Part shown: piece by piece, positions 1-64,000 of the stretch | How positions within the stretch are numbered: position 1 is the first letter of the stretch | How the letters are laid out: the number at the start of each line of letters is the position of its first letter | Sequence record: OZ335964.1 | Strand: one strand, 5' to 3' | Source: a phage | DNA length: 64,000 nucleotides | The notes under the pieces: generated by a model | The model's input: only the letters and a program-made list of their open reading frames with translations | Told to the model about the DNA's origin: nothing | The model's database searches: none | Made by a program: the position numbers and the translations under genes

Positions 1-141
1 AATATTAGAAACGATAATACGGTTACTAATACTGCTAACGTTGCCAATACGCAGATCTATAACAATAATAGGACAGTGCAGATAACTAGACCTCAAACTA
101 ATACACCTTCTCCTGGACTATTACAAAAAGGAATAGTTTAA
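1..141 (+). CDS. 3' end of upstream late structural gene (partial; gp29-like baseplate hub/tape-measure by synteny)
   Basis: Open frame 1 from window edge to TAA at 139-141, immediately before gene 48; Asn/Thr-rich tail. Identity by T4 order 29-48-54 only. Confidence 0.35.
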   Translation, partial: NIRNDNTVTNTANVANTQIYNNNRTVQITRPQTNTPSPGLLQKGIV

Positions 142-142
142 T

Positions 143-1189
143 ATGAAAATTCAAATTTTGGATGATGCTAAAGATACTATTAATCGGGGTATCAAAGCAT
201 CTGCTGGGTTTACTAAAAAACCAGATAATACAACATTAACCGCACAATTTCCGTCTGAACGAGCTAGCGGTAATGATACTTCTGGTATATACATAAATGA
301 CCTTTATAATAACGGCTTGTTGTTTACTGCCTATGATTATAAAGAGCGTGTTACCGGTTCTCTTCGAAATTTCAGAAACGAACATAGTACATTGCGTGGA
401 TTTGGTGCACAAGGAAAGATAAGCGACAAGGAATTTTATCAAACATCTTTTGATCGCGAGGCTGTTGCTAATATCCTACTTCCTCGTAGTCAATCCGATG
501 TTGACTCGGTGAGTCATAAGTTTAATGATGTGGGTGAATCTCTCGTTACACGTGGTGGTGGCACTATTTCTGGTGCGTTGTCTGCTATGGCATCAACCGC
601 CGTATTTGGTGGTTTGGAGAGTTTAACGGGTGGTTATCTTGCCGATAAAAACGAACAGATTTATAATACCGCTCGTAGCATGTATGCTGGCGCAGATCCT
701 AGAACTAAAAACTATGTTTGGCACTTAACACCACGTAGTATTGAAGACCTGCGCAATATATTGATTATCTATGAAACTTTTGTAGAATTGTCTTATGGTT
801 CCAGCGGTATTTCTAGCACAGCAAAGCAATTAAAAGCGGAAGTTGATGCATGGTATAAAAAGACAATTCTTTCTAAGACGGTTCCAGAAGGAGCGGATAC
901 TTCCGGTACTTTGTTTGAGGGCATAACAGACTTTTTGACCAACGTGACCACGGTATCGAATCCGACTATATGGATGATCTCTAACTTTGGTAAACGTTCT
1001 GCTTATGAAGGTCGTAGCGACGTTTTCGGTCCAGCGCAAATTACTAACGTAAGGCTTGACAAATCACCAGACGGTAAATTTGGTGGTTTGGCTATTTCTC
1101 CTAACTTGCCTAGTACCTTCGTTCTGGAAGTATCGTTCAGGGAGATTCTTACTCTTTCTCGCGGTACTGTGTTTGGGAGTTCATTATAA
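143..1189 (+). CDS. 48: baseplate tail-tube cap protein gp48
   Basis: 348 aa, + strand, stop overlaps next start (TAATG); size and position match T4 gene 48 upstream of 54 and alt. Confidence 0.55.
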   Translation: MKIQILDDAKDTINRGIKASAGFTKKPDNTTLTAQFPSERASGNDTSGIYINDLYNNGLLFTAYDYKERVTGSLRNFRNEHSTLRGFGAQGKISDKEFYQTSFDREAVANILLPRSQSDVDSVSHKFNDVGESLVTRGGGTISGALSAMASTAVFGGLESLTGGYLADKNEQIYNTARSMYAGADPRTKNYVWHLTPRSIEDLRNILIIYETFVELSYGSSGISSTAKQLKAEVDAWYKKTILSKTVPEGADTSGTLFEGITDFLTNVTTVSNPTIWMISNFGKRSAYEGRSDVFGPAQITNVRLDKSPDGKFGGLAISPNLPSTFVLEVSFREILTLSRGTVFGSSL

Positions 1190-2118
1190 TGTTTGATTTA
1201 AAAGATTTCAACGAACAAGCCGCAAATCTTGATTTTCAGCGTTCTAATCTATTTTCGGTGGCATTTGCCACCGTTCCTAGTAGCAAGACACAGCAAATTT
1301 TAGAAAATTTTGGTGGTGCTATTCATGATATTATACCAGGTAAATTAAATGATTATTTTGGTATCACAGAGGGTGATTATACCGATGCTGTAAAAAATTT
1401 GGCTATACATGGAGTGCGCAGAGCCGTTACATCGTCAGGTGTCAAAAAGTATCTTTTGGGTGCAATGTCATCCCGTGTAGTTCAATCTCTTTTGGGGCAA
1501 TTTGAAGTTGGTACATATGTCATGGATTGGTTCAACATGGCATATAAGACAAGCGGTTTGATGGTATATGCTGTTAAGGTTCCAGAAAACCGATTGAGTT
1601 ATGAAATGGACAGAAACCACAATGCGCCTAACATTAGAATTACTGGACGTGATTATGACCCGTTGATTCTTAGCTTTAGAATGGACGCTAGCGCGTCTAA
1701 TTACAGGGCGATGCAGGATTGGGTTAACTCTGTAGAAGACCCCGTTACAGGGCTTCGTGCGCTTCCTGTAGACGTTGAAGCAGATATTCAAGTTAACCTA
1801 CATAATCGCATGGGTGTACCTCACACTATCATGATGTTTAATGGTTGTGTTCCTGTTGGGGTTAGTGCACCTGAGTTGAGTTATGAAAACAACAACGAGA
1901 TCACTACATTCGACGTGACGTTTGCTTATAGGACAATGCAAGTTGGTGCTGTTGGTGAGCAAGCCGCTAGAGAATGGATTGAAGATAAGGCCATAAACCT
2001 TATTCAAAATACTATAGGTGAGGGTAAAACAGGTTCATTAACTTCTGCTGGTAGTGCATTATCTAGATTGCAGGGTGTTGGTGGTAGGGTAGTTAATACT
2101 ATCACTAGATTATTTTAA
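1189..2118 (+). CDS. 54: baseplate tail-tube initiator gp54
   Basis: 309 aa, translationally coupled to gene 48; synteny 48-54-alt; followed by strong hairpin terminator. Confidence 0.55.
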   Translation: MFDLKDFNEQAANLDFQRSNLFSVAFATVPSSKTQQILENFGGAIHDIIPGKLNDYFGITEGDYTDAVKNLAIHGVRRAVTSSGVKKYLLGAMSSRVVQSLLGQFEVGTYVMDWFNMAYKTSGLMVYAVKVPENRLSYEMDRNHNAPNIRITGRDYDPLILSFRMDASASNYRAMQDWVNSVEDPVTGLRALPVDVEADIQVNLHNRMGVPHTIMMFNGCVPVGVSAPELSYENNNEITTFDVTFAYRTMQVGAVGEQAAREWIEDKAINLIQNTIGEGKTGSLTSAGSALSRLQGVGGRVVNTITRLF

Positions 2119-2120
2119 TA

Positions 2121-2148
2121 CAAAAAGGGGGCAAATGCCCCCTTTTTT
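2121..2148. terminator. bidirectional rho-independent terminator
   Basis: GGGGGC-AAAT-GCCCCC hairpin flanked by A-run and T-run between convergent genes 54 (+) and lipoprotein (-). Confidence 0.7.
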
Positions 2149-2653
2149 AATTTAGCAGATCTTCACACTGTTTACGCAGTTTATGACGATATTCTTTAGA
2201 TTGCAGTAGTTGTACTTTTTCATAATCCCCTATTTCATATGCATTTGAGAGATCATCCTGATATGCTGCCTCTGTACCAATTCGGCAAATGTCGTATTGA
2301 CGGGCTTTTTTCAAATCTAATTGTTCTCTCTCAAATTCTTTTCTTCGTTTTTCTTCTCGCTCTTGATACTTTTTATTTTGATATTCGATGTTGCTCTTAA
2401 TCTCTGCAATTCGTTGCTGTGCTTCTTGTGGCAATCCTACACGCAAAGCGGCTTCATCTTTTTTCTGTAACAGGTCGATAACACAGTATTCTGGTTCTTG
2501 ATAAGTCTGATTACCATGTGGATGGTAGTACCAACGAGCGCAATGTTCTTCGATTGACTGTATAGAAGCCGTAGCCGTTCGATAGTCTTTAATATTAGCA
2601 CAACCAGTTAACATGAATACAGCCGCAAGTCCGATTGGTTTAATCATTTTCAT
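2147..2653 (-). CDS. predicted lipoprotein, unknown function
   Basis: N-terminus MKMIKPIGLAAVFMLTGC has a signal peptide with lipobox L-T-G-C; charged coiled-coil-like C-terminal half; start overlaps upstream stop (ATGA). Confidence 0.6.
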   Translation of the reverse strand: MKMIKPIGLAAVFMLTGCANIKDYRTATASIQSIEEHCARWYYHPHGNQTYQEPEYCVIDLLQKKDEAALRVGLPQEAQQRIAEIKSNIEYQNKKYQEREEKRRKEFEREQLDLKKARQYDICRIGTEAAYQDDLSNAYEIGDYEKVQLLQSKEYRHKLRKQCEDLLN

Positions 2654-3474
2654 TTAGTCACCTCACCGAAAATTGTAAATTGTCTACGATTCTCATCGCC
2701 GAAAGATTCTACTACGTCGTTTACCTTTATGCAAGTCCCGCGCGGTAAAATTACTTCACATTCGCAAGGATTCCATGCAATTGACCCAACAACAAAACCT
2801 TTATGATCTTTTACGTCAATTACCCATGATACATTACAAGAATGTTGCATCTTTCCGGTCATTGATTCATATCGATTCTCACAATAAAGGCTAGTGCTAT
2901 TTGAAAGCCAGCCTCCAAAGATGATCGGTGTCATGCTGGTCGACACAAAGTTTTTAAAGGTAAATTCCTTATCTTCAATAATACGCTCTATTGTCTGAAT
3001 GTCAAGATGTTGACCGCGATAAAGAGTACCGTTTAACTTTTCGGTTTTATCCATGACACAATCCATCAAATCGACGATCTCTGATATCTCATCGGTCATG
3101 TCTTCTTCCCCTAAGAGAGCACCATTTACCCATTCGTATTGTTCAGACACATAATCACAGATTGCATTATATTCTGCTGGGGTTATGTTGTTATGTTTGT
3201 AATGTTTGAACACATTATCTCCAAAGTCTTCAGAGTGTACTTCATACATCACATTAATGATTTTCTTGACAAATCCATAATCTTGTGTCTCGCGCTCAAG
3301 GAAGCGGATAACATTCACGTAATCATCAAAGTTAATCTGATCGCTGATCATCTCAGTGATCATGTAACCATTAATCCCCTCAATGTCATATGTTTCAATA
3401 TAATTGTCCATACGTTCCATCATTGATTCGCGTGATTCTTCCGAAAGACGAAAATCCTGTAATTTCTTGAACAT
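2650..3474 (-). CDS. ADP-ribosyltransferase-fold protein (Alt/Mod-like paralogue)
   Basis: 274 aa with R-S-E triad in order: TLYRGQ (Arg), FVSTSMT (STS), CECEVILPRG (ExE); same motif set as Alt next door. Confidence 0.55.
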   Translation of the reverse strand: MFKKLQDFRLSEESRESMMERMDNYIETYDIEGINGYMITEMISDQINFDDYVNVIRFLERETQDYGFVKKIINVMYEVHSEDFGDNVFKHYKHNNITPAEYNAICDYVSEQYEWVNGALLGEEDMTDEISEIVDLMDCVMDKTEKLNGTLYRGQHLDIQTIERIIEDKEFTFKNFVSTSMTPIIFGGWLSNSTSLYCENRYESMTGKMQHSCNVSWVIDVKDHKGFVVGSIAWNPCECEVILPRGTCIKVNDVVESFGDENRRQFTIFGEVTK

Positions 3475-3493
3475 TTTAAACCTCCCATATAAC

Positions 3494-3528
3494 AGAAAAC
3501 GGGGCTAGTATAAAACTAGTCCCCGTTT
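3494..3528 (-). terminator. rho-independent terminator downstream of alt
   Basis: 11-bp perfect stem ACGGGGCTAGT/ACTAGTCCCCGT followed on minus strand by T-rich tract. Confidence 0.6.
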
Positions 3529-3552
3529 GAGTCAACCATTATTTCTTAAAAA

Positions 3553-5604
3553 TTACATTTTAAATTTATCTGGCATAGCGTCTACAGATACCAGATCAGC
3601 GATAAGCTGACGTAGAGTTGCCTTATCTGCTTTCTTACGTTCGGTTTTAGCTTCGGTAATAAAGCTGGAGAAAGACAGGTCAGAAGCAGGTTTAACAACA
3701 CCTTCACGGATGAATGCATCACCGTCCGCGATCATCTCGCCAGATTCTTGTAATGCTGCCAGTTCATTTTTGTTCATAATATGTGCCTCAATGTAATAAG
3801 TTTCTTGTGAATCCGTCGATGCCGTAGCACGAGTTACCGTATCAAAGGATAACACAACACCGCGAGGAAGTAAAATCTCGCATTCTTTGTAAGCAAATGC
3901 TTTGTTACCTACTGGCAATACAGGGATGTTTTCCGCGCCAGCAATGGAGAAAGCAACATTAGCGCCACCTTCACCGCGAGATCCAGCCATAGAATCTACA
4001 CCAGCAACGGCACTAGCCACGTTTGCATTCCAGCCACCAAAAATGTTAGGTGCAAGGGAAGTGCTCACATAGTTTTTAAAGTAAAACGCTTTTTGCTTAC
4101 GTGCAGTTTCCCACATTTGAGACCGGAAGTCCATACCACGATACAGAATAGTACCAGGATCAAGTTTAACGCCATAGTTAGAGAAGGCATTATCCAGTGC
4201 ATCGCACATCTTGACCAATTCTTCTGGATCTGCGATGCCTTCAAACTCTTCCAGCTTACGGTCGGTTAGGAAGTTGTTCATATTGATGTATGCTGCATCG
4301 GCATATTCGCTCAACACAAAACCTTCCGCGCCAGGCAGATCAAGATCAATATCTGCCATCATTTCACCCATGTTGCTAGCAATTGCTTCAAACATACCGG
4401 AAGCAACATTACGTAGGGCATCGGTTTTAATCTGGGTGATATGACTACGCAGCATTTCAGCTTTTACATCTGCTGGCATAGACTGGTCTACTCGATCCAT
4501 TGCCAGTGCGGTGATCTTGTTTTCGAATACTTCCTCGCTCATGATTTCTTTTAAGCGTTTGATTGATGCTGCGATAACTTCCGCAGACAACGGATCATAT
4601 TGATCCTGAACTTTTACCAGTTCACTTACTGCGTATTTTGCATCGGCTTCGCTTTCAAAAATAGTACGCATGAAACCATAGCGAGTGATAATATCACTTG
4701 TCCAGTCATTCAGAGAACGGGCGGTTGAACGTTCTAAGGCTTGACGATCAATCAGAGTATTAAACTGTTTCTTAGGTTCGGCTTCGGTGATATCTTCTTC
4801 CGGTTTAAGATTAATTTTTTCTGGATGATTCACATAGTCGCTGTTATAGGTCGCTTGAGTTTTCAGCATTTCTTCTTTAGTCAAACGAGACTTAGCCGCT
4901 ACACGTTGTTCTGCTTCCGCGTTTCGTTCTTCTTCTGATGCAAGGCTAGCCGCATACGCTTCATCTTTAGTCAGAGATTCACCAGTAGCTTTAGATACCC
5001 AGCGATCACCTAAATCACTTTCTACTTTAGTGAACAGGGAATCATCAAGTTTAATCCCTTTAATCTTATCAATCGACATCCCGCGACGCTTGACAACAAC
5101 TAAAGCGATCTTTTTGCTGGTCATTACTTCCTGCTGGAATACTTCAAACTTAGGAGTACGACGCACCAAACGCTCTATAACGCGCTTAACCAGTTCGGTC
5201 TTACCTTTCATGCGGGATACGTTAAAACGGAACATAACAGCGTCTAATTGCGCTTTACGGGCTGTTTCCATAACCACATCAAAAGCACTTGCCATAACTG
5301 CAATCGGGTTATCGCCTAGACCATTTTTAAGCTGTACAATACGACCGCTTTTGTTCATCTCGCACAGTACAACATGTGCGGTCTTGTCACCCATACGAAT
5401 GATTTTAGGTGTTTTGTTGGTGAAGTTACAAAGACGGACAATCACATCTTTATCGCGTGTCTGTACTGCAAAAAGCTGTTTAGGGTTCTGCTTAGGCTTT
5501 AAGCACTGTACCGGAGCAATACTACCAAAGTTTTCTTCCTCTTCCGTCAACAGCCATTTCTCGAAAGATTCAATCATTAGATCGTCGATTTCTAAGTTAA
5601 ACAT
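3553..5604 (-). CDS. alt: ADP-ribosyltransferase Alt (packaged, modifies host RNA polymerase in T4)
   Basis: 683 aa (T4 Alt 682 aa); C-terminal ART motifs ILYRGM, YVSTSLA, YKECEILLPRG; synteny between 54 and 30. Confidence 0.8.
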   Translation of the reverse strand: MFNLEIDDLMIESFEKWLLTEEEENFGSIAPVQCLKPKQNPKQLFAVQTRDKDVIVRLCNFTNKTPKIIRMGDKTAHVVLCEMNKSGRIVQLKNGLGDNPIAVMASAFDVVMETARKAQLDAVMFRFNVSRMKGKTELVKRVIERLVRRTPKFEVFQQEVMTSKKIALVVVKRRGMSIDKIKGIKLDDSLFTKVESDLGDRWVSKATGESLTKDEAYAASLASEEERNAEAEQRVAAKSRLTKEEMLKTQATYNSDYVNHPEKINLKPEEDITEAEPKKQFNTLIDRQALERSTARSLNDWTSDIITRYGFMRTIFESEADAKYAVSELVKVQDQYDPLSAEVIAASIKRLKEIMSEEVFENKITALAMDRVDQSMPADVKAEMLRSHITQIKTDALRNVASGMFEAIASNMGEMMADIDLDLPGAEGFVLSEYADAAYINMNNFLTDRKLEEFEGIADPEELVKMCDALDNAFSNYGVKLDPGTILYRGMDFRSQMWETARKQKAFYFKNYVSTSLAPNIFGGWNANVASAVAGVDSMAGSRGEGGANVAFSIAGAENIPVLPVGNKAFAYKECEILLPRGVVLSFDTVTRATASTDSQETYYIEAHIMNKNELAALQESGEMIADGDAFIREGVVKPASDLSFSSFITEAKTERKKADKATLRQLIADLVSVDAMPDKFKM

Positions 5605-5645
5605 TTTATATCCTCTAGTTGATAACCTATAAACCTATATTTATG

Positions 5646-5673
5646 AAAAAAGGGGCTTAACGCCCCCTTTTTA
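5646..5673. terminator. hairpin terminator
   Basis: GGGGC-TTAAC-GCCCC hairpin with flanking A-run/T-run. Confidence 0.55.
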
Positions 5674-5886
5674 TTATAATGCACCATCAAGCAATTGCTC
5701 TAAGGTGTATCCTGAATAGTCTTTTTCAATCAGGATATATTTTCCTACTCGTTTAATCCAGCCACGCATTTCAACGTATTCTGCGTAGTTGATAGTGCGA
5801 GTTGTTCCATCTTCTAGCAAAGCAGTACCGATTTCGTTAATGCGGTCATAAGTTACGTCGGTGATGATGATTTCGATGTTAGCCAT
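5674..5886 (-). CDS. hypothetical small early protein
   Basis: 70 aa; preceded by promoter cassette and RBS AGGAG; begins MANIE like the 8047..8298 gene, whose first codons are part of the same cassette. Confidence 0.5.
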   Translation of the reverse strand: MANIEIIITDVTYDRINEIGTALLEDGTTRTINYAEYVEMRGWIKRVGKYILIEKDYSGYTLEQLLDGAL

Positions 5887-5922
5887 TTGATACTCCTTAG
5901 TAGTTCGTTTCGGTATGTGTGC

Positions 5923-5951
5923 ATTATAGGGGATCGATGATCCCCTGTCAA
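5923..5951 (-). promoter_or_regulatory. sigma70-type early promoter cassette
   Basis: Minus strand: TTGACA - 17 nt palindromic spacer GGGGATCATCGATCCCC - TATAAT, then conserved leader CCGAAACGAACT and RBS. Confidence 0.6.
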
Positions 5952-5958
5952 CAACTTT

Positions 5959-6477
5959 TTAGTTATTTTTTAATTGCTCATCTTGCAATAAAGCAATCAC
6001 ATGCTGGCGATGTTCTTCCGACTGAGGCACACCGAAAAAGTTTGTTTTGTAGAAATACTCTAATCGGTCTTCTCGTGTGCTCTCTTCCATCATGATCGCG
6101 GGTAGTCCGAGATTTCGGAAACGTCGCTTTTCTGCTGGCGTAAAATCGCTGTAATACAGCATAGAATCATCATTACCAGCAATGCTAAACTCATCCTTCA
6201 TGAAAGAGAATATTGCGTTTAAACGCTGTTTACCGTCCACGATTTCGATCTCATAGCGAGAGCCATCATCAATCTTAGCCATTGCGATAGCACCAACCGG
6301 AAAATCATTAATCAGGTTTTCGATAAACATACGTTTGTTTTCTGTGTCCCATACTAAAGGACGCTGATAATCTGGGTTCATGTTGATAAAGCCATCTTCT
6401 AGCCATGCTTCATAGACAGATATGACAAAGTTTTTAGTATTGGTATAGTAACGGCGTTTAGGCGTTAAACGGTTCAT
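5959..6477 (-). CDS. DUF262/ParB-like domain protein (GmrS N-terminal-domain-like)
   Basis: Motifs DYQRPLVW, FPVG and VDGKQRLNAI (DGQQR-like); start MNRLTPKRR chosen by RBS AGGAGA and coupling to upstream stop (track ORF extends to 6513). Confidence 0.6.
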   Translation of the reverse strand: MNRLTPKRRYYTNTKNFVISVYEAWLEDGFINMNPDYQRPLVWDTENKRMFIENLINDFPVGAIAMAKIDDGSRYEIEIVDGKQRLNAIFSFMKDEFSIAGNDDSMLYYSDFTPAEKRRFRNLGLPAIMMEESTREDRLEYFYKTNFFGVPQSEEHRQHVIALLQDEQLKNN

Positions 6478-6478
6478 G

Positions 6479-6811
6479 TTATAGTCTCCTGAATGGATCA
6501 TCACGTAAATCAATATCTTTTAAGAACTCATCCCATGAATGGCGGATATTGTTCTTAATTCTCCAGATAAGCGCAGGGATTGAACGCTCTCCCATCTGGA
6601 AGTAAGGATCATATGATCCGTATGCCCAATATGCTACTACAATTCCACAATCAGCGCAATAGTATTCTATTTCACTTGCTGGCGACCAAAGTCCATCAAT
6701 ATGATCGGTGATCTTGCTTTCGATGTTATGGCTATGGCAATCAGGGCAACGGATGCAATGACCTTGTTTATCGTAATTTGACGTTAGCGAATACTTAAAC
6801 AATCTCATCAT
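6479..6811 (-). CDS. Cys-rich zinc-ribbon protein
   Basis: 110 aa with CIRCPDC ... CADCG cysteine clusters; start overlaps upstream stop (ATGATGA). Confidence 0.5.
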   Translation of the reverse strand: MMRLFKYSLTSNYDKQGHCIRCPDCHSHNIESKITDHIDGLWSPASEIEYYCADCGIVVAYWAYGSYDPYFQMGERSIPALIWRIKNNIRHSWDEFLKDIDLRDDPFRRL

Positions 6812-7572
6812 AGATCCTTATTGGCTTCAAATACTGCCTTTGCGAATCCTCGCGGGGTAAGTGACCTGATAGTCTTTGTTCTGGTTCCTTTCCCGCCTAG
6901 CTTAGAATGCTGTTTACTGTACCCTTTCTCAATCGGCAACGGTTTCTTTTCTGGCATTATAAAGCCTTGTCCGGTCCATAAGCAAGTCTTTTTCGGGTAC
7001 ATATCACGGGCGGCAATATACTCAGGAAACGTAGGATGTATATCATCTTCCGGCAAATAACCGCCATATTCCCACGGGTGGAACATGTAATCAGGCTTAC
7101 GCCACATGCTAGAGATAACGCTTACAGGATTCTCTATCATGTAGGGAACTCCTAGCCATTCACCCAAATAAGCTGTTATTTTAGCTGCCCGTACATCATG
7201 AACTTGAATTAATGGTCCTTGCTCTCGTTTCTTTCGTTCAAAGTGTGCAGCGCCACTAACAGCTAAATTTGAACAGCTAGGAAACGCAAAGATCATATCC
7301 GGTTTGCCCCATTCAAGATCCATCGCCCTTTCCAACCAATCCAGATCTATCCATGAATTAACATAAGTTAAATTTGGGTGTTCAAATCGAGTGTTATACT
7401 TTTTATATGTTCCATGATCGGCATCATCAGCATTAAAGCAGATCACTTTATGACCTGCTTTAGCCCATTCTAGACCCATAATACCGGACCCATCGAATGT
7501 ACAAAATATAAGTTTACTTTCCGTGGTTTTCATGATAGCCATACTCTCTTTCTGCTTTGGTTCTAACTGCAA
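6808..7572 (-). CDS. SAM-dependent methyltransferase-like protein with C5-cytosine-MTase-type motifs
   Basis: 254 aa; FDGSGIMG (motif I FxGxG), FAFPSCS (motif IV Pro-Cys), MIENPVS (motif VI ENV-like) with canonical spacing; no obvious TRD or motifs VIII-X, so function uncertain. Confidence 0.45.
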   Translation of the reverse strand: MQLEPKQKESMAIMKTTESKLIFCTFDGSGIMGLEWAKAGHKVICFNADDADHGTYKKYNTRFEHPNLTYVNSWIDLDWLERAMDLEWGKPDMIFAFPSCSNLAVSGAAHFERKKREQGPLIQVHDVRAAKITAYLGEWLGVPYMIENPVSVISSMWRKPDYMFHPWEYGGYLPEDDIHPTFPEYIAARDMYPKKTCLWTGQGFIMPEKKPLPIEKGYSKQHSKLGGKGTRTKTIRSLTPRGFAKAVFEANKDL

Positions 7573-8050
7573 CGGCTTCTTCTAGTGTGTCGAAACACCC
7601 TAGATATTTTCTATCACCGCGTCGACCGCCGCCAATTCTAACTACCCATTTATTGTATTTGTTTTTATGTATTCCACTATGTCCGCTTGTATTCTTTTTA
7701 GACTTTGTTTGATTTCTCATGTTGTCGCGGTGTAGTTTAAGTTCAAAGTTAACCGCTCTATTATCTGTCTTAATGTGATTAATATGATCTACTTCATATC
7801 CTTCTGGTATAGGTCCATTGTGGATAATATAACATACTCGATGAACTTTGTAGTTAATAATTTTACCGTCAATTTTTATTGACGATTCAAGATAACGTCC
7901 ACCACTTCCTAGTGACCCGACCTCCTTTCCAGCCCATGCAGCATTCCATTGTTTTATTCTTGATGGGTGTATATCTGTTCTCTCCTTCCATGTAAGGATA
8001 CCAGTGTCAGGATCATAATTAAAGTATTTCTTCCAGTCTATATTGTTCAC
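7514..8050 (-). CDS. HNH homing endonuclease with AP2-like DNA-binding domain
   Basis: 178 aa; HNH_3-type motif VDHINHIKTDNRAVNFEL plus AP2-like SGHSGIHKNKYNKWVVRIGGGRRGDRKYLGCFDTLEEAVAVR. Confidence 0.75.
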   Translation of the reverse strand: MNNIDWKKYFNYDPDTGILTWKERTDIHPSRIKQWNAAWAGKEVGSLGSGGRYLESSIKIDGKIINYKVHRVCYIIHNGPIPEGYEVDHINHIKTDNRAVNFELKLHRDNMRNQTKSKKNTSGHSGIHKNKYNKWVVRIGGGRRGDRKYLGCFDTLEEAVAVRTKAEREYGYHENHGK

Positions 8051-8298
8051 GCTGCCCCCATTGGTTTGATAGTAACAGAATCTAAAAGACCTTTGTTAGC
8101 CAGTTCGCGGCAAGTTTTCAGATCCGTAACTTCCCAGCCAGCCGCAATCAGGTTATCAATCAGGCTGTTAGCAACTTCTTCGCTCATGAAAGAGCACTGT
8201 TTGCCGATGGTGTAGCGTACACGCTGTAATTTCAGTTTACGGAAGCCTTTAACGTTCAGGTCTTTAGCGATTTTCTTTGCGGTTTCGATGTTAGCCAT
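8047..8298 (-). CDS. hypothetical small early protein
   Basis: 83 aa; promoter cassette and RBS upstream; stop overlaps HNH start. Confidence 0.5.
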   Translation of the reverse strand: MANIETAKKIAKDLNVKGFRKLKLQRVRYTIGKQCSFMSEEVANSLIDNLIAAGWEVTDLKTCRELANKGLLDSVTIKPMGAA

Positions 8299-8338
8299 TG
8301 TTTGATTCTCCTAAGTGGTATCTCGTCTTGATGTTTGT

Positions 8339-8368
8339 ATTGTAGGGGATCTCCCGATCCCCTGTCAA
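8339..8368 (-). promoter_or_regulatory. sigma70-type early promoter cassette
   Basis: TTGACA - 18 nt palindromic spacer GGGGATCGGGAGATCCCC - TACAAT on minus strand. Confidence 0.55.
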
Positions 8369-8381
8369 CAACTTTTTTAGA

Positions 8382-8855
8382 TTATTTGCACCAAATTCGA
8401 ATTATTTCGTCTCGTTCAAATTTCTGCCAGATTACTCGGTCACCCGCTGCCATGATACTGACAAATCCAGTTGTGTTTCCTGTGTACTTGCTTTTAGTCT
8501 CGGCATCATATTCAAAGAATGGTGCTTTAAGATCGCTAAACTCATCTTTTCCCACAAACTTCATAACATGACGATGCGCGTAATATTCGCTTCTTAGTGT
8601 TGTTGTGATAGTTCCGTCATTATTTGATTTCAGATGTAATTCTGCATCTTCATAAAGACTTGCATCTCGTTGTTTACTTTCAATACCGTCGTTATATGTT
8701 GATTTCGTTGCACTCCAACATTGATAAGTTTTATCAACATTTTCGATCTTTTCCTGTGTCATATCAAAAAGCGGTGCAACCTTTTTCTTAGCCGCGTGTG
8801 CTACGTTGGTCATGGACAGTGCTGCAACAACCACAATAGCAATAATCTTCTTCAT
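8382..8855 (-). CDS. secreted/periplasmic protein, unknown function
   Basis: 157 aa; N-terminal signal peptide MKKIIAIVVVAALSMTNVAHA. Confidence 0.6.
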   Translation of the reverse strand: MKKIIAIVVVAALSMTNVAHAAKKKVAPLFDMTQEKIENVDKTYQCWSATKSTYNDGIESKQRDASLYEDAELHLKSNNDGTITTTLRSEYYAHRHVMKFVGKDEFSDLKAPFFEYDAETKSKYTGNTTGFVSIMAAGDRVIWQKFERDEIIRIWCK

Positions 8856-8885
8856 AGTATTCTCCTTTTGTTTTGTGTTGGGAGT

Positions 8886-8914
8886 ATCTTAGCGACACTC
8901 CCGTTATTTTTCAA
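8886..8914 (-). promoter_or_regulatory. early promoter cassette (variant)
   Basis: TTGAAA - 17 nt - TAAGAT on minus strand; -10 lies in loop of GGGAGT..ACTCCC inverted repeat. Confidence 0.45.
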
Positions 8915-8919
8915 ATCTT

Positions 8920-9201
8920 TTATTCGTGATTAGTTTCGATGTTATACATTTTGCACCAGTTCAGCCAATCGCCCAGATCTTGATAGTTGATGCTTTTATC
9001 TGCTGCCATCGTTTTGGTCTTGATACCCATATGTGCGTTATGAGTAAGCATTTTTACAGTGAACTCAATTTTATCGCCTTTAGCTTTAACATCAACCAGT
9101 TTGGTCCACTGGCTACCAGCGCCGCGAATGTTCATACCAACGATGTTTCCGATGTATGCTTCTTTGTTTTTCAGGATTTCGGTTGCTTTGATGAATTTCA
9201 T
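8920..9201 (-). CDS. hypothetical protein
   Basis: 93 aa ORF with RBS and promoter cassette upstream. Confidence 0.5.
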   Translation of the reverse strand: MKFIKATEILKNKEAYIGNIVGMNIRGAGSQWTKLVDVKAKGDKIEFTVKMLTHNAHMGIKTKTMAADKSINYQDLGDWLNWCKMYNIETNHE

Positions 9202-9234
9202 TTTTGATTCTCCAGTTCGTTTCGGTATGGGTGT

Positions 9235-9263
9235 ATTATGCTATGTTCTTACTTTGGTGTCAA
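9235..9263 (-). promoter_or_regulatory. sigma70-type early promoter cassette
   Basis: TTGACA - 17 nt - CATAAT on minus strand, followed by conserved leader and RBS. Confidence 0.5.
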
Positions 9264-9270
9264 CAACTTT

Positions 9271-9540
9271 TTAGATATTTTCAGAAATAAATTTTAAAAC
9301 TTGACGTAAATGTTTCTCATCTTTGATAGTCGCCGGAAGTTCTTCTTTTACTTCCTGTGCAAGATAGATATTTCCGTTCCAAGTGAAAGATCCGTCTTCG
9401 TTTACGCGATAGCTGAACATCCACTCGCAATCATTTTCGATTTCATATACACACAGAAGGGTGTAATCGTTAAAGCTATTGATTTCAAGGTCGAAGCCGT
9501 GACGTTTTGCAAAGTTGGTAGTGGTTTTAGTCAGTGCCAT
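9271..9540 (-). CDS. hypothetical protein
   Basis: 89 aa; shares near-identical leader/RBS with the 8047..8298 gene. Confidence 0.5.
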   Translation of the reverse strand: MALTKTTTNFAKRHGFDLEINSFNDYTLLCVYEIENDCEWMFSYRVNEDGSFTWNGNIYLAQEVKEELPATIKDEKHLRQVLKFISENI

Positions 9541-9580
9541 TGTTTGATTCTCCTAAGTGGTATCTCGTTTCGATGGGTGT

Positions 9581-9609
9581 ATTATGCTATACACAGGATC
9601 TGGTGTCAA
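9581..9609 (-). promoter_or_regulatory. sigma70-type early promoter cassette
   Basis: TTGACA - 17 nt - CATAAT on minus strand. Confidence 0.5.
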
Positions 9610-9633
9610 TGCCTTTTTTAAAAATTTTGGCAA

Positions 9634-9659
9634 TAAAAAAGCCGACACTAAGGTCGGCT
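9634..9659 (-). terminator. rho-independent terminator
   Basis: GCCGAC-ACTAAG-GTCGGC hairpin followed on minus strand by T-run. Confidence 0.6.
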
Positions 9660-9666
9660 AATAAAA

Positions 9667-9975
9667 TCAACGAGATAGATAATCGTTTTGCGCGATCTGG
9701 TCGGCGTATGCTGGTGTTATGTCAATCGCCAACACTTTAACGCGTGCTTTCTTGCGACCTGGGTTTTCTCGTAACCAGTGCTCATGACCGTGCACATTTT
9801 TATATTTTGATGCGGTTTCGAAGGTACGGATCGGACCTGGATAATCTGCGTAAAGGATCTCTAGGTCTTCGGTGATGTAAAAATATACATCATAATTACT
9901 GTTCTCTAGTTTAAGCAGAGAATTGCGAAATTGTGGTAAATTCTCGCGGGTAAATTCAACTACAAGATTTTTCAT
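9667..9975 (-). CDS. HxHW/AVDV paralogue family member 1
   Basis: 102 aa from MKNLVVEF (RBS GAGGA upstream); track ORF's 49-aa extension runs through a terminator hairpin; motifs YFYITEDLEI, HGHEHW, VLAIDI. Confidence 0.55.
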   Translation of the reverse strand: MKNLVVEFTRENLPQFRNSLLKLENSNYDVYFYITEDLEILYADYPGPIRTFETASKYKNVHGHEHWLRENPGRKKARVKVLAIDITPAYADQIAQNDYLSR

Positions 9976-9997
9976 AGTGATATCCTCATTCAGATAG

Positions 9998-10022
9998 ATT
10001 AAAAGGGGCTTAATGCCCCCTA
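9998..10022 (-). terminator. rho-independent terminator
   Basis: AGGGGC-TTAAT-GCCCCT hairpin with minus-strand T-run. Confidence 0.55.
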
Positions 10023-10024
10023 TA

Positions 10025-10312
10025 TTAAAACAGTCCTTCCTGTACACCGTAGTAGAGTTCATCGCTGATAATTTCATTAATGCGACGGTGTGCATATTCC
10101 TGATTTGCGAAGTTGTCAGCAAGTTCTACTTTAGTTTCGCCGTCATGAGTCCATTTAGTGATAACTTTACCATCTGCAAATTTGAAGTTGAACTCTTTAG
10201 CTACCGCATCGCGTACCAGACATGCAAACTTGTTGTTGCGGATTGCATTATCGGTTTCGTGTGCAGCGTGAGCAAATTTGTTAACTTTCAGAGTGATAGT
10301 AATGTATGCCAT
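10025..10312 (-). CDS. hypothetical protein
   Basis: 95 aa ORF with cassette promoter and RBS. Confidence 0.5.
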   Translation of the reverse strand: MAYITITLKVNKFAHAAHETDNAIRNNKFACLVRDAVAKEFNFKFADGKVITKWTHDGETKVELADNFANQEYAHRRINEIISDELYYGVQEGLF

Positions 10313-10358
10313 AATTTGATTCTCCTAGTTAGAAAGTGTATCTCGTTTCGATGGGTGT

Positions 10359-10387
10359 ATTATGCTATACACCCGATCCGGTGTCAA
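10359..10387 (-). promoter_or_regulatory. sigma70-type early promoter cassette
   Basis: TTGACA - 17 nt - CATAAT on minus strand. Confidence 0.5.
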
Positions 10388-10394
10388 CAACTTT

Positions 10395-10688
10395 TTATAA
10401 AATAATTTTTTGATATTTTTCTATGATGTTCGTGTAATTCACATCAACCGCTATCACCGTTGCTTCGAATCCACCGTTTAGCCAATGGCTATGGTCATGA
10501 TCGTGAAAGAAACCAAGACCAGTGCGAAGACCTTCTTTATATTCGGCGCGTACATTTAGAGAATCGTCGATAAACAGATAAAACCATGAATTTTTACTAG
10601 GATTGATGATACAACCTTTCAGATTAGGGAGAATATCACGACTAAGAATAAACTTATCACCTACTTTGAACATAATATTAGTCCTCAC
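10395..10688 (-). CDS. HxHW/AVDV paralogue family member 2
   Basis: 97 aa; FYLFIDDSLNV, HDHDHSHW, VIAVDV. Confidence 0.55.
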   Translation of the reverse strand: MRTNIMFKVGDKFILSRDILPNLKGCIINPSKNSWFYLFIDDSLNVRAEYKEGLRTGLGFFHDHDHSHWLNGGFEATVIAVDVNYTNIIEKYQKIIL

Positions 10689-10998
10689 TTATAAGGTCAA
10701 ACCAATTGTTTTTCGCATAATGCTTAATGCGTGCTTGATCTGCTTCCGCTGGTGATAGATTCCATGCAACCACTACAACTTCTGACGCATCGTCATCCGT
10801 TTCTGATACCCAATGATTGTGATTCATACAGTTATTTGCGATCGAGTGAGCAAATGATTTCATCACTGGAGACGTATAATCATAGTAACGGATTTTCAGA
10901 TTTTCATCAACGTACAAATAGATCGTATAAGGTTTATATTCAGTAACCAGTAACAGACAGTTACGCAATTCTGGGAAAATATTTTTAGTTAATTTCAT
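10678..10998 (-). CDS. HxHW/AVDV paralogue family member 3
   Basis: 106 aa; IYLYVDENLKI, NHNHW, VVVVAW; N-terminus similar to member 1. Confidence 0.55.
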   Translation of the reverse strand: MKLTKNIFPELRNCLLLVTEYKPYTIYLYVDENLKIRYYDYTSPVMKSFAHSIANNCMNHNHWVSETDDDASEVVVVAWNLSPAEADQARIKHYAKNNWFDLISED

Positions 10999-11200
10999 AT
11001 TCTAGTTCTCCGTAATATACGGTAATCCATTTTTCTTCATACTTTGTATCTTTCCAACACACAATCCCGTTTACTGTGCAATCTTTGGAATTGACGAATG
11101 ATTCATATTGTTCTGCATCTTCCATCATTGCATGAGCGGTCTTTTCATCGAATATATCGCAGATCGCTTTATATGCTCGATAATCTTTAAATTTGCTCAT
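10985..11200 (-). CDS. hypothetical small protein, tandem duplicate A
   Basis: Starts MSKFKDYRAYK (track ORF has 4 extra codons); paralogue of adjacent 11203..11412 (MSKFKDYKAY...MMEDA). Confidence 0.5.
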   Translation of the reverse strand: MSKFKDYRAYKAICDIFDEKTAHAMMEDAEQYESFVNSKDCTVNGIVCWKDTKYEEKWITVYYGELEYEIN

Positions 11201-11202
11201 AA

Positions 11203-11412
11203 TTAAGACCACTCAAGAGTTTTTGAAAACACATCTATCCATTGTTGAGTATATGCGGTTTCTTTCCATGATACAATACCAGTCGAATAATGGTTTTTGT
11301 TTCCAGAAAAGGACGGGCATTTTGATGCATCTTCCATCATCTTTTCGGCGAACTCCGCGTCATATACCCGCAGGATCTGTTGATATGCTTTATAATCTTT
11401 AAATTTGCTCAT
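11203..11412 (-). CDS. hypothetical small protein, tandem duplicate B
   Basis: 69 aa; paralogue of 10985..11200. Confidence 0.5.
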   Translation of the reverse strand: MSKFKDYKAYQQILRVYDAEFAEKMMEDASKCPSFSGNKNHYSTGIVSWKETAYTQQWIDVFSKTLEWS

Positions 11413-11677
11413 AATTGTTAACTACCTTATCAGCTTCTTTTATTGTTTTTACATCAACTGCGATAATCCGTAAAGGTTCGTCGAAGGTCCACCAATGATC
11501 GTGAATATCGGCTTGTGATTTATCACCAAAGGAATCACGAATATCATTTTTACATTTATAGCTAATGTGACCTTCATAGTCAACATAAAGGTAATTATCG
11601 AAAATCGGCGTTTTTAAGATCATACCGAAAAATCTTTCTTTGTGTGTCTTATCCAGTGTTGCAGTAATTCGCATCAT
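11399..11677 (-). CDS. HxHW/AVDV paralogue family member 4
   Basis: 92 aa; LYVDYEGHISY, HDHW, IIAVDV. Confidence 0.55.
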   Translation of the reverse strand: MMRITATLDKTHKERFFGMILKTPIFDNYLYVDYEGHISYKCKNDIRDSFGDKSQADIHDHWWTFDEPLRIIAVDVKTIKEADKVVNNYEQI

Positions 11678-11689
11678 AATATATTCCTC

Positions 11690-11869
11690 TTAGAAAGGGA
11701 TGGTCATTTCTTGAGCTTGTACATTCTCGTTAGGATTAAACTTCATCCAACCGATATTGTCTACCAGCATATGTACATTTTTATCATATCCTACGTGAGT
11801 AGTCAACACTAAATGTGCTTTACCTTCAACGATGATTTCCATGTACTTCTGAACTTCGATAGCTTTCAT
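11690..11869 (-). CDS. small ORF (59 aa), below track threshold
   Basis: Hand-translated MKAIEVQKYMEIIVEGKAHLVLTTHVGYDKNVHMLVDNIGWMKFNPNENVQAQEMTIPF; RBS GGAGAATCAAAA and promoter cassette directly upstream. Confidence 0.4.
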   Translation of the reverse strand: MKAIEVQKYMEIIVEGKAHLVLTTHVGYDKNVHMLVDNIGWMKFNPNENVQAQEMTIPF

Positions 11870-11902
11870 TTTTGATTCTCCGTTTGTTGTCTTGATGGGA
11901 GT

Positions 11903-11931
11903 ATCTTACTACTCCCTTTAATCATTGTCAA
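11903..11931 (-). promoter_or_regulatory. early promoter cassette
   Basis: TTGACA - 17 nt - TAAGAT; -10 inside GGGAGTA..TACTCCC hairpin. Confidence 0.5.
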
Positions 11932-11934
11932 CTA

Positions 11935-12102
11935 TTATTTGTTAATTTCTGGTGCGTTGCTCGGATAGTAACCTTCTTTAACACCTAGATATTTTGCAAC
12001 CATTCCGGGGATCTTCTGTGCTACTACGATATCGAATTTCAGGTAGTCTTCACCGTGGTTTGCTACAATGTATGCTTCGCATTCTGCTTTAGTCTGGAAC
12101 AT
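11935..12102 (-). CDS. hypothetical small protein
   Basis: 55 aa from MFQTK with RBS AGGAGAATAAAA; track ORF's extension uses a GTG that overlaps the promoter -10 TATAAT. Confidence 0.45.
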   Translation of the reverse strand: MFQTKAECEAYIVANHGEDYLKFDIVVAQKIPGMVAKYLGVKEGYYPSNAPEINK

Positions 12103-12135
12103 TTTTATTCTCCTATATCTCGTTGGTATGTGTGC

Positions 12136-12164
12136 ATTATAGGGGATCACCGATCCCCTGTCAA
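12136..12164 (-). promoter_or_regulatory. sigma70-type early promoter cassette
   Basis: TTGACA - 17 nt palindromic spacer GGGGATCGGTGATCCCC - TATAAT on minus strand. Confidence 0.6.
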
Positions 12165-12169
12165 CAACT

Positions 12170-12463
12170 TTATAATGCTTTATATGCGTATTTCATAAAT
12201 TTGTCTGCCACTTCATTGGCATGTTCAGATTCTACGCCTGATTCGAGAACAATAGCTAGGTCGGTTTCGTCATTCCCGCCGTACCAATGATTTGATGTTC
12301 GATTTTTTTCAATTGGAAATTGGTCACTTTTATCTGTGCGACAAAATACATCTAAATGCTCGTCGATGTAAAAGATCCAATCCTCATAAAGAATAACGGT
12401 ATTAGCCAGATTTTTATTACCTTCAACGAAAGGTTCGGCTACAAACAAATTAGTATGTTCCAT
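12170..12463 (-). CDS. HxHW/AVDV paralogue family member 5
   Basis: 97 aa; IFYIDEHLDV, SNHW, LAIVLE. Confidence 0.5.
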   Translation of the reverse strand: MEHTNLFVAEPFVEGNKNLANTVILYEDWIFYIDEHLDVFCRTDKSDQFPIEKNRTSNHWYGGNDETDLAIVLESGVESEHANEVADKFMKYAYKAL

Positions 12464-12520
12464 AGTATTTTCCTCAATTTGTGGGAGAGTATTGCCCCTC
12501 CCGATGATTGTTATATTATA

Positions 12521-12841
12521 TCACACAAAATGGCGTGTCAATGCTTCTTTTGCGGTTCCGCTAAGACTTTCGATCTCGCCTGGCATAACATCAACTGCCA
12601 GAACTTCTACAACATCCTCTGATCCTAACCAGTGAGTATGACCTTTGTAGAACTTGATAACCAGACTACCTTCCTCGTCCCATTTAACGCTATCGCTAGC
12701 CCACCACACATCACCGTCGATAAAGTTGATGTAAAGCACACTACGCCACATTGAATTAATTACTTTCAATACTGCGCCTTTCATCTCTTCCACGGTGTGG
12801 TCTTCCATTTTGAAGACCTCACCTACCTGAACTTTTGCCAT
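12521..12841 (-). CDS. HxHW/AVDV paralogue family member 6
   Basis: 106 aa; LYINFIDGDV, HTHW, VLAVDV. Confidence 0.55.
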   Translation of the reverse strand: MAKVQVGEVFKMEDHTVEEMKGAVLKVINSMWRSVLYINFIDGDVWWASDSVKWDEEGSLVIKFYKGHTHWLGSEDVVEVLAVDVMPGEIESLSGTAKEALTRHFV

Positions 12842-12858
12842 TTAGTCACCTCTCTTTA

Positions 12859-13038
12859 TTACATAACAATCACGCCAGCCGTTGAAAGTTGATGTTTCAA
12901 CTGAGCATTTTCTGCTACTGTCAAATCAATGATTTCTTGTGACGCTGCAATCATATAACCATTGGTGATATTGTTTTGCATCAGTTCAATGGTTTCTTCG
13001 TTGTAGCGGATTTTAGCGATGATTTCGTTGAAGTTCAT
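12859..13038 (-). CDS. small ORF (59 aa), below track threshold
   Basis: Hand-translated MNFNEIIAKIRYNEETIELMQNNITNGYMIAASQEIIDLTVAENAQLKHQLSTAGVIVM; RBS and promoter cassette upstream. Confidence 0.4.
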   Translation of the reverse strand: MNFNEIIAKIRYNEETIELMQNNITNGYMIAASQEIIDLTVAENAQLKHQLSTAGVIVM

Positions 13039-13072
13039 GTTTGATTCTCCTAGTTCGTTTCGGTATGTGTGT

Positions 13073-13101
13073 AGTATAGGGGATCACCGATCCCCTGTCA
13101 A
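13073..13101 (-). promoter_or_regulatory. sigma70-type early promoter cassette
   Basis: TTGACA - 17 nt palindromic spacer GGGGATCGGTGATCCCC - TATACT. Confidence 0.55.
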
Positions 13102-13114
13102 CAACTTTTTTGAA

Positions 13115-13591
13115 TTATTTTTCTTGATGCTCGCGCTCGTACTTTTCGAAATAAAATTCTACTGGCTGGTCGTGGATTGACAGTAAGCCAAAGCGTTTAG
13201 CCGCTCGCAACCCCATATTGCGCTGAATGTACTTCTGGAAGTTCTCGCGTATACACTTACGCCAGTATTCTAAGCCCATACAGCTTTTATAAAGATTGCA
13301 TTGCACACACGCCGGATTCATGTTATCAAGTATATCATGCTCCGGTTTATGCATTCCTACAACCTTATACTTCCACGATCCATCATCATTACGGGCAATT
13401 CGTCCATTTTCATCATAGACTACTTTTGAGCGTCGTAATACTGGTTTGATGTGGTCTGCGTGCCAGCGATCCCCTAGTTCCTCGCCACAATAGGCACAAT
13501 GTCCACCATATTTCATTTTCAGGATCTGGCGTTGCTCTTTCTTTGACAATTTTTTAGGTTTAGGGGCTTTCGCCCCTTCATTATCACACAT
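13115..13591 (-). CDS. HNH-motif zinc-finger endonuclease-like protein
   Basis: 158 aa; CAYCG ... HADHIKP ... N ... CVQCN: canonical HNH Cys/His pattern; stop coupled to ligase start. Confidence 0.55.
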   Translation of the reverse strand: MCDNEGAKAPKPKKLSKKEQRQILKMKYGGHCAYCGEELGDRWHADHIKPVLRRSKVVYDENGRIARNDDGSWKYKVVGMHKPEHDILDNMNPACVQCNLYKSCMGLEYWRKCIRENFQKYIQRNMGLRAAKRFGLLSIHDQPVEFYFEKYEREHQEK

Positions 13592-15086
13592 CGAATACCT
13601 CTTTTACTGTATTTGCAGTGGTCTTGTCGTAGCGAATACGTTTGATGATCGGGAGAAATAAAGAGAACTCCGGTTCATCTTCTTTACGTGATTTGCTGCG
13701 GATATACCCGTTGCATGTCATCTCAATGACTTTTCCAATCAGGTTATGACGGTCAGCCCATAACATTTCTCGGTCAAGTTCATTTCGACGATCGAACGGA
13801 ATTACACGTTCGATACCATCATCACCTTTTTCGGTTGTAGTGTCGGTTAATCCCGATCCGGTGTTAGTCATCATTCGTCCACACGCACTACGGACAGTAA
13901 AACCGCCTACCTTATTGGGGTCTTTACTATGCGGATATACATCAACAATTTCCGCGTCGAAGTCAATCACTTCTTTAAATTTAACCTGATCTTTACTACG
14001 GCGATCTTCAAATACACCATGCAGATTTTTAAGGATAATACCTTCTAAGCCCATGTTTACATAGCGATGATATACTTCGCGAGCTTCATCGATATTGTTA
14101 ACTACAGTATTTTCGATTATCTGAACACGAGGATCGTTAAGTTCTTCAACAATCTGTTTTAGTTCTTCGAATCGATCTTTATATTGCTTCGTTGCTTTCT
14201 CGTTTCCGTAATACACATCACGGTCGATAACATCCCAGACAGTGTAAACAATACATTGGGCTTCTTCTTTTGGAATAGTTCCTTTCAGTGATTTGTTGAG
14301 GATACCATTTCCGGTCTGACGATCTGCAACAACGGATTCTTTTACTGCTTCCGCTACTGGCGTTAATGGTATTTCCTCTTCTTCAAATATCCATGACAGA
14401 GTACCATCATAAACGCTCTCAACGAAGTTCTGCGCTGGTGTTTGCGAAAGGGTAGGCATATATACCAATTCGCCATCTAGAACAATTCCACGGCCTCGTA
14501 GACGCTCTAAAACAGAAAACAAATCATCCAGCCCCTGGTAGGTATTACCTGAACGGGTATATATTGCTAATGTTTCCCCGTCAATATCAGCCATACCACG
14601 AGCGCCATCACTTTTAAGTTGTGCATATGCCGGATATTTGATATTAGCAATAGCCTTATCAGAATATGACGATGCAAGGTGGCATGGTTGCTGGGGGATC
14701 AGTTTCTTCCATACCTTGTTTGAAGTGGTAGCGGAACAACCGCATTCCAGATCACGATTCAGGACCATCATTGCAACTTTAGCATCATCTTCTGACAAGC
14801 AAGTCAGAGTATCGGTAACTAGCTGTAATGCTGCATTACCAGTTACTTGACGCGTGGCAAGTTTATTTTTAAAGACCTGCAATGCACCGGATAAAGACAA
14901 TACAGACGAATAGCGCGATGGTTTATCGTATTTCTTTACGCCAAACGTAACCTGTTTGCAATATGCCAGATAAAAGCATTCTTTCAGCGTTTCATTGCTT
15001 GCAGATTCTTTCAGGATCTTTTCTTTCAGCGATGTTTTGTCGGTCGCTGCAAGCTGGTTAATGATATTAAGAATTGACATTTTCAC
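13584..15086 (-). CDS. 30: ATP-dependent DNA ligase
   Basis: 500 aa (T4 gp30 487 aa); adenylation motif I KSDGARG; synteny alt...30...31. Confidence 0.9.
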   Translation of the reverse strand: MKMSILNIINQLAATDKTSLKEKILKESASNETLKECFYLAYCKQVTFGVKKYDKPSRYSSVLSLSGALQVFKNKLATRQVTGNAALQLVTDTLTCLSEDDAKVAMMVLNRDLECGCSATTSNKVWKKLIPQQPCHLASSYSDKAIANIKYPAYAQLKSDGARGMADIDGETLAIYTRSGNTYQGLDDLFSVLERLRGRGIVLDGELVYMPTLSQTPAQNFVESVYDGTLSWIFEEEEIPLTPVAEAVKESVVADRQTGNGILNKSLKGTIPKEEAQCIVYTVWDVIDRDVYYGNEKATKQYKDRFEELKQIVEELNDPRVQIIENTVVNNIDEAREVYHRYVNMGLEGIILKNLHGVFEDRRSKDQVKFKEVIDFDAEIVDVYPHSKDPNKVGGFTVRSACGRMMTNTGSGLTDTTTEKGDDGIERVIPFDRRNELDREMLWADRHNLIGKVIEMTCNGYIRSKSRKEDEPEFSLFLPIIKRIRYDKTTANTVKEVFDV

Positions 15087-15546
15087 CTCGTTTTGTTAAA
15101 CGTTCACGAATATCATTGAGGATACTACAAAATTCCGATTCGGTCAATATGGTCTTTAACGGATCAGTTCCACCTATGCTATGACGCAATTTCTTATTTC
15201 CGGTAGCGAGTAATGCTTTACAAAATTCTGGGTTATTCCGTGCCATCGTAACAAATGCCAGATGCACCAGTCTGTAATAATGCTCACTCATTCTATGAAT
15301 CGGGCGACCCTGAAAATATAGCATGTGATTCTCTATCTTTTCAGCCCTTCCGGTTCTTTTTGCTTTGCCACCGTGCATCAAAAAGATTTCTCTTTGTCTC
15401 TGAGGGTTCTTAAATCTTAGCCCCTGTAAAAATCCTTCTGTGCTGTTAATATCGCAACCAAATAGACGGAATGGTCTTTTATTGAAATTACTCAATTCAC
15501 CCGATGGATAAGGTCCACCCGCATAGATATCAATTTCAGAAGTCAT
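15067..15546 (-). CDS. NADAR/YbiA-like (DUF1768) domain protein
   Basis: 159 aa; GELSNFNKRPFRLFGCDINSTEGFLQGLRF parallels E. coli YbiA GDFSNFAAWPIKVDGKTWPTSEHYFQAQKF; C-terminal ALLATG also shared. Confidence 0.6.
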   Translation of the reverse strand: MTSEIDIYAGGPYPSGELSNFNKRPFRLFGCDINSTEGFLQGLRFKNPQRQREIFLMHGGKAKRTGRAEKIENHMLYFQGRPIHRMSEHYYRLVHLAFVTMARNNPEFCKALLATGNKKLRHSIGGTDPLKTILTESEFCSILNDIRERLTKRGENVNS

Positions 15547-15700
15547 TGAAACTAATCTCGCTAATCATAGAGAACGGATCATAATCGTCATGAGGAATAT
15601 CGATAGTAATCGAATGAGGATTTACCCATACACCAAACTGGTCTTCTTCGGTGAATACTTCGGTATGGATTTCGTGGATGTTTACATTCATAGTTTTCAT
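15536..15700 (-). CDS. small ORF (54 aa), below track threshold
   Basis: Hand-translated MKTMNVNIHEIHTEVFTEEDQFGVWVNPHSITIDIPHDDYDPFSMISEISFNDF; stop overlaps start of NADAR gene; RBS AAGGAA upstream. Confidence 0.35.
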   Translation of the reverse strand: MKTMNVNIHEIHTEVFTEEDQFGVWVNPHSITIDIPHDDYDPFSMISEISFNDF

Positions 15701-15743
15701 AATAAAATTCCTTAATAATCAATAACTTACAAAATCATATAGC

Positions 15744-15772
15744 CAAAATATAGGCGGGATTATTTCCCGCCG
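15744..15772 (-). terminator. rho-independent terminator after gene 31
   Basis: GGCGGGA-TTATTT-CCCGCC hairpin with minus-strand T-run. Confidence 0.6.
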
Positions 15773-15782
15773 TTTAAAATCA

Positions 15783-16106
15783 TTAACCGTAAACTACCAC
15801 AATATTCTGTTTGTGCGTTACAGTCCATTTCAGGTCGATCTCTTCTTCCTTCTTAACGCCGTTAATAACGTCTGGATGAGGAACTTTATTCATCTTGCCA
15901 TGTGGCAGTAGAACAATTTTACCCAGCAATTCTTTATCTACAGTTTCACCAATATCAATAATCTTACCTACCAGCGGAATCTCGCCCATAGTGCGCTTTT
16001 GCTCAATAATGATCCCCATAGAGCTTTTTACTTCGGTCCCTGCGCTTTCTGCTTTAGCTTCGATAATTACATAATCACCAAGTGCTTTAGGAGTTTTAAC
16101 GGTCAT
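15783..16106 (-). CDS. 31: GroES-like co-chaperonin gp31
   Basis: 107 aa; resembles T4 gp31 (GEYVI..., NVPHP mobile-loop region); synteny 30-31-cd. Confidence 0.7.
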   Translation of the reverse strand: MTVKTPKALGDYVIIEAKAESAGTEVKSSMGIIIEQKRTMGEIPLVGKIIDIGETVDKELLGKIVLLPHGKMNKVPHPDVINGVKKEEEIDLKWTVTHKQNIVVVYG

Positions 16107-16147
16107 AATTTTATTACCTCTTCAAATCAATACAGTTTAATGATGAA

Positions 16148-16468
16148 TTATTTATAAATTTCGACGATCTGCGCTGGAGTCAGCCCGTCTACATTAATCA
16201 GACTATCAAGCCCAAAACTACGGAAACCTTCAACTGCAATTTCATATACTGGCAAAGATGTTTCTGATTCTTTACGCGGTTTTTCAACATTCGGAACTAA
16301 CCACTTTTCGTATGTTTCAAACGGCATCAGTGCCGGATCTCTCGTAGCGATCATCTCGCGGACAGTACCATCTTTCTTAGTAAACTGCAAAGAGTGAGTA
16401 CCGACCGAAAACATTTTCTTTAGTGCTTCACGAAGTGCGATATTATCAATTTGTTCGGTCATTATCAA
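16148..16468 (-). CDS. hypothetical protein
   Basis: 106 aa ORF between 31 and cd; stop overlaps cd start. Confidence 0.5.
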   Translation of the reverse strand: MIMTEQIDNIALREALKKMFSVGTHSLQFTKKDGTVREMIATRDPALMPFETYEKWLVPNVEKPRKESETSLPVYEIAVEGFRSFGLDSLINVDGLTPAQIVEIYK

Positions 16469-16961
16469 TACCCTTCAAATCAGTCAATAATGCTTTTGGA
16501 ATACGCGTGATCGTAATATCTGCATTATTAAGAATATCAGCCCAATCACGCCCACCATTTCGATCATATGTGTCGCAATAGTATAGATGTTTAATTCCAC
16601 TGTTTGCAATTGCTTTAGCGCAATCTGGACACGGTGAAGCAGTACACCACATACTAGCACCTTCAATCGATACACCGCTACGGGCAGCAAACAAAATAGC
16701 ATTTAATTCAGCATGGATCTCGTTTTTCTGTGACCATGCACTATGTTCTGGTCGTTTTTCTGGGATCATTTTGCCGTCATCATCCAGCCAACCGCTTTTA
16801 TGTGCATGACAGCTACAATTTACTTGCCCTGCTGGAGTGCCGTTAAATCCAGTAGAAATGATTCGCCCGTCTTTTTCAATTAGTGCGCCTACCTTCCACG
16901 AAACGCATTTAGAGTTCTTTGCGATTAGATAGGCGATCTGCATGTAAGTTTGTGACAACAT
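16446..16961 (-). CDS. cd: dCMP deaminase
   Basis: 171 aa; zinc-binding deaminase motifs HAELNAI and CTASPCPDCAKAI. Confidence 0.85.
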   Translation of the reverse strand: MLSQTYMQIAYLIAKNSKCVSWKVGALIEKDGRIISTGFNGTPAGQVNCSCHAHKSGWLDDDGKMIPEKRPEHSAWSQKNEIHAELNAILFAARSGVSIEGASMWCTASPCPDCAKAIANSGIKHLYYCDTYDRNGGRDWADILNNADITITRIPKALLTDLKGIDNDRTN

Positions 16962-16982
16962 AATATAATCCTCACATATTAA

Positions 16983-17186
16983 TTAACCGTATACGCGAAA
17001 GTATTCTACTGTTCCGTCGCTATACTGTTTTACATTGAATGTATTCACGCCATGATCATTGCTCATAATGACATATACACTGCGACGCTCATCACCAAAC
17101 GGGTTAACTGGTGCGGGTTCAATTTCAACATTAAAACCACGTTTAGCAAGTGCTTCGCCTAATTGCTTGAGTTTATCGGTAAACAT
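16983..17186 (-). CDS. hypothetical small protein
   Basis: 67 aa ORF between cd and pseT. Confidence 0.45.
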   Translation of the reverse strand: MFTDKLKQLGEALAKRGFNVEIEPAPVNPFGDERRSVYVIMSNDHGVNTFNVKQYSDGTVEYFRVYG

Positions 17187-18085
17187 TAAAAGTCTCCGTA
17201 GTTAACCTGAAAACATTCTACACCAATTGAGCGGTACATGTCAACCACTTGATCACGGTCGTCTACTGCCAAAACAACATGATAACGCGGTGCAATTTCA
17301 GAGAAGAAAATCTCTTTCTTCACTTCATGGTCAGGACGACGATCATTAGTTTCGCGCTGGAAGTGATCACTAGGTTCAATACCTTGTTCACGCAACCATT
17401 GCAGCGTATCTTCCTCGCAAACATCCTCACGTCCTGAGCACGTAATGATACGATAGCCATTATCACGATACAGTTTAAGCATTTCGATCACTTGCGGACG
17501 CGGTTTATCTTCTTTGACCTTTGTCCAGTCAAACGGATGACGACCGCCCTTATCCGCTAATGTTCCATCAATATCAAAGATCACTGCCTTCGGCAGCATT
17601 GTATTCGGTTTGTATACTTCTTGACCCATATATTCCTGCATCAGATAAAATTGGTTACGCAAATGAGAAAGTGGAATTGCTTTCTCGCCGCGATAGAAAT
17701 TACGTTTCTTTAGTGTCTCAAATGATTCATTGAACACTTGTTCAGTATACACCGCGTTAAATTCTTTTGCAAGTTCTTTGTAGAATACACGATGTTTTTC
17801 TTTCAGGTTGGTATCGGAGATAATGATACTCAATCCGCGTGATAGAGTCTCACGAGCAATCATTCTCTGAATAGACTCTACCAGCTTTTCTTTTTCCTTA
17901 GTATACTTGTATTTCAAAAGTGAGTCAACACCAAACAACATAAGACGAAGATCATCGCGATTCACATTACGATAATTACTAAACCGTTTACATGTTTCCA
18001 TAGCCCATGTAGTTTTACCAGACCCAGAACAACCAACGGTTAAAATCACTTCACATTTCGGCATTATTTCTCCTTCGGTTTGCAC
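17186..18085 (-). CDS. pseT: polynucleotide 5'-kinase/3'-phosphatase
   Basis: 299 aa (T4 PNK 301 aa); Walker A GCSGSGKTTWA and HAD phosphatase motif VIFDIDGTLAD. Confidence 0.9.
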   Translation of the reverse strand: MQTEGEIMPKCEVILTVGCSGSGKTTWAMETCKRFSNYRNVNRDDLRLMLFGVDSLLKYKYTKEKEKLVESIQRMIARETLSRGLSIIISDTNLKEKHRVFYKELAKEFNAVYTEQVFNESFETLKKRNFYRGEKAIPLSHLRNQFYLMQEYMGQEVYKPNTMLPKAVIFDIDGTLADKGGRHPFDWTKVKEDKPRPQVIEMLKLYRDNGYRIITCSGREDVCEEDTLQWLREQGIEPSDHFQRETNDRRPDHEVKKEIFFSEIAPRYHVVLAVDDRDQVVDMYRSIGVECFQVNYGDF

Positions 18086-18516
18086 CGTTCCTCATTAAGT
18101 TCTTTGCGATAATAACACATGATCAACTTACTTTCAAGTGTATATCTCTTAATATCAGCCAACCAAACTCTAAATTTTTGGGAGTCCTCCCACGACATAG
18201 AAACTCTAGGTTTACCGTCTATTGTATCCACTTTCAGGTTAATGTCAACTTTTTCTATTGGTGCTGGTAGTGGAGGATGTAATTTCGGTTCCTGTGAATA
18301 ATGGTCCATTGTACACGAAGAAAGAGCAAATACAATAGGCACAGCGAAGACATGGATTATGGCGGTCTGAAAATTCTTATGTGCTTTCTTAAACATCCAG
18401 TGTATCACGAAAATTGAAAACACCATAAGGATAATAATGCTTGCACCTATCCCCAGATAATCAACCAGATTAAAATTGTTTATCTGCTCTTGCGTAGGCA
18501 ATATTTCTATGCTCAT
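18064..18516 (-). CDS. membrane protein, unknown function
   Basis: 150 aa with two hydrophobic helices (IGASIIILMVFSIFVIHW, IIHVFAVPIVFAL); exact start uncertain. Confidence 0.45.
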   Translation of the reverse strand: MSIEILPTQEQINNFNLVDYLGIGASIIILMVFSIFVIHWMFKKAHKNFQTAIIHVFAVPIVFALSSCTMDHYSQEPKLHPPLPAPIEKVDINLKVDTIDGKPRVSMSWEDSQKFRVWLADIKRYTLESKLIMCYYRKELNEERCKPKEK

Positions 18517-18848
18517 TTAGTAGCCTCCTTTAATTCTTCGGTAAACTCCTTAAATGAATCATTAAGCTGTTTCTCTACCAACTTGGGTTTTTGTGCTACT
18601 ACATAGCCTCGTGTAGCGTCTTTCATTGCTTTGTTTTGTTCTTCTGCAAACTTAGTTCTTATTCCGTACATCTCCTTTTGTAGTGAGTCTACGACCTTCA
18701 TCTTTTCATCTGTCTTTTTCTTATACTCTGTAAATTCCTGATTCAGACGATCTACCTCCTTTTTATTTTCCCACCACATATTGCCACCTACCCCCAGCAA
18801 TACAGATATGATAACAATGTATATCAGCTTTGACATATTACCCCCCAA
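18513..18848 (-). CDS. membrane-anchored coiled-coil protein
   Basis: 111 aa; N-terminal TM segment LIYIVIISVLLGVGG then charged helical region. Confidence 0.5.
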   Translation of the reverse strand: MGGNMSKLIYIVIISVLLGVGGNMWWENKKEVDRLNQEFTEYKKKTDEKMKVVDSLQKEMYGIRTKFAEEQNKAMKDATRGYVVAQKPKLVEKQLNDSFKEFTEELKEATK

Positions 18849-18849
18849 C

Positions 18850-18876
18850 GACGAAAGGCGGGGAACTAGCCCCGCT
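18850..18876 (-). terminator. hairpin terminator after rnlA
   Basis: GCGGGG-AACTAG-CCCCGC hairpin just downstream of rnlA stop. Confidence 0.45.
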
Positions 18877-18881
18877 TATTA

Positions 18882-20051
18882 TTACCAATCAATCTTATCA
18901 GCCGGAATTAGTTTCTTATAATTCCGTAGATAGTAAGTTTTCATTGAAGCCAGAATACGGTCATAATCAAGACCATCAAATGCAATCATCAGACACATGA
19001 AAATATATGCTTGTGCATCACCATGTTTACGTGATTCGATAGTCGCATTGGATGCATATGTCTTTCTGTCTTCTCCAGCGTGTGCGTTATAAAATTCTGT
19101 TGCTGTCGTGAAGGCATTGCGAAGAATAGACCTGAATGCTTCCTCGAATAGCTCGATTCGTTCCAGTGCTTCCGGTTCTCCTTCATATGCAGCACGCAAA
19201 TCATCGGTTTCGCTTTCTACGACATAGTAGATCAGGTTATTAGGAAACATCGATGTGTTTTTAATGTTGTGCACACCAATATACCATTCACTCTTCACTT
19301 TGAACATTTGACCGTCTTTAGTGCGTGCAACAATTCCTTCGATACCTTCTGCGGTCCGAACTTCATCAAGAATATTGCTAAAACGCGCTGAATCAACCTG
19401 TAACGCATTTACCAGATGAGGACGTAGGATTGCGTCAGCAAATAGCATTTGATGCGGTACGTACTCTCCTGTGACGTTATGGCGTACATTCAGAAGTGTT
19501 AGCGACGGTTCAGAATATTCTACAACAATTCGGTTGCTGGGTGCTGTATATTCAAAGTTGAAAGTATAATCAGACCCAATATCGGCGATCTTAGCGCGTA
19601 GATCCGCATACTTCTCTGAATACAGAAGACCGTTTGCTCTCTCTGCCTGGCTTGAGTACAAGGCCGCTTTAGACTTCAACTGAACATAGCCGTTATCAAT
19701 GTATGTGCTTACTAGACTACCGTCCATTTTGTCCATGACCATTTCCACATCTTCCGGCTTAAAGCGAGCGCGATCATTCTCACCTAAATTAAAAAACTTC
19801 TCCATAGGACGAGATGCAATGCGGACAGGTCGGTCTTTATCATCGATTTCAAACATGATCCCGCGACACTCTAACGCATCTGGTTTATTCCACATTTCCG
19901 GTTTGCTCAAGTACAGATAACTAAAAATGCGCATACGGGTTTGCATTGCCGTAATTTCATCTTTGTAATAGAACGTATCAGATCCGTCACATAGTGCCAT
20001 CAGATTTTTGAACAATGCTAAAACTTTTTTGTTGTTTTCTTTTGTTGACAT
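18882..20051 (-). CDS. rnlA: RNA ligase 1
   Basis: 389 aa (T4 Rnl1 374 aa); nucleotidyltransferase motif I KMDGSL; synteny next to pseT. Confidence 0.8.
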   Translation of the reverse strand: MSTKENNKKVLALFKNLMALCDGSDTFYYKDEITAMQTRMRIFSYLYLSKPEMWNKPDALECRGIMFEIDDKDRPVRIASRPMEKFFNLGENDRARFKPEDVEMVMDKMDGSLVSTYIDNGYVQLKSKAALYSSQAERANGLLYSEKYADLRAKIADIGSDYTFNFEYTAPSNRIVVEYSEPSLTLLNVRHNVTGEYVPHQMLFADAILRPHLVNALQVDSARFSNILDEVRTAEGIEGIVARTKDGQMFKVKSEWYIGVHNIKNTSMFPNNLIYYVVESETDDLRAAYEGEPEALERIELFEEAFRSILRNAFTTATEFYNAHAGEDRKTYASNATIESRKHGDAQAYIFMCLMIAFDGLDYDRILASMKTYYLRNYKKLIPADKIDW

Positions 20052-20448
20052 AATTTGTGTTCCATTCTGGTTTAAATTTGGTGATCAAAACAGGTTCTTC
20101 GATATCGGCAGTGCTTATAATATCTTTACCCGTTGGATTCTCGATGTACAACTCAAAGCATTGGCGGTAATAGAATGTTACTGTCTTACCTTCCTCTAGC
20201 GCCTTATGAATATTCTTACTCTTGCGAGTATCCGCTGTTGGTGTTTGTCTGTTAATGCTCGTCCGGTAATAATTGATCCGCTTTCTGAGATTAACAGTCT
20301 GACCAATATATACCAGTTCATCATCAACCACAATAGCGTAAAGAACATTTAAACGGTTCTTCTGAGGCGGTAGAATCACATCACCATCTTTACACTCTAA
20401 ACATGAATATTTAACGAATCCATAGTTTTCTATTAGCTCATTAATCAT
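19987..20448 (-). CDS. denA: endonuclease II (GIY-YIG family)
   Basis: 153 aa; NVLYAIVVDDELVYIGQTVNLRKRINYYRT closely matches remembered T4 EndoII GIY-YIG core. Confidence 0.8.
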   Translation of the reverse strand: MINELIENYGFVKYSCLECKDGDVILPPQKNRLNVLYAIVVDDELVYIGQTVNLRKRINYYRTSINRQTPTADTRKSKNIHKALEEGKTVTFYYRQCFELYIENPTGKDIISTADIEEPVLITKFKPEWNTNYVNKRKQQKSFSIVQKSDGTM

Positions 20449-20469
20449 TATCCTTTCCTCACGTCACAA

Positions 20470-20492
20470 CAAAGGCGGGATTTCTCCCGCCC
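20470..20492 (-). terminator. hairpin terminator
   Basis: GGCGGGA-TTTC-TCCCGCC hairpin between denA start and upstream gene stop. Confidence 0.45.
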
Positions 20493-20498
20493 ACCTTA

Positions 20499-20897
20499 TT
20501 AACTTTCCAGAATATCGCGAGCTTCGTTACGCTCCTTGATGATTTTCAGGACAAATTCCAGTTTTTCTTTGTTCAGTGTTCCGTTTTCCATTGCTTCTTT
20601 GACGGTAAACACTCCGCCACCTTGCCCGTATACAGTGACAGTGATTTCACCTAACATCGTGGTATGAAAACCGCCAATTTTCGGTGATTCGAAAGAAACA
20701 ATCACCTCACGGATAGTATTGCCATCGTTGATTTCTTCCAGCGTAATATCGCTTTTGTAAGCGGTTGCTTTAACCATACGGATCAGCATAGTCTGATCTG
20801 GGGAGATGGTCATTTTGTCCATTGCATGTTGCAATGCAGCGTAACCGAAAACTTTAACGAAGTCCAGAACGTCTTTGCGAGTTTGAAATTTAATCAT
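20499..20897 (-). CDS. hypothetical protein
   Basis: 132 aa ORF with cassette promoter and RBS AAGGAG. Confidence 0.5.
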   Translation of the reverse strand: MIKFQTRKDVLDFVKVFGYAALQHAMDKMTISPDQTMLIRMVKATAYKSDITLEEINDGNTIREVIVSFESPKIGGFHTTMLGEITVTVYGQGGGVFTVKEAMENGTLNKEKLEFVLKIIKERNEARDILES

Positions 20898-20938
20898 CTT
20901 GATACTCCTTAGTAAGTTAGTTTCGTTTCGATGGGGGT

Positions 20939-20967
20939 ATCTTACTACCCCCGTTTCAGGCTGTCAA
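20939..20967 (-). promoter_or_regulatory. early promoter cassette
   Basis: TTGACA - 17 nt - TAAGAT; -10 in loop of GGGGGTA..TACCCCC hairpin; conserved leader CATCGAAACGAAAC. Confidence 0.5.
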
Positions 20968-21186
20968 CTACTTTTTAATGACAAGTTCGAATTTTGCTAC
21001 CTTACGTCCTCGTTTATTGAAAGCAACCCACGGACGGTTTTCAATGTAGAACAATTCTTCGCCAATAATGAATACTGGCTGATTGTAAAGGCGACCCATC
21101 AGGTCACGCTGGCGAATGGTAGTAGATTCGTATACTTCGCCTACTACAAAGTGTTTGCTGATAGAGTCGGTGCAAGTAAATTTCAT
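20968..21186 (-). CDS. hypothetical small protein
   Basis: 72 aa; C-terminus VAKFELVIKK resembles 47700..47906 (VAKFEIIE). Confidence 0.5.
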   Translation of the reverse strand: MKFTCTDSISKHFVVGEVYESTTIRQRDLMGRLYNQPVFIIGEELFYIENRPWVAFNKRGRKVAKFELVIKK

Positions 21187-21219
21187 TTTGATTCTCCTGT
21201 GTTTCGTTTCGATGGGGGT

Positions 21220-21248
21220 ATCTTACTACCCCCGCTATTCAGTGTCAA
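21220..21248 (-). promoter_or_regulatory. early promoter cassette
   Basis: TTGACA - 17 nt - TAAGAT; near-identical to the 20939..20967 copy. Confidence 0.5.
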
Positions 21249-21255
21249 CTACTTT

Positions 21256-21474
21256 TTACTTGTTGTATTCATTCCACCATTGAGTGAGCTTATCAATTAT
21301 TTTTGTGTTTCTATCCAACTTATCCCACCGTTTTCGAGGGTTTATCAACCGGAATAGGTAAGGTGTACTTGTTAAGTGAACTCTGTCAATATAGTGATTG
21401 ATGTACTGTTTTTCAATTCTAAGTTTCATCTTTTTACGATGAAAATATGCAATGACTTGTTCTTCTGTTTCCAT
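21256..21474 (-). CDS. hypothetical small protein
   Basis: 72 aa basic protein. Confidence 0.45.
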   Translation of the reverse strand: METEEQVIAYFHRKKMKLRIEKQYINHYIDRVHLTSTPYLFRLINPRKRWDKLDRNTKIIDKLTQWWNEYNK

Positions 21475-21498
21475 ATGTTCCTCCGTTTCGATGTGCGT

Positions 21499-21528
21499 AT
21501 TATGCTATGGCAAGATCTGATTGTCAAC
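21499..21528 (-). promoter_or_regulatory. sigma70-type early promoter cassette
   Basis: TTGACA - 18 nt - CATAAT on minus strand. Confidence 0.45.
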
Positions 21529-21540
21529 ACCCAATAACAA

Positions 21541-21566
21541 AAAAGTCGCCACTATGGGCGACTTTG
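21541..21566 (-). terminator. rho-independent terminator
   Basis: GTCGCC-ACTATG-GGCGAC hairpin with minus-strand T-run. Confidence 0.6.
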
Positions 21567-21574
21567 AACAAACA

Positions 21575-22051
21575 TTAATCATGACCGTGATTTGCAATAT
21601 CCGCTCGCGTCTTATCTTTGTGATTTCCTACGTCAAAGACACGATAACCATTTTCACGCAAAACTTTAATCACTTCTGGGTTATCTTCGAATACCCCCAC
21701 TACTCCATCTTTATCAAAGGATTTAATTACCTCTAATTTGATGTGATAGTCTTTACGGGAATCGGTACGTCCTCTCATAAAGATTTTATCAAAACATACA
21801 CCGTTAGAAATTAACCAATCAATTGTTTCCATGTAAGCATGTGAACTTCGTCCGGTGAGGATGTAAATCAAATGCCCGTTGTCGGAAAGAGCATTGATAA
21901 CACGGATTACATCGTAAATGGGGGAATCTCCCCCACATGCCTTGTTATATTCGATCCATGACTCGACTTTATCAAGATTTTCGGTTGGCATCTTTGCTAG
22001 TCGATGTGTTGGATCTGTGATCGTAAAATCTAAATCGACAAAATATATCAT
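21575..22051 (-). CDS. HAD-superfamily phosphatase (possible nucleotidase)
   Basis: 158 aa; motif I FVDLDFTIT (DxDxT), ILTGR, C-terminal VFEDNPE; coupled to nrdB stop (ATGA). Confidence 0.55.
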   Translation of the reverse strand: MIYFVDLDFTITDPTHRLAKMPTENLDKVESWIEYNKACGGDSPIYDVIRVINALSDNGHLIYILTGRSSHAYMETIDWLISNGVCFDKIFMRGRTDSRKDYHIKLEVIKSFDKDGVVGVFEDNPEVIKVLRENGYRVFDVGNHKDKTRADIANHGHD

Positions 22052-23208
22052 AGATATTTCCCGAATCGGTTGTAGTCATCGTCTGTTAAATCGGTATTAA
22101 CCTGAGACACCAGATACATAATCTCTACTTCCTGCGCTGCATTCTGCACTTCGTCAGAGTTTAACCACTTACGCATCCACGGTAAAGGATGACGACGAAC
22201 ACTAAACGGGCTTTTCAGTCCGGCAGCACGCATACGGGAATCTGCCAGGTATTCTACATAGGTTTTCAGAATTTCCGGTGACAGGTTAGGAATTGCCCCC
22301 ATTGCGAATAGGTGGTCTACCCATTCTTTTTCTTGCTCGACAACATCCAGAAAGATTTTCGTTGCTTCGTCTTCAAGTTCTTCCGCAATCTGTTTCCACT
22401 CATCACCATCAGCCCCCGTTTGCCATTGACGAATAATGTATTGTGTGCCTTTTAAGTGAAGTTGTTCATCACGCGCAATAAATTTCATGATCTTCGCGTT
22501 ACCTTCCAGTAAACCACGTTCGGCAAAGCTGAAAGTACATGCAAAGGACACATAAAAACGGATTGCTTCCAAAGCATTGACGCAGTGTGCACACAGATAA
22601 ATCGAAGCCATCAGATCTCGTTTTGTATCTTCAAAAAATCTTCTTGCATCATCTAATGCTGTCGGGTCGTCTCGTTCTTCCCAATAGCGGAGATCTTCTT
22701 TTGCGTTCTCATACTTACGAATCCAATAGAGAACATCATCATAATATTGCCCGATAGATTCCGCTCGCTTCATGATAGCAGGGTTATCGATGATCTGGTC
22801 AAACTCACTAGCCGGATCAATAAAACAGTTACGCATAATGTGAGTATAACTGCGGCTATGAATCGTTTCGCTGAATGTCCATGTTTGCAACCATGTATCA
22901 AGAGTCGGATCAGATACAATTGGACCAAATGCTGCGGACGGTGCGCGACCTTGAATAGAATCAAGTAATGTCTGATACTTCAAGTTTTCGGTAAAGAAAC
23001 GCTTTTCAACGTCACCCATATTAAGATATTGAATGCGGTCAGTTGCAAGCGAGATCTCTTCTGGACGCCAGAAAAATGACAATTGCTTTTCGATCAGTTC
23101 TTCAAATACTTGATGACGCTGAATATCATAGCGAGCGATACCCAACCCACTACCCAGAAACATCGGTTCGTTCATAATATCAACATGTTCGCGGTTAAAT
23201 ACGCTCAT
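22048..23208 (-). CDS. nrdB: ribonucleotide reductase small subunit
   Basis: 386 aa (T4 NrdB 388 aa); uninterrupted, no intron; synteny with nrdA. Confidence 0.9.
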   Translation of the reverse strand: MSVFNREHVDIMNEPMFLGSGLGIARYDIQRHQVFEELIEKQLSFFWRPEEISLATDRIQYLNMGDVEKRFFTENLKYQTLLDSIQGRAPSAAFGPIVSDPTLDTWLQTWTFSETIHSRSYTHIMRNCFIDPASEFDQIIDNPAIMKRAESIGQYYDDVLYWIRKYENAKEDLRYWEERDDPTALDDARRFFEDTKRDLMASIYLCAHCVNALEAIRFYVSFACTFSFAERGLLEGNAKIMKFIARDEQLHLKGTQYIIRQWQTGADGDEWKQIAEELEDEATKIFLDVVEQEKEWVDHLFAMGAIPNLSPEILKTYVEYLADSRMRAAGLKSPFSVRRHPLPWMRKWLNSDEVQNAAQEVEIMYLVSQVNTDLTDDDYNRFGKYL

Positions 23209-23223
23209 TAATTCACCTCACTA

Positions 23224-23391
23224 TCACTTTTTAACACAAAAGAACTTAGTATTTCTGTTTATTTCGTTATCCTGTTGCAATTCCTGCACGGCTTCAAAAC
23301 AACTTTGATGTGATGAAAACTCCACGCTGGTAACAGTTCCTTTATTATATGAGCCTACGCTAACGGAAAGCAATAACCATATTGTAGCCAT
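23224..23391 (-). CDS. small ORF (55 aa), tandem paralogue 1
   Basis: Hand-translated MATIWLLLSVSVGSYNKGTVTSVEFSSHQSCFEAVQELQQDNEINRNTKFFCVKK; start overlaps upstream stop (TAATG). Confidence 0.45.
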   Translation of the reverse strand: MATIWLLLSVSVGSYNKGTVTSVEFSSHQSCFEAVQELQQDNEINRNTKFFCVKK

Positions 23392-23564
23392 TAGTTCACC
23401 TTCTGCTTTTCAACACAGTACAGATTCATAAAGCGTTTATTGTCTTCGCGGATAATCTCGCGAGCTTTAACGCAATCCTGCTTTGTTGCAAATTCAATAC
23501 TTGACATGTTTCCGTAATTATACATTGAATTGCTGATTGCAATCAATAACCATACAGTAGCCAT
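23391..23564 (-). CDS. small ORF (57 aa), tandem paralogue 2
   Basis: Hand-translated MATVWLLIAISNSMYNYGNMSSIEFATKQDCVKAREIIREDNKRFMNLYCVEKQKVN; paralogue of 23224..23391; coupled on both sides. Confidence 0.45.
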   Translation of the reverse strand: MATVWLLIAISNSMYNYGNMSSIEFATKQDCVKAREIIREDNKRFMNLYCVEKQKVN

Positions 23565-23731
23565 TATTCGACAACCTCAAAGCATTTATCATCAGGAAGA
23601 ATAGCCCATTCTACGCCGTATTCATCCTCAACGTAGTAGCAAGTCCCATCATGTCGAGCATCATATACATCACCGACAACAAAGCTATCGGCTAGTTCAA
23701 AATCTACAGCAACACATTTTAATTTGGTCAT
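23564..23731 (-). CDS. hypothetical small protein
   Basis: 55 aa from MTKLKCV with RBS GAGGA; track ORF's 21-codon extension overlaps the promoter. Confidence 0.45.
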   Translation of the reverse strand: MTKLKCVAVDFELADSFVVGDVYDARHDGTCYYVEDEYGVEWAILPDDKCFEVVE

Positions 23732-23762
23732 AATAAAATCCTCACTTGTTTTTGATGGTTGT

Positions 23763-23791
23763 ATTATAGCGGGGATTTCTCCCCGCGTCAA
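23763..23791 (-). promoter_or_regulatory. sigma70-type early promoter cassette
   Basis: TTGACG - 17 nt palindromic spacer CGGGGAGAAATCCCCGC - TATAAT. Confidence 0.5.
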
Positions 23792-23800
23792 CACTTATTT

Positions 23801-26044
23801 TTACAGTTTGCAAGATGAACATTCGCTAGCGTCTTCCGTACCATCAGCACCATCACGCACGTTAGCGTAATACAGTGTCTTGAGGCCGTAATATTGAGCA
23901 AATAACATATCATCTAATACATCAGCAATATCGACTTTACCAGTCTTATAAGTGCTTGGATCATAGGATGTATTGGAACTAATCGCCTGGTCGACAAACT
24001 TCTGCATAATAGCTGCCAGTGTCAGATAAGGCTTGTTACCTTTCTTGATCAGTGTCCAAAGCAAGTCAATAACATCAGCATTATTCTCTACGTTCGGAAT
24101 AACCTGATTAAATTGCCCTTCTTTCGATCCTTTAACCGATACAATCCCGCGAGGCGGTTCAATACCGTTTGTGCTGTTAGACACCTGAGAAGACGACTCA
24201 CAAGGCATCAGCGCCGAAAGCGTACTGTTACGAATGCCATATTTTTTCAGGTCTTCGCGCAGTTCTTCCCAATCCATCTCATACACCGGGTCAACCAGTT
24301 CATCTACTGTCTTTTTGTACCAGTCGATAGGCAGTTCACCGCGACCATAACGTGTTTCGTGCATCAGTTCGCAAGCACCCTTCTCTTTAGCCAGTTGCAC
24401 ACTAGCCTTAATCAGAGCATATTGCAAGCGTTCAAACGTTTTATGCGTAAACTCGTTGGCGTCTTCATATGTGAAGAAATTATCCGCCAGATATGATGCA
24501 AAGTTAGTCACACCAACACCCAGAGAGCGACGTTTTTTTGCTGTCAGAGCTTGTTCTACGGGATAATCCTGGTAATCTAACAAGTTGTCAAGTGCACGCA
24601 CCATAACCATAGCAATGCGTTCTACTTCTTCCATGTTTTCGATATCGAAATTACCTAAAACATATGCTGCCAAAGTACATAGGCTGATCTCTGAATCATC
24701 ACGCCCCATTGGTTTAGTAGGCAGTGCAATTTCGCAACACAGGTTAGATTGTTTAATCGGTGCTACATTGCGAATAAACGCCCCGTGATTGTTCATGTTG
24801 TCTGTGAACGCTGGATAGATTCGACCAGTGTTAAAACGTTCAATTGCCACCGCTAAAAACAGGTCTTCGGCTTTAACACGAGTTTTACGAACACTCGGAT
24901 CTTTTTCCAGTTTTTCGTAAAGCTGGCGGAAACCTTCCTCATCTCGGAAGTACAGATCCCACAACAAGCCACCTGCAACATCTGGACTAAACAGAGTAAT
25001 GTAATCCCGTTTAAGGAATCGCTCTACCATCAGGTTATTAATCTGTACGCCGTAATCAAGATGGCGAATGCGGTTATCTTCTACCCCTTTGTTGTTCTTC
25101 AACACAATAAGACTTTCAAACTCTAAATGCCACATTGGGTAATAGAGAGTCGCCGCCCCGCCACGAATACCGCCTTGTGAGCATGACTTAACGGCAGTCT
25201 GAAAATGTTTCCAGAATGGGATAACGCCAGTATGACGAACTTCACCATGCCCGATCTTAGATCCTTCCGCGCGAATCATGCCAGCGTTGATACCGATGCC
25301 AGCACGCTTACTAATATACTTGATGATTGCATTTGCTGTTTCGTTGATGCCCTGCAATGAGTCATCAGATTCGATCACCACACACGAACTAAATTGGCGT
25401 GTTGGAGTACGCACACCAGCCATAATCGGAGTAGGAAGAGAAATTTGCTTATTAGCAACAGCATTATAAAAATCAATCACATGTTCAAGTCGATTTTCTG
25501 TCTCTTCTTGATGTAAACACATACCGATCAGCATATACGCAAATTGCGGTGTTTCGATGATTTTCTTAGTGCTGCGATCCTGAACAAGATATTTCTCTTT
25601 TAATTGCATCGCACCAGCATAGGTCATTTTAAAATCAAGTTTATGATCGATGAATTTCTCCAGATATTCCACTTCTTCACGGGAATACTTTTGCAGAATT
25701 TCGCGATCATATTTTCCGGTTGCAATATTACGCTCAATATGGCTGTAAAAATCAATCGGTTGGAATTGACCGTATACTGATTTACGAAGCGCGAACATTG
25801 CAAGGTTACTTGCTACATATTGATAATCAGGTGTTTCTACAGTAATGTTGTCTGCGGCGACCTTAATCAATACTTTCTGGATATCGTTGGTAGACATACC
25901 TTCTGTCAGAAGTGGTTCAACCATATCAAACAATTCATATGGATCAACGTTATGACCTTCGGCTGCCGCTTCCAGAATTTTCATTACTTTTTCTTTTTCA
26001 AACGGAACAGTCAGACCGGAAGACTTAACAACATTTTTAATCAT
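23801..26044 (-). CDS. nrdA: ribonucleotide reductase large subunit
   Basis: 747 aa (T4 NrdA 754 aa); ATP-cone N-terminus, class I RNR catalytic core. Confidence 0.9.
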   Translation of the reverse strand: MIKNVVKSSGLTVPFEKEKVMKILEAAAEGHNVDPYELFDMVEPLLTEGMSTNDIQKVLIKVAADNITVETPDYQYVASNLAMFALRKSVYGQFQPIDFYSHIERNIATGKYDREILQKYSREEVEYLEKFIDHKLDFKMTYAGAMQLKEKYLVQDRSTKKIIETPQFAYMLIGMCLHQEETENRLEHVIDFYNAVANKQISLPTPIMAGVRTPTRQFSSCVVIESDDSLQGINETANAIIKYISKRAGIGINAGMIRAEGSKIGHGEVRHTGVIPFWKHFQTAVKSCSQGGIRGGAATLYYPMWHLEFESLIVLKNNKGVEDNRIRHLDYGVQINNLMVERFLKRDYITLFSPDVAGGLLWDLYFRDEEGFRQLYEKLEKDPSVRKTRVKAEDLFLAVAIERFNTGRIYPAFTDNMNNHGAFIRNVAPIKQSNLCCEIALPTKPMGRDDSEISLCTLAAYVLGNFDIENMEEVERIAMVMVRALDNLLDYQDYPVEQALTAKKRRSLGVGVTNFASYLADNFFTYEDANEFTHKTFERLQYALIKASVQLAKEKGACELMHETRYGRGELPIDWYKKTVDELVDPVYEMDWEELREDLKKYGIRNSTLSALMPCESSSQVSNSTNGIEPPRGIVSVKGSKEGQFNQVIPNVENNADVIDLLWTLIKKGNKPYLTLAAIMQKFVDQAISSNTSYDPSTYKTGKVDIADVLDDMLFAQYYGLKTLYYANVRDGADGTEDASECSSCKL

Positions 26045-26087
26045 ATTACCTCACTTCATATTTTAGCAGGAACAAGTTTATCCTCCA

Positions 26088-26107
26088 TATTGGGGGCTTT
26101 CGCCCCC
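26088..26107 (-). other. GNRA-type stem-loop (possible terminator or RNA stability element)
   Basis: GGGGGC-TTTC-GCCCCC; minus-strand reading GGGGGCGAAAGCCCCC is identical to the hairpin 3' of gene 34; no clear minus-strand T-run. Confidence 0.35.
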
Positions 26108-26113
26108 CTTTGT

Positions 26114-27346
26114 TTATACTGCCATTTGAGCGGTGATTGCTGGATGGCTTTGATAGTTGTGAATTTTAAAGTCTTTCGGAGTCTTTGTCAATACCTCATC
26201 TAATGATTTAAATTCCGGCAACTCAATTGTTGGTTTATCAAACGGAACACGGCTTAACTGTTCCATAACTTGATCAAAATGGTTTTTGTAAATGTGAGTA
26301 TCTCCACCAGAGAAAATCAGTTCTCCTACCTCAAGATCACACATTTTCGCTATGATGTGAGTTAACAGCGCATAGCTGGCAACATTAAAGGGCAAGCCCA
26401 AAAAGCTGTCTACGCTTCGCTGAAACCACATACAAGACAGTTTACCTTCATTGACATAGAATTGTACGAACGGATGACATACACCCAATACAGCATTATG
26501 TGTTCCTTGTACGTTCCATGAGTCAATGATGATACGTCGATCCGTTGGATTGTTTTTAATTTGTTCAATCACGTTTTGTAACTGGTCTTCCCAAATCTTC
26601 GGGCGATAGACATATTCTTCATCGTCTTTAGTGCTCGATGTGTCTACGTCCATACTAGCAAAGATCGTGGTATCTGGCGCTAAAATATCCCCGCCCAGAT
26701 AATCACTATCAAGCAGATAACCGAAATAACCATCATCTACCCATTCCTGGAATCCCCACAAGCAATATGCATCATTAACAAAATTAGATTGAGTCTTCCA
26801 GTGGTCTGCTACTAAGAATAGATTATATTCAGAATCAAACTCTTCATAACGCATACCACGCCAGATGGCACATAAACGGTCTTCTGTTTCATTGGTTGGC
26901 GTAAAGTCTTCTACCCACGGGTGCTTAAATGTATGTGTATATTTGCTCTTAACGCGCTTAATTTTGATTTCACCGTGTGGATGAATCGGTTTGCGTCGCC
27001 AAGCCATACCATACATATTGCCGACATTATAACCATTGAATCGCAAAGGATTCTTTTCTTTCATATCAAGACAGTTGCCGCGCCAAATGTCGAAGGCTTC
27101 TTCGTCAAACTTACCGCGTGTAATTTCCTGTAAGCGACGGCGGTCAAGTGATCCCTCCATAAACCATAGCAACTCGCCAATTACAGAGGCTGTAGCCATC
27201 TTTTTAGTGGTCAGTAAGGGGAAACCCTTGCTTAAATCGATTCGCATCTCTGCGCCGAATTTAGAGAGCGTACCTACCCCCGTGCGGTCTTCACGAGGCC
27301 AGCCATTATCAAGAACATCACGCAACAGTTTCAAATATTCTTTCAT
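26114..27346 (-). CDS. td: thymidylate synthase with large in-frame insertion
   Basis: 410 aa; DRTGVGT, RRIIIDSWN, CHPFVQFYV and C-terminal MAV match ThyA, but ~120 extra residues lie between the MYGMAWRR and IWEDQLQ blocks. Confidence 0.8.
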   Translation of the reverse strand: MKEYLKLLRDVLDNGWPREDRTGVGTLSKFGAEMRIDLSKGFPLLTTKKMATASVIGELLWFMEGSLDRRRLQEITRGKFDEEAFDIWRGNCLDMKEKNPLRFNGYNVGNMYGMAWRRKPIHPHGEIKIKRVKSKYTHTFKHPWVEDFTPTNETEDRLCAIWRGMRYEEFDSEYNLFLVADHWKTQSNFVNDAYCLWGFQEWVDDGYFGYLLDSDYLGGDILAPDTTIFASMDVDTSSTKDDEEYVYRPKIWEDQLQNVIEQIKNNPTDRRIIIDSWNVQGTHNAVLGVCHPFVQFYVNEGKLSCMWFQRSVDSFLGLPFNVASYALLTHIIAKMCDLEVGELIFSGGDTHIYKNHFDQVMEQLSRVPFDKPTIELPEFKSLDEVLTKTPKDFKIHNYQSHPAITAQMAV

Positions 27347-27587
27347 CCCACTTCACCTTTTTCTTATTGATTGCTTTCTTACGCAGTTTTGCTACTGTCT
27401 CGTCAATATCGATAAAGACAACGCCCGGATCGAATACAGTAACAGGTCTTGAAATGTCGCTATTTTCCTGTACTGGAAGCCATGACGCTTTAGCTTCATC
27501 ATAGAGATATTGTAAACCGTAATAATCTACGGCTACTGCGTAGTTTTCACTGGTAGCTGACCATAATTGAATAATGGTTATTTTCAT
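27318..27587 (-). CDS. hypothetical protein
   Basis: 89 aa from MKITIIQ (track ORF starts 9 codons earlier). Confidence 0.45.
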   Translation of the reverse strand: MKITIIQLWSATSENYAVAVDYYGLQYLYDEAKASWLPVQENSDISRPVTVFDPGVVFIDIDETVAKLRKKAINKKKVKWDERIFETVA

Positions 27588-27680
27588 TATTGTTCCCGTC
27601 CGCAATGTAAACACCGACTACCAGCAAACATCAAAGATTCACCACAATGTTTGCACTCATAATCTGTCAGAATTTTCATG

Positions 27681-28268
27681 TTACACCTTCTTACGTTCTA
27701 AAATTTGTTCGCTGATCAGGTAATCATCAAGGAAGTAATTATGTTCTTCTTTTGTTGCAAAGTCAAAATATAATTCCTGAATCATTTCCTTAGAGATACC
27801 AACATCATATTCAAATGGATCGTTGATTCCTGAACGTTGAACATACGTTAACACAATACGATCCGCAAAGTCAACCGCTTTTTCAATCAGGGAAGGTCCA
27901 CCGATAACACTTACCAAACCTTGCGTTTTCTCTAGGGCTTTTAACAGATCCTTCAATTCAATTCCAGTGTACACATCAGGTTGGTCGCCGTTTTTTGTTT
28001 TCGGTTCTGGCTTGCTGGTATCGGTGCTAACAACCACATTCAAGCGCCCCCAAAGTGCTTTAGGCAGACTTTCAAAGGTATTACGTCCCATTACTACCGC
28101 AGCAAAATCAACCTCACCAATGGTGCGGATTTTAAAGTTCTCCATATCTTTTTTGATTGGACGACCCCACGGTAAACCGCCTTTAAAACCAAAAGCCCAA
28201 TTTTCATCCGACATTTTAGTGTCACCAATCGCAAATACACATTGAATCATAATATAATCTCCTGTCAA
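27681..28268 (-). CDS. frd: dihydrofolate reductase
   Basis: 195 aa (T4 Frd 193 aa); DHFR N-terminal motif around GGLPW; synteny td-frd-32. Confidence 0.85.
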   Translation of the reverse strand: MTGDYIMIQCVFAIGDTKMSDENWAFGFKGGLPWGRPIKKDMENFKIRTIGEVDFAAVVMGRNTFESLPKALWGRLNVVVSTDTSKPEPKTKNGDQPDVYTGIELKDLLKALEKTQGLVSVIGGPSLIEKAVDFADRIVLTYVQRSGINDPFEYDVGISKEMIQELYFDFATKEEHNYFLDDYLISEQILERKKV

Positions 28269-28594
28269 ATCAATTTAAAGAAGTTTTCGTTTACATTTTC
28301 TTCGGTGATTGCTGTCTTAAATTCAGCTTCATCATCAGGCGAAACATAATAGCGTTCGGAATAATCACGCCACATTTTCAGTAAGCTAACACCAACATTA
28401 ACACCATTTTCCCAGAAACGGAATACAATTTTATGTGCGGTGTAACGGTAATCACTTTGAATCAAGCTACCATCCCCGCGACGAGATTCATAAACCGTAA
28501 TACATTCACGATTAGCGGCTTTAATGCATTCTTCAATAGTTCCACACGAGACAATTTCGGTTGATTCGTCTACGATTTTTTCTACTGTCCACAT
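28265..28594 (-). CDS. hypothetical protein
   Basis: 109 aa; stop coupled to frd start. Confidence 0.5.
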   Translation of the reverse strand: MWTVEKIVDESTEIVSCGTIEECIKAANRECITVYESRRGDGSLIQSDYRYTAHKIVFRFWENGVNVGVSLLKMWRDYSERYYVSPDDEAEFKTAITEENVNENFFKLI

Positions 28595-28625
28595 AATATA
28601 ATCCTCTCTTTGTTTCTATGTTTGT

Positions 28626-28653
28626 ATTATACATCATCTGTGTTCGGCGTCAA
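28626..28653 (-). promoter_or_regulatory. sigma70-type promoter
   Basis: TTGACG - 16 nt - TATAAT on minus strand upstream of 28265..28594. Confidence 0.45.
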
Positions 28654-28979
28654 CCTTTTTGTTCCATGAAAAGCGGTGCTGTTTCTTCTTTCAGTTTAAT
28701 AACTAGCGCGGAAACTTCATCAAGAAAATCTTTTTCCATATGAGCAAGCATTGATTTAGAATCTTTGATGACTTTCAAAGAATATTCACTTAGATTTCCT
28801 TTTCCTAACAATAATGCGGGATACACACTATGTGGGATCTCGATTTCATGATATTCACTCATAGTATAATATTTGTGAATTTTTAAATCTATATTTCTTC
28901 GTTGTACGTCTACATCAGCAATGACATACAGAAGTTCGATTTTATCACTTTTCTGGGAAAGGGTAGCATTCAAAAACAT
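28650..28979 (-). CDS. hypothetical protein
   Basis: 109 aa ORF with RBS GGAGGA. Confidence 0.5.
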   Translation of the reverse strand: MFLNATLSQKSDKIELLYVIADVDVQRRNIDLKIHKYYTMSEYHEIEIPHSVYPALLLGKGNLSEYSLKVIKDSKSMLAHMEKDFLDEVSALVIKLKEETAPLFMEQKG

Positions 28980-29008
28980 TGTTAATCCTCCGTTGTTTCG
29001 ATGAGTTC

Positions 29009-29036
29009 ATTATACATTACCTCGCCAACATGTCAA
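29009..29036 (-). promoter_or_regulatory. sigma70-type promoter
   Basis: TTGACA - 16 nt - TATAAT on minus strand. Confidence 0.45.
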
Positions 29037-29062
29037 CACCTTTTTCATAAATTTTTAGGCAA

Positions 29063-29088
29063 TAAAAAAGCCTCCCCGAAGGGAGGCT
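29063..29088 (-). terminator. rho-independent terminator after gene 32
   Basis: GCCTCCC-CGAA-GGGAGGC hairpin followed on minus strand by TTTTTTATT. Confidence 0.75.
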
Positions 29089-29098
29089 GTAAAATTCA

Positions 29099-30073
29099 TT
29101 ACATCGCTAACAGAGAGTCCAGGTCATCCAGATCAGAAGCGGAGGAAGTACCGCCACCCAGGTCCAGAGATGCCATCAGATCATCAGCGGAAGAATCTGA
29201 CGCCGTGCTAGCTGCGTTAATACCAACTACAGTGCTAGCTGCGGTAATACCAGAATCGAATGCATTTAAAGCAGCGTCAAAATCGTCAAGCTGGCTGTTA
29301 ATCGCTGCCGCAGCACTGGAAGCCGCAGCACCAGCTACCATAGAAACGCCCATAGTTTTCTTAAATTTGGTTTCCAGTTCATCGAACGGTTTAAACTGGC
29401 TAGGCGCTACAATCTCTCCCAGGTCAACCATGTTTTCCATCAGATATTTCTGATATGCTTCGTCTTCAATTTTCGGAAGCTGTGATTGCTGCATGAAACG
29501 AGAATCATCATAGTTCTGGTGTTTATCAACCTTCTTAGCTTTCAGGAGGAAGTTAGCACCGGAGAACACACAAGTTACATCGACCGGAACTTCGCCCATA
29601 TCGGTATTCACGTTCACCATTGCAACGATCTTATCATAAATTTTCTGACCGAAGCGGAATTTGAATACCTTACCTTCATTTTCTGGTGCTTGAGGATCTT
29701 TCAGTACCAGAATATTTGCGTAGTAAGAGGCTTTACGCTTAATCAGTTGCCATTCGGTTTTGTCGGTATTGTACAGGTCTTTTTCGTTAATATATTTGCA
29801 CACAGGGCAAGAATCAAAATCACCGTGGGTGCTGGAGCAGTTTTCCCAATACCATTTTCCATTAACTTTGAAGGAATGGTTTACCAGTTTCACAATCGGC
29901 AGACCGTCTTCTGTCTTAGACGGCAGGAAGCGAATCAGGGCTTCACCGTTACCTGCTGCATCAGTCTTAATCTTCCACTCTTTCGGGTCTTCTTTGGAGA
30001 AACCGTTGCCACCTTTCAGTGCGGCCAGTTGAGCTTGCAGTTTGGAGCTATCTTGACGACGAAACATGTTCAT
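29099..30073 (-). CDS. 32: single-stranded DNA-binding protein gp32
   Basis: 324 aa; ALIRFLPSK, NGKWYWENCSSTHGDFDSCPVC, ENEGKVFKFRFG closely match T4 gp32 including the Zn site. Confidence 0.9.
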   Translation of the reverse strand: MNMFRRQDSSKLQAQLAALKGGNGFSKEDPKEWKIKTDAAGNGEALIRFLPSKTEDGLPIVKLVNHSFKVNGKWYWENCSSTHGDFDSCPVCKYINEKDLYNTDKTEWQLIKRKASYYANILVLKDPQAPENEGKVFKFRFGQKIYDKIVAMVNVNTDMGEVPVDVTCVFSGANFLLKAKKVDKHQNYDDSRFMQQSQLPKIEDEAYQKYLMENMVDLGEIVAPSQFKPFDELETKFKKTMGVSMVAGAAASSAAAAINSQLDDFDAALNAFDSGITAASTVVGINAASTASDSSADDLMASLDLGGGTSSASDLDDLDSLLAM

Positions 30074-30133
30074 AATTATACCTCTTTATACATTAACTAT
30101 TGATTAATTTACGTTTTATACTATATCAGATAC

Positions 30134-30730
30134 TTAATTGCTTGTCAATACTTTATCAATTATATCTAACAGTTTTGGCTTTCTATTTTCAAATTCTAAC
30201 ATCTCTTCGGGAGAAATGTCAACTACTTCTGTTTTGTTGAAAAAGTTTGGGTCTATAGCATCAGCAACAAAGTTTCTCGCAAGTGCTGCCGCTTTCTCAT
30301 GAACATATATTCCCAAATATATCAACTTCTTTCTTTCGACCTGAATATTGGCAACATATTTACCATCTCGTTTATAAAGACTAACACCGATATATTCAGA
30401 CGATCGACCTTTCTGTTTACCCATATTTCTTGAGTTTTGTTGCTCGTTCGCATCTCTCAAGTTTTCAATCCTATTATCTGTTATAATTCGGTTAACATGG
30501 TCAACGTATTTTGGCATGTATCCATGATGCATAAAGAAAATTATTCTATGCTCTTTATGATGTTTACCATCGATACACACCAATCTGTATCCATGACTAG
30601 GATTAACTCCACCCGCTCTAGATCCGACTTTATGCTTTCTGTTTGTCGATATCTTGCGAATCAGCTTACCGTTATCATATTTAAAGAGTTCATGACAACG
30701 AGCATACAATTCAGGATCATATGTTTTCAC
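30134..30730 (-). CDS. HNH homing endonuclease with AP2-like domain
   Basis: 198 aa; HNH_3 motif VDHVNRIITDNRIENLR plus AP2-like SEYIGVSLYKRDGKYVANIQV; sits between 59 and 32. Confidence 0.7.
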   Translation of the reverse strand: MKTYDPELYARCHELFKYDNGKLIRKISTNRKHKVGSRAGGVNPSHGYRLVCIDGKHHKEHRIIFFMHHGYMPKYVDHVNRIITDNRIENLRDANEQQNSRNMGKQKGRSSEYIGVSLYKRDGKYVANIQVERKKLIYLGIYVHEKAAALARNFVADAIDPNFFNKTEVVDISPEEMLEFENRKPKLLDIIDKVLTSN

Positions 30731-31394
30731 CTTTTAACCTCGATATTTCTTTACACTCTTTAACTACTTTAACAAATAATGCTCTTGCTTTTGCGGCGTC
30801 AATAACAAGTAGTTTCTTGTACGCCTTCATTTTAACACTATAAGTTTGCCAAATCAAGTCTTTGGCTACCTTGTCGTGTTCGTCGATTATATTTAGAAAG
30901 CTATCTAACAACATAAACGACTCAAACGATATAATCCGATTTTGCAGTAGTTTAAAGATACCGCTAGTTTCGGTTGCGGGATTGTATGTAATTAGCTCTT
31001 TAAGAGTAACCCCGCGTTTCTCGGAGAAGTATACCAGACTTTTAATGTCATCGTCAAATCTTGTTGCTGCATCAGTGATCTTACCGATATACTCCATGTA
31101 AAATCCGTATGCGTCAACATCAGTGATTTCGCCTACCCATGCATCGGTATTAGCTACCAGATTGCTTAGGAATAGGAAGTATAATTCTCTTAGATTGTAC
31201 TTTTCCGCTAATTTCGCGAAATAATACTTATCTCTGCGTTTATTGAATGCGGCATCAGATAACCGCATCCTCCAATTGTATTTTACGCAATCGTAACGCC
31301 CGTTCATATGAGCTTTCATCATGCAATATAACATATACACAGATTTAGCATTAATTCGCATATCTGGATCTGGAGGAAGACGGTTTCTGATCAT
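30717..31394 (-). CDS. 59: helicase loader gp59
   Basis: 225 aa; KSVYMLY, MNGRYDCVKYNWRMRLSDAAFNKRRDKY, FLSNLVAN, SFMLLDSFLNIIDEHD closely match T4 gp59. Confidence 0.85.
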   Translation of the reverse strand: MIRNRLPPDPDMRINAKSVYMLYCMMKAHMNGRYDCVKYNWRMRLSDAAFNKRRDKYYFAKLAEKYNLRELYFLFLSNLVANTDAWVGEITDVDAYGFYMEYIGKITDAATRFDDDIKSLVYFSEKRGVTLKELITYNPATETSGIFKLLQNRIISFESFMLLDSFLNIIDEHDKVAKDLIWQTYSVKMKAYKKLLVIDAAKARALFVKVVKECKEISRLKGENI

Positions 31395-31403
31395 ACATAC
31401 CCC

Positions 31404-31673
31404 TTAAATATCGAGAGTGTTGGTCGGTTCGTCGATCACTCCCTTCCTGAGCGTTCTATTTACTATACATTCTTGTGTGATCTTGTCAATAATGGACACC
31501 GGAATATATTTCTGATAGTGACCATATTCTATAGAGTTTTCCTCTACAAACTGCGTTGTCGCTTCAAGATAGGTCAATCCCTCTTCAACAACTAGTTTTT
31601 CGATTGCAAGACCGTTTGCTGTTTTGTTCGCGGCTTTTACCGCATGTTCATTAAGCATTGAACACCCGATCAT
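31404..31673 (-). CDS. 33: late transcription co-activator gp33
   Basis: 89 aa; GLTYLEATTQFVEENSI matches T4 gp33 GMSYLEATTAFLEENSI; C-terminal TNTLDI conserved. Confidence 0.7.
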   Translation of the reverse strand: MIGCSMLNEHAVKAANKTANGLAIEKLVVEEGLTYLEATTQFVEENSIEYGHYQKYIPVSIIDKITQECIVNRTLRKGVIDEPTNTLDI

Positions 31674-31926
31674 AGAGTTCTACTGCTTCGTCGCGTTCTG
31701 CTTCGAAGGTTTCGCGCTGTTGTTGGTGATACAGTTTAAACAGAATGCCCCACATTTTACCGTCTACGCCTAATTCTTCTTTAGCACGCTGCTTTATCTC
31801 TTTGATCTTATCGCCGTATGCTTCTTGAATGGTTTTCTGATCGCTGGCTTCTTTAATCAGTTGTGCCAGGGTATTTCCGTGCACTGCTTCGTCAAATACT
31901 ACTTTTTCTTTTTTCTGTTCAGTCAT
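31651..31926 (-). CDS. dsbA: DsbA-like dsDNA-binding protein (by synteny)
   Basis: 91 aa acidic/basic helical protein between 33 and rnh, as T4 dsbA; sequence identity not verifiable from memory. Confidence 0.4.
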   Translation of the reverse strand: MTEQKKEKVVFDEAVHGNTLAQLIKEASDQKTIQEAYGDKIKEIKQRAKEELGVDGKMWGILFKLYHQQQRETFEAERDEAVELYDRVFNA

Positions 31927-31930
31927 AATA

Positions 31931-32530
31931 TTAACCCTCTTTAGTCATTAATTGAAAACCACGTTCAGCTTTTGAGATTTCGCTAGGACGTAAATCGTCA
32001 CCCACATATTCTAGCATCATTTCTCGGATAATGTCAAGTGCTTTTTCATCACCTGATTTTAACTCGAACTCAAGTTCATAATGAGCAGTGTCGCCAATTC
32101 CTTCGCCTACTTTGCCATAATAGAAAGTGTCTTTGCACATTTCCACTATACCACAATCCATATCTAGAGTCAATGACTTGCGATATGTCATTACTTGCAT
32201 TATTGTAGTGATATAGTCGGAGTTTACCCCTAGACTATCAATAAAATGGACGAACTCATCCCAATTTGAAAATGTAATTTCCTCGCGGTTGAATAGTCCA
32301 GATTCATTATCACCAATTTTGACCATGATCTCTGATTTTCTACAGTCAAGTCGTGCATAAATTCCTTTTTGACGTAGAGCATGATCTTCGGTATCATAAT
32401 AAAATTCGTGTTTTAGAATGTTATCTCGGTCTAAGAGATTGTACCCGTCATACATTGCCACCCACAAATCACAGATGGTTTCGACGCCAATTTGTGAGTG
32501 TGCATAGTATTTTAATTCAAGTTCTTTCAT
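31931..32530 (-). CDS. CYTH-domain protein (triphosphate tunnel metalloenzyme / CyaB-like)
   Basis: 199 aa; N-terminal ELELKY (ExExK signature) and C-terminal acidic strand YELEFELK; not in T4 between dsbA and rnh. Confidence 0.5.
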   Translation of the reverse strand: MKELELKYYAHSQIGVETICDLWVAMYDGYNLLDRDNILKHEFYYDTEDHALRQKGIYARLDCRKSEIMVKIGDNESGLFNREEITFSNWDEFVHFIDSLGVNSDYITTIMQVMTYRKSLTLDMDCGIVEMCKDTFYYGKVGEGIGDTAHYELEFELKSGDEKALDIIREMMLEYVGDDLRPSEISKAERGFQLMTKEG

Positions 32531-32540
32531 GTGTCAACCC

Positions 32541-33488
32541 TTAGAACTCACCAATTTTCTGCAACATTTTAACTAACGCATTTGTTACAAAATAGTTATA
32601 AATTTTACCGCGTGGTGCTGGTTTAGATTTTTCCCATGACTCCAGAATCTGGTTCTGAATATCATCTGGGATGTAATCAAAATCAATAAGTTCGCGGTTT
32701 TCGTCAAAGCGTCGTGCTTCTTCCTCTGTCATCAAAGACTTTGGATCTTCGGCATCGAAAATTTGCTCTAACCATTTGGTCGCAACTGGTTTAGCTCGCT
32801 CCCCTTCCAGTCGAGAGATAATAAAATCACTACGACATTTGACAGAAGCTACACCGTCTTTTGCGTCACCCTTAACACATTTTACCATAAGGTCTTTGTA
32901 AGGACTACCATATTTGCATTTCTTCCATGCTTTCTGTACTGGCGCCCACTGTTTCACGTTTTTGTATTTGTGCAACTGTGTGTAGTCACCATCACCGGAG
33001 TTGATCAGCACCTGACGACCTTCTACAGAAAACTTTTTAGTTAACACAGCGATTATATCATCCGCTTCAACTTTGTCAACCTTAATAACGTGATAAGGCA
33101 TGTTCTCTTTAAACTCTTCTGTGATCTTATTGATCGCAGCAAAGATCATCTCCCAATCACGCGGGTCTGCGTCTCGCTTTTCCTTGCGGTTACGCTTGTA
33201 ATAAGGTGCGATATCACGTCGCCAGTAACCTTTGCTTGAATCAAAAGCAAGTACCGTAATCGGGTATTGCTCTTTGAATTTTGTCATATTATAACGCATG
33301 GTGTCAAGAATAAGATGACGGATCATGCCTTCACTAATAGGATCTTCCGGTTTAAAGGTATGCGAGATAGTAGCAATCATAAGCTGCGACATATCAATCA
33401 AATGCACACCTTCCGGCAGTTTATCTTCTGGATCATCGAAGAAATCATTAAGTGTAGCGGTAGTTTTTGTAAACGGGTTATACGTCAT
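32541..33488 (-). CDS. rnh: RNase H (5'-3' exonuclease, FEN-1 family)
   Basis: 315 aa (T4 305 aa); GYWRRD, YYKRNR, ADDIIAVLTKKFS, SGDGDYTQLHKY, ASVKCRSDF, IDFDYIPD, PRGKIY match T4 RNase H. Confidence 0.85.
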   Translation of the reverse strand: MTYNPFTKTTATLNDFFDDPEDKLPEGVHLIDMSQLMIATISHTFKPEDPISEGMIRHLILDTMRYNMTKFKEQYPITVLAFDSSKGYWRRDIAPYYKRNRKEKRDADPRDWEMIFAAINKITEEFKENMPYHVIKVDKVEADDIIAVLTKKFSVEGRQVLINSGDGDYTQLHKYKNVKQWAPVQKAWKKCKYGSPYKDLMVKCVKGDAKDGVASVKCRSDFIISRLEGERAKPVATKWLEQIFDAEDPKSLMTEEEARRFDENRELIDFDYIPDDIQNQILESWEKSKPAPRGKIYNYFVTNALVKMLQKIGEF

Positions 33489-33490
33489 AA

Positions 33491-33676
33491 TTAAGTTCTC
33501 TCCACTCTCACAACAACAGACTCATCAAACGAGCTAGATACTTCACGATCATACCCGTATTTCTCCATAACTCGCAGAATTGCATTGTTTAATTCGGCAC
33601 GGAAATAATTGTAATCCTTATCTGGGATTCTGTCAACTATCCATTTTGCACCGTCTGACAAATCAACTTTAACCAT
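33491..33676 (-). CDS. hypothetical small protein
   Basis: 61 aa, coupled to rnh. Confidence 0.4.
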   Translation of the reverse strand: MVKVDLSDGAKWIVDRIPDKDYNYFRAELNNAILRVMEKYGYDREVSSSFDESVVVRVERT

Positions 33677-33712
33677 AATAACATCCTCTCTTTATTTGTC
33701 AAGCCTTCATTT

Positions 33713-33720
33713 TATAAATA
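33713..33720 (+). promoter_or_regulatory. T4-type late promoter
   Basis: Exact TATAAATA ~29 nt upstream of gene 34 ATG. Confidence 0.6.
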
Positions 33721-33748
33721 ATCTCATACTATAACAGGAGATCATATA

Positions 33749-36700
33749 ATGGCAGATTTATTAAATCAACATTTTAAAGCCACATTTGGCTTTGATGCTG
33801 GTAACGAAAAAGTCGTTAATGTAGCACTTGCAGATAAGAACACTCTCACTGATGCCGTTAACGTCGAATTTTTCAATTACCATAACGGTATTACGCAGTA
33901 TGACACAACTCGCGGTTATGATCAATACGGTACTGCAATCTATCAAAACCGTCCTTACTATGCAAAAGAAGATATCGCAAAACCAGCCGGAGAATTTGAT
34001 CCGACTAAATGGCAAGCACTGCGTACTGATCCACGTTGGGATTACATTGCAGCGACGTCCGGCGATACTCCCTTAAAGTCCGGTGATTATATCGCGGCGG
34101 ATTGCCAATTTGCAAACTTGACTTTCTCTATGCCTAACAAACCAGCCGAGGGAGATACTATAACAGTAAAAGATATCGGTGGCAAGTGTGGCGTAAACGA
34201 ATTATCGTTCCTTAGTTCCGGTCATGAGTTCTATCATAACGGAAACGTGTATAATCGCAAGTGGTATTGCACTACCCCTTATTCTATGGTGTATTTCATC
34301 TTTGCTCGTAACCGTTGGCATGTCTATCAGACTGGAACGGAGCCGCGCGGGGTATATGCACAACCAGCGATCGATCCTATCCAGATGCAGAACGGCGATC
34401 AGATATTCCGTCGCAGTGCGTTAGGTGAAATCAGTCTCGTGTTGCCTAAATTCGCTAATAATGGTGATGTGGTTTATACCACGGATCTGGATGGTCTGAC
34501 AGCAACCAACCACGTTACGATCAAGACTCATGAAGGAGCGCCGGATCATTCAATTGGCGCGGCTGGCGTGAAAGAGATTGTTGGTAAACGTAGCGGTCAT
34601 GGTGCATTCATCTTTGATATTGCAGAAAACTTATGGCGTGTCTGGGATGGCGACCAGTCTGTTCGTTTAAATCCGATTGTATCGGATACCCGTTTATCTC
34701 CGAATAGCTATGTTGCTGTATTTGGTGACAAAGATGTTACTCTGACTCTTCCTAGCAATGTAGAAATTGGTGACCGTATTCAGGTATCTATGCAGTATAT
34801 GCACGGAAACCAGAATTGCAAAATCGTAACTGCTGACGCAGATACAAAAATTCTTATGCAAAAGAATATGTTACAATTCCCTAAACGCAGTGAATACCCA
34901 TTCAACGGCGTTAATACATGGGGCGAAGTAACAGAATTATCATTCAATGCAGAGAAAGATTATGTTCCTTATCTGGAGTTCTCTTATACAGAAGGTGATG
35001 ACGGTAAGAAACACTGGTTGATTGCACATGCTCACCCGATGGTTGAACGCGTCGATCCTAAGCGTAAAGCGCGTGTAGGTGTTATTGCACTGGCTACTCA
35101 GGAAGAAACCAATAAAAACCATGAAGATAATCCTAACGATGAAGTAGCAGTTACCCCAAAAATGCTGGCTAACAAAACCGCAACCGAAACACGACGCGGT
35201 ATTGCTCGCATTGCTACTCAGGCGGAAACTCATCAAAATACTGGTTCCAACTTCCTCGATGATGTTATTGTTACGCCTAAAAAGCTGAATAACTGCGTTG
35301 CTACCGAAGAACGACGCGGGGTACTGGAAATCGCTACCCAGAATGAAACTAACGAAGGCTTAGACGATACCCGCGCTATTACTCCTAAGAAATTAGAAGA
35401 ACGTCGCGCTAGCGAAACTCTGGCAGGGATCGCGGAAATTGTAACTAATGGCGGTAAAGCTGCAACCGTTCGCGGTCAAACTGGCACTGGCATTTATGAT
35501 ATTAATGACCATGCTAAGATTGTTACCCCGCATAACCTGAATGAAGTTAAAGCTACCGAAACGTCTCGCGGTGTGGGTTATCTGGCAACTGATGCAGAAG
35601 TGCAAGGAGCAACGGAAACAACGCCACAAGATGCATTATTCATCACTACCCGTACTTTAACTAAGCGCACAGCAACAGAAACACGCACCGGGATCGCGGA
35701 GATTGCAACTCAGGAAGAAACCAACTTAGGGCAAAGTGATAACCATATTGTTACGCCTAAAAAGCTGCATACTCGCCGTGCTACTGAAACACTTCACGGT
35801 TTGGCTGAAATTGCCACACAAGACGAGTTTGACGCAGGACGCGATGATGCTCGCATTTCTACCCCGTTGAAGATTAAAACTTTCTTTGAACGTGCACAAC
35901 GTCTGAAAGTAGATCCGACTCAAGGGCTTAATCTTGAGGGTAATTTGTGGGATGGTATCACGATTCGCGGTTTGGATGCAAATGAAACCACTAAAGGTGT
36001 TGCTAAAGTTGCTACCCAGCAATTAACCGATGAAGGTCAAGATGATACTACCATTATCACGCCGAAAAAGCTACATGCTAAAAAGGCAACAGAAGATAAA
36101 GAAGGTATTATTCGAGTTGCTACAGAAGAAGAGGCTAAAGGTGGTGATTTAGGTAATGTTGCAATCACTCCTAAAACCTTTAAACTGGTTGTTCAGGATG
36201 CAGAAGACTGGAAAGCTACCGAAGGACGACGCGGATTCCTGAAAGTATCAACCAAAGAAAACTGTTTCGTTGGTGACAATTTACAGGGTTCTACTCAAGC
36301 ACTTGAACAATACCAGCATGAAGGGATTGCCGTAACTCCACGCGGTTTAAACTATGCTCTTGATAATTTCTTACCGAAAATGGCAACCGCTCAGAATAGT
36401 TTGAAATTAGGCAACGTAGAGGCCGCTAAATGGGCGCGTAGAGACGTAGATCAGGTTATTGAGTCCAACTATACCTTTAATAAAAAAGTCACTGTAAAAG
36501 GCGAATTAGAGGGATTAAAATCTGGATCGTTTGAAACTCTTTATATAACCAAAAATTCAACAGAAGAGGCGAGTACAGGGAATCTTGTTTTAGGTCTTCG
36601 TGGACAGAATGGTCATACCGGAATTGCACTGCATGGAACAACCGGAGACGTTGAGAACTCATGGGCTATGCTGGTAGGTGGCACTGGAACGAATCAAATC

Positions 36701-37480
36701 ACCAGTCCAACGGCAATTGCTTTTGGTGGAATTAATGATGTTGGTTATATTGACCATTATGCTTTTGCAATTGAACGTAATGGTGATGTTGCAGCATATC
36801 AGGATTTTATCGCAGGTCGTAACCTGATGGCTAAATCAGGTGGTCTTTACATCGGTGATCATGAAAATGCGGCAATGACTTACGCTTCCGGTGTTCTTAA
36901 TATTGGACACGGTAAAGTAAACTTTAAGGCTGGTTATCAGGAATTGACCACAGAGATCGCAGGACAGAAATATCAAATTGTTCATGCAGGAAACGCTGAC
37001 GAAGTTCTTAACCGTCAATTTGTTAAGAATGCTGGTGATACGATGACCGGAAAGCTGATTATGGACAATGCCGCAATTGTTTCTGTTAAACATGAAGCAA
37101 CGGCAGCAACCGCACCAGCCATCGGTAATATCGGCTTCTGGAATATGCGCGTGGCAACACAGAATATTGCAGACACCTACCCAGAAAAGAAAAATGGTAC
37201 ATTGATGCAATGGGGTACTGATGAAAACGGCCTTACCCAAATCTGGTCGCCTGATGGTACTCATAAGCATTATATCCGTTCCGGTACAGATGGTCAATGG
37301 ACCGCATGGGGCGAAATTTACACCAAACAGAACAAGCCTACTGCTCAGGAAATCGGGGCAGTGGTTGCCGAAGGTGGTTTGATGAACTCTATGACGGTGC
37401 GTGACTGGATCAAGGTTGGTAATGTTAAAATCATCGCCAATAATCTGACTCGTACCGTAGATTTTATCTGGGAAGACTAA
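33749..37480 (+). CDS. 34: long tail fibre proximal subunit gp34
   Basis: 1243 aa (T4 gp34 1289 aa); first of four + strand late genes; internal ~40-aa repeats. Confidence 0.75.
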   Translation: MADLLNQHFKATFGFDAGNEKVVNVALADKNTLTDAVNVEFFNYHNGITQYDTTRGYDQYGTAIYQNRPYYAKEDIAKPAGEFDPTKWQALRTDPRWDYIAATSGDTPLKSGDYIAADCQFANLTFSMPNKPAEGDTITVKDIGGKCGVNELSFLSSGHEFYHNGNVYNRKWYCTTPYSMVYFIFARNRWHVYQTGTEPRGVYAQPAIDPIQMQNGDQIFRRSALGEISLVLPKFANNGDVVYTTDLDGLTATNHVTIKTHEGAPDHSIGAAGVKEIVGKRSGHGAFIFDIAENLWRVWDGDQSVRLNPIVSDTRLSPNSYVAVFGDKDVTLTLPSNVEIGDRIQVSMQYMHGNQNCKIVTADADTKILMQKNMLQFPKRSEYPFNGVNTWGEVTELSFNAEKDYVPYLEFSYTEGDDGKKHWLIAHAHPMVERVDPKRKARVGVIALATQEETNKNHEDNPNDEVAVTPKMLANKTATETRRGIARIATQAETHQNTGSNFLDDVIVTPKKLNNCVATEERRGVLEIATQNETNEGLDDTRAITPKKLEERRASETLAGIAEIVTNGGKAATVRGQTGTGIYDINDHAKIVTPHNLNEVKATETSRGVGYLATDAEVQGATETTPQDALFITTRTLTKRTATETRTGIAEIATQEETNLGQSDNHIVTPKKLHTRRATETLHGLAEIATQDEFDAGRDDARISTPLKIKTFFERAQRLKVDPTQGLNLEGNLWDGITIRGLDANETTKGVAKVATQQLTDEGQDDTTIITPKKLHAKKATEDKEGIIRVATEEEAKGGDLGNVAITPKTFKLVVQDAEDWKATEGRRGFLKVSTKENCFVGDNLQGSTQALEQYQHEGIAVTPRGLNYALDNFLPKMATAQNSLKLGNVEAAKWARRDVDQVIESNYTFNKKVTVKGELEGLKSGSFETLYITKNSTEEASTGNLVLGLRGQNGHTGIALHGTTGDVENSWAMLVGGTGTNQITSPTAIAFGGINDVGYIDHYAFAIERNGDVAAYQDFIAGRNLMAKSGGLYIGDHENAAMTYASGVLNIGHGKVNFKAGYQELTTEIAGQKYQIVHAGNADEVLNRQFVKNAGDTMTGKLIMDNAAIVSVKHEATAATAPAIGNIGFWNMRVATQNIADTYPEKKNGTLMQWGTDENGLTQIWSPDGTHKHYIRSGTDGQWTAWGEIYTKQNKPTAQEIGAVVAEGGLMNSMTVRDWIKVGNVKIIANNLTRTVDFIWED
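35040..36250 (+). repeat. tandem coding repeats within gene 34
   Basis: About ten ~40-aa units of form ATETxRG(I/V)AxIATQxE...ITPKKL (RRGIARIATQAETHQN, RRGVLEIATQNETNEG, RTGIAEIATQEETNLG, LHGLAEIATQDEF...). Confidence 0.6.
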
Positions 37481-37484
37481 TTAA

Positions 37485-37505
37485 AAGGGGGCGAAAGCCC
37501 CCCTA
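37485..37505 (+). other. GNRA-type stem-loop between genes 34 and 35
   Basis: GGGGGCGAAAGCCCCC, same sequence as the hairpin 3' of td. Confidence 0.4.
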
Positions 37506-37515
37506 TGGGGTTATT

Positions 37516-38655
37516 ATGACACAAGAGATAGAATTACGCAATACTGGAATTAAGTTTGCGCATTTCGACGAAGACTCCGCGACATTTACAAGCATTTCAG
37601 AAAACAACTCTGTGATGTATAAGCTGGAAGTGCGCGGATCTAATGCGGATTCTTCCAAACCAGCAAGGATTAGATTTAATGGAGTGGAGATCGTCGGGAC
37701 TGGCTATGAGACTGGCCTAAACTTTAAAGTTCTTACTCCAACTGGACAATTGCACGAAGAAAAGGTATTCTATGGTCGTGGTGCTGTATTGGCAATGCGT
37801 GATTATCTTTCTTTACTGAAAGGGGATTATATTATCGCAATGGCATCACATGGAGAACTATTTGCAGATGTTGTAAGTGATGGCATATTTGCTAAGTTAG
37901 GATCTGTATCATTCCCAAATCACATTTTGTTACAGCAAATGCCTCGTGTGTCCTATGCTGCAATTTATTCTACTAAAATGGGTAAAATTGTGTGCGAAGG
38001 GATGCAAGCAACGCACGGAGAAGGTCAAGATTCGTCTATACAAATTGAGAAAGTTTATGATACTATAGACGATCTTGCAATTACAGGAACACCACAACGA
38101 TTTTTAGATTATCCGGTCGAGTATGTTAGCGAAGATGCCGAACATTTCGAGCTAATACAATGGCCTCATGATGAGATCAGCGCACCACTTGAAGATTTTA
38201 ACATCAAGACAGGTGACAAACTATCAATATCTTTTGAATTGTTCCGTGATAGTGCCGCAGCCGCAGCCAACGTAACAGCGCGATTCTTCCATAACTATTT
38301 TATGGAGGGTCAATATAAAACTGGCGTTCGTTATAATGCCAGCCAGAAAGATCAATGGGAAAAGTTCGAAGCTGTTTATACTGTACCGGAAGGTGTCGAT
38401 AGTGTAGTAACTGGTTGTATCAGATATCCAACCAACTCCAATGAAGGTGTTGTTAAGGTTAGAAACATCCTGATCACTCCTATAAGTGGTGTCGTCAAAA
38501 CTACCGGACCTACTTCCTTTGGTGTTAACGGTATTAGAACAACTCACATTCAGGATAACGGTGATTTTACTAACCCTGTTATGAGTCTTCTTAAACTACC
38601 TAGAGACAATAAACATATCACATCCAACAACTTTAAAGAGTTCGATGTTGATTAA
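37516..38655 (+). CDS. 35: long tail fibre hinge protein gp35
   Basis: 379 aa (T4 gp35 372 aa); position 34-35-36-37. Confidence 0.6.
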   Translation: MTQEIELRNTGIKFAHFDEDSATFTSISENNSVMYKLEVRGSNADSSKPARIRFNGVEIVGTGYETGLNFKVLTPTGQLHEEKVFYGRGAVLAMRDYLSLLKGDYIIAMASHGELFADVVSDGIFAKLGSVSFPNHILLQQMPRVSYAAIYSTKMGKIVCEGMQATHGEGQDSSIQIEKVYDTIDDLAITGTPQRFLDYPVEYVSEDAEHFELIQWPHDEISAPLEDFNIKTGDKLSISFELFRDSAAAAANVTARFFHNYFMEGQYKTGVRYNASQKDQWEKFEAVYTVPEGVDSVVTGCIRYPTNSNEGVVKVRNILITPISGVVKTTGPTSFGVNGIRTTHIQDNGDFTNPVMSLLKLPRDNKHITSNNFKEFDVD

Positions 38656-38666
38656 CATTTTTAACA

Positions 38667-38696
38667 AGCCGATCCTCGTGGTCGGCTTTATTTTTA
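38667..38696 (+). terminator. rho-independent terminator after gene 35
   Basis: AGCCGA..TCGGCT hairpin followed by TTTATTTTTAT. Confidence 0.6.
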
Positions 38697-38816
38697 TACA
38701 GTTGGTTAAAACATAACCAAAACGAAGAAAGATCTTTAGAATAATAGAAAATTTGTTTCGGCTAAAAAATAGTCAGTGCCTACGGCACGTCGCGAAGCGA
38801 TATTTTGTTAACATTC

Positions 38817-38824
38817 TATAAATA
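38817..38824 (+). promoter_or_regulatory. T4-type late promoter
   Basis: Exact TATAAATA ~34 nt upstream of gene 36 ATG. Confidence 0.6.
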
Positions 38825-38857
38825 CTCGGAACTATAACTAATTTTTGAGGTTACTTT

Positions 38858-40348
38858 ATGGCAGATTTGAAACATGGATCTACTGTAGGTGGATCTCCCA
38901 TTTGGACGCAAGGAAACTTGACGATCCAGCCAGCGGGTGATCAGCTTTTCTACAAAGGTCATAAAATCTATACCGCTTTTGATAAACCTTCGGCTGCCGA
39001 TTTTGATGCTGTTAGTGCATCCGAAGGTGGTACATTTCAGAAACTGGTCCATTTTGAGGAAGGTTTAAGCGTAGGTAGCGCATCGGCGGGTGAAACCAAA
39101 AAGAATGGTATCTTTAAAGGCCAGAGTGATGCTGCTAATTTTGACGGTGTAAGCTGGGGTTTGCATTCATGGAAGTCAATCGGCTTTGTTAATGCCCGTG
39201 ATGGCGTTATCATGGCGTATATTGACACCACAACGGGCGAATTTAAGTCTAAAGGGACTATCGAAGGGACAACCATTAAAGACACAGGTCAACGCGTCTA
39301 TAGCCCTGTTAATAAACCAACGAATAATGATTTAGATTTGGTGTCTCGTCGCGGTGATACCCTCACAGGAACATATAATTTAAACACTGTCACTGTTAAA
39401 CTATCGGTTGATTCGAAATTAATTGCAAGGGAACGTGATTTAATTAATTTTGATGCGACTAAGATCTATTATGGTAACGTTCTTGATACGTTGGTCTTCC
39501 GAAGTAAAGATGAGCCTACCATTTTTGTTAATGGCAAAGAAGGTCGTTTTTATCACACCAACAATAAACCAACTAAAGCCGATGTTGGACTAGGCAATGT
39601 CACCAATGATGCACAGGTTAAACGTGCTGGTGATATTATGGAAGGCAACTTGCAAGCGCCTAGAATGCTGGCGACAAACGATCCTGCTGGTCCTAATGAA
39701 TTGGTTCGTTTGAGCTACTTTGAGAAAAAATCAATGGTAGCAAATCCAACCATCATTGGAAACGTTGATTGGAACACTCTTATTAATCGCGGTATCTATC
39801 GTGTGGAAAATGCTGGATCAGGTACTAATAAACCGTCTGATAGCTATTATAACGGCGTTTTGATGGTATATCGCCCAGAAGATGCGGTCGGTACTCGTCG
39901 AATTGTTCAGGTGTATTATCCTGAATCTATTGACCATCCGATGTGCTGGCGTTCTTGTTCTAATGAATCGTGGACTGCATGGAACTATGTAGATCACCGT
40001 AAATTAGCCGATATTCGCTATGTTAACGTAACTGGCGATACCATGACAGGACCGTTAACTGTTCCGGCTGCAAATGGAGTTAGAACGGCTAAAACTAACT
40101 ATAATGGGGATAATTGCTATGCGGCTTTAAGTGGTGCTGATGGCACTGCTATGATTCACCGTATTAGTGATATTAAAGGGACCGAAAAGCTGGGGATCAC
40201 CCACGACTCAAAGGTCGTGTTTTTCCGTTCTAGAAACAATACTCAAACCGTAGACCGCTATCAGCTTTATCATGAAGGTAATAAACCAACTCCGGCTGAT
40301 GTTGGCGCAGTTCCACTTAATGCGGTGATTGATTTTGGTACTTTCTAA
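38858..40348 (+). CDS. 36: long tail fibre distal subunit gp36
   Basis: 496 aa; N-terminus MADL as in genes 34 and 37; repeated NKPT(K/P)ADVG motif; synteny. Confidence 0.6.
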   Translation: MADLKHGSTVGGSPIWTQGNLTIQPAGDQLFYKGHKIYTAFDKPSAADFDAVSASEGGTFQKLVHFEEGLSVGSASAGETKKNGIFKGQSDAANFDGVSWGLHSWKSIGFVNARDGVIMAYIDTTTGEFKSKGTIEGTTIKDTGQRVYSPVNKPTNNDLDLVSRRGDTLTGTYNLNTVTVKLSVDSKLIARERDLINFDATKIYYGNVLDTLVFRSKDEPTIFVNGKEGRFYHTNNKPTKADVGLGNVTNDAQVKRAGDIMEGNLQAPRMLATNDPAGPNELVRLSYFEKKSMVANPTIIGNVDWNTLINRGIYRVENAGSGTNKPSDSYYNGVLMVYRPEDAVGTRRIVQVYYPESIDHPMCWRSCSNESWTAWNYVDHRKLADIRYVNVTGDTMTGPLTVPAANGVRTAKTNYNGDNCYAALSGADGTAMIHRISDIKGTEKLGITHDSKVVFFRSRNNTQTVDRYQLYHEGNKPTPADVGAVPLNAVIDFGTF

Positions 40349-40350
40349 TT

Positions 40351-40378
40351 TTAGCGGGGATTATCTCCCCGCTTTTCT
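40351..40378 (+). terminator. rho-independent terminator after gene 36
   Basis: AGCGGGGA-TTAT-CTCCCCGCT hairpin followed by TTTTCT. Confidence 0.65.
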
Positions 40379-40418
40379 AAATAATATTATTCTAATAACC
40401 GTTTAAGGATTTTATAAA

Positions 40419-43049
40419 ATGGCAGATTTAAGCAGAATCCAATTTAAACGCACTAGCACTAAAGGCCGTCGACCTGATGCTGGTACGATGAATCCGGGGG
40501 AATTGGCAATCAATCTTGCGGATCAATATCTTCTTACTAAAAATGATTCCGGTGCTATTATCAATTTAAGTTGTCCTCCGGTTTATGACCGTGATGTTAC
40601 AATGGCGGGTAAAGTTAAAGGAAATAATTATATTTTAAGTAAAACCGCTAACTATCTGGAAGATCAGACAGCGCGAGATCTTAACTACTTTGGTGCTTTC
40701 CGTACCAATGGTCTTGATGGTTTTCTCGAACTCACGCTAAACGTTCCTCATTCTTCTGGTGTTCAGCATGGTCGAGGATTTACTTTCCAGTATGGACACA
40801 CAGGAAACCGTGTAGAAACTTATGGTTATAATAAAGAAGGACAAAAAGCATTTAGTTATAAAATGTATCACGAAGGTGATAAACCAACTCCAGGAGAATT
40901 GAACGTCTATAGCAAACAAGAAATTGACCGTATGTTTGTGAAAAACGTTAAAATGTCTGTTCCTTCCGGTGACGCAACTCGTGGTTACTTTAAGATCGCG
41001 ACCGCAATGATTCCGCAGAATGGTCGAATGGCATTTTTACGAATTTACGGCGGAAACGGATATAATGTTAACTCCTACGACCAGGTTGATTTCCTTGAAA
41101 TTGTGATTCGCGGTGGTAATAATAACCCTAAAGGTGTTAGTATTGCTGCATATCGTCGAAATTCTTTGAACGTACATGAGGTATTTGCAATTAATACTTC
41201 CGGTGATAACTATGACATTTATGTTAACTATGGTCGTTACACCGATAACGTTATTGTCGAGTTTGGAAAAACTGTTGATGTTGCATTGACTGTTCATGAT
41301 GTTCCTGAATTTTCTGCGACTAAACCAGCAACCGGAACTAAATTTGATGCTCGTGTTATTACGATGTTCAACACCGAAAACAAAGCCGGAACGTTGATGT
41401 TTGATAATAACTCACAAGCAACCTATGATATTGTGAGCCTTAATAACGTACCAGACAACAATAAAAAATATATGCGTAAATTCCGCAGTCGTGCGGCGGA
41501 AACAATATGGCATGAAACTGTTCAAGGTGATGTGTATCGTTTGGCTACTGGTTCTACCGACCAAAAAGAAGTATTAAAAATTGTTGGTAGTGATGGTTTA
41601 TTTGTCGATAGACTTCATCTGCAAGGCAATAACGCGATTCGTATGTGGCGTCCTACTGGTCGTAGTAACTATTTTGAATATATGGATCAGCGAGATGGTG
41701 CTAATAAGCGTCAAGGTTGGTTTGGCTTTGGTTCTATAGATACTAACGATTTTCAATGGTATAGTGACGAAGGTAAAAACTTTGTTAAGCTAGAAGCAAG
41801 TGGTCAAGTATCTTTAAGTACTGGTGCGACCAAAATTGTATACACTAATGGTCAATATGTAGCTGCCAATTCTGATGCATACCGTATGATCTTTGGTAAT
41901 TACGGTGCATTCTGGCGTAATGACGGCACTAAAGTTTATCTTCTTTCTACGGCTGAAAATGATAAATTTGGTGGCTGGAATACCTACCGACCGTTTATCT
42001 ATAATTTAGTATCTGGAAACGTTGATTTGGGTGGTGATACCACAGCCTCCGCATTGACCTTAGAAGGTGCAAGCAAAACCGCTCGATTTGGTGGTCATGT
42101 TTATACAGGCGGTAACTTACATAATACAGGTCAGTATATAACTATGGAGGCCGGACTTGCTGGTCAATCAATGGATTATATTCGTTTTAACCATTGGGGT
42201 AGTAGCAGCACCGGACGAAATAACATCTTGTATGTTGAAGACAGCAAAGGTCGTCATTTTTCTACCGAACGTTCTTCCACAGGAGCACTTAAAGCTGACT
42301 TTTTAGGTGAACTCGAAGTTGGTGGTAAGCTGACATGGGGTAAGGGTACAGCTAAATCCTCGTTTAACTTACGAGTGTGGGGCAATGATTCCCGTAAACA
42401 AGTGTTTGAATGTGCGGACGAAAGCGGTTGGCATTTCTATACCCAGCGTGCGGGTGGTCCTGGAACTAATGTAATTGAGTTTAACGTAAACGGTAGGATT
42501 ACTGTTCCTGAATTATATGTTGGTACTGCTGCATCAATATCTAAAATCAATGGTGCTTTTGGTGTCGGTACTACTAATGGATTAGGTGGTAGTTCAATTA
42601 CTCTGGGTGATAGTGATACTGGCTTTAAGCAAAATGGCGATGGCAACCTTGATGTTTATGCTAACAACGTTGCAGTAATGCGTTTTACTTCTGGTGCGAT
42701 TACCGCAAACAAACAATTGAACGTATCTGGTCGTGTTAACCCGTCTGATTATGGAAACTTTGATGGTCGTTATATCAAAAAGACCAGAGGATGGACTAGA
42801 ATATGGACGGGTACACTAGGTGGGAATACTCAGACCGGAACATTGCCTCAAGACCTTCGCTACCGTAACGTGTGGATCGTAATGGCTGATGGATTTAAAA
42901 ACTTCTTCCGTTTTGGTGATGACGGTACTTATTATCTGTCTGGTTATGGAGGTTGGATTAAAATGCAACTTCACTCTAGTGGTAAGATCTTTAAAAATAT
43001 TCAAGACCATTATTGCGTTCCTCGCGAAATTTGGGTTGAAAACGAATAA
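40419..43049 (+). CDS. 37: long tail fibre distal subunit / receptor-binding protein gp37
   Basis: 876 aa; N-terminus MADL; Gly-rich C-terminal region; immediately upstream of holin t with no gene 38-sized ORF between. Confidence 0.65.
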   Translation: MADLSRIQFKRTSTKGRRPDAGTMNPGELAINLADQYLLTKNDSGAIINLSCPPVYDRDVTMAGKVKGNNYILSKTANYLEDQTARDLNYFGAFRTNGLDGFLELTLNVPHSSGVQHGRGFTFQYGHTGNRVETYGYNKEGQKAFSYKMYHEGDKPTPGELNVYSKQEIDRMFVKNVKMSVPSGDATRGYFKIATAMIPQNGRMAFLRIYGGNGYNVNSYDQVDFLEIVIRGGNNNPKGVSIAAYRRNSLNVHEVFAINTSGDNYDIYVNYGRYTDNVIVEFGKTVDVALTVHDVPEFSATKPATGTKFDARVITMFNTENKAGTLMFDNNSQATYDIVSLNNVPDNNKKYMRKFRSRAAETIWHETVQGDVYRLATGSTDQKEVLKIVGSDGLFVDRLHLQGNNAIRMWRPTGRSNYFEYMDQRDGANKRQGWFGFGSIDTNDFQWYSDEGKNFVKLEASGQVSLSTGATKIVYTNGQYVAANSDAYRMIFGNYGAFWRNDGTKVYLLSTAENDKFGGWNTYRPFIYNLVSGNVDLGGDTTASALTLEGASKTARFGGHVYTGGNLHNTGQYITMEAGLAGQSMDYIRFNHWGSSSTGRNNILYVEDSKGRHFSTERSSTGALKADFLGELEVGGKLTWGKGTAKSSFNLRVWGNDSRKQVFECADESGWHFYTQRAGGPGTNVIEFNVNGRITVPELYVGTAASISKINGAFGVGTTNGLGGSSITLGDSDTGFKQNGDGNLDVYANNVAVMRFTSGAITANKQLNVSGRVNPSDYGNFDGRYIKKTRGWTRIWTGTLGGNTQTGTLPQDLRYRNVWIVMADGFKNFFRFGDDGTYYLSGYGGWIKMQLHSSGKIFKNIQDHYCVPREIWVENE

Positions 43050-43091
43050 GGAAAACTCCCAGGGAAGGGAAACTACTAAGGAGAAACGGCT

Positions 43092-43331
43092 ATGGTCTAT
43101 AATATCGTCATTGGTGCTTTGTCTAATTTCGGAATGAAATTATTGTCAAAGTTAATTAGTGAAAAGATGCTCACTAAAATTTTCTTCTACTGCGCTCGTC
43201 GTCTTGCGGCGTATACCAATACGCCAATTGATGATCGTTTTGTGGAAGAACTTTATAAGGAGTTTAATAAAGATCAGTCAGAAGATAGCAACGAGCAAAA
43301 TAAAAATAGTGATAGTCAAGTACCTAAATAA
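43092..43331 (+). CDS. hypothetical small protein
   Basis: 79 aa; hydrophobic N-terminus, acidic C-terminus; occupies the position of T4 gene 38 but is too small and shows no adhesin-like Gly-rich motifs. Confidence 0.4.
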   Translation: MVYNIVIGALSNFGMKLLSKLISEKMLTKIFFYCARRLAAYTNTPIDDRFVEELYKEFNKDQSEDSNEQNKNSDSQVPK

Positions 43332-43364
43332 GAGTACACTGTCATAGTTATTTTAGGGCATTAT

Positions 43365-44021
43365 ATGCAAGTTTCTGAAAAAGAGAAAGACTTTGCTATC
43401 TCAAATGTCCTGCGCGCTATTTTCACAACTAAAAGCACGGAGTTGCTCGTACTTCGTGTTTTTGCTGCCGTCGTGTTGTCCATATTAGCATTTGTCGTTT
43501 ATAGCAAAAACGAGTTATTTGCCTTGTATAAAGAGACTCGTTATGAGACTTATGCTCACGTTCTCCAGGTAGAGAAAGACCGCAATTTTGATAATGCAGC
43601 ACAGGAGCAGTTACAGATAGTTCATGTGTCGGCTGATGCCGATTTTTCTGCTGTTTTTAGTTTTCGTCCGAAAAACCTAAATTATTTTGTTGATTTGGTG
43701 GCATATGAAGGAAAGCTACCGCATACAATCGATGAAAAAAATTTAGGCGGATTTCCTATCAATAAAACGAGTGAAGAATATCGTAGGCATCTTTTAGGTA
43801 AATCCTATTTTACCGATAAAGATTTCCAGTATATTCCGTCGAGGGAGAAAAAATTAGAGAATATCGATATAGGGTTTATGTATTCTTGTCCTATATTCAA
43901 TCTCGATAATGTCTATTCTGGTAGTATCGCCATTGCATGGAAGAATAAACCGGATATTGACATTGAGAATTTAGATACTCTTTGCAATCAATCTGCCAGA
44001 ATCCTCGGAAGGATTAGATAA
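43365..44021 (+). CDS. t: holin T
   Basis: 218 aa (T4 T 218 aa); LEQLQIVHVSADADFSAVFSFRPKNLNYFVDLVAYEGKLP and MYSCPIFNLDNVYSG match T4 holin almost residue-for-residue. Confidence 0.85.
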   Translation: MQVSEKEKDFAISNVLRAIFTTKSTELLVLRVFAAVVLSILAFVVYSKNELFALYKETRYETYAHVLQVEKDRNFDNAAQEQLQIVHVSADADFSAVFSFRPKNLNYFVDLVAYEGKLPHTIDEKNLGGFPINKTSEEYRRHLLGKSYFTDKDFQYIPSREKKLENIDIGFMYSCPIFNLDNVYSGSIAIAWKNKPDIDIENLDTLCNQSARILGRIR

Positions 44022-44025
44022 CTTA

Positions 44026-44058
44026 AAGGGGAAGCCTTTCGGCCTCCCCTTCTTTTTT
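44026..44058 (+). terminator. rho-independent terminator after t
   Basis: GGGGAAGCC-TTTC-GGCCTCCCC hairpin followed by TTCTTTTTTATT. Confidence 0.65.
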
Positions 44059-44305
44059 ATTGGCGCATAGAAGCCCCTGAATCACATTTTGACGCTGTAT
44101 GATGAAAACATGTAGCGTACCAGTCATCGGCTTGTTTGTCTTCGTCAGAGAACGCATAGTTTCGTTGTATGCCGTTTTCTACTTTGACCAGTACAATAGC
44201 TGTTTCTGGAAGATCAATCAATCGGACAAAATCACCATCTTCCCACTCTACACGAGCAATATCATAACCCATCTCAAAATAAACAATCGCTTGCTCTAAT
44301 CTCAT
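44057..44305 (-). CDS. hypothetical protein
   Basis: 82 aa ORF. Confidence 0.4.
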   Translation of the reverse strand: MRLEQAIVYFEMGYDIARVEWEDGDFVRLIDLPETAIVLVKVENGIQRNYAFSDEDKQADDWYATCFHHTASKCDSGASMRQ

Positions 44306-44634
44306 TCTGGAAACTTCCCGTAAATGTTTTCTGCCAACATACGCGCATCGCTAATGATATCTTTCATGCTATGACCGTAGTGTTCAGCCATTGAGTTGAC
44401 ACAATCAACAAAGAAATTATAACGTCGACGGTTTAAGATTTCTTCTCTGTTATAGTTTTCATATTTGACGGTCGAGTGTGCTTTCTCTATTGCCTTGATC
44501 GCTATATTGACTTCATTGATAATGGTTTTAGCATTGTATGCGCCACGACGGATCAGGATATTTGTCAATTCTCTTGCAATATCTTGCAATTCTTCATATT
44601 CATGTTCAAACATAATCAACCTCTCAAAATACAA
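44302..44634 (-). CDS. hypothetical protein
   Basis: 110 aa ORF, coupled to neighbours. Confidence 0.5.
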   Translation of the reverse strand: MYFERLIMFEHEYEELQDIARELTNILIRRGAYNAKTIINEVNIAIKAIEKAHSTVKYENYNREEILNRRRYNFFVDCVNSMAEHYGHSMKDIISDARMLAENIYGKFPE

Positions 44635-44637
44635 TCC

Positions 44638-44970
44638 TTACAGATGAAAACCTGTTACAATTACCGCATCGATCATACCGCTAGGGATAAACGGTTCACC
44701 CTCTTTTATCTCAACTTTGAATTGATGCCATTTCGCTAATACTTCTTCCGGTACACCCAGAGATTCGGCATCTGCTTTAGTTTCATCCATAATCCAACTA
44801 GGCTGCATGAGAGCATAGTTTACATAGTCCATTTCTGGGGTCATGTCATCAATGTTAATATATTTGCAGTTGACGCGTTTCAGAATTTCAAATTCTTTAT
44901 TGTCAACCTGTACCATGTATAATTCAGTAGTTTCTGGAATCAGTTCCCACACAATCAGTACATTTTTCAT
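44638..44970 (-). CDS. hypothetical protein
   Basis: 110 aa ORF. Confidence 0.5.
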   Translation of the reverse strand: MKNVLIVWELIPETTELYMVQVDNKEFEILKRVNCKYINIDDMTPEMDYVNYALMQPSWIMDETKADAESLGVPEEVLAKWHQFKVEIKEGEPFIPSGMIDAVIVTGFHL

Positions 44971-44978
44971 AGTTCACC

Positions 44979-45347
44979 TCACTTAACAAAGATTTTCTTT
45001 AATGCTTTCAGGATCGTTGCTTCCGGCGCTTCTTCCGGTGGAGGAAGCAATTCTACCACTTCCTCTTCCAACTCGATATAGTCTACCAGATATTCTACAT
45101 AGAATGCAAGTGCTTCCATGAAATTAAATGCTACATCCGATTCACCACAAGCGCCTACATGCATTGTATAAACATCACTGCGATCAAGTTTGTGGATGCT
45201 CCCCAGATAGTTCCGGTTATACCAGACTTCCCACACTTTCAGCTTTCCAGTTTTGGTTGCTGTTTTATAATCGGTTTCGTAGTGGTGCAATTGACGTTGC
45301 AGATCATTGATAATAACACATTTTTCGTAATTGTTTTGAATTTCCAT
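44979..45347 (-). CDS. hypothetical protein
   Basis: 122 aa ORF. Confidence 0.5.
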   Translation of the reverse strand: MEIQNNYEKCVIINDLQRQLHHYETDYKTATKTGKLKVWEVWYNRNYLGSIHKLDRSDVYTMHVGACGESDVAFNFMEALAFYVEYLVDYIELEEEVVELLPPPEEAPEATILKALKKIFVK

Positions 45348-45357
45348 GATGTAATCC

Positions 45358-45549
45358 TCACTTATCGTTAAGAAGTTCTAAAACTTTCTGTCGTACTTTG
45401 TCAATATTAGTTGATTCAAAAACTGTACGGTATCCCCAGCTTTGACCGTATGAGCGCGAGCAATCCCCATATCCCCATTGTTCAACCTGATAGTATTCAA
45501 GGAATGGATGTTGCCGAACTATGATACCATCACGATTAAAAATTACCAT
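45358..45549 (-). CDS. hypothetical small protein
   Basis: 63 aa ORF. Confidence 0.4.
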   Translation of the reverse strand: MVIFNRDGIIVRQHPFLEYYQVEQWGYGDCSRSYGQSWGYRTVFESTNIDKVRQKVLELLNDK

Positions 45550-45572
45550 AATATAATCCTCAAGTCAACAAC

Positions 45573-45854
45573 TTATTTTCGGTTGTACTTCTGCCACTTT
45601 CGGTAATACTGCTTGTAAACCTGTTTTGCGTTTTCACCATCTTTACTATACATGTTATCTACCATCAAGTCAATAAGACCTTCCGGTGTCTGGTAGTTCC
45701 CCGCTCGAATAAGTTCTTTAATTAAAGTGTCCTGATGATCTTTGTATACTACGTTAATGATGGTCTTTTCTGCTTTCTTCGTCCCGATCATCCGGTGATT
45801 AGCTTTCATCGCATCCCACCAATCTTTTGTGATCTTCATGTTATTGAATTGCAT
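45573..45854 (-). CDS. hypothetical protein
   Basis: 93 aa basic protein. Confidence 0.45.
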   Translation of the reverse strand: MQFNNMKITKDWWDAMKANHRMIGTKKAEKTIINVVYKDHQDTLIKELIRAGNYQTPEGLIDLMVDNMYSKDGENAKQVYKQYYRKWQKYNRK

Positions 45855-45865
45855 AATTTAACCTC

Positions 45866-46624
45866 TTACTTGCACACGTATTGATCTACATCAATTGCGC
45901 CACCGAATGTAGGATGACGTTTTTCAAATCGAATAGTTCCGTCGTTTGGTTCGAAAACGGAGTATTCATATAGATCTTTCTTGCCAACATTCTTATAAAA
46001 CCCGCCTTTAGTCATAACGGTTTCTTGTACGTTTGCTTTGTGTACGTTGTATTCGTCAATGTATACAAAATCAACCATCTTCCCATTTTTAATGGTTACT
46101 TTAAGATCTCCTGGTTGGTTTCCATATTTTGCATACAGTGGAGCTTCTTTAATTTTGGTGGAAATTCCATCTTTCATACTCCACTCATAACGAACGGTGC
46201 ATTGATAGGTAAAAGTTTCGACCTTCGGTTCTTCCACCACTTTTTCTTCCTGTTTCGGTTGTTCTTCGTCAACCTTCACGGAAGTCTCTGAATCGCTTTC
46301 TGACGCGGTTTCTTCTTTAGGTAATACATTCATCAAGTTTTGGATTTGAGCGTTGTATACAGCCTCCAGTGGCTGAATCTGCCCGATATTGATCATTGTA
46401 TCACGAACAGTTTTATTCCAGTTGCGTTGCTCTTGTTTCAGAGACGGATCAATCTTAACAGCCTTAACATATACTTCATGAAGTTTCGAATCCAGTGCGG
46501 AGATTGACTCATTAGCACAAATAAACTTCTCTGATTTGGTAGTGGCTTTAGCGCAATCAAAGGACGCAGCATTAGCACCGAAAGCAGTAGCAGAAAGAAC
46601 GATAGCAGCGATAATGTTTTTCAT
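45866..46624 (-). CDS. secreted protein with LprI/DUF1311-like N-terminal domain
   Basis: 252 aa from MKNIIAAIVLSATAFGANA (signal peptide); ASFDCAKATTKSEKFIC...LDSKL...QRNWNKTVRD pattern; track ORF's extension overlaps the promoter. Confidence 0.5.
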   Translation of the reverse strand: MKNIIAAIVLSATAFGANAASFDCAKATTKSEKFICANESISALDSKLHEVYVKAVKIDPSLKQEQRNWNKTVRDTMINIGQIQPLEAVYNAQIQNLMNVLPKEETASESDSETSVKVDEEQPKQEEKVVEEPKVETFTYQCTVRYEWSMKDGISTKIKEAPLYAKYGNQPGDLKVTIKNGKMVDFVYIDEYNVHKANVQETVMTKGGFYKNVGKKDLYEYSVFEPNDGTIRFEKRHPTFGGAIDVDQYVCK

Positions 46625-46658
46625 AATATATTCCTCAGTGTTTTGTCTTGATGGGAGT

Positions 46659-46687
46659 ATCTTACTACTCCCCTGTTCTGGTGTCAA
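46659..46687 (-). promoter_or_regulatory. early promoter cassette
   Basis: TTGACA - 17 nt - TAAGAT; -10 within GGGAGTA..TACTCCC hairpin. Confidence 0.5.
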
Positions 46688-46706
46688 CTACTTTTTAAAT
46701 TTCTTC

Positions 46707-46850
46707 TACAGTAAAGTCTTCAATGTTGTTGTGCTCGGCGAACGTTGCCAGACCAGCATCCCATGCATCATCCTCAGAGAAGAATACACCGTAACGTTCA
46801 TATCCTTTAGCGCCTTCAAATTTAACCATTAATTTATGAGTATGTTTCAT
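46707..46850 (-). CDS. small ORF (47 aa), below track threshold
   Basis: Hand-translated MKHTHKLMVKFEGAKGYERYGVFFSEDDAWDAGLATLPSTTTLKTLL; RBS GGAGAATCAAAA and promoter cassette upstream. Confidence 0.35.
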
Positions 46851-46882
46851 TTTTGATTCTCCTTCGTTGTCTTGATGAGTTT

Positions 46883-46911
46883 AGTATAGGGGATCGCCGA
46901 TCCCCTGTCAA
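46883..46911 (-). promoter_or_regulatory. sigma70-type early promoter cassette
   Basis: TTGACA - 17 nt palindromic spacer GGGGATCGGCGATCCCC - TATACT. Confidence 0.55.
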
Positions 46912-46920
46912 CCGCTATTT

Positions 46921-47133
46921 TTAATTTTTACCCGCTCGTGCATTAATACGCATTTTCTGCATAGCCATGATCTGGGTTATTGCTTCTTCTTTACGTTCTT
47001 GTGTGATAACGTGACCAGATTCCGCAAACTCTCCAGCGACTTCTTCCACGATCTCGCGAATTTGAGAACGTCCAAAGATGCGGTTTCCTTCGTAGCTCAT
47101 AAACTCGGTTACTACTTGCTCGATAGATTTCAT
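46921..47133 (-). CDS. hypothetical small protein
   Basis: 70 aa from MKSIEQVV (RBS GGAGAATCAC); track ORF has 15-codon extension. Confidence 0.45.
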   Translation of the reverse strand: MKSIEQVVTEFMSYEGNRIFGRSQIREIVEEVAGEFAESGHVITQERKEEAITQIMAMQKMRINARAGKN

Positions 47134-47172
47134 GTGATTCTCCTTTCGTTTGGTATGGGAGTATGTTACTAC

Positions 47173-47201
47173 TCCCATTTCTTTACGTCAACAACTATTT
47201 T
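47173..47201 (-). promoter_or_regulatory. early promoter cassette
   Basis: TTGACG - 17 nt - TAACAT; GGGAGTAGTAACATACTCCC hairpin spans -10. Confidence 0.4.
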
Positions 47202-47425
47202 AAATTATTTTCGACCTTCATCCATTCCGCGTATTCTTGCGCGGCTACTTTCGGATTTAGTCCGTCTTCGTACATTGCTTCAAGTAATTCTTCGTCGGTG
47301 GGCTTATACCCTAGATAAGCCTCCACCTGATTTTTCCAAATTTTATACCAGTTCATATTATCACCAGTCAAGAGCGCGTGTCTCTGCGTCTTCCCATGCT
47401 TGGTCCATAACAGCCTTGAAAACAT
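47195..47425 (-). CDS. hypothetical small protein
   Basis: 76 aa ORF; an internal start at MNWYKIW (47356) would remove the 65-nt overlap with the upstream gene. Confidence 0.4.
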   Translation of the reverse strand: MFSRLLWTKHGKTQRHALLTGDNMNWYKIWKNQVEAYLGYKPTDEELLEAMYEDGLNPKVAAQEYAEWMKVENNLK

Positions 47426-47633
47426 ATTCTAAAGTATCATCTTTAGAGAATCCGAAGACCTTAGACGGAATATCTTCAATTGCTACTCCCGCAACTTCTG
47501 CATTACGCGCTTGGCAATAATGCAACTCTAAGTTATCGAGATAGCGACCGCCTAATTTCTCCATATCATCCCAGCATTTCCAGTAACCTACTTTATCTGC
47601 AATTGCCAACACTTTGCTGTTTTTGTTGCTCAT
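47361..47633 (-). CDS. hypothetical protein
   Basis: 90 aa from MSNKNSKVL (RBS GGAGAATCAAAG); track ORF's extension overlaps the promoter. Confidence 0.45.
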   Translation of the reverse strand: MSNKNSKVLAIADKVGYWKCWDDMEKLGGRYLDNLELHYCQARNAEVAGVAIEDIPSKVFGFSKDDTLEYVFKAVMDQAWEDAETRALDW

Positions 47634-47664
47634 CTTTGATTCTCCTTTTGTTTGATATGGGAGT

Positions 47665-47693
47665 ATATTACTACTCCCATTATTCACTGTCAA
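47665..47693 (-). promoter_or_regulatory. early promoter cassette
   Basis: TTGACA - 17 nt - TAATAT; GGGAGTAGTAATATACTCCC hairpin spans -10. Confidence 0.45.
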
Positions 47694-47699
47694 TAGATT

Positions 47700-47906
47700 T
47701 TATTCGATTATTTCAAATTTTGCTACCGGATCACCGTTTCGTTTGGTTGCAGTAAGTTTCTGTTTGTCAAAGTAAAACCAAATATAGTCACCATGAACTA
47801 CATCAAATGTGTTTCCGCTATTGTCCGTGAATACATCAACATCATAATCACACCCAACACTAAAGCTATAATTGATGTGATCGGTTTCAATGCAACGTAC
47901 TTTCAT
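47700..47906 (-). CDS. hypothetical small protein
   Basis: 68 aa from MKVRCIETD (RBS AAGGAGATTC); C-terminal VAKFEIIE resembles 20968..21186. Confidence 0.45.
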   Translation of the reverse strand: MKVRCIETDHINYSFSVGCDYDVDVFTDNSGNTFDVVHGDYIWFYFDKQKLTATKRNGDPVAKFEIIE

Positions 47907-47937
47907 TTTTGAATCTCCTTTTTGTTTCACTGTGTGT

Positions 47938-47966
47938 ATTATGCAATGCTGGATTATGGAAGTCAA
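47938..47966 (-). promoter_or_regulatory. sigma70-type promoter
   Basis: TTGACT - 17 nt - CATAAT on minus strand. Confidence 0.4.
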
Positions 47967-47980
47967 ACAACTTTTCAAAT

Positions 47981-48006
47981 AAAAAAGCCGACCACAAGGA
48001 TCGGCT
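47981..48006 (-). terminator. rho-independent terminator
   Basis: GCCGA..TCGGC hairpin with minus-strand T-run (plus A6). Confidence 0.55.
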
Positions 48007-48016
48007 TAATAGTCAG

Positions 48017-48412
48017 TTACTTACTAAATTTCTTTTTGGCTTCGTCTACTGCATGAGATGCCAGCACCGCTGCCGCATGTGCACTTTTATCTGTGTTGCA
48101 TAGAACACCCAGATAAACATCACGCCAAAGTTTAATCATCTCGTAGATCATATCAATATCATTTTCTTGTTTGTTGGCGATGCTATTCGTCGTTATCTGG
48201 TAAGGCAACGGTTTGATCTGTACTGGTTCCGCCATCGGGCTAATCGGTTTCGGATCGGTCATAATAGGTGCTGTTGTTGGTGATGTTTTCCATACGTCAT
48301 TATTCCACGGTTTAACGGTTGTACCGTATATTTTATAAGGATTTTTGTCTGGATCAACCATCCATGTATGATGGATACCTAAACCATTTGAAGTGATGCG
48401 TCGTTCAGTCAT
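48017..48412 (-). CDS. hypothetical protein
   Basis: 131 aa ORF. Confidence 0.5.
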   Translation of the reverse strand: MTERRITSNGLGIHHTWMVDPDKNPYKIYGTTVKPWNNDVWKTSPTTAPIMTDPKPISPMAEPVQIKPLPYQITTNSIANKQENDIDMIYEMIKLWRDVYLGVLCNTDKSAHAAAVLASHAVDEAKKKFSK

Positions 48413-48617
48413 GTTTTACCCCCTCTGATAATTCTTTCATCAAGCTGTCGATCTTTGCTCTGTGTTCTGGCGTGTTTGTCATCTCTGCTAATTTGCTCAG
48501 AGATTCACCGGTGATCCGGTTGGATTCTTCCAGTGTTTCAACGACAATTGGCACAATCTTTTTATTGTTGTACAGAAATGCAATATAACCGCCTTCTGGA
48601 TATTCTTTCATAATCAA
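48405..48617 (-). CDS. hypothetical small protein
   Basis: 70 aa, coupled to gene 52. Confidence 0.45.
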   Translation of the reverse strand: MIMKEYPEGGYIAFLYNNKKIVPIVVETLEESNRITGESLSKLAEMTNTPEHRAKIDSLMKELSEGVKHD

Positions 48618-49993
48618 CCCTTCTTAAGTTCTTTAAGATCTTTCTTATATTCCTTCATTGCGGTCGTCTTTGTCCAATACTCATATTCACTATGATGTTT
48701 ATCGGCATCTTTGACCAGTCGATCATACTCTTCTTGAGTAACGCTATACAATGGCATAGAAACGAGCTTATCGGCATATGGACGCAGTTTTTCATGTTCA
48801 TTGATGGATTGCATTACCTCGGCCTTTTTCTTGCCCTGTAGCTCGATTTCGCCCTTAATTACGCGGTCGATAAATTCGGCTTTAGCCATTGCATAATTGT
48901 ATGCTTCCAGTGTTTCGGCTTGCATCAATTCAATGCGTTTATCGACATACCCTAAGCGGATTTCGACGAATCGACGAATCAGGTCGCTAGCTTTCTCGAA
49001 TACTTCAACTAAACCACGTTCATTAACCACTACGATATTCTGGGCTACTAACTGCGTTAGTTTAAAATCCTTCATGATTTGCTCATGTCGAGCGGATTCA
49101 TCTTCGCTTTTGAAATAATCTCGTTTCAGTGTTACTTCAAATCTGAAACCATCCTTAGAGCAACGGTCATTATACGATACAATCAGATCTTTTTCTTCCA
49201 GTGCATCCAGCACCGCTACATATTCTTCACGGTCGAACTTATAAGGAACTTCCGTTATTGTCAGCTTAGTCTTGCCATTTAATTCATATGTACCCTCAAG
49301 AATCACGCCATCGCGATCATCTCGCGGGATAACTTTACCCGTGAATTTCGGGAATTGAACACTAGGTTCTTTATCCAGTTTTCCGGCAAGTGCTAGCTCT
49401 GTGCATTCAATGAGGCTTTCCAGTGAATGCGGTAAAATGTCAGTTTTATACCCTGTAGCAATACCACTAATACCATTAGCCAATACCATTGGCACAACTG
49501 GCAAGTAGAAGGCTGGCGGGATGTGTTCCAGATCTTCGTGCTTAGGTGCGCAATTCATATCTTTATAGATTTTAAAGAAGTTTTCATGCACACGAGCAAA
49601 GATATAACGTGCCGCACCTGCTTTCTGGACTAAACGCGATCCGAAGTTACCTTGACCGTCAAGCAGTGGAGTATTATTGCTCCATGTATTCGCCATGAGT
49701 GATCCGGCTTCTACGGCATTAGTTTCCCCGTGGTGATAACCCAACTCAGCAACACCAGATCCAATATCTGCCATCTTACGGAATTTCTTACGGTCGCCTT
49801 TACTCTTTTGAAGTGCACATTCCATAACAAAGCGTTGCACTGGTTTAAGCCCATCTACCAATTGAGGAATCCCGCGTTCCTCGGCAGAATAGATCGCATA
49901 TTCCTTAGCTTCATTATGTACAATGCTTTCAAGGCTGCGGTAAGTAAATGTGTTTACAATTTGACTAATTTTATCCATCTTCACCTCATACAC
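48614..49993 (-). CDS. 52: DNA topoisomerase II medium subunit (GyrA-like)
   Basis: 459 aa (T4 gp52 442 aa); GyrA-type LVDGLKPVQR and HHGE motifs. Confidence 0.85.
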   Translation of the reverse strand: MYEVKMDKISQIVNTFTYRSLESIVHNEAKEYAIYSAEERGIPQLVDGLKPVQRFVMECALQKSKGDRKKFRKMADIGSGVAELGYHHGETNAVEAGSLMANTWSNNTPLLDGQGNFGSRLVQKAGAARYIFARVHENFFKIYKDMNCAPKHEDLEHIPPAFYLPVVPMVLANGISGIATGYKTDILPHSLESLIECTELALAGKLDKEPSVQFPKFTGKVIPRDDRDGVILEGTYELNGKTKLTITEVPYKFDREEYVAVLDALEEKDLIVSYNDRCSKDGFRFEVTLKRDYFKSEDESARHEQIMKDFKLTQLVAQNIVVVNERGLVEVFEKASDLIRRFVEIRLGYVDKRIELMQAETLEAYNYAMAKAEFIDRVIKGEIELQGKKKAEVMQSINEHEKLRPYADKLVSMPLYSVTQEEYDRLVKDADKHHSEYEYWTKTTAMKEYKKDLKELKKG

Positions 49994-50348
49994 GCTTACA
50001 AATCACATTCTTTACTTTATCAGATTTATCAGCCCAATCCAATAGCCATTTTAACGGAAGGATTGAAACAATAAACGGGGCAGCAATCAAAGCAAACATG
50101 ATACACCGGATAATCAGGAAAACGCAAGTGACAAAACTAGCGATAGTGATCCCGACAAAACAAAATACCATAGAAAACAGAGTAATGATATAGAAAGGCC
50201 AGAATACCCACTCCCGCATCTTAACGCCTTTGTATTCTCTGAATTGCTTAAAATCTACAAACAACTCTCGGATAGACGCGTACAGGACCGAAAAATCATC
50301 TTTCATTGCTCTGAATGAGCAATCTTCTATTTTAGAATGACCTAACAT
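49986..50348 (-). CDS. membrane protein, unknown function
   Basis: 120 aa with two long hydrophobic segments. Confidence 0.5.
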   Translation of the reverse strand: MLGHSKIEDCSFRAMKDDFSVLYASIRELFVDFKQFREYKGVKMREWVFWPFYIITLFSMVFCFVGITIASFVTCVFLIIRCIMFALIAAPFIVSILPLKWLLDWADKSDKVKNVICKRV

Positions 50349-50350
50349 TA

Positions 50351-50644
50351 TTAACCGCCTTTCATCATTGATACTGGAATTGTTTTCTGATTTGTGTATA
50401 ATTGGCCTACTTCAATTTTTTCTTGAATCACCACAACGTTACAATATCCACTGTCTTTAAGTTTTCTGATAATGACTCGCTTTTGTTCGTCGGTGATAGG
50501 ATTGACTGTTCTCACCAATTCACCGCAAATAATAGCACCATCTTTACAATTACCAGTAACTTTCATGCTACGACCGTGAACAACAACCACATCACCGTAA
50601 ATCACATTTTCGTCGTCGTATTTGGTAATAACCGTGACCGTCAT
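50351..50644 (-). CDS. hypothetical protein
   Basis: 97 aa ORF. Confidence 0.5.
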   Translation of the reverse strand: MTVTVITKYDDENVIYGDVVVVHGRSMKVTGNCKDGAIICGELVRTVNPITDEQKRVIIRKLKDSGYCNVVVIQEKIEVGQLYTNQKTIPVSMMKGG

Positions 50645-50657
50645 AATGTATTCCCTC

Positions 50658-50682
50658 TAAGAAAGGCCGCGCAAAGCGGCCT
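50658..50682 (-). terminator. hairpin terminator
   Basis: GGCCGC-GCAAA-GCGGCC hairpin downstream of 50690..51016. Confidence 0.5.
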
Positions 50683-50689
50683 ATGTTGA

Positions 50690-51016
50690 TTATTGTTCTA
50701 CAGTATAACCGTTGTTTTCAAGCCATGCAATAACAATCTTTTCACCAATTTCATCGAGCATTTCATCAGAACCATATTCTTTGATGAAAGTCGATGGATC
50801 ATTATTGCTTACTACGTGCTGGATCACAACATGTTCAGGAATTGCGTCTAGCAGTTCGCTATGATCATACTCATTAACGATATCTTCAACACTAACATTA
50901 TTAACCAAATCAACATCATCCATAGTCACAGTAACGCGACCGGACGGACGCAGTGAATATTGGCTACTTTCAACTTCAACATGTGCACTTTCGCAAGTAA
51001 CTTTCATATCAACCAT
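50690..51016 (-). CDS. hypothetical acidic protein
   Basis: 108 aa, strongly acidic. Confidence 0.5.
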   Translation of the reverse strand: MVDMKVTCESAHVEVESSQYSLRPSGRVTVTMDDVDLVNNVSVEDIVNEYDHSELLDAIPEHVVIQHVVSNNDPSTFIKEYGSDEMLDEIGEKIVIAWLENNGYTVEQ

Positions 51017-51030
51017 AATTAATTCCTCTG

Positions 51031-52032
51031 TTAGTAATGGCTAAAACCTTCGGTTACATCTTCAACCACATAGTAACGATGACAGCGCATTTTGGCATTC
51101 GCATAATCTTTCGGGATACTTACAACGTGACGCGGATCAACTTTACATTTAATGATTCTGCCTCGTCCACCGCCATAGTGCGGAATATAGTGTTTCGCTG
51201 CAACATGGAGGCCATTAGAGCAAGTACGGTCATCATCTGGGTCCACGTCTTTACGCTTCATTTTAACCGTGCGCCCTGGGCTATTATCAAACGTATGCGT
51301 AAAGAAATCTTTATAATCAACATCAACACGTTTCCATGCATAGAAACAACCATCTTCCCCGATCTCAATGTCGTTGTGCTCTAAGAAGTCAAACAGACGA
51401 TCTACGGCCTTACGGCTAGGGTTTTTCTTGCACTTCTCAAAGAAGTTCAGATAGTGCGTATATGGCTTATTCTCTTTAATCGACTCCACAACTCGACGAG
51501 TCAGATTATTATCAAGAACAATATTATGATAATACACAATACCATTTTCGATACGGAAAGCGCCGTGATAATATACTTCAACCGCTTTCTTAATGTCAAT
51601 CAGCGTAATTGCTTTAATGAAATCATTCTGCTTAACTGCTTCCAGTGCTTCATTAAAGTTAACATGTGATGGATCAGCAGTATAAACAATGTCACCACAT
51701 GTAATAGTAATAAACTTAGTTGAGGCTATGGCTACGATTTTTGAGGAAGTAGTCACGGGCTTTTTTGCGCGTTCACCGCCTTTTCCTTTACTGGTTTTAC
51801 GGCGTGCTTTACGTTTTTCTAGTGCCTTGCGACCTTCCGCTACTGCGTCTTTCTGAATCAGTAATACACGGGAGGCAGTGCGACGAGATACACCAAATGC
51901 TGCCGCAAGTGCTTCGCGGGTAGTAAACTTACCTTCGCCCCACTGTTTAGCCAGTTTGATTTGTTTTGCAGAGTCCAGACATTGAACGTTACGGTCAGAG
52001 ACGGTGATTTTTGCTTTAGTCATAGTATTCAT
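51031..52032 (-). CDS. rIIB: RIIB protein
   Basis: 333 aa (T4 rIIB 312 aa); NPSRKAVDRLFDFL, FYAWKRV, CSNGLHV, YIPHYG, DPRHVVSIPKDYANAKMR, VVEDVTE match T4 rIIB. Confidence 0.85.
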   Translation of the reverse strand: MNTMTKAKITVSDRNVQCLDSAKQIKLAKQWGEGKFTTREALAAAFGVSRRTASRVLLIQKDAVAEGRKALEKRKARRKTSKGKGGERAKKPVTTSSKIVAIASTKFITITCGDIVYTADPSHVNFNEALEAVKQNDFIKAITLIDIKKAVEVYYHGAFRIENGIVYYHNIVLDNNLTRRVVESIKENKPYTHYLNFFEKCKKNPSRKAVDRLFDFLEHNDIEIGEDGCFYAWKRVDVDYKDFFTHTFDNSPGRTVKMKRKDVDPDDDRTCSNGLHVAAKHYIPHYGGGRGRIIKCKVDPRHVVSIPKDYANAKMRCHRYYVVEDVTEGFSHY

Positions 52033-52084
52033 TCCTCTATTAGTGGGCGACTCTCGCCGCCCGATTCACATCATTATACCAGAA

Positions 52085-52216
52085 TTATTTTGCTTCTACA
52101 ACCTTGCGGATTGTGCGGTCTGATACATTATAGATTCGTGCCAGTTCGCCTTTAGTCAAGCCGCGAGCGTATTGTTTACGGATGGTTTCTTTCTGGATAG
52201 CGGTCAGTTTAGTCAT
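52085..52216 (-). CDS. small helix-turn-helix protein (43 aa), below track threshold
   Basis: Hand-translated MTKLTAIQKETIRKQYARGLTKGELARIYNVSDRTIRKVVEAK; sits between rIIA stop and rIIB start. Confidence 0.4.
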   Translation of the reverse strand: MTKLTAIQKETIRKQYARGLTKGELARIYNVSDRTIRKVVEAK

Positions 52217-52227
52217 AATATCACCTC

Positions 52228-54336
52228 TTAAAATTTAACATTCTTAACCAGTTTCATAAAGTCTTGTGCTCGTTTGTCGTTGTGCAGAATACGATACCAG
52301 TTATCTACAATATCATACAGTAACGGGCTATTCTCTTTAAACTTCGCACAAACTGCTTTAATTCGTTCGTTTGCTGCCGTGAATTTTTCATCACAAATCT
52401 TTTTAGTTTCTTCGTCCATAATCCAACGGGTGTGAAGGAGTAACTTGGAAACCACTTTATTATAATGACGACCGTACAGTCTGTCAATAAATTCTGGAAC
52501 ACAGCGTTCTAATTCATCGTCATGATACAACATAGTGATCACACCCAGATATTCGCCATACCCCAGATGATTGGTCTTAACCTTCTTAGCCAGACCAGCC
52601 AGCTTACCGCGAACAAATTCTAGCGCACATTCCAGTTGTTCGTCAACGAGATATTTTTGTGTCTCATTACGGGTAATAATATACTTTGTTACCCCGAAGT
52701 AGTCAAGCGCCGTGTGTAATGTATTTTCATTATAGATCGATTGACGGCTACGGCTTTCGAATGCATCACCCACGCGGAACATGTGCAAGCCTGATAACTC
52801 GCGAATCTCTGCCGCTTTCATGTGATGGCTGGTTTTATGCCAACTGTCACCGATCTTTTCCACAATATACACGTTAGGCAGCTTAGGAGTCGCTTCACGC
52901 TGTACACGTTCTGTCTTCTCCGGCTTAACTGCTTTAGCACGCAGGTCGTCGGCCTCGGATACCTTAATCACGGTCATTTCAGATTCATCATAATACTGTT
53001 TGATGTACTCGAAAGTCTCCATATGTTTTTCGTTGTTCTGACGGAACACCAGTACCTTTTTATTGATGCCGTATTCCTGGACCATGCCGTTAAGAGTCAG
53101 TGCACGCAGTTTCGGTTTATCGGTATCATCAATAAGACATGTAATATCTTCTTTATGCATCCATACAAAATGCGTAATGTTGTATTGACTGCTAACGAAA
53201 GCAGGGCGCAATTTACTGATTGTATGTCGAGTACGATACAGAGTATACACTTGACCTTCTACGTCATTAGGCGAATCTTTACCAGCATTAACAAACTTAT
53301 TATAGATTTCTACCGGATCATCCCATTGTCCGATCTTACCCATCTTGCTAATAATATTGCGTTGAGTCGATGAATACTCGCTCATAAATTGCGCAAGTTT
53401 GCGCTCTGTTTTAATGTTGGCGATCTTTTCTTTAACCTTTTCCAACATCATTTCATTGATTTCTGCAATGCGTTTTTCGATGTTCGCTTTAGTCTCAATT
53501 GACAAGTGAACTTCTTCACGCGATGGCATCAGGTCCAGATCACCCAACTCAAAATTAATGTAAATGGTCTGGTGCTGGCGGTTTACAGCTTCTAACCATG
53601 TTCCGCGAACATATTCATACGGGATCGGATACTGGATCTTACCCATGATTGCATATACCACATAGGAATCGTTATCACGTCCATTACACACATAATAATT
53701 ATCAAAGCTAGGGAAATAATTAATTTCGATGGCATTGATATTAGGTTTGTGTTCCCCAAAATGACGCAGTACAAATTGTGCTTCTCGATGCCATGTCTGA
53801 ATATCTTTTTCCTTCACCGGAATAGTGATTTTCAGACCGTTGTCTTCATAGGTCGGTTCGTCGAAAATCTGCACCATTTTCGGCATAGAGTTTTGCACGA
53901 ATGCAGTAAAGCCATAAGCACGACCATTGTAGTAGTTTACGATTGTAAAGGTGTCGGTGTAGCTATAAGCAGATTTCGCACCTAAACCAAAAGATCCGAT
54001 ATAATCATTAGTCTGGTCTTTGGTTGATTCAAAGTAAACAGTAAACAGTTGTTCTAATTCTTTCTTAGACGGAATACCAGTACCATAATCACGCACAGAA
54101 AAATACGGTTCGATTGCAGTCGGTAAATGAATATCAAACGGACGATCTAAGGTTCCGGCTTCTTTGTGAGTGTCGGTAGCATTACATGAATACTCACGGA
54201 CGCAAGCACGCTCACAATATTGATAAGTGTTCTTAGAAAGCACCATAAAAGCCTTGCTACTTGCTTTCAGTGAAAAATCAACCGCACCGCTCAAGTCACT
54301 GCCAAATACTTCTTCATTATCAATATGCATTTTCAT
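52228..54336 (-). CDS. rIIA: RIIA protein (GHKL ATPase-like N-terminal domain)
   Basis: 702 aa (T4 rIIA 725 aa); DYGTGIP and GSFGLGAKSAYSYTDTF Bergerat-fold motifs; adjacent to rIIB. Confidence 0.85.
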   Translation of the reverse strand: MKMHIDNEEVFGSDLSGAVDFSLKASSKAFMVLSKNTYQYCERACVREYSCNATDTHKEAGTLDRPFDIHLPTAIEPYFSVRDYGTGIPSKKELEQLFTVYFESTKDQTNDYIGSFGLGAKSAYSYTDTFTIVNYYNGRAYGFTAFVQNSMPKMVQIFDEPTYEDNGLKITIPVKEKDIQTWHREAQFVLRHFGEHKPNINAIEINYFPSFDNYYVCNGRDNDSYVVYAIMGKIQYPIPYEYVRGTWLEAVNRQHQTIYINFELGDLDLMPSREEVHLSIETKANIEKRIAEINEMMLEKVKEKIANIKTERKLAQFMSEYSSTQRNIISKMGKIGQWDDPVEIYNKFVNAGKDSPNDVEGQVYTLYRTRHTISKLRPAFVSSQYNITHFVWMHKEDITCLIDDTDKPKLRALTLNGMVQEYGINKKVLVFRQNNEKHMETFEYIKQYYDESEMTVIKVSEADDLRAKAVKPEKTERVQREATPKLPNVYIVEKIGDSWHKTSHHMKAAEIRELSGLHMFRVGDAFESRSRQSIYNENTLHTALDYFGVTKYIITRNETQKYLVDEQLECALEFVRGKLAGLAKKVKTNHLGYGEYLGVITMLYHDDELERCVPEFIDRLYGRHYNKVVSKLLLHTRWIMDEETKKICDEKFTAANERIKAVCAKFKENSPLLYDIVDNWYRILHNDKRAQDFMKLVKNVKF

Positions 54337-54350
54337 AATATAATCCTCAC

Positions 54351-54608
54351 TTAATTAAAATCTTCTTTGTCCATCTCTGCGTAGATTGCATCCCACGCCC
54401 ATAAATCAATAAACGCATTATATGTCACGGTGCAATCGTTGTCAATCACTTCTTTCGCATATTTCTTGATGTTTTCGTAGGAAACTTGCGGATTAATTTT
54501 GTTCTTCCGAAGGTGCGCATATTCATACCTCAAACATTTCATAAACAGGTCCATCGATTTCTTTTCTCGATGACACTTGGCGATCATAAAATCAAAACTT
54601 CGACTCAT
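54351..54608 (-). CDS. hypothetical protein
   Basis: 85 aa ORF upstream of rIIA. Confidence 0.45.
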   Translation of the reverse strand: MSRSFDFMIAKCHREKKSMDLFMKCLRYEYAHLRKNKINPQVSYENIKKYAKEVIDNDCTVTYNAFIDLWAWDAIYAEMDKEDFN

Positions 54609-54619
54609 TTTTCTACTCC

Positions 54620-54814
54620 TTACACATTTTCAATCACCCATTGCAGATGGGCTTCTTCGGCAACCAGTTCAGCGCGGCTTTTCTCTAAGCACTTGCTGTA
54701 TTCTTTACGTTCCCACTCGGCAATTTCGTTTTTCAGGACTTCTTCATAGTAAGCAATTACTCCTTTCAGGTCTGAAACTTTACGGTTTGCCAATTCGATG
54801 TAATGGTTACGCAT
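54620..54814 (-). CDS. hypothetical small protein
   Basis: 64 aa. Confidence 0.4.
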   Translation of the reverse strand: MRNHYIELANRKVSDLKGVIAYYEEVLKNEIAEWERKEYSKCLEKSRAELVAEEAHLQWVIENV

Positions 54815-55010
54815 TTTGATTCTCCTTTGTTACTAGATAACGAATTTGGTCTTGCATTGCGATCAGTTCCCAGCGTGCTACTTTCATCATGGAAACTGAC
54901 TCTTTGAACATAATATTAGCTTTTTCCTTCTCCCCTGTCAAGTAGATTTCTGCAATTTTTTCACAAAATTTTTGAGTTTCTTCATTCTTAAACGGTTTCA
55001 TATAAGTCAA
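54807..55010 (-). CDS. hypothetical small protein
   Basis: 67 aa; promoter cassette upstream. Confidence 0.45.
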   Translation of the reverse strand: MTYMKPFKNEETQKFCEKIAEIYLTGEKEKANIMFKESVSMMKVARWELIAMQDQIRYLVTKENQNA

Positions 55011-55031
55011 CCTTTTGTTTTCGATGGGGAC

Positions 55032-55060
55032 ATTATGATATATCCCCGATCCAGTGACAA
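55032..55060 (-). promoter_or_regulatory. early promoter cassette
   Basis: TTGTCA - 17 nt - CATAAT; GGGGA..TCCCC inverted repeat spans -10. Confidence 0.4.
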
Positions 55061-55067
55061 CAGATTT

Positions 55068-55367
55068 TTAATCTTTTTTCAGTGCATCCATTACTCGCTC
55101 TGCGATCAGTTCTCGTAAGCACTGATAACCATGATATTTGATGGCAATGTCACGCAGATCATTAACCAGTTCCCGTACTTCATGGTCTTTCAGATCGTCT
55201 CTGTATTTCGATTTAATCGTATCTTTAGGTGGATTGCGGATAACCTGAAAACCTTGTTCTGCAATCACTGCGGCTTCTCGCTGGCGTTCATGCTGTACTG
55301 TATTTTTGATCAGGTCTGCTTCCATGAACTTTGCCATACTCATCATCATGTTATTCTTTTTGCTCAT
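55068..55367 (-). CDS. hypothetical protein
   Basis: 99 aa from MSKKNN (RBS GAGGA); track ORF has 12-codon extension. Confidence 0.45.
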   Translation of the reverse strand: MSKKNNMMMSMAKFMEADLIKNTVQHERQREAAVIAEQGFQVIRNPPKDTIKSKYRDDLKDHEVRELVNDLRDIAIKYHGYQCLRELIAERVMDALKKD

Positions 55368-55425
55368 TATTAAATCCTCATAAAAGAAAAGGGAGACTCC
55401 CATTATAGAGAATCTCCCTTGTATG

Positions 55426-55989
55426 TCAACTAAAATTTAAAGATGCAAACTCCCCGTGATGAATTTTTGCATATTCATCATATGCTCTAGCGGCTTCCTC
55501 CTGAGTAGCAAACGATCCTATGTATTTTCTGTATCCGTTTATCCTTATTTGTGCTTGCCACGGTCTTTTGCTAGATCCTTTGCGATGAGTAACACCATTA
55601 TATATGCTCGTGCACCCGTCCATTTTCTTTTTATTGTACATGTTTTGTTGTTGTGTTGCCTCCCGTAAATTTGGTGGATTGTTGTTTTCTGGATTCCCGT
55701 CTATGTGGTCTATTACCTTAACCTGTGTTCCATATTCAAGAAACCAGACAATTCTATGTACAAGATATGTAGATGTTCTCTTTTTAACCTTATTGTAAAC
55801 ATCTATTGCCAAATGACCGTAATTTAACTTTTTTGTTTTTACTTTATCACCGACTCGGTAGAAATATCCCTCTGGTAGACCATTAAAAGACGGACTATTT
55901 GTTTTGTGATATAGAACACCTTCCGTGTGTTCAAATCTGCGTTTTAATTCCTCTTGAATTTCAGTATTCCAAAATTTCGCACTTTTCAT
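55426..55989 (-). CDS. HNH homing endonuclease with AP2-like domain
   Basis: 187 aa; HNH_3 motif IDHIDGNPENNNPPNLR..QQQN plus AP2-like SIYNGVTHRKGSSKRPWQAQIRINGYRKYIGSFATQEEAARAYD; immediately downstream of gene 39. Confidence 0.7.
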   Translation of the reverse strand: MKSAKFWNTEIQEELKRRFEHTEGVLYHKTNSPSFNGLPEGYFYRVGDKVKTKKLNYGHLAIDVYNKVKKRTSTYLVHRIVWFLEYGTQVKVIDHIDGNPENNNPPNLREATQQQNMYNKKKMDGCTSIYNGVTHRKGSSKRPWQAQIRINGYRKYIGSFATQEEAARAYDEYAKIHHGEFASLNFS

Positions 55990-55990
55990 A

Positions 55991-57814
55991 TTATGACGCC
56001 ATCCATGCCTTCCTCATGTCTGAATCTTCACTATAGAGCAAATCGAATAGCTCTTTATAGTTTTCCGGTAACGTGATGATTTCCATTACAGGATCGTTGA
56101 TCACGCGATGATAATCTGATTCTGTAAGCGATGCTAACCCTTTGATATATCGAATGTTGTAACCTTTGATATTATCGCGATCGTTCTCGAAATCTTCTAG
56201 GTCATAATACCATCGAACATCATCACCTTTCTTTGGTTCCGCAATGATAATAGGTGTTTTGATAAACCGGATTCGTCCATCTTCGAACAATTCAGGCCAA
56301 CGAGCAAAGAAAGAGATCAGACTAGGTTTAATAGACCCGATGCCGTCAGTATCAGCGTCAGTCATAATCGCAATATTTTTGTATTGCATAACTTCCAGCG
56401 CATCAACACCAAATTGCAAACCAGTGATCGCCATGATGTTAAAAATTTCGGCGTTCTTAACGATCTTTGCCTCCGGTTGTTCCCACGTTGTAAGAGTTTT
56501 GCCTCGCAACGGGAAACCGCCATGTAAATCTTGATCACGTACAGAGATCAGATAGTTGATCGCGGAATCACCTTCCGTCAAAAACAGGGTAGTTTCTGCG
56601 TCAGTTCCAATAAGGTTAGCTTTAACGTGTTTTGCTACCTTAGCCCGTTTTGCTGCCTTTGCTGCCTTAGTCGCTGCCGCTTTATCTGCTGCCTCTTTGC
56701 GTGCCAAAACTACAGCAATAATAGGCATGATAATGTTTTCTTTCTTCGCAATGACTTTAGCCAGTTTTTTAAAATCCAGATCAATGTGTCGCTTGATATC
56801 ACCAGTTGGATTAGTCAAGCGTTCTTTTGTCTGTGAATCAAAACGAAGGTTAGGCAATTCACGAACAATAAGAATACAGGTCAATCCAGACTTAACCGCA
56901 GCTTTAGTAACATCAACCTTATATTCTTTCTTGATTCGTTTTACAATCTCTTCACAAAGATCATCTGTCACGTAGTCTACGTGTGTTCCCCCGTTTTTGG
57001 TAAACAGACCATTAGCAAATGATACTGATTTAAAACCTTCACCTTCAACCGCAGGAACTAGGGCAAGTGAAAAGTTTTTATCTTCAATGACAAACGGATC
57101 ATCATTGTATAGTTTAGCATAATCCTTGAACTTACTAACAATACGTTTACCATTAAACTTAAACGTGATCTTAGGAAAGATTACGCTCAATGATTGCAGA
57201 CGATCATGAACAATATCTAAAACAGAGTTGTCCATCATATAACCTTCGAAGTGGTCGAAGTCTGGGCAAAATGTAACCTTTGTTCCCTTCAATTTTGATG
57301 GTTTTGATGACCATGTGATATTTTCAGCACCGTTTGTGCACTGTACGGTCATTTCTGTTTCGCCGTCACAGGTCACACCAGTAAACCAATCGCTAAAGAA
57401 ATTTGACAACGACGATCCTACGCCGTTCATCCCTTGCGTGAGTCGATTTGTATCATCAAAGTTAGACCCTGCTTTTGTTCGTGTCCAAGCGGCTACAGGT
57501 TGCGGAATCTGCGTGCCCTCTGGGGTAGTAACCATATGTTGAGGAATACCGCGACCATTGTCTGTTACCGTAACAATATTGTTTTGGATATCGACGCTAA
57601 TCACATTGGCAAATTCAAAGTTAGTGCGGATCGCCTCGTCTACAGAGTTGTCGATGATCTCATCAATGATTTTAACCAGTCCAGGAACGTATGAAATTTT
57701 TGTCCACTTACCGAACAGGAAACGTTGATGTTCTTCGTATGTAGTTGACCCTATGTACATCCCAGCACGCTTAAGGACATGTTCACGATCAGATAAAATG
57801 CGGAACTCACTCAT
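55991..57814 (-). CDS. 39: DNA topoisomerase II large subunit (GyrB-like), uninterrupted 39+60 equivalent
   Basis: 607 aa; LKRAGMYIGS, IIDNSVDEA, DNGRGIP (GHKL ATPase) and TEGDSA (TOPRIM); length equals T4 gp39 (516) plus gp60 (160) fused. Confidence 0.85.
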   Translation of the reverse strand: MSEFRILSDREHVLKRAGMYIGSTTYEEHQRFLFGKWTKISYVPGLVKIIDEIIDNSVDEAIRTNFEFANVISVDIQNNIVTVTDNGRGIPQHMVTTPEGTQIPQPVAAWTRTKAGSNFDDTNRLTQGMNGVGSSLSNFFSDWFTGVTCDGETEMTVQCTNGAENITWSSKPSKLKGTKVTFCPDFDHFEGYMMDNSVLDIVHDRLQSLSVIFPKITFKFNGKRIVSKFKDYAKLYNDDPFVIEDKNFSLALVPAVEGEGFKSVSFANGLFTKNGGTHVDYVTDDLCEEIVKRIKKEYKVDVTKAAVKSGLTCILIVRELPNLRFDSQTKERLTNPTGDIKRHIDLDFKKLAKVIAKKENIIMPIIAVVLARKEAADKAAATKAAKAAKRAKVAKHVKANLIGTDAETTLFLTEGDSAINYLISVRDQDLHGGFPLRGKTLTTWEQPEAKIVKNAEIFNIMAITGLQFGVDALEVMQYKNIAIMTDADTDGIGSIKPSLISFFARWPELFEDGRIRFIKTPIIIAEPKKGDDVRWYYDLEDFENDRDNIKGYNIRYIKGLASLTESDYHRVINDPVMEIITLPENYKELFDLLYSEDSDMRKAWMAS

Positions 57815-57913
57815 TATTAAACCTCTTCATAACATAACCATAACTTACTGCAACCGCCACAAAGACGGCTGCAACAATCATATTAAAAATTGAGTGATTG
57901 TCAAGTATATGAC

Positions 57914-58087
57914 TCATGACACGCGCACATTTTTATCGTAATACCCGCCATTAATCCCGCGCGGGGCAGTCAATCCCTGTTTGCATTCTTTACCGCATTC
58001 AGGGCATTCTGCCTTTTCACGCTCGGAAATTTTGCGGATTTTCTGAAATTGACCGTGTTCTTCACAAGAATAATCGTATAATGGCAT
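57914..58087 (-). CDS. zinc-ribbon small protein
   Basis: 57 aa from MPLYDYSCEEHG...CPECG (CxxC...CxxC); track ORF extension overlaps dexA 3' end. Confidence 0.45.
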   Translation of the reverse strand: MPLYDYSCEEHGQFQKIRKISEREKAECPECGKECKQGLTAPRGINGGYYDKNVRVS

Positions 58088-58088
58088 A

Positions 58089-58757
58089 TTATCCCCTTTG
58101 TTTCTTAACTGAATTTGGATCTGGATTTTCTGGTAGGTCTTCCAGACCCATAGCATAACGTTGTGCATAGATTAGCATAAGAATATCGCGAGCGCAATCA
58201 TGAATTGCATCATGTGCGATAAAACCATCTAGCGTACCCATTGGTAACGGACACTCACACATCCCGCGATGCATCAATGTACGCTCAATGGCGGTGCGAA
58301 CATCTCGGATGTTCCAGAATCGCACAGGTTCAAGATTGAACGTCTCTCGTGTATTGTGTGCATCGCGGATCATATCAACTAGTAACGGAATATCAAACGC
58401 ATTACCGCGTGACCACATTACGGATTTAACCGGATCTATTCCTACGGATTCACAGAATGCGTTAAAACGCGCTAAACCTTCTTTAGTTGATACTTCCGTA
58501 CCATTTGTGATTAATTGCTTTCTCATGCCTTCTGAGGCGGTATTCTTCCACCATTCAACCACACCATGATCAAACACCCTTACACCTTTCTGGGAAGGAA
58601 TATCAAATTTTACCAGAAAGGAGTTGTCAACCAGTTCTTTAAATGTAGGTGGATTGTGCGGATCTTCTTTAAATCCGATTGCCGCCATATTGATCACCGC
58701 CCCATCAGGTGGATAACCTAAACTTTCAAAGTCAATCATTAAATCCACTGGAAGCAT
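58089..58757 (-). CDS. dexA: exonuclease A (DEDDh 3'-5' exonuclease)
   Basis: 222 aa from MLPVDLMIDFESLG (T4 DexA 227 aa); DxE and H-x4-D motifs; RBS GGAGGA. Confidence 0.65.
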   Translation of the reverse strand: MLPVDLMIDFESLGYPPDGAVINMAAIGFKEDPHNPPTFKELVDNSFLVKFDIPSQKGVRVFDHGVVEWWKNTASEGMRKQLITNGTEVSTKEGLARFNAFCESVGIDPVKSVMWSRGNAFDIPLLVDMIRDAHNTRETFNLEPVRFWNIRDVRTAIERTLMHRGMCECPLPMGTLDGFIAHDAIHDCARDILMLIYAQRYAMGLEDLPENPDPNSVKKQRG

Positions 58758-58758
58758 T

Positions 58759-59001
58759 TTAAATATCCTCCGCGATGTGCCGGAATAACTCCAGATCATT
58801 TTTATCAAGAATGAAACCGCTACAATCAATAATTCCTTTACCGTAATTATCGGTTAATAGTCGGTCCGTTGCCATGTATGCGCGTACTTTGTTGTTAAAA
58901 TTCATTACATGTTGTGCATAGTCACAATGAATCTTTTGACGGTTCCACGCGACAATTGATTCAAGATGAATTACCTTAGAGATATCGTTAATAACAACCA
59001 T
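58759..59001 (-). CDS. hypothetical small protein
   Basis: 80 aa, coupled to dexA. Confidence 0.45.
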   Translation of the reverse strand: MVVINDISKVIHLESIVAWNRQKIHCDYAQHVMNFNNKVRAYMATDRLLTDNYGKGIIDCSGFILDKNDLELFRHIAEDI

Positions 59002-59180
59002 ATCAAAAACCTCGCTTAGTGAAATGTTCGATCATTTTATTGATACATGCAGCTTCACTATCGCCGGACACATTCCAGCCATATAGACCCCATCTAAAAC
59101 ACATGGTAACAGTTCCATTGTGACGGCTTACCGTCACATCATTAAATTCTGGGATACTTCGCATAATCATAATAATTTCC

Positions 59181-60572
59181 TCAAATATAGTCTACTCGAT
59201 ACCGCGCACGGGTAACACCCACATATAATAACTGCATTGCCAATTCAAAGTCAACATTGTCTGTACACATGCAAGGAGTATACAGGAACACGCGGTCTAC
59301 GCTTATCCCTTGTGACTTATGAATGGTGCAAGCTGGTAATGCTTTTACATTCAAGAACATACGTTTCATCGTCCAGAAGGAATCCCAATCTGGTTTAAAT
59401 TTTGGATTCTCTTTCTTCATTTCGCGATATTGTCCGGCGACCGTATTCAGATAGATAGAGAAAATGTTCTTCTGACGTTGTTCTGTCAGAATGTTGATTT
59501 CTACTAAATCCGGTTTATCTGTAGTGATTCCGACTGCATCTAAACCGACTTTCTGATTTAGGATTTCTTTGTCTTCGTCATCATCGACGCTTTCCACTTT
59601 CAGAGTATAGCCTAAAACTGGTTGCGGATCTACCCCTGTGCAACGTAATGTAAATTCGCGCGGGATAACCTCTTTAACTCGGATCATCTCACCATTGTTA
59701 AAAATAACATTGGGAATCTTCTTCCCGCGTTCATCTCGCAGATATTCGATCAACGGTTCCTGAGTAACCAGAATTTCATCTACAATCACTGGTTCATCGG
59801 TGTTATAAACGCGCTTACGCACAATTTCATTGAGTTTTTCGACGCTCTTGTTAGTGTAGGCCAGAATACGGTTTTCCAACAAGTCTTCCGGCGTTTTAAC
59901 AGCTTCAAAATAATGTTTCATGAACTCTGGCAGCGTTGAGCTATGGAATACACCCTCGTTGTCGCACTGCTTTTCGAATACCCATTTACCGTTACGGACA
60001 GCAGTCGCCACATCAATTATTGGCGCATTAGATCGTTTAATCTCTGTAAGTTCTACATTCTGGAACCTTTCATCTGTGAAGAAAGGAGAGATCGACGTTG
60101 CACCGCTCGGATCAACTGGTCGTAACTGGTACAGATCACCCACGGCAATAATAACAATTCGACCGTTGATACTCTTCATGAGAATATCAAATAGTTTCTT
60201 ATCGACCATACTCGCTTCATCAACAATGATGATCTGAACATCATCTAGCTTAGGAGTATCTTTTTGTTCAAATACTTGAGTATCTTCATAGTTGGTTGGA
60301 TTTAGTCGCAGTAGTGCATGTAAAGTAAATGCTTGACGACCTACCGCCTTACTCAAAACTTTTTTAGCCTGGTGGGTAGGCGTTGCCAAAACCACACCAG
60401 TTACACCACGGCGGACCATTTCCTGGACAATGAATTTCATCATTGCGGTTTTACCAGTACCCGCCGCACCACGGACAGTTGTATGCTTCTTTTGTTCAAT
60501 GCGTTTCATTAGAACATCAAAAGCATGTTTTTGTCCGTCTGTCAACATATCGAAAGTTAATACTCTGCTCAT
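59181..60572 (-). CDS. dda: Dda DNA helicase (SF1B)
   Basis: 463 aa; FDMLTDGQKHAF, Walker A GAAGTGKT, ATPTHQAKKVLSK, IIIVDEASM match T4 Dda. Confidence 0.85.
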   Translation of the reverse strand: MSRVLTFDMLTDGQKHAFDVLMKRIEQKKHTTVRGAAGTGKTAMMKFIVQEMVRRGVTGVVLATPTHQAKKVLSKAVGRQAFTLHALLRLNPTNYEDTQVFEQKDTPKLDDVQIIIVDEASMVDKKLFDILMKSINGRIVIIAVGDLYQLRPVDPSGATSISPFFTDERFQNVELTEIKRSNAPIIDVATAVRNGKWVFEKQCDNEGVFHSSTLPEFMKHYFEAVKTPEDLLENRILAYTNKSVEKLNEIVRKRVYNTDEPVIVDEILVTQEPLIEYLRDERGKKIPNVIFNNGEMIRVKEVIPREFTLRCTGVDPQPVLGYTLKVESVDDDEDKEILNQKVGLDAVGITTDKPDLVEINILTEQRQKNIFSIYLNTVAGQYREMKKENPKFKPDWDSFWTMKRMFLNVKALPACTIHKSQGISVDRVFLYTPCMCTDNVDFELAMQLLYVGVTRARYRVDYI

Positions 60573-60886
60573 TATCCTAAAATCCTCACCTTGCGAACAC
60601 AGATAGTATTGAGTTCTCGCCGTACCCGTTCTTTTTCATATTCAGGAATTTTGTATTCTATACCATCCCGAACAATTTCAGAAGACCGGATTATACCAAA
60701 TTTTCGTTTAGGCACAACCTTGTATTTCGGTTCACCTGCCAATAGACTCTCACAATAATCTATCTGATCACACATTGACGCTAAAGCTGCATCATGTGTT
60801 TCGCAAGTTAGGACGCGACCTTTCGCGTCCACTGAGTATTGAAAGAATCCGTCTTTATCACGATAACATACAGCAAATACATGCAT
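60572..60886 (-). CDS. hypothetical protein
   Basis: 104 aa, coupled to dda (ATGA-type overlap). Confidence 0.5.
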   Translation of the reverse strand: MHVFAVCYRDKDGFFQYSVDAKGRVLTCETHDAALASMCDQIDYCESLLAGEPKYKVVPKRKFGIIRSSEIVRDGIEYKIPEYEKERVRRELNTICVRKVRILG

Positions 60887-61641
60887 TATAAACCTACCTT
60901 CGCTTTCATCAATTCAATCCACGACGCATCAATCGGAAGCCCGTATTTCACGCGTTCTTTTTGTGCTGGCGTTAAGTTCTCATACTTAGAAAGAGATTCA
61001 ATCAAAACGCTGGTATATTTTAGCACGATTTCGGTATTGTTTGCAATAGCCTTAAGTTTTTCCTCTTTCTTGTTGATTTCGCTAAGGGCTTGCTTGAGAT
61101 CTGCAATTTTCTGATAACGTTCTTCCATACGGAAGAGAGTATTTTTAATCGCTCGCTCGGCTGCCTCTGCTTTCTCCGGTTCGTTGTGCTTTTTGTGGCG
61201 CTCGATTGCTAATTTCTTTTCTTCGATTGCCATTTCCTGATTTTTGATGCGATTCTCGTTAAGTTCGATCCACTCTATGTACTTCGCACGTAGGGCAATT
61301 TCATCATCAGAAAGTTTACCGTTAGTTCCTAGTTCTTGGATCTCTTTAAGAGATTCGATAGTGTGATTACCACGGAAAGAATTGTATTTCAGTTTAACCG
61401 GAATCACATTTCCATCAACATAGCCCAGATTGCAATCAATGCGCTCTAAGGAGAGTCCATCATCACCTTCACCAAACTCCTCACCTGAATATGCGCAATG
61501 AGTCTGGCGATAGATGTTACGCACAGTGACTAAGCTCATAGAGAAGTCTTTGTTACGACGAGAAGCGCCAGCCATGATAGAGTTCAAACGGAAAACAACC
61601 AGCGCCAATTCTTCGTTAGATTTAAAAGCAAACAGTTTCAT
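60886..61641 (-). CDS. hypothetical protein (position of T4 srd)
   Basis: 251 aa; N-terminal Cys/His-containing region, C-terminal coiled coil; assignment by position only. Confidence 0.35.
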   Translation of the reverse strand: MKLFAFKSNEELALVVFRLNSIMAGASRRNKDFSMSLVTVRNIYRQTHCAYSGEEFGEGDDGLSLERIDCNLGYVDGNVIPVKLKYNSFRGNHTIESLKEIQELGTNGKLSDDEIALRAKYIEWIELNENRIKNQEMAIEEKKLAIERHKKHNEPEKAEAAERAIKNTLFRMEERYQKIADLKQALSEINKKEEKLKAIANNTEIVLKYTSVLIESLSKYENLTPAQKERVKYGLPIDASWIELMKAKVGL

Positions 61642-61670
61642 AATTGATTCTCCTTAGTTGGTATGTGTGT

Positions 61671-61699
61671 ATTATTGTCTATCTGGTTTGTGCTGTCAA
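61671..61699 (-). promoter_or_regulatory. sigma70-type promoter
   Basis: TTGACA - 17 nt - AATAAT on minus strand, then RBS AAGGAGAATCAATT. Confidence 0.4.
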
Positions 61700-61702
61700 C
61701 AC

Positions 61703-62206
61703 TTAAATTAAAGAAAATTTGTAAATCTCTATCAGGTCGCCATTGCACGCGTAAACTTCCTCGATCTCATCAAGGATCATGGTCGTCCCTGTCTTGTATA
61801 TGCACTCGCGCTCATCCGCCAACATAGCATACAAAGACAGTCGAGTAGTCGGATTGTCATACTCTTTAGACACCACTCGGTCTATAGCATGTTCGTAATA
61901 ATTCATGCAAGGCTTGGTAGGTTTTATTGCAATAATCTTTCCTGTTGCATAAACATCGGTTGCAAAGTCCTCTGCTGTTGATTGTAGTGGCGTAAAGCTC
62001 ATAGGACGCTCTACAACGAAAGAATCACCTACAATTAAGGTATCCAGCTTACGGCCTTCTCTTTTGCTCACACCGCGATACAAGGCTTCGTGATGCACTA
62101 ACCGTTCAGTCTTTTCAATCAATCCATTAAGGATCGACATATCGATATTTTCTTTAGAGTTCATCACTTCATCAATGATGTTAAGTTCTTCTGGTGTGAA
62201 TTGCAT
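61703..62206 (-). CDS. ADP-ribosyltransferase ModA/ModB-like
   Basis: 167 aa; ALYRGV (Arg), SFTP (S-T), ADEREC (ExE); position after dda as T4 modA/modB. Confidence 0.55.
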   Translation of the reverse strand: MQFTPEELNIIDEVMNSKENIDMSILNGLIEKTERLVHHEALYRGVSKREGRKLDTLIVGDSFVVERPMSFTPLQSTAEDFATDVYATGKIIAIKPTKPCMNYYEHAIDRVVSKEYDNPTTRLSLYAMLADERECIYKTGTTMILDEIEEVYACNGDLIEIYKFSLI

Positions 62207-62210
62207 AATA

Positions 62211-62240
62211 AAAAAGCCTCCAATCTTTCGACGGGAGGCA
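62211..62240. other. stem-loop in leader of Mod-like gene
   Basis: GCCTCC...GGAGGC inverted repeat flanked by A-run and T-rich sequence. Confidence 0.35.
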
Positions 62241-62287
62241 TAATAAAACCATTATAGAGTAGTGTCAATCACAAAGTGTATGTGATC

Positions 62288-62295
62288 TATAAATA
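62288..62295 (+). promoter_or_regulatory. T4-type late promoter
   Basis: Exact TATAAATA ~30 nt upstream of the + strand HNH gene ATG. Confidence 0.5.
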
Positions 62296-62324
62296 AGTTT
62301 GCTAGAACTAAAGGAGACCACAAA

Positions 62325-63254
62325 ATGAACTATAAACGTATTTATGATAACCTGATTGAACGTGCTAAGACTAGAACTATCGACGGATATACAGAAAAGC
62401 ATCACATCATACCACGTTGTATGAATGGAAGCGATGATGATAGCAATCTAGTTAGACTCACCCCAGAGGAACATTACATTGCTCACCTTCTGTTAGTTAA
62501 GATTTACCCAGATAACAGTAAATTGGTTTATGCTGCAAATATGATGTGCGTTTCTTCTGATTCACATAATGGAGAAAGACAGTCAAATAAACGTCATGGT
62601 TGGTTGCGTAGAAAAATGGCAGAGGCACATAGTAAAAGAATCCGCGATAGAATGGAGAACGATCCTGAATATAGAGCTAAGGTTTCGGAATGGGCTAGAA
62701 AAATGGGTAAAGCCATGAAAGGAGTTAAGCGAGGACCGGAATTTAGCAGAAAGTTGGCAGAAAGAAACAGAAATACCGTGATGAAAGAAGAAACTAAACG
62801 TAAAATCGGGGAAGCCAACAAAGGAAGGAAACGTACAGAAGAATATAAAAGAAAACATAGTGAGCGGTATAAGGGTGAAGGTAATCCGATGTATGGTAAA
62901 CGAGGAAAGGAACATCCGGCATATGGTACTAAACCGTGGAACAACCAAACATCATTTGTTGAGCAGAAAGCATGGTGGCGGTTCGCTGGCATGTTCTATG
63001 ACTGGTATCAGATGGATATTGACCGTGGGAAACATAAACGCCACGGTCATAAAAGAATGCTTGATGAATTGGGTTTTGTTGGTTGGCGAGAAAAAGAGCC
63101 AGCCGCAGCAAGACGATCAATTGAAATGTTTGCTAAAGGCTGGAATCCTTATGAAGACCAAGAATGGTTAGATTATATTAATACCCGCTTTCCAAACGAC
63201 GATAGTTTTCCGCGTTCTTCAACATATACAAAACAAACAAATCCTTTGCAGTAA
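62325..63254 (+). CDS. HNH homing endonuclease with NUMOD3-like repeats
   Basis: 309 aa; EKHHIIPRCMNGSDDDSNLVRLTPEEHYIAH (HNH) and repeated basic HSKRIRDRM / KRKIGEANKGRK / HSERYKGEGNPMYGKRGKEH motifs; only + strand gene in this block. Confidence 0.7.
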   Translation: MNYKRIYDNLIERAKTRTIDGYTEKHHIIPRCMNGSDDDSNLVRLTPEEHYIAHLLLVKIYPDNSKLVYAANMMCVSSDSHNGERQSNKRHGWLRRKMAEAHSKRIRDRMENDPEYRAKVSEWARKMGKAMKGVKRGPEFSRKLAERNRNTVMKEETKRKIGEANKGRKRTEEYKRKHSERYKGEGNPMYGKRGKEHPAYGTKPWNNQTSFVEQKAWWRFAGMFYDWYQMDIDRGKHKRHGHKRMLDELGFVGWREKEPAAARRSIEMFAKGWNPYEDQEWLDYINTRFPNDDSFPRSSTYTKQTNPLQ

Positions 63255-63702
63255 GACCTAATGCTAGGAATTTACACATAATAAAATGGAGTTGGTCCAC
63301 CGCCTCTAGGTATGTTTCGAGACGATCCGCCTCTGGCAAATCACTAAAGAGGCGGTTTCGTGCTTCCATGTGATTTGCTTTCCAGTGTTTCCATACCGCG
63401 CTCGCGTCCTTCCCGTTAGACATTCCACCTAATGCAGTATACAATTCTCGTGTTTCGTCGTCAAGAGCATTATCATTCGCTCGAATAAAATCTAAAATTT
63501 CTCCACACGTTTTCAATTCGTCAATTTTTGCTACCCACGGACGGTCCTTAGACACCTGATCCTGTAACGCTTTTTGCATATTCATCATGTGTTGGAACGG
63601 GTTATCACCGTTGGCGATGATTTCTTTATATTTTTCTTCTGCAAAATTCAGAGTTTCCGCATTTACTAAGTGTGCACAAGAATTAAATTCTGACATATTC
63701 AC
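63178..63702 (-). CDS. 56: gp56-like dCTP pyrophosphatase (tentative)
   Basis: 174 aa; ASAVWKHWKA and C-terminal LKNAENYRRLESGY resemble what I recall of T4 gp56; position after mod genes; 3' end overlaps HNH gene convergently. Confidence 0.45.
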   Translation of the reverse strand: MNMSEFNSCAHLVNAETLNFAEEKYKEIIANGDNPFQHMMNMQKALQDQVSKDRPWVAKIDELKTCGEILDFIRANDNALDDETRELYTALGGMSNGKDASAVWKHWKANHMEARNRLFSDLPEADRLETYLEAVDQLHFIMCKFLALGLTAKDLFVLYMLKNAENYRRLESGY

Positions 63703-63710
63703 CTCATTAA

Positions 63711-63983
63711 TTAAAATTTACAATATTTCATAAACCGCATTTTAGCCATCAGACCTTGTACGGTGTTCTCTTTGATATATTCCATGATCTGGTCGCGTGT
63801 AGCGCCCTCGTCCTGAATCATGGCGTTAACGTCTTTAGAATGCCACGGGCAACGGTCCCACAATACAATCTTTTCCCCTGCATTGATAAACTTTTCCAGT
63901 CGGTGCATTGTATCGGCTGACCGTGGTTCCGCATCAAGTACAAACACTCGCTGGTCTGGGAAAGGTATTTCATCTAATCCCAA
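63711..63983 (-). CDS. hypothetical protein
   Basis: 90 aa ORF at window edge. Confidence 0.45.
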   Translation of the reverse strand: MGLDEIPFPDQRVFVLDAEPRSADTMHRLEKFINAGEKIVLWDRCPWHSKDVNAMIQDEGATRDQIMEYIKENTVQGLMAKMRFMKYCKF

Positions 63984-64000
63984 AGTACCGCCAGTAATTG

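Follow-up and report, generated by a model that had tools for sequence, protein, structure and literature searches.

Small phage-encoded Dcm methyltransferases have been studied in KarlJaspers (Bas06), in which bas06_0055 is a 711-bp dcm gene, and in K42, which has an ortholog of it. The K42 Dcm produced 5mC in msDNA as determined by LC-MS and triggers retron Ec86. Expressed by itself, it was functional in E. coli, and mutation of C82/E128/K175/K176 abolished its activity (10.1101/2023.08.16.553469). In the RB49-like phages, RB49 and phi1 are known for PeSL (promoter-early stem-loop) cassettes (PMC2839356, PMC4122927). Both systems meet at the locus described here, which lies in a 64,000-nucleotide stretch of phage DNA (sequence record OZ335964.1; hereafter the window) and belongs to a Krischvirus (RB49-like) genome.

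Five ORFs on the minus strand, spanning 5959-8298, were all found where a preliminary description had placed them, with the packing and stop/start overlaps it had claimed. The first gene of the module encodes an 83-aa homolog of RB49p190 (8047..8298; phrog_14908). It is followed by a 178-aa homing endonuclease of the HNH_3 type whose C-terminal DNA-binding region is AP2-like (7514..8050), a mini Dcm-like C5-cytosine DNA methyltransferase homologous to RB49p189 (6808..7542, 244 aa; hereafter mini-Dcm), a 110-aa Cys-rich zinc-ribbon protein homologous to RB49p188 (6479..6811; phrog_2993), and a stand-alone DUF262 (GmrSD_N) protein of 172 aa with a predicted ParB/Srx fold, homologous to RB49p187 (5959..6477). 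Four of the five genes are those of RB49 (RB49p190/189/188/187), all but the HNH gene. The 83-aa ORF and the HNH gene share a GTGA stop/start overlap at 8050-8047, the 3' end of the HNH gene overlaps the mini-Dcm gene, and the mini-Dcm and zinc-ribbon genes share an ATGA at 6811-6808. The longest ORF for mini-Dcm, 7572-6808, would give 254 aa, but the true start is likely the ATG at 7542 (244 aa) or at 7533 (241 aa, as annotated in phiS). Likewise, the longest DUF262 ORF, 6513-5959, has 184 aa, while the start is likely ATG 6477, which sits 1 nt past the zinc-ribbon stop and gives the 172 aa of RB49p187.

The block is flanked by two PeSL copies, each with a GGGGATC...GATCCCC stem-loop between the -35 and -10 hexamers, and these two are the best sigma-70 matches within 5400-9000. 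The upstream copy (8339..8369, minus strand; sigma-70 match 11/12), composed of -35 TTGACA, a GGGGATC-GGGA-GATCCCC hairpin and -10 TACAAT, is predicted to drive the block. The downstream copy (5923..5952, minus strand; 12/12) ends the module and would drive a 70-aa ORF at 5886-5674. The composite pattern occurs three times in the window against an expectation of zero, and neighbouring ORFs were found to be gained or lost exactly at the cassettes. No convincing terminator was found inside the five-gene block. With a PeSL upstream and no such interruption, the sequence supports co-transcription from one promoter cassette, as had been proposed, and the region would constitute a single PeSL-bounded early transcription unit in a hyperplastic region of the Krischvirus genome.

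The block is not peculiar to this genome. The region was matched by 64 phage records, and the order RB49p190-189.1-189-188-187 was kept in the annotated regions examined. Mini-Dcm, the zinc-ribbon protein and the DUF262 protein each occur in 57 Krischvirus records at identities of at least 90-95%, and the 83-aa gene has 98-100% nucleotide identity to an alignment of RB49, MIZ6, TB34 and phiS across 8260-8061. The gene combination is not known from T4. The preliminary description had allowed that the cassette might prove to be a conserved, already characterised T4-like block and had suggested comparing gene content across related phages. The comparison shows that the block is indeed conserved in Krischvirus, where it carries the annotation "DNA methyltransferase/Dcm", with the HNH gene as its variable part, though it is as yet uncharacterised there. 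Most probably, the block is a string of evolutionarily independent accessory early genes common to all RB49-like coliphages, largely ordinary in kind, into which a homing endonuclease was inserted.

Mini-Dcm matches phrog_757 (E 5.2e-89, residues 8-253) and belongs to a large family, for which about 3100 homologs and 1512 phage records were recovered. The catalytic residues in the 244-aa protein are Cys90, E137-N138-P139, K184/K185 and R226; C90, E137 and K184 are invariant across 54 diverse family members, and all family-invariant residues are kept in the window protein. Motif VI is E-N-P where the canonical motif is ENV, and the Pro-Cys motif IV first proposed for the protein has to be replaced by Phe-Pro-Ser-Cys. 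The family motif is F-P-x-C, mostly F-P-P-C, and the residue between Pro and Cys varies (P/D/E/V/S). The canonical motif VIII of C5-methyltransferases is Q-x-R-x-R, and at its position stands Y-x-K-K-T. Only about 35-40 residues lie between the motif VIII-like K184-T186-W189 and the motif IX-like R226, a very short variable region in place of a sizeable target-recognition domain, which bears out the earlier remark that no such domain is recognisable.

Sequence databases place the protein poorly. PF00145 gave no match to the window mini-Dcm even at E<=1 and was reached by one of the 54 family members (E 0.0067). No family for it was found in Pfam and NCBIfam, and no PDB sequence match was obtained with phmmer or with the 54-sequence profile; weak Rossmann/SDR similarities were the only near-matches in these searches. 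The link to solved structures came from the predicted structure alone, which folds like DNMT3A/DNMT3B and bacterial C5-methyltransferases; a C5-carboxymethyltransferase and Dnmt2, which acts on tRNA, are also among the neighbours of the fold. The model thus has a C5-methyltransferase fold and not the unrelated fold that would have overturned the first assignment of the 254-aa protein.

Mini-Dcm is a member of an already studied phage enzyme family. It is 56% identical over its full length to KarlJaspers bas06_0055 (E 1e-89), and C82/E128/K175/K176 of the K42 Dcm align with C90/E137/K184/K185. The protein would be a roughly 240-aa orphan C5-cytosine DNA methyltransferase whose target-recognition loop is very short; it would use SAM to methylate specific DNA cytosines, probably at CCWGG-like sites by analogy with the characterised homolog. 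By the same analogy, methylation may protect phage DNA from methylation-sensitive restriction and may expose the phage to sensing by Ec86-type retrons. Its activity or specificity could still differ from that of the K42 Dcm because of the P-S-C motif IV and a different loop between motifs VIII and IX. RB49 DNA was found to be cut by HpaII and NheI (PMC4041780), and TB34 DNA showed no bulk modification and no detected modified nucleoside (PMC13390438). Both results fit a rare-site methyltransferase. CCWGG is depleted to 0.38 of expectation, which was dismissed as a clue to specificity since it reflects general palindrome avoidance and is not diagnostic. E. coli B, which carries retron Ec86, is a routine host for RB49-type phages. 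Such growth is hard to square with a Dcm that triggers Ec86, unless there is a difference in specificity or in counter-measures.

Alternatively, the protein could be an altered enzyme that acts on RNA or nucleotides or transfers another group, or an inactive DNA-binding decoy. The lack of Pfam, NCBIfam and PDB sequence matches would agree with this, as would the carboxymethyltransferase and Dnmt2 among the fold neighbours. The unusual motifs, P-S-C and Y-x-K-K-T, point the same way, and so does the failure to detect a modified nucleoside in TB34 DNA. On the other side, the K42/KarlJaspers enzyme, which makes 5mC in DNA, has the same non-canonical motifs; all the family-invariant residues are kept, and the position between Pro and Cys is a variable one. 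Site-specific 5mC at a few hundred positions would make up a very small share of the cytosines and might escape notice in a bulk search for non-canonical nucleosides. An altered or inactive enzyme is therefore unlikely, and a DNA cytosine methyltransferase remains the preferred reading.

The HNH gene has a different history. HNH_3 is clear in the 178-aa protein (E 6.9e-15, full profile 1-46, nuclease motif intact), while the C-terminus is weakly AP2/ERF-like (plant AP2 structures matched at E 0.018 and 0.088), so that the initial HNH-AP2 call holds, firmly for its first half. The gene is a mobile insertion replacing RB49p189.1. The only other Krischvirus record with it is phiS (96% identity); RB49, MIZ6, TB34 and SAP carry p189.1 in its place, with the junction at the shared GTGA. 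RB49p189.1 was considered as a decayed HNH gene and rejected, being an unrelated small ORF (phrog_7065). In the alignment identity profile, a diverged 5' part of the dcm-like gene (7261..7513, minus strand) follows the HNH gene, with 66-86% identity to the HNH-less Krischviruses (76-86% across 7460-7261) as against 94-100% on either side. This stretch of about 300 nt of diverged dcm sequence is read as a putative co-conversion tract. After phiS, the next 13 relatives of the HNH gene, at 64-67% identity, were all from T1-like phages, and in most of the records a DNA/cytosine methyltransferase is annotated beside the match. In the three Warwickviruses examined in detail, the HNH gene is directly upstream of dcm with a 35-nt overlap. 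The Drexlerviridae show the same presence/absence polymorphism, the close relatives A14b and SLUR29 having no HNH gene at the site. The motif IV variants of HNH-bearing alleles, P-S-C and P-D-C, were considered as a mark of an endonuclease-resistant target and rejected, as A14b has P-D-C without an HNH gene.

The HNH/AP2 gene is best explained as a free-standing homing endonuclease whose lineage lives immediately upstream of dcm-like genes. The endonuclease would cut alleles that lack the HNH gene, within dcm or close to it, and repair would then copy both the HNH gene and the dcm sequence next to it. Such cleavage and copying would account for the exact substitution of RB49p189.1 as well as for the diverged tract of roughly 300 nt. 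The suggestion that the block was cargo that arrived with the homing endonuclease is mostly reversed, because the HNH-less RB49, MIZ6, TB34 and SAP already have the block; what survives of it is the roughly 300 nt of dcm 5' sequence.

The DUF262 protein matches GmrSD_N/DUF262 (PF03235, E 6.3e-20) and contains YQRPLVW, DGKQR and NFFGVPQSEEH, of which the first two are invariant in the subfamily; these confirm the QRxxVW and DGQQR-like motifs, and the nuclease-less GmrSD_N-type domain, of the preliminary description. A second domain (DUF1524/HNH nuclease) was absent in Pfam and in the structural model. The protein ends after the DUF262 core, and its neighbours are the zinc-ribbon gene and the PeSL. 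In the model, the nucleotide-binding domain of the ParB/Srx type is complete and carries no nuclease. The stand-alone family of about 170 aa is large, with about 2100 homologs by profile search, and has members in T4-like phages and lambdoid prophages. In prophages, the homologs are located next to recombination genes in accessory regions of the early-left type, one of them near a Lar-type restriction-alleviation gene. These locations, and the domain held in common with BrxU and GmrSD, could indicate an anti-defence decoy against GmrSD/BrxU-type enzymes and a block mainly serving anti-restriction. Such a role is very unlikely for these phages: RB49 and TB34 DNA was reported to contain ordinary cytosine (PMC4041780, PMC13390438), so they should be in no danger from type IV enzymes, and the family fits any NTP-dependent DNA-binding role equally well. 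The protein would rather be a separate accessory protein, at best guess an NTP-dependent DNA-binding or anti-defence factor.

Whether mini-Dcm, the zinc-ribbon protein and the DUF262 protein work together was judged from their distribution. They could form one DNA-modification machine, in which the partners give DNA loading or target recognition to a mini-Dcm that has almost no target-recognition domain of its own. The ATGA overlap and the 1-nt spacer couple the three genes translationally behind one promoter; all three occur in the same 57 Krischvirus records, so that a genus-specific link is possible; and the DUF262 nucleotide-binding fold is of the ParB/Noc/PadC type, with fusion proteins of a ParB domain and a methyltransferase existing as an analogy. 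Against this, the K42 homolog alone methylated DNA and triggered the retron in E. coli, and no DUF262 or zinc-ribbon homolog was found in the 50 kb of KarlJaspers searched. Furthermore, no dcm-like or zinc-ribbon homolog was found within 0.7-6 kb of the DUF262 homologs in 11 non-Krischvirus places, and tblastn identified nothing dcm-like among the unannotated ORFs of 234-246 aa that lie near DUF262 genes of prophages or phage-plasmids. In Slopekvirus and Pseudotevenvirus, the ORF immediately preceding DUF262 was considered as a zinc-ribbon homolog and rejected. Zinc-ribbon homologs in Nonagvirus and Felixounavirus (two checked) sit among unrelated genes, away from annotated methyltransferase or DUF262 genes. 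In total, the trio did not co-occur in any of the 14 places examined outside Krischvirus. Because the three genes occur separately there, a single modification or anti-restriction module made up of the trio, as first envisaged, is improbable; the zinc-ribbon protein would likewise be a separate accessory protein.

A related question concerns Krischvirus SAP, for which glucosyl-hydroxymethyl-cytosine was reported in 2026, in a genus that lacks genes for dCMP hydroxymethylase and for glucosyltransferase. The Krischvirus-specific trio might be a DNA-level cytosine-modification module and the entry point of this modification, but the probability of this is considered minimal. Coding changes in the block were rejected as the source of the difference between SAP (modified) and its near-twin TB34 (unmodified), the coding sequences being identical; the largest difference seen between the two was an extra 79-bp PeSL copy directly after the DUF262 gene.

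With these assignments, three RB49-type "hypothetical proteins" gain names, and the Krischvirus methyltransferase is tied to an enzyme family with established 5mC production and the ability to trigger a retron defence. By analogy, an effect on host range is predicted: the phage would be sensitive to Ec86-type retrons and protected from restriction of the CCWGG type. The stand-alone DUF262 family of 170 aa, a common one, merits experimental work. Modestly new is the occurrence of one HNH/AP2 lineage at the 5' ends of dcm-like genes, not only in T1-like siphoviruses but also in T4-like myoviruses; it appears to drag dcm sequence along, a clean case in which a homing endonuclease follows a widely shared accessory gene from one phage family to another.

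Compared with known systems, the PeSL copies here are ordinary, with the same composite of -35, GC hairpin and -10 flanking gene modules as in RB49 and phi1. Mini-Dcm resembles the K42/KarlJaspers Dcm in size (241-244 vs 236 aa), predicted DNMT3-like fold and PHROG family, but is found in another phage family with other neighbours and has P-S-C instead of P-P-C. It shares its fold with the DNMT3A/DNMT3B catalytic domain, M.HhaI and M.HaeIII at 10-16% identity, whereas its variable region is far smaller than in canonical C5-methyltransferases (PF00145) and Y-x-K-K-T replaces Q-x-R-x-R. The DUF262 protein shares the QR, DG(K/Q)QR and FxxxNxxG motifs with GmrSD, BrxU and SspE and the ParB/Srx fold with the CTP-binding domains of ParB, Noc and PadC, but has only 172 aa, without their DUF1524/HNH nuclease, HTH or dimerisation domains. 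The HNH protein has the HNH_3 plus AP2-like architecture and the dcm-start overlap of its Warwickvirus counterparts (PeterMerian bas05_0051, Poky gp49), but it resides in a T4-like myovirus beside a dcm of another subtype (44% identity), and only the 5' 300 nt of dcm travelled with it in Krischvirus, whereas the whole dcm allele was exchanged in Warwickvirus.

The five minus-strand ORFs of the block, which run from 8298 to 5959 and encode an 83-aa protein, an HNH protein, a methyltransferase-like (dcm-like) protein, a Zn-ribbon protein and a DUF262 protein, were all found where the preliminary description had placed them. A composite promoter at 8368-8339 (minus strand) carries TTGACA, a GGGGATC-GGGA-GATCCCC hairpin and TACAAT in order; next in the minus-strand reading come a Shine-Dalgarno sequence and then the 83-aa ORF. 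This ORF meets the HNH ORF in a GTGA stop/start overlap. The HNH ORF in turn runs at its 3' end into the beginning of the methyltransferase-like ORF, which shares an ATGA overlap with the Zn-ribbon ORF. For the DUF262 ORF the most plausible start is ATG 6477, 1 nt past the Zn-ribbon stop. A second cassette of the same type (5951-5923, minus strand) drives the next gene. The two cassettes are the top two sigma-70 matches within 5400-9000, and the window holds three instances of the composite pattern, with none expected; the proposed tight packing behind a single promoter cassette is therefore borne out. The reported lengths of 254 and 184 aa correspond to real longest ORFs but overstate the methyltransferase-like and DUF262 proteins, which likely measure 241-244 aa and 172 aa, as annotated in RB49 and phiS.

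These cassettes are the promoter-early stem-loops (PeSLs) of RB49 and phi1, described as mobile regulatory cassettes at the borders of gene modules that are shuffled within hyperplastic regions (PMC2839356, PMC4122927), and the block is an ordinary accessory module bounded by PeSLs. The region is matched at 80-99% identity by 64 phage records, mostly named as RB49-type (Krischvirus) phages of Escherichia, Shigella and Salmonella. The order annotated in RB49, namely p190 (83 aa), p189.1 (81 aa), p189 ('DNA methyltransferase'), p188, p187, p186, p185 and alt, recurs in MIZ6, TB34, SAP and phiS, and the methyltransferase-like, Zn-ribbon and DUF262 proteins are each present in 57 records at identities of at least 90-95%. 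Given this conservation and the common gene order, four of the five genes constitute a fixed Krischvirus block.

Two small ORFs of other Krischviruses, RB49p186-like (59 aa) and RB49p191-like (55 aa), are missing at 5887-5958 and 8299-8381; since PeSLs delimit shuffled modules and the gaps lie exactly at them, this fits PeSL-mediated module loss. Upstream of the block, a 157-aa ORF with a signal-peptide-like N-terminus (8382-8855, minus strand) is homologous to RB49 ORFan192 in a mosaic fashion: residues 1-46 carry one substitution, and the remainder has diverged (57% identity overall). ORFan192 was shown to circulate as PeSL mini-circles (PMC2839356). After the block lies a 70-aa ORF (5674-5886, minus strand), an RB49p185 homolog of phrog_10679 with a 50%-identical counterpart, bas06_0050, in the T1-like phage KarlJaspers; this gene, besides the dcm and HNH genes, is an accessory gene common to Drexlerviridae and Krischvirus. 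A PADLOC search unexpectedly aligned the 83-aa ORF (8047-8298, minus strand) with positions 722-785 of a 938-position profile, that of a defence reverse transcriptase, RT_UG35 (E 2.3e-5).

The claim of a stand-alone GmrSD-type N-terminal domain held. The 172-aa protein matches GmrSD_N (E 6e-20) and solved DUF262 proteins including BrxU, keeps all three core motifs (YQRPLVW, DGKQR and NFFGVPQSEEH) and has no nuclease domain. Its model (pLDDT 93.7) adopts a ParB/Srx fold, with PadC, CTP-bound ParB, Noc and BrxU as best structural matches. A profile search returned 2130 homologs of this stand-alone family of about 170 aa, with members in Slopekvirus, Pseudotevenvirus and other T4-like genera, in lambdoid prophage early regions beside RecT/exonuclease VIII, and on an 85.6-kb extrachromosomal record. 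It is an uncharacterised mini ParB-like protein of a widespread family.

Whether the dcm-like, Zn-ribbon and DUF262 genes act together was judged from their occurrence elsewhere. At none of 11 DUF262 places outside Krischvirus did the stretch of surrounding sequence examined contain a dcm-like or Zn-ribbon homolog, and the Zn-ribbon protein (phrog_2993) occurs alone in Nonagvirus and Felixounavirus. A search of 50 kb of KarlJaspers found neither the Zn-ribbon nor the DUF262 gene, and the annotation alongside its dcm shows nothing similar to them. The trio is conserved only within Krischvirus and is therefore not treated as one system, though it may cooperate in a genus-specific manner. In the most speculative reading, the trio is connected with the unexplained hypermodification of cytosine in Krischvirus SAP, whose DNA reportedly contains glucosyl-hmC while its 99.96%-identical twin TB34 has plain cytosine (PMC13390438). 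Over 5.7 kb, the only differences between SAP and TB34 are a further 79-bp copy of the PeSL that SAP carries immediately behind the DUF262 gene (2038-2116 in SAP, position 2037 in TB34, about 5953-5958 in the window), four single-base indels between annotated genes, and 2 nt where the compared sequence ends. Such a link is unlikely because all coding sequences of the block are identical in the unmodified TB34.

The HNH protein contains a complete HNH_3 motif (E 6.9e-15), and its C-terminal segment resembles AP2/ERF domains weakly but recognisably. Of the Krischvirus records, that of phiS alone has this gene (96% identity); every other one examined has the unrelated 81-aa p189.1 at that position, and the substitution starts exactly at the common GTGA. 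Against HNH-less genomes, 94-100% identity on both flanks falls to 66-68% in the junction bin 7560-7461 and 76-86% across 7460-7261. The drop covers the opening ~300 nt of the dcm-like gene that follows HNH, and the changes in it are mostly synonymous. Such a profile is the signature of a co-conversion tract beside a homing endonuclease. Outside Krischvirus, the closest relatives share 64-67% identity and come without exception from T1-like phages; most of those records have a DNA/cytosine methyltransferase annotated beside the match. In the three examined in detail, all Warwickvirus, the HNH gene directly precedes a dcm-like gene, with a 35-nt overlap, although this dcm shares only 44% identity with that of the window. 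Phage A14b has the same dcm allele as its HNH-bearing relatives without HNH, and SLUR29, with flanks 98-100% identical to those of Poky, has a different dcm allele without HNH. Poky and SLUR29 are both Warwickviruses; the Poky unit is HNH plus a P-D-C-type dcm and the SLUR29 unit a P-P-C-type dcm alone, at 40-60% nucleotide identity, so between these two the endonuclease and its neighbouring methyltransferase allele are exchanged as a unit. From its placement beside dcm and its absence in close relatives, the HNH gene is read as a homing endonuclease lineage tracking dcm-like genes across phage families. The suggestion that the block was cargo arriving with this endonuclease had the direction mostly reversed: HNH joined the block, bringing a piece of dcm. 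The dcm region of coliphage Poky also has matches (~89-97% nucleotide identity) in about twenty records titled 'UNVERIFIED Campylobacter phage'; one of them, A14b (MG065640.1), is classified in Drexlerviridae (Hanrivervirus), and these records look mislabelled or contaminated.

Restriction-type palindromes are strongly avoided in the whole window (1-64000), which has zero copies of GAATTC, AAGCTT, GGATCC, CCGCGG, CCATGG, AGCGCT and TCCGGA and observed/Markov-expected ratios of 0.35 for GGCC, 0.38 for CCWGG and 1.01 for GATC. Such avoidance is consistent with a phage whose DNA is unmodified and exposed to type II restriction. HpaII and NheI cut RB49 DNA (PMC4041780), and none of the nucleosides detected in TB34 DNA was non-canonical (PMC13390438); these published data fit a site-specific rather than global methyltransferase. 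Overall, the observation in the preliminary description was confirmed and its interpretation partly supported; the novelty left is modest, comprising the cross-family dcm-tracking endonuclease and the mini ParB-like protein.

The methyltransferase-like (METHYLTRANSFERASE-like) protein was not recognised in Pfam, NCBIfam or PDB sequence searches, including those with a 54-sequence profile; in PHROGs it is phrog_757, 'DNA methyltransferase' (E 5e-89). This family is large: its ~3100 close homologs reduce to 994 representatives at the 50% level, and it spans 1512 phage records, among them T1-like, rV5-like, Webervirus and Dhillonvirus phages. Almost all its members measure 225-250 aa. An alignment of diverse members showed (near-)invariant positions in an F-D-x-(S/T)-G loop, F-P-x-C, E-N-P, Y-x-K-x-T-x-x-W and I-R-S-x-T-P-R-G-F, with F-P-S-C in the window protein against F-P-P-C in most members. 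In K42, a KarlJaspers-like phage, loss of the 711-bp dcm gene allowed escape from retron Ec86, the gene expressed alone was toxic to retron-bearing cells, LC-MS showed that it gives rise to 5-methylcytosine in msDNA, the quadruple mutant C82A/E128A/K175A/K176A was inactive, and the predicted structure superposes on DNMT3A (preprint, 10.1101/2023.08.16.553469). The 711-bp gene was found in KarlJaspers as bas06_0055, to which the window protein is 56% identical over its full length (E 1e-89), and C90, E137, K184 and K185 align with the four residues mutated in K42 Dcm. Judged by these alignments, the window methyltransferase is a new member of the already characterised phage mini-Dcm family.

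Follow-up and report, generated by a model that had tools for sequence, protein, structure and literature searches.

Six small genes of an RB49-like bacteriophage belong to one ancient paralogous family to which the databases assign no function, and we tentatively propose that their products are early, dispensable binding proteins that differ from one another in specificity and are built on an invariant His-Trp pair. The window (the whole stretch of 64,000 nucleotides that was analysed, record OZ335964.1) derives from a Krischvirus, that is, an RB49-like, T4-type coliphage. Early genes without known homologues (ORFans) number in the hundreds in T4-type phages, and it is mainly among them that functions of host takeover and anti-defence reside. 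All six ORFs listed in a preliminary description of the window are present on the minus strand, in the hyperplastic region that separates the genes of DNA ligase (gp30) and the Alt ADP-ribosyltransferase, amid early promoter/stem-loop cassettes (PeSLs); in T4 the interval from ligase gp30 to alt holds alt.1 only.

The genes, here termed p1 to p6, are 94-100% identical to their RB49 orthologues and match PHROG families at E-values of 1e-48 to 1e-72. With their three shared motifs given in order, they are p1 (9667..9975, minus strand; 102 aa; RB49 ORF197c; PHROG 9345; YFYIT, HEHW, LAIDI), p2 (10395..10673, minus strand; 92 aa; ORF199c; PHROG 17255; YLFID, HSHW, IAVDV), p3 (10678..10998, minus strand; 106 aa; ORF200c; PHROG 9345; YLYVD, HNHW, VAWNL), p4 (11399..11677, minus strand; 92 aa; ORF203c; PHROG 15972; YLYVD, HDHW, IAVDV), p5 (12170..12463, minus strand; 97 aa, net charge -11; ORF206c; PHROG 15965; IFYID, SNHW, VLESGV) and p6 (12521..12841, minus strand; 106 aa, net charge -8; ORF208c; PHROG 16486; LYINF, HTHW, LAVDV). 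The most diverged member is p5, whose second motif reads SNHW in the window and HNHW in its orthologues. For p2, the start codon is most likely the ATG at 10673 rather than the GTG at 10688, because the alignment to PHROG 17255 begins at residue 6 of the longer form, RB49 ORF199c is annotated as 279 nt, and that ATG is preceded by a GAGG at a distance of about 9 nt. The six ORFs are real, expressed-looking genes, since each is preceded by a Shine-Dalgarno sequence (GAGG in the case of p1), each is under purifying selection, and all are conserved in about 59 GenBank genomes. Their products are soluble proteins of 90-106 aa with pI values from 4.5 to 6.8, and their sequences show neither a signal peptide nor a membrane segment.

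The shared motif architecture reported in the preliminary description, and the origin by duplication it drew from the tandem arrangement, are both borne out. A full-length MAFFT alignment places the three motifs in register, and within HxHW the second His and the Trp are invariant in all 6 window proteins as well as in larger sets of 24 and 28 sequences; the first His, missing from the window p5 and from P0086, is found in 26 of the 28, as is the Tyr of the third strand (beta3). When hidden Markov models were built from five members at a time, the omitted one was the best non-training ORF among the 629 stop-to-stop ORFs of the window in every case (E-values of 1.6e-9, 7.6e-7, 1.1e-12, 1.4e-4, 1.1e-3 and 5.5e-6 for p1 to p6), while the next-best ORF never scored better than E 0.12, and no further family member was found in the window. 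In the AlphaFold2 models of p2 (pLDDT 85.5, pTM 0.80) and p6 (pLDDT 92.1, pTM 0.86) the helices and strands follow one another in identical order, and the p2 model superimposes on independently predicted BFVD models of paralogues with TM-scores of 0.63-0.72; the family is thus predicted to have a common compact alpha/beta fold, b1-a1-b2-b3-b4, a variable loop, a short helix carrying HxHW, then b5 and a3. A resemblance by chance or composition, with the six ORFs forming no family, might have accounted for several pairwise BLAST scores of just 15-29 bits and for the spread of the proteins over five PHROGs, but it is refuted by the recovery of every member by the leave-one-out models, by motifs in register around a His and a Trp that never vary in 28 sequences, by the fold predicted for p2, p6 and the BFVD relatives, and by PHROG cross-hits that tie p2, p3 and p6 to families 9345 and 17255. 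Paralogue identities run from 15 to 35%; p1 and p3 make up the closest pair (35% over 89 aa), and the remaining pairs are weak taken singly.

Homologues in other phages were sought and found, and the family proves to be limited to Krischvirus and a few close uncultured relatives. Among 50,697 GenBank phages it occurs in Krischvirus only. A search of 1.84 billion representative sequences gave 22 hits, two of them spurious repeat proteins: P0093 (MAM-like) owed its score to summation over repeats, its best single domain reaching 8.3 bits, and P0098 (RCC1-like), a similar artefact, was not recovered with the A3 profile. The family comprises 83 clusters, and each of these shares 69% identity or more with one of p1 to p6. 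Single distant members used as queries against IMG/VR gave no matches, and hhalign comparison of the family profile with the other ORFs of the window region, additional RB49 ORFs and small T4 proteins gave nothing except an 88-aa protein of JSE and G37-3. Wherever the context suffices, the family sits between ligase and alt, and this holds even for a lineage with a ligase of 72% identity; all sampled genomes with the full set of six keep the genes in the order p6-p5-p4-p3-p2-p1. In a contig of 2.1 kb from a distant lineage (L002), four adjacent genes hold five family domains, two of them fused naturally in one polypeptide (P0085); another sequence (L004) has two members only, both of p5 type.

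The preliminary description had envisaged repeated duplication and diversifying selection, as expected of proteins that meet variable host targets; neither diversifying selection nor a recent date for the duplications is supported. Six copies within 3.2 kb, variation and some indels focused in one loop within orthologue groups, and alleles of p1 and p5 that are just 70-83% identical in genomes otherwise about 94-98% identical are all features that such a history would explain. The low identity among paralogues, together with orthologues recognisable in distant lineages, indicates instead that the duplications are old: the split predates the L002 lineage, because p6-, p4- and p3-type genes are recognisable there at 38-49% identity. 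Orthologue dN/dS values are 0.12-0.22 per gene (7-11 Krischvirus genomes), and in the loop that directly precedes HxHW and varies most, the value is 0.23 as against 0.18 elsewhere, so that each copy is under purifying selection, the variable loop included, with no sign of unusually fast evolution. (An apparent dN/dS of 0.79 for p3 was an artefact of including a p3-like paralogue of JSE; orthologues alone give 0.11-0.20.) The loop is where variation clusters within orthologue groups, with indels in p2, p4 and p6 and one gapped position in p1. With a dS of 0.35 in p1 and 0.79 in p5, compared with about 0.09 in ligase, the divergent alleles are far older than the genome backbone, and values so high point to the exchange of old alleles rather than to rapid adaptive change. 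Recent duplication with diversifying selection is therefore disfavoured, and we regard it as quite improbable.

The six genes sit in a variable accessory region of the phage genome. In JSE-type phages the p2 and p3 slots are taken by other family members, p2 being replaced by a p3-type gene, and in JSE p1 and p5 are split; FL04 has lost p4 to p1 and kept p6 and p5 alone. Variation thus stems from deep alleles, slot replacement and deletion, and the hyperplastic region here diversifies by old-allele exchange and the swapping of paralogues between slots, not by rapid arms races of point mutations. Since natural phages exist that lack four of the six genes or carry frameshifted copies, p1 to p6 appear to be dispensable accessory genes.

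Their expression is probably early. PeSL cassettes, which combine sigma-70 -35 and -10 hexamers with a GC-rich hairpin in intergenic DNA, are present in five copies with conserved flanks and a score of 11-12 of 12 consensus positions. One such promoter (13073..13101, minus strand; TTGACA-17-TATACT, whose hexamers enclose a GGGGATC...GATCCCC hairpin; repeat families D1, D2 and D5) heads the unit running from orf59 to p6. A putative sigma-70-like promoter, recognised by its consensus match, lies inside the 3' end of p6 just upstream of p5 (12513..12541, minus strand), with a GGGAG...CTCCC hairpin after it. Directly beyond the downstream end of p5, PeSL206/205 (12136..12164, minus strand), a perfect TTGACA-17-TATAAT with an internal hairpin, heads the unit containing p4, p3 and p2; another PeSL-type early promoter (10359..10387, minus strand; repeats D3 and D6) follows immediately downstream of p2. 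In RB49 the counterpart of PeSL206/205 proved a strong promoter by experiment, with lacZ expression of about 13,000 Miller units (PMC2839356). The promoter sequences and this one RB49 reporter assay suggest that, right after infection, the sigma-70 RNA polymerase of the host transcribes the genes, starting at the PeSL early promoters; transcript data on p1 to p6 were not found in the literature. As for p1, it is flanked on both sides by hairpins resembling intrinsic terminators, one (AGGGGGCATTAAGCCCCT plus a T-run; 10004..10021, minus strand; repeat D18) 28 nt upstream of its start codon and the other downstream of the gene (9640..9659, minus strand), and no promoter of its own is recognisable between them, which sits awkwardly with its being an early binder.

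We hypothesize that the paralogues act as small binding modules in the cytoplasm, in each of which the common scaffold would present a conserved polar and aromatic patch with the indel-prone loop adjoining it. The patch would comprise the invariant His-Trp pair, the first His and the beta3 Tyr, both nearly invariant, and Asp or Asn at the flanking positions. Patch and loop together may engage a different host or defence-related ligand in each paralogue, be it a protein, a nucleotide or a metal, so that six old, individually conserved copies would amount to a panel of specificities rather than a recent amplification. The modules might act as dimers or hetero-oligomers, since P0085, a single fusion protein, naturally joins two domains. 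Taken as a whole, this proposal is tentative, falling somewhat short of an even chance, and against it stands a dN/dS that stays under 0.25 within the loop as well, less than a fast arms race would lead one to expect.

Two other roles have to be weighed against a panel of binding modules. The proteins could be small metal-dependent enzymes that hydrolyse or modify small molecules, with HxH, the Asp after beta3 and the Asp or Asn after beta5 holding a divalent metal and with substrates (nucleotides used in immune signalling, for example, or the ends of nucleic acids) that differ among paralogues. The conserved His/Asp pattern fits such a metalloenzyme as well as it fits a binding module: besides the two His residues (28 of 28 for the second, 26 of 28 for the first), an Asp follows beta3 in 22 of 28 sequences and an Asp or Asn follows beta5 in 26 of 28, and in both models the candidate ligands are placed at strand ends or at a helix start, as is common for ligand-binding residues. 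Several conserved paralogues, however, have exchanged the acidic ligands for Asn, Thr, Gly or His (Thr in p1, Asn in p6 and p3), the window p5 and P0086 do without the first His, and no enzyme family matches in Pfam, NCBIfam or the PDB. Metal binding by HxH, which the preliminary description had suggested, is compatible with the conservation, which is not decisive, the Asp positions often being Asn or Thr; an enzymatic role is rather unlikely. The six proteins could also be subunits of a hetero-oligomer, or a structural or regulatory factor (modulating transcription or the neighbouring Alt), rather than independent binders. Their unvarying order in genomes with all six, the two-domain fusion and the constant position beside alt speak for this; the loss of four members in FL04, the replacement of p2 and disruption of p1 and p5 in JSE-type phages, and the presence of p5-type members alone in L004 speak against it, because a complex of fixed stoichiometry would not tolerate such changes, and we hold this arrangement to be unlikely.

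A bolder version of the binding-module proposal, and a doubtful one, is that these proteins represent a hitherto unnoticed type of phage counter-defence factor, small and of novel fold, whose paralogues might each sequester or destroy a different immune component or signalling molecule of the host via the invariant His-Trp pocket. RB49 DNA is not known to carry cytosine modification, and such a role, if true, would give the cytosine-unmodified RB49-like phages a six-fold anti-defence panel. The family lends itself, as a compact and well-defined target, to screening for anti-defence activity, to pull-downs and to the determination of structures, owing to its His-Trp signature, its confidently predicted fold, its natural deletion and replacement variants and its two-domain fusion. 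Even if the proteins prove ordinary, the annotation is corrected, with a single family and a changed p2 start.

Comparison with known systems yielded no homologue or structural neighbour that carries a function, which counts against the binding-module proposal. Searches of Pfam, NCBIfam, PADLOC and PDB sequences gave sub-threshold noise only (PROCT, TTL, Cupin_2, T4_Y03C, Spindlin, amidohydrolase), the predicted fold had no significant neighbour in the PDB, and a BFVD structure search returned only the paralogues themselves. DUF2829 (PF11195), which includes the anti-Thoeris protein Tad2 and the anti-CRISPR AcrIIA7, had no match in 28 members at E up to 10, and hhalign with a purpose-built alignment gave a probability of 0.15%, so that membership was rejected at the level of sequence. 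The N-terminal KVGDKF..LKG.II....Y..IDD of p2 and p6 resembles strands of the KOW, Tudor and Spindlin-type SH3-like barrels, the family profile reaches E 0.066 against Spindlin-4, and one metagenomic p2 orthologue has been automatically named 'KOW2-KOW3 domains of Spt5'; the family has no barrel of five strands, however, and matches neither KOW nor Tudor in Pfam. Many members read H-N-H-W, but they have neither the beta-beta-alpha metal finger nor the Pfam match of HNH endonucleases. The T4 proteins of the corresponding region, alt.1, 30.1-30.9, 31.1/31.2 and cd.1-cd.3, all gave hhalign P-values of at least 0.1 against the family profile.

The databases do hold these same proteins, as PHROGs 9345, 17255, 15972, 15965 and 16486, all of 'unknown function' and presented as five unrelated orphan families in which p1 and p3 alone share an entry; the five now merge into one structurally coherent, lineage-restricted family. 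Neither function nor paralogy of RB49 ORF197c-208c is recorded in the records and literature searched, and nothing relevant on paralogy or anti-defence activity of p1 to p6 was found in the literature. A close precedent, from the same phage group, region and cassettes, is that of the PeSL-flanked ORFans of T4-type hyperplastic regions (Arbiol et al. 2010, PMC2839356; PMC4122927); PeSL206/205, tested in PMC2839356, abuts p5. The differences in gene content between genomes reported here fit the modular shuffling described for those ORFans. The published work deals with regulatory cassettes and unique ORFans, whereas p1 to p6 form a multi-copy protein family of a kind not described there, and unlike the PeSL-bracketed ORFans most of its members are not singly bracketed, p4, p3 and p2 lying together in one unit.

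The six ORFs set out in the preliminary description, here called p1 to p6 (9667..9975, 10395..10673, 10678..10998, 11399..11677, 12170..12463 and 12521..12841, minus strand), are all present in the window and form one real family of paralogues, the HxHW family. Aligned end to end with MAFFT, the six carry their motifs (Y-x-Y-x-D, HxHW and AVDV) in register, so that the family stands against an explanation by chance similarity; the H and W of HxHW remain invariant when the alignment is widened to 24 sequences with orthologues and to 28 with distant members. The sole convincing pairwise BLAST match is p1/p3 (35% over 89 aa, 55 bits), the remaining pairs scoring 15-29 bits, and because of this weakness a leave-one-out test was run, in which an HMM built from five members was searched against every stop-to-stop ORF of the window, 629 in total. 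The omitted sixth member was always the top remaining ORF (E of 1.6e-9, 7.6e-7, 1.1e-12, 1.4e-4, 1.1e-3 and 5.5e-6 for p1 to p6, respectively), and background ORFs never scored better than E 0.12; no seventh HxHW family member was found in the window. In PHROGs, p1 and p3 are grouped in 9345, p4 and p5 are filed separately, and p2, p3 and p6 show weak cross-matches to 9345/17255; all six proteins are labelled 'unknown function'.

A GAGG-type ribosome-binding site precedes the ATG of each gene by 6-9 nt, and each has an equivalent in the RB49 annotation (ORF208c, 206c, 203c, 200c, 199c and 197c for p6, p5, p4, p3, p2 and p1, respectively). The start of p2 is most likely the ATG at 10673, giving 92 aa, which corrects the coordinates first proposed. 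Purifying selection acts on each of the six: dN/dS (Nei-Gojobori, 7-11 genomes, the JSE paralogue being left out of the p3 set) is 0.12-0.22 in every gene, compared with 0.03 for the ligase and 0.01-0.24 for neighbouring small ORFs. Substitutions within orthologue groups concentrate in the loop before HxHW, as do indels in p2, p4 and p6; since dN/dS even in this most variable loop is 0.23 (0.18 elsewhere), the diversifying selection suggested earlier is unsupported.

About 59 GenBank phages, all Krischvirus, are 92-96% identical to window bases 9000-13500, and they include RB49, Phi1, JSE, ELT3 and SFHK24, T4-type myoviruses of E. coli and Shigella. Every gene in the p1-p6 region lies on the minus strand. 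First in transcription order is the gene for DNA ligase gp30 (13584-15086), whose 3' end is overlapped by a 158-aa HNH endonuclease gene (13115-13591; so annotated in related genomes, with a faint PF01844 match); about 20 small ORFs follow, and the Alt ADP-ribosyltransferase gene (3553-5604) comes last. Also on this strand are a 178-aa endonuclease-like ORF (7514-8050), whose His-rich motif DHINHIKTDNR appears HNH-like by eye, and a 157-aa ORF (8382-8855) with a signal-peptide-like N-terminus (MKKIIAIVVVAALSMTNVAHA). Judged from size and position, the latter probably corresponds to RB49 ORF192c, a mobile ORFan flanked by promoter/stem-loop (PeSL) cassettes and a worked example in Arbiol et al. 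2010 (PMC2839356). Between p4 and p3 lies a tandem paralogue pair, orf75 and orf69 (75 and 69 aa; 10985-11212 and 11203-11412), 47% identical (E 6e-22), both beginning MSKFKDY and unrelated to the HxHW family; orf75 has very deep alleles among genomes (44-98% identity, dS ~1.0).

The PeSL cassettes are intergenic repeats of 35-76 nt with TTGACA-17-TATAAT, whose two hexamers flank a GGGGATC...GATCCCC hairpin. Such promoter and hairpin elements lie, on the minus strand, at 13101-13073, 12164-12136 (PeSL206/205, directly downstream of p5), 10387-10359, 9609-9581 and 9263-9235, and further repeated cassettes (each a promoter close to the sigma-70 consensus, enclosing a GC hairpin) at ~8354-8387 and ~5937-5970. 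They match the PeSL elements described in RB49 and Phi1 by Arbiol et al., where PeSL206/205 drives ~13,000 Miller units of lacZ (PMC2839356); a conserved leader, TAGGAGAATCAAACAATG, often stands 3' of the cassette. The layout suggests three transcription units: orf59-p6, with an extra promoter-like site ahead of p5; ORF205-orf59b-p4-orf69-orf75-p3-p2; and orf95-(hairpin)-p1-(hairpin), with no recognisable promoter of p1's own. From these promoters the family genes would be expressed early; no published transcript data on them were found in the literature. A 21-nt terminator hairpin (AAAAGGGGCTTAA[C/T]GCCCCCT) lies downstream of alt (5648-5668), and a nearly identical copy lies upstream of p1 (10001-10021). 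RB49 ORF207c, in the p6-p5 gap, is absent from the window (12464-12520; RB49 L007 2896-3657), as are ORF210c/211c, which in RB49 separate the HNH gene from orf59 (13039-13114; L007 4305-4496), and these differences fall at or beside promoter/hairpin elements.

A profile search of a 5.8-billion-protein collection returned 83 clusters, each sharing 69% identity or more with one of p1-p6, and HMMER run exhaustively over 1.84 billion representatives gave 22 matches: two repeat-summed artefacts, the rest being alleles of the orthologues together with a more distant set of about a dozen members from metagenomes. The artefacts reach E below 1e-5 through summing: P0093 (1034 aa, MAM-like repeats, 'FYMD...HSHTW...VAIEV') has a best single domain of 8.3 bits, and P0098 (1573 aa, RCC1 repeats, 'YYISENGDVYVSG') is not recovered by the A3 family profile. 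With two distant members as queries, tblastn against 50,697 GenBank phages matched Krischvirus only. In every longer contig available the family lies between ligase and alt; one such contig, 20 kb long and with a ligase 72% identical to that of the window, has two p5-type members there, and Krischvirus-like contigs of 168-170 kb carry alternative alleles. The 2.1 kb contig L002 holds five family domains in four adjacent genes (p6-type, fused double domain, p4-type, p3-type). The fusion, P0085 (203 aa; L002:823-1434, metagenomic contig SRR8048117_15661), is directly followed by the two further single-domain members and hints that the domains may act as dimers.

The paralogues are 15-35% identical, and the p6-, p4- and p3-type genes of L002 remain recognisable by 49%, 38% and 43% identity to their window counterparts; the duplications therefore predate the lineage split, and the repeated duplication proposed earlier is borne out as ancient rather than recent. 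The order p6-p5-p4-p3-p2-p1 is kept in every sampled genome bearing all six. The divergent alleles of p1 and p5 (dS 0.35 and 0.79, on a backbone of ~0.09) are, as judged from sequence, old alleles swapped by recombination. In JSE-type phages the p3 and p2 slots are taken by two genes resembling p3 (45-54% identity to it), and p1 and p5 are frameshifted; Escherichia phage FL04 (L012, 6528-7661) keeps only p6 and p5, having lost p4, p3, p2, p1 and the interleaved genes. From such losses and frameshifts, the family genes would seem dispensable in nature. FL04 is a natural deletion mutant for p4-p1, and in it ORF207 and p5 read as one 172-aa ORF. An 88-aa gene beside p6 in G37-3 (L001:8416-8682), JSE (EpJSE_00215, L008:3854-4120) and relatives (L017, L019), absent from the window, appears to be a degenerate seventh member: its alignment to the family profile spans the full length (hhalign P ~5e-4), and it keeps IIYVTEDDVY and LLAHSV, with HxHW lost and GHLI in its place, and the JSE model C4MZ33, presumably the same protein, gives a fold match of TM 0.63-0.65.

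AlphaFold2 models from family alignments (pLDDT 85.5 and pTM 0.80 for p2; 92.1 and 0.86 for p6) have a common order of b1, short a1, b2, b3-b4 hairpin, loop, helical turn, b5 and C-terminal helix, with Y-L-Y-I-D on b3, HxHW on the helical turn, V-L-A-V-D-V as b5, and the variable loop as the lower-confidence part. The predicted fold has no significant solved neighbour. In BFVD, significance is reached by none but the paralogues from Krischvirus (TM 0.63-0.72), and weak matches common to both models are Cif, PPIP5K, AcrIIA7, a Tas1 immunity protein and ModTad2. Because two DUF2829-family anti-defence proteins recurred among the matches, a purpose-built DUF2829 alignment from six phages was compared profile-to-profile with the family, giving a probability of 0.15%; no PF11195 match was found in family members. 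An automatic label on one metagenomic orthologue ('KOW2-KOW3 of Spt5') and a Spindlin match at E 0.066 are unsupported by models or Pfam.

No function assignment was found in databases, structures or papers. The proteins are small and soluble, with net charges of about 0 to -11, and their strictly conserved His-Trp is surrounded by near-invariant His, Tyr and Asp/Asn. We tentatively favour a panel of small binding modules, each of which would bind a different host or defence-related ligand early in infection, possibly as dimers, as the natural tandem fusion would suggest; early promoters, natural dispensability, small soluble proteins, the conserved His-Trp, the indel-tolerant loop and six constrained paralogues, together with that fusion, fit this reading best. 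A metal-dependent enzyme built on HxH and Asp ranks next and is unlikely: Asn, Thr or Gly can stand where the acidic residues are expected, and some members lack the first His. That the six proteins make up a single hetero-oligomeric complex is more doubtful still, being hard to square with the gene losses and replacements in FL04 and JSE and with L004, which has just two members, both p5-type.

The genes were already known as hypothetical proteins, mostly in separate orphan PHROGs, and we found no paper in the literature treating them as one family, whose importance would rise substantially if anti-defence or signalling-molecule activity were demonstrated. In T4, alt.1 is the sole small gene between alt and gene 30, whereas the window has about 20 small ORFs there; this marks the ligase-alt interval as a hyperplastic region specific to the lineage, and the HxHW family is a real, tidy accessory family of a known kind, that of the ORFan genes in the hyperplastic regions of T4-type phages.

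Follow-up and report, generated by a model that had tools for sequence, protein, structure and literature searches.

The question raised by this locus is what is encoded by the 159-amino-acid open reading frame that adjoins a DNA ligase gene in a 64,000-nucleotide stretch of phage DNA (sequence record OZ335964.1), hereafter called the window. The original prediction, which was made from the sequence alone, had read it as a NADAR/YbiA-like protein coupled to DNA ligase, that is, as a candidate counter-defence or DNA-repair enzyme that would remove ADP-ribose from guanine in DNA and reverse the activity of DarT-type toxins.

The phage and the locus

The window was found to belong to a Krischvirus, an RB49/Phi1/JK32-like coliphage of the T4 type. 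A megablast search with positions 13000-17000 returned approximately 60 phage genomes with 95-99% identity, all of them RB49-like T4-type Krischvirus, and Shigella phage JK32 was found to be the closest genome (98.8%). Krischvirus is placed outside the subfamily Tevenvirinae. In Phi1 and RB49 the open reading frame was found to be annotated as gene 30.3, 'conserved hypothetical protein', and the JK32 record carries the note 'Bacteriophage protein GP30.3'. The RB49 protein is a gp30.3 homologue by long-standing annotation. The exact 159-amino-acid sequence was already found in public collections as an unnamed protein; near-identical named copies, among the matches listed, were termed 'hypothetical' or 'uncharacterized'. 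One Klebsiella phage record was found to tag the homologous region as 'anti-CBASS protein acb1'.

The extent given for the 159-amino-acid open reading frame by the original prediction was exact in the ORF listing, where the frame runs from ATG to TAA, and the gene was found to belong to a tightly packed run of leftward genes (Table 1). Its ATG overlaps the stop codon of the Krischvirus-specific ORF 31.-1 by 11 nucleotides, and its 3′ end overlaps the start of the ligase gene by 14 nucleotides. Following the annotation of Phi1 and JK32, the ligase ATG was placed at 15080. The sequence GAGGTG inside gene 30.3 resembles a Shine-Dalgarno site for the ligase. The two genes are probably co-transcribed and perhaps also translationally coupled. 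The GC hairpin located between gene 31 and ORF 31.-1 may mark the upstream limit of the string formed by ORF 31.-1, gene 30.3, gene 30 and an HNH gene; in the promoter and terminator scan of positions 12800-17200 the site counts were not above those of shuffled sequence.

Table 1. Positions in the window of gene 30.3, its key residues, its neighbours and the ADP-ribosyltransferase (ART) genes.
Feature	Position	Strand	Description
Gene 30.3 / adfN orthologue	15067..15546 (including stop codon)	-	159-aa single-domain NADAR-fold protein
Glu37, codon GAA	15436..15438	-	Corresponds to T4 AdfN E36, PnNADAR E43 and E. coli C7 NADAR E88
Arg44, codon AGA	15415..15417	-	At the position of the phosphate-binding Lys: T4 K43, PnNADAR K50, E. 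coli C7 K95
His122, codon CAT	15181..15183	-	Last beta-strand; hallmark of the phage gp30.3 NADAR clade
C-terminal alpha-helix, residues 136-157	15076..15141	-	DSSP of the predicted model
DNA ligase, gene 30	13584..15080	-	ATP-dependent, 498 aa; PF01068 E=4.7e-22; phrog_114 E=1.7e-142
ORF 31.-1	15536..15700	-	54 aa; phrog_15277 E=1.2e-41; named gp31.-1 in RB49
Terminator-like GC hairpin with T-rich tail	15753..15771	-	Consensus scan; between gene 31 and ORF 31.-1
Alt-like ART-domain protein	3553..5604		683 aa
ART-domain paralogue	2650..3474		274 aa

Orthology to T4 gp30.3 and the NADAR fold

In Pfam, the protein was found to match PF08010 (Phage_30_3) with an E-value of 2.2e-38. The score of 131.7 bits exceeds the family cut-off of 36, and positions 2-138 of the 138 in the profile are covered. 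BLASTP against T4 gp30.3 gave 39% identity over 151 amino acids (E=9e-31); the alignment extends to residue 150, and compared with T4 the protein is not truncated. The gene order 31 ... 30.3 ... 30 ... alt was found to be common to this phage and T4. By this similarity and gene order, the open reading frame was identified as the Krischvirus orthologue of T4 gp30.3 (AdfN). In PHROGs it was assigned to phrog_652, a family of 'unknown function'.

Homologues were found by tblastn in 1510 phage records, mostly of T4-like phages of Escherichia, Klebsiella, Shigella, Aeromonas, Acinetobacter and Vibrio, and 971 relatives at E<=0.001 were obtained when 1.84 billion cluster representatives were searched exhaustively with HMMER. 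Approximately 60 Krischvirus genomes were found to contain full-length copies of the gene. The codon changes were 6 synonymous and 1 non-synonymous relative to Phi1, and 7 synonymous and 4 non-synonymous relative to JK32; this mostly synonymous change fits a maintained function. In Pfam scans, the longer relatives were found to contain tandem gp30.3 domains, one fusion with a calcineurin-like phosphoesterase and one fusion with a BspA-type LRR, and no ligase or repair domains were found in them.

The HMM search against the NADAR family, which had been proposed as a check on the original prediction, returned no significant match: the model PF08719 reached 15.5 bits (E=0.021, Pfam), which is below its threshold of 35.1. 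By that check alone, the NADAR call would have failed. PF08010 is a separate model that covers the divergent phage branch; one PF08010 relative (P0008) was found to have a precomputed PF08719 match, and another (P0059) reached 27.3 bits on PF08719, still under the cut-off. PADLOC returned no match, and NCBIfam returned only a sub-threshold trace of 'NADAR family anti-phage protein' (13.6 bits, with the cut-off at 240). In a pairwise BLASTP comparison the similarity to E. coli YbiA was marginal, with 23% identity over 107 amino acids and an E-value of 0.009.

At the level of profiles the relationship was clear. When an alignment of 55 diverse gp30.3 proteins was compared with YbiA by hhalign, a probability of 94.8% and an E-value of 5.6e-8 were obtained over 138 columns, and the profile built from the same proteins matched YbiA (E=0.0013) and Phytophthora NADAR (E=0.2) in the PDB. 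The AlphaFold2 model was confident (mean pLDDT 93.7, pTM 0.88), and the predicted fold was found to match NADAR structures only, with YbiA as the top structural match; the helical core and the small flanking sheets of the YbiA fold were present in the model. The assignment to the NADAR superfamily, through PF08010, profile-profile comparison and fold, is secure. Earlier bioinformatic work, as cited in PMC11543638, had also put the gp30.3 family in this superfamily.

The activity of the family has been described for its T4 member. The ADP-ribose that DarT1 attaches to guanine N2 is hydrolysed by NADARs (Schuller et al., Mol Cell 2023, PMC11543638), and a 2024 study, in which phage NADARs were named 'gp30.3 proteins', found that T4 gp30.3 removed guanosine-ADPr in vitro and did not remove thymidine-ADPr, and that it did not rescue uninfected cells from DarT1 (PMC11125620). 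Cytidine-ADPr is also left by the T4 enzyme, according to a 2026 paper (PMC12945103). Resistance of T-even phages to DarTG1 was mapped to gene 30.3, which was renamed adfN for anti-DarT factor NADAR (Johannesman et al., Nat Commun 2025, PMC11825919). In that work a T4 derivative without adfN was found to be DarTG1-sensitive, the DarTG1-sensitive phage RB69 was found to plaque again when adfN of T4 was supplied ectopically, and T4 AdfN was found not to bind DarT1 and to be fully effective only in T-even infection (PMC11825919). The search of the literature library returned no test of an RB49-group or Krischvirus phage, or of its gp30.3, against DarTG1.

Compared with T4 AdfN, the present protein was found to share PF08010, the identity along the whole length, the size and the single-domain build, followed by the presence of the catalytic Glu, the clade-specific His and the C-terminal helix, and the location between gene 31 and gene 30. 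It was found to differ in containing Arg44 in place of Lys43; in addition, genes 30.1 and 30.2, which are present in T4, are missing here, where 30.3 directly abuts the ligase gene, and the phage is a Krischvirus and not a member of Tevenvirinae. The NADARs associated with DarG1/DarT1 (BC4488 family, G. lovleyi 8bat and E. coli C7) contain Asp where the present protein contains His, and Lys (K95 in E. coli C7) where it contains Arg. DarG1 has N-terminal extensions, whereas only the core domain was found here, as PMC12945103 describes for the T4 phage NADAR. The DarTG1 system contains an adjacent DarT1 gene, whereas the neighbours here are ORF 31.-1 and DNA ligase, which makes the gene a phage orphan. 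This orphan state agrees with the published AdfN. E. coli YbiA (PDB 2b3w) contains its family-defining Glu in place of the His; it lies in a LexA-controlled host operon and gave no protection against DarT1 in vivo (PMC11125620). AdfN-Bas32, AdfN-Bas60 and AdfM are, like the present protein, phage-borne orphan antitoxin-like hydrolases that erase DarT marks. AdfN-Bas32 and AdfN-Bas60 were acquired independently, come from other branches of the NADARs and do not need phage infection to work, whereas AdfM, the anti-DarTG2 product of T4 tk.4, has a macrodomain fold and acts on thymidine-ADPr.

Orthology to T4 gp30.3, the fold and the published T4 activity (PMC11825919, PMC11125620, 10.1101/2025.11.20.689424) bear out the core of the original prediction, a NADAR/YbiA-like remover of guanine ADP-ribose that would counter DarT. 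The open reading frame very probably encodes the Krischvirus AdfN, a phage-borne orphan NADAR hydrolase that would erase DarT1-type guanine ADP-ribosylation from phage DNA. In the proposed mechanism, a host toxin of the DarT1 type would ADP-ribosylate guanine N2 in replicating phage DNA. AdfN would then bind the ADP-ribose, with Arg44 at the diphosphate and with Glu37 and His122 flanking the distal ribose, and would cut the bond between ribose and guanine. The products would be free ADP-ribose and intact guanine, and with guanine restored the replication of the phage would continue. The protein would act in this way as a phage-encoded orphan antitoxin of type IV, without binding to the toxin. 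What is established for this protein is the orthology, the fold and the retention of Glu37, His122 and the C-terminal helix; that it would share the activity and the role of T4 AdfN, at 39% identity and with Arg at the Lys position, we infer from the T4 orthologue. Against full equivalence weigh the identity of only 39% to the T4 protein that was tested and the position of Krischvirus outside Tevenvirinae, given the restriction of full T4 AdfN effectiveness to T-even infection.

Catalytic residues and the lysine-to-arginine change

The YbiA-like core motifs named in the original prediction were found as LSNF (residues 18-21), F26 and G30, followed by the presence of STEGFLQGLRF with E37, Q41 and R44, and of KALLAT (residues 110-115). 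The quoted TSEHYFQ..KF is the motif of YbiA itself, whereas STEGFLQGLRF was found here, Arg occupying the Lys position; the remaining motifs were present. Of the catalytic residues that were to be looked for on alignment, the Glu was found and the conserved Lys was found to be replaced by Arg. The equivalent of Glu37 contacts the distal ribose (PMC11543638, PMC11825919). In T4 AdfN, E36A and K43A each weakened the protein (PMC11825919). Arg44 lies at Glu+7, the spacing found in all characterised NADARs. The residue of the last strand is Glu in YbiA, Asp in the DarT-associated (DarG1-type) NADARs and His in phage NADARs (PMC11543638, PMC11125620). By hhalign, H122 (L-R-H-S-I) was found to align with the Glu of L-V-E-H-T in YbiA, and T4 H123 was also found to align with H122. 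The C-terminal helix present here is lost from the allele of RB69, in which a frameshift lies 15 residues before the end, activity is reduced and the phage is DarTG1-sensitive (PMC11825919).

The residues were surveyed in 166 aligned domains, drawn from the 150 top-ranking representatives in the exhaustive search and from earlier matches. Position 37 was found to be occupied by Glu in 160 of the 166 domains, position 41 by Gln in 154 and position 122 by His in 159. Position 44 contained Lys in 150 domains and Arg in 10. The Arg44-type sequences were found to form at least three groups, each with Lys in its closest relatives and with Glu and His intact. Two further Arg cases were degenerate second domains in which the Glu was also lost. 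The gp30.3 of Acinetobacter phage Acj61 was also found to contain Arg at position 44. Since Arg occurs in at least three groups with Lys-bearing neighbours, and also in Acj61, it represents a recurrent and tolerated minority state, and the distribution indicates that the change from Lys to Arg has arisen several times.

A small but real chance is left to the alternative that the protein is a NADAR by descent whose Lys-to-Arg allele is weakened against DarT1 in vivo or is retargeted to another substrate or another DarT variant. Arginine can bind phosphate, which speaks against this alternative together with the occurrence of Arg in separate lineages with intact Glu and His, and with the full-length gene and its mostly synonymous change across Krischvirus genomes. 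The alternative draws its strength from the replacement of a Lys found in nine tenths of the surveyed domains and from two mutants: the K95R variant of E. coli C7 NADAR kept its activity in vitro and did not rescue cells from DarT1 (PMC11543638), and K43A of T4 AdfN gave only partial rescue (PMC11825919). The replacement is a conservative one, and as K95R remained active in vitro, Arg44 lowers the certainty on potency and not that on homology; as K95R lost the rescue from DarT1, the in vivo potency of the R44 allele is uncertain.

Neighbouring genes and further alternatives

AdfN as a counter-defence enzyme was also weighed against roles suggested by other genes of the phage. Three ADP-ribosyltransferases had been counted in the original prediction, whereas only two ART-domain open reading frames were found in the window, and phmmer searches with both ARTs against all window ORFs of at least 60 amino acids returned no third ART gene. 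Both are members of the Alt family, whose enzymes modify RNA polymerase, and they lie 9.5-13 kb from gene 30.3. It is very unlikely that gene 30.3 serves in self-regulation and not in counter-defence, as an eraser of the ADP-ribosylation of nucleic acids or proteins by the phage's own Alt and its 274-amino-acid paralogue. The presence of these two genes and the finding that NADARs hydrolyse G-ADPr on RNA as well (PMC12945103) would fit such an eraser. In the transposon screen HIDEN-SEQ, however, insertions in T4 30.3/adfN were tolerated on plain K-12 and lost only in the presence of DarTG1, the gene being dispensable on the former and required on DarTG1 hosts (10.1101/2025.11.20.689424). The T4 enzymes of the Alt type are described in their annotation as modifiers of a protein, RNA polymerase, whereas the reported substrates of NADARs are ADP-ribosylated DNA and RNA bases and no proteins (PMC11543638, PMC11125620, PMC12945103), and no conserved linkage of 30.3 with alt was found beyond T4-like synteny.

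The coupling to DNA ligase stood in one part only: the genes adjoin, with the overlap described above, but the adjacency was found not to be conserved across the family. In T4, genes 30.2 and 30.1 separate 30.3 from the ligase gene, and in Acj61 two open reading frames do so. The homologue of Aeromonas phage 44RR2.8t was found in a tRNA cluster beside vs.6, that of Ralstonia phage RSP15 in a tRNA region, and that of Vibrio phage D525 upstream of SbcCD-like genes. The direct contact of 30.3 with gene 30 in this phage results from the absence of the T4 genes 30.2 and 30.1, and as the neighbours vary between phages, the adjacency is inherited local synteny tightened by deletion and not a conserved coupling. 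A DNA-repair module, in which 30.3 would remove a lesion and the adjacent ligase would then seal the strand, has the overlap and the Shine-Dalgarno-like sequence inside 30.3 on its side, and is barely plausible, being largely refuted by the unconserved linkage in T4, Acj61, 44RR2.8t, RSP15 and D525. To judge from the known chemistry (PMC11543638), hydrolysis of the bond between ribose and N2 would restore an intact base without a nick and leave an intact strand with nothing to ligate, and the designation as a DNA-repair enzyme was not supported. A YbiA-type metabolite N-glycosidase for damage control of riboflavin intermediates, and not a DNA de-ADP-ribosylase, is suggested by YbiA as the top structural match and by its annotation in E. 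coli as 'N-glycosidase YbiA', and is extremely unlikely, as the protein lies in the gp30.3 clade with His and not Glu in the last strand, is only 23% identical to YbiA, and has a T4 relative whose phenotype is DarTG1-specific (PMC11825919, 10.1101/2025.11.20.689424).

Published work already covers the assignment of the family, its biochemical activity and its role in counter-defence, with guanine-ADP-ribose hydrolysis shown for the T4 member in 2024 (PMC11125620) and its action as an anti-DarTG1 factor in 2025 (PMC11825919); the open reading frame is thus an ordinary known gene that was correctly identified. The practical value of the identification lies in annotation, as the public entries are still 'hypothetical' and a plain NADAR HMM search misses the protein. 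Interest then attaches to the natural change from Lys to Arg. It is decidedly unlikely that this change marks a functionally distinct AdfN subtype of Krischvirus, some Acinetobacter phages and a few other lineages. If it did, such a subtype might suit another DarT variant or some other ADP-ribosylated nucleic-acid substrate, or might work in non-Tevenvirinae backgrounds, where T4 AdfN does poorly. Arg44 provides in any case a small natural test of the K95R result, namely of whether Arg at this position supports counter-defence in vivo.

Organisation of the gp30.3 region and labels of its homologues

Window 13000..17000, used as a query of 4001 bases, was found to be aligned in two pieces in many Krischvirus genomes, with about 4350-5120 record bases spanned, and these relatives therefore contained an additional insertion of about 0.35-1.1 kb within this stretch that was absent from the window. 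Gene 31 was directly followed by the GC-rich hairpin GGCGGGAAATAATCCCGCC and a T-rich tail (see table); the hairpin was terminator-like, and the number of such sites in the region was not above chance. In a public collection, one 90%-identity cluster was found to contain both the 54-aa proteins of gp31.-1, a Krischvirus-specific ORF, and the 159-aa protein of gp30.3, the NADAR-fold gene product. This co-clustering was probably an artefact of a fused gene call spanning the 11-nt overlap of the two genes.

Two Klebsiella phages, Roth21 (record PQ657794.1) and phi1_146010 (record PP889464.1), were also found to have regions homologous to gp30.3, at 65839-66285 and 106781-107185, respectively. The features annotated there were named 'anti-CBASS protein acb1' in the one case and 'virion RNA polymerase' in the other. 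Both labels are likely to be mis-annotations or the names of neighbouring features that overlap.

Coordinates in the window of the features discussed
Feature	Position	Strand	Remark
ADP-ribosyltransferase, stand-alone, 274 aa	2650..3474	-	phrog_15144; PF03496 E=9e-16
Alt-like gene, 683 aa	3553..5604	-	
DUF262/GmrSD_N ORF, 184 aa	5959..6513	-	PF03235 E=6e-20
DNA methyltransferase-like gene	6808..7572		
HNH_3 endonuclease ORF	7514..8050	-	overlaps start of methyltransferase-like gene
HNH endonuclease ORF	13115..13591	-	overlaps 3' end of ligase gene by 8 nt
gp31.-1 ORF, 54 aa	15536..15700	-	
Hairpin GGCGGGAAATAATCCCGCC with T-rich tail	15753..15771	-	directly after gene 31
PseT polynucleotide kinase/phosphatase	17186..18085	-	
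158-aa ORF	21575..22051	-	position matches Phi1 ORF229

Endonuclease and kinase ORFs

The two HNH ORFs probably encode mobile homing-type endonucleases. The Phi1 record was found to contain a short ORF adjoining nrdB, ORF229, annotated as a second 'polynucleotide kinase' besides PseT, and the 158-aa ORF was located at the corresponding position in the window.

ADP-ribosyltransferase pair and DUF262/GmrSD_N ORF

The 274-aa ADP-ribosyltransferase gene was located directly downstream of the Alt-like gene, and its product was matched to the catalytic domain of Alt by phmmer (E about 2e-15); it is a paralogue of that domain.

The 184-aa ORF was found to contain the N-terminal DUF262/GmrSD_N domain as its sole domain, and no C-terminal half was seen in the adjoining ORFs. 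Since its match was confined to positions 9-183 of a PHROG profile of 417 positions, the product looks like a truncated or N-domain-only, phage-borne relative of the GmrSD-type modification-dependent nucleases.
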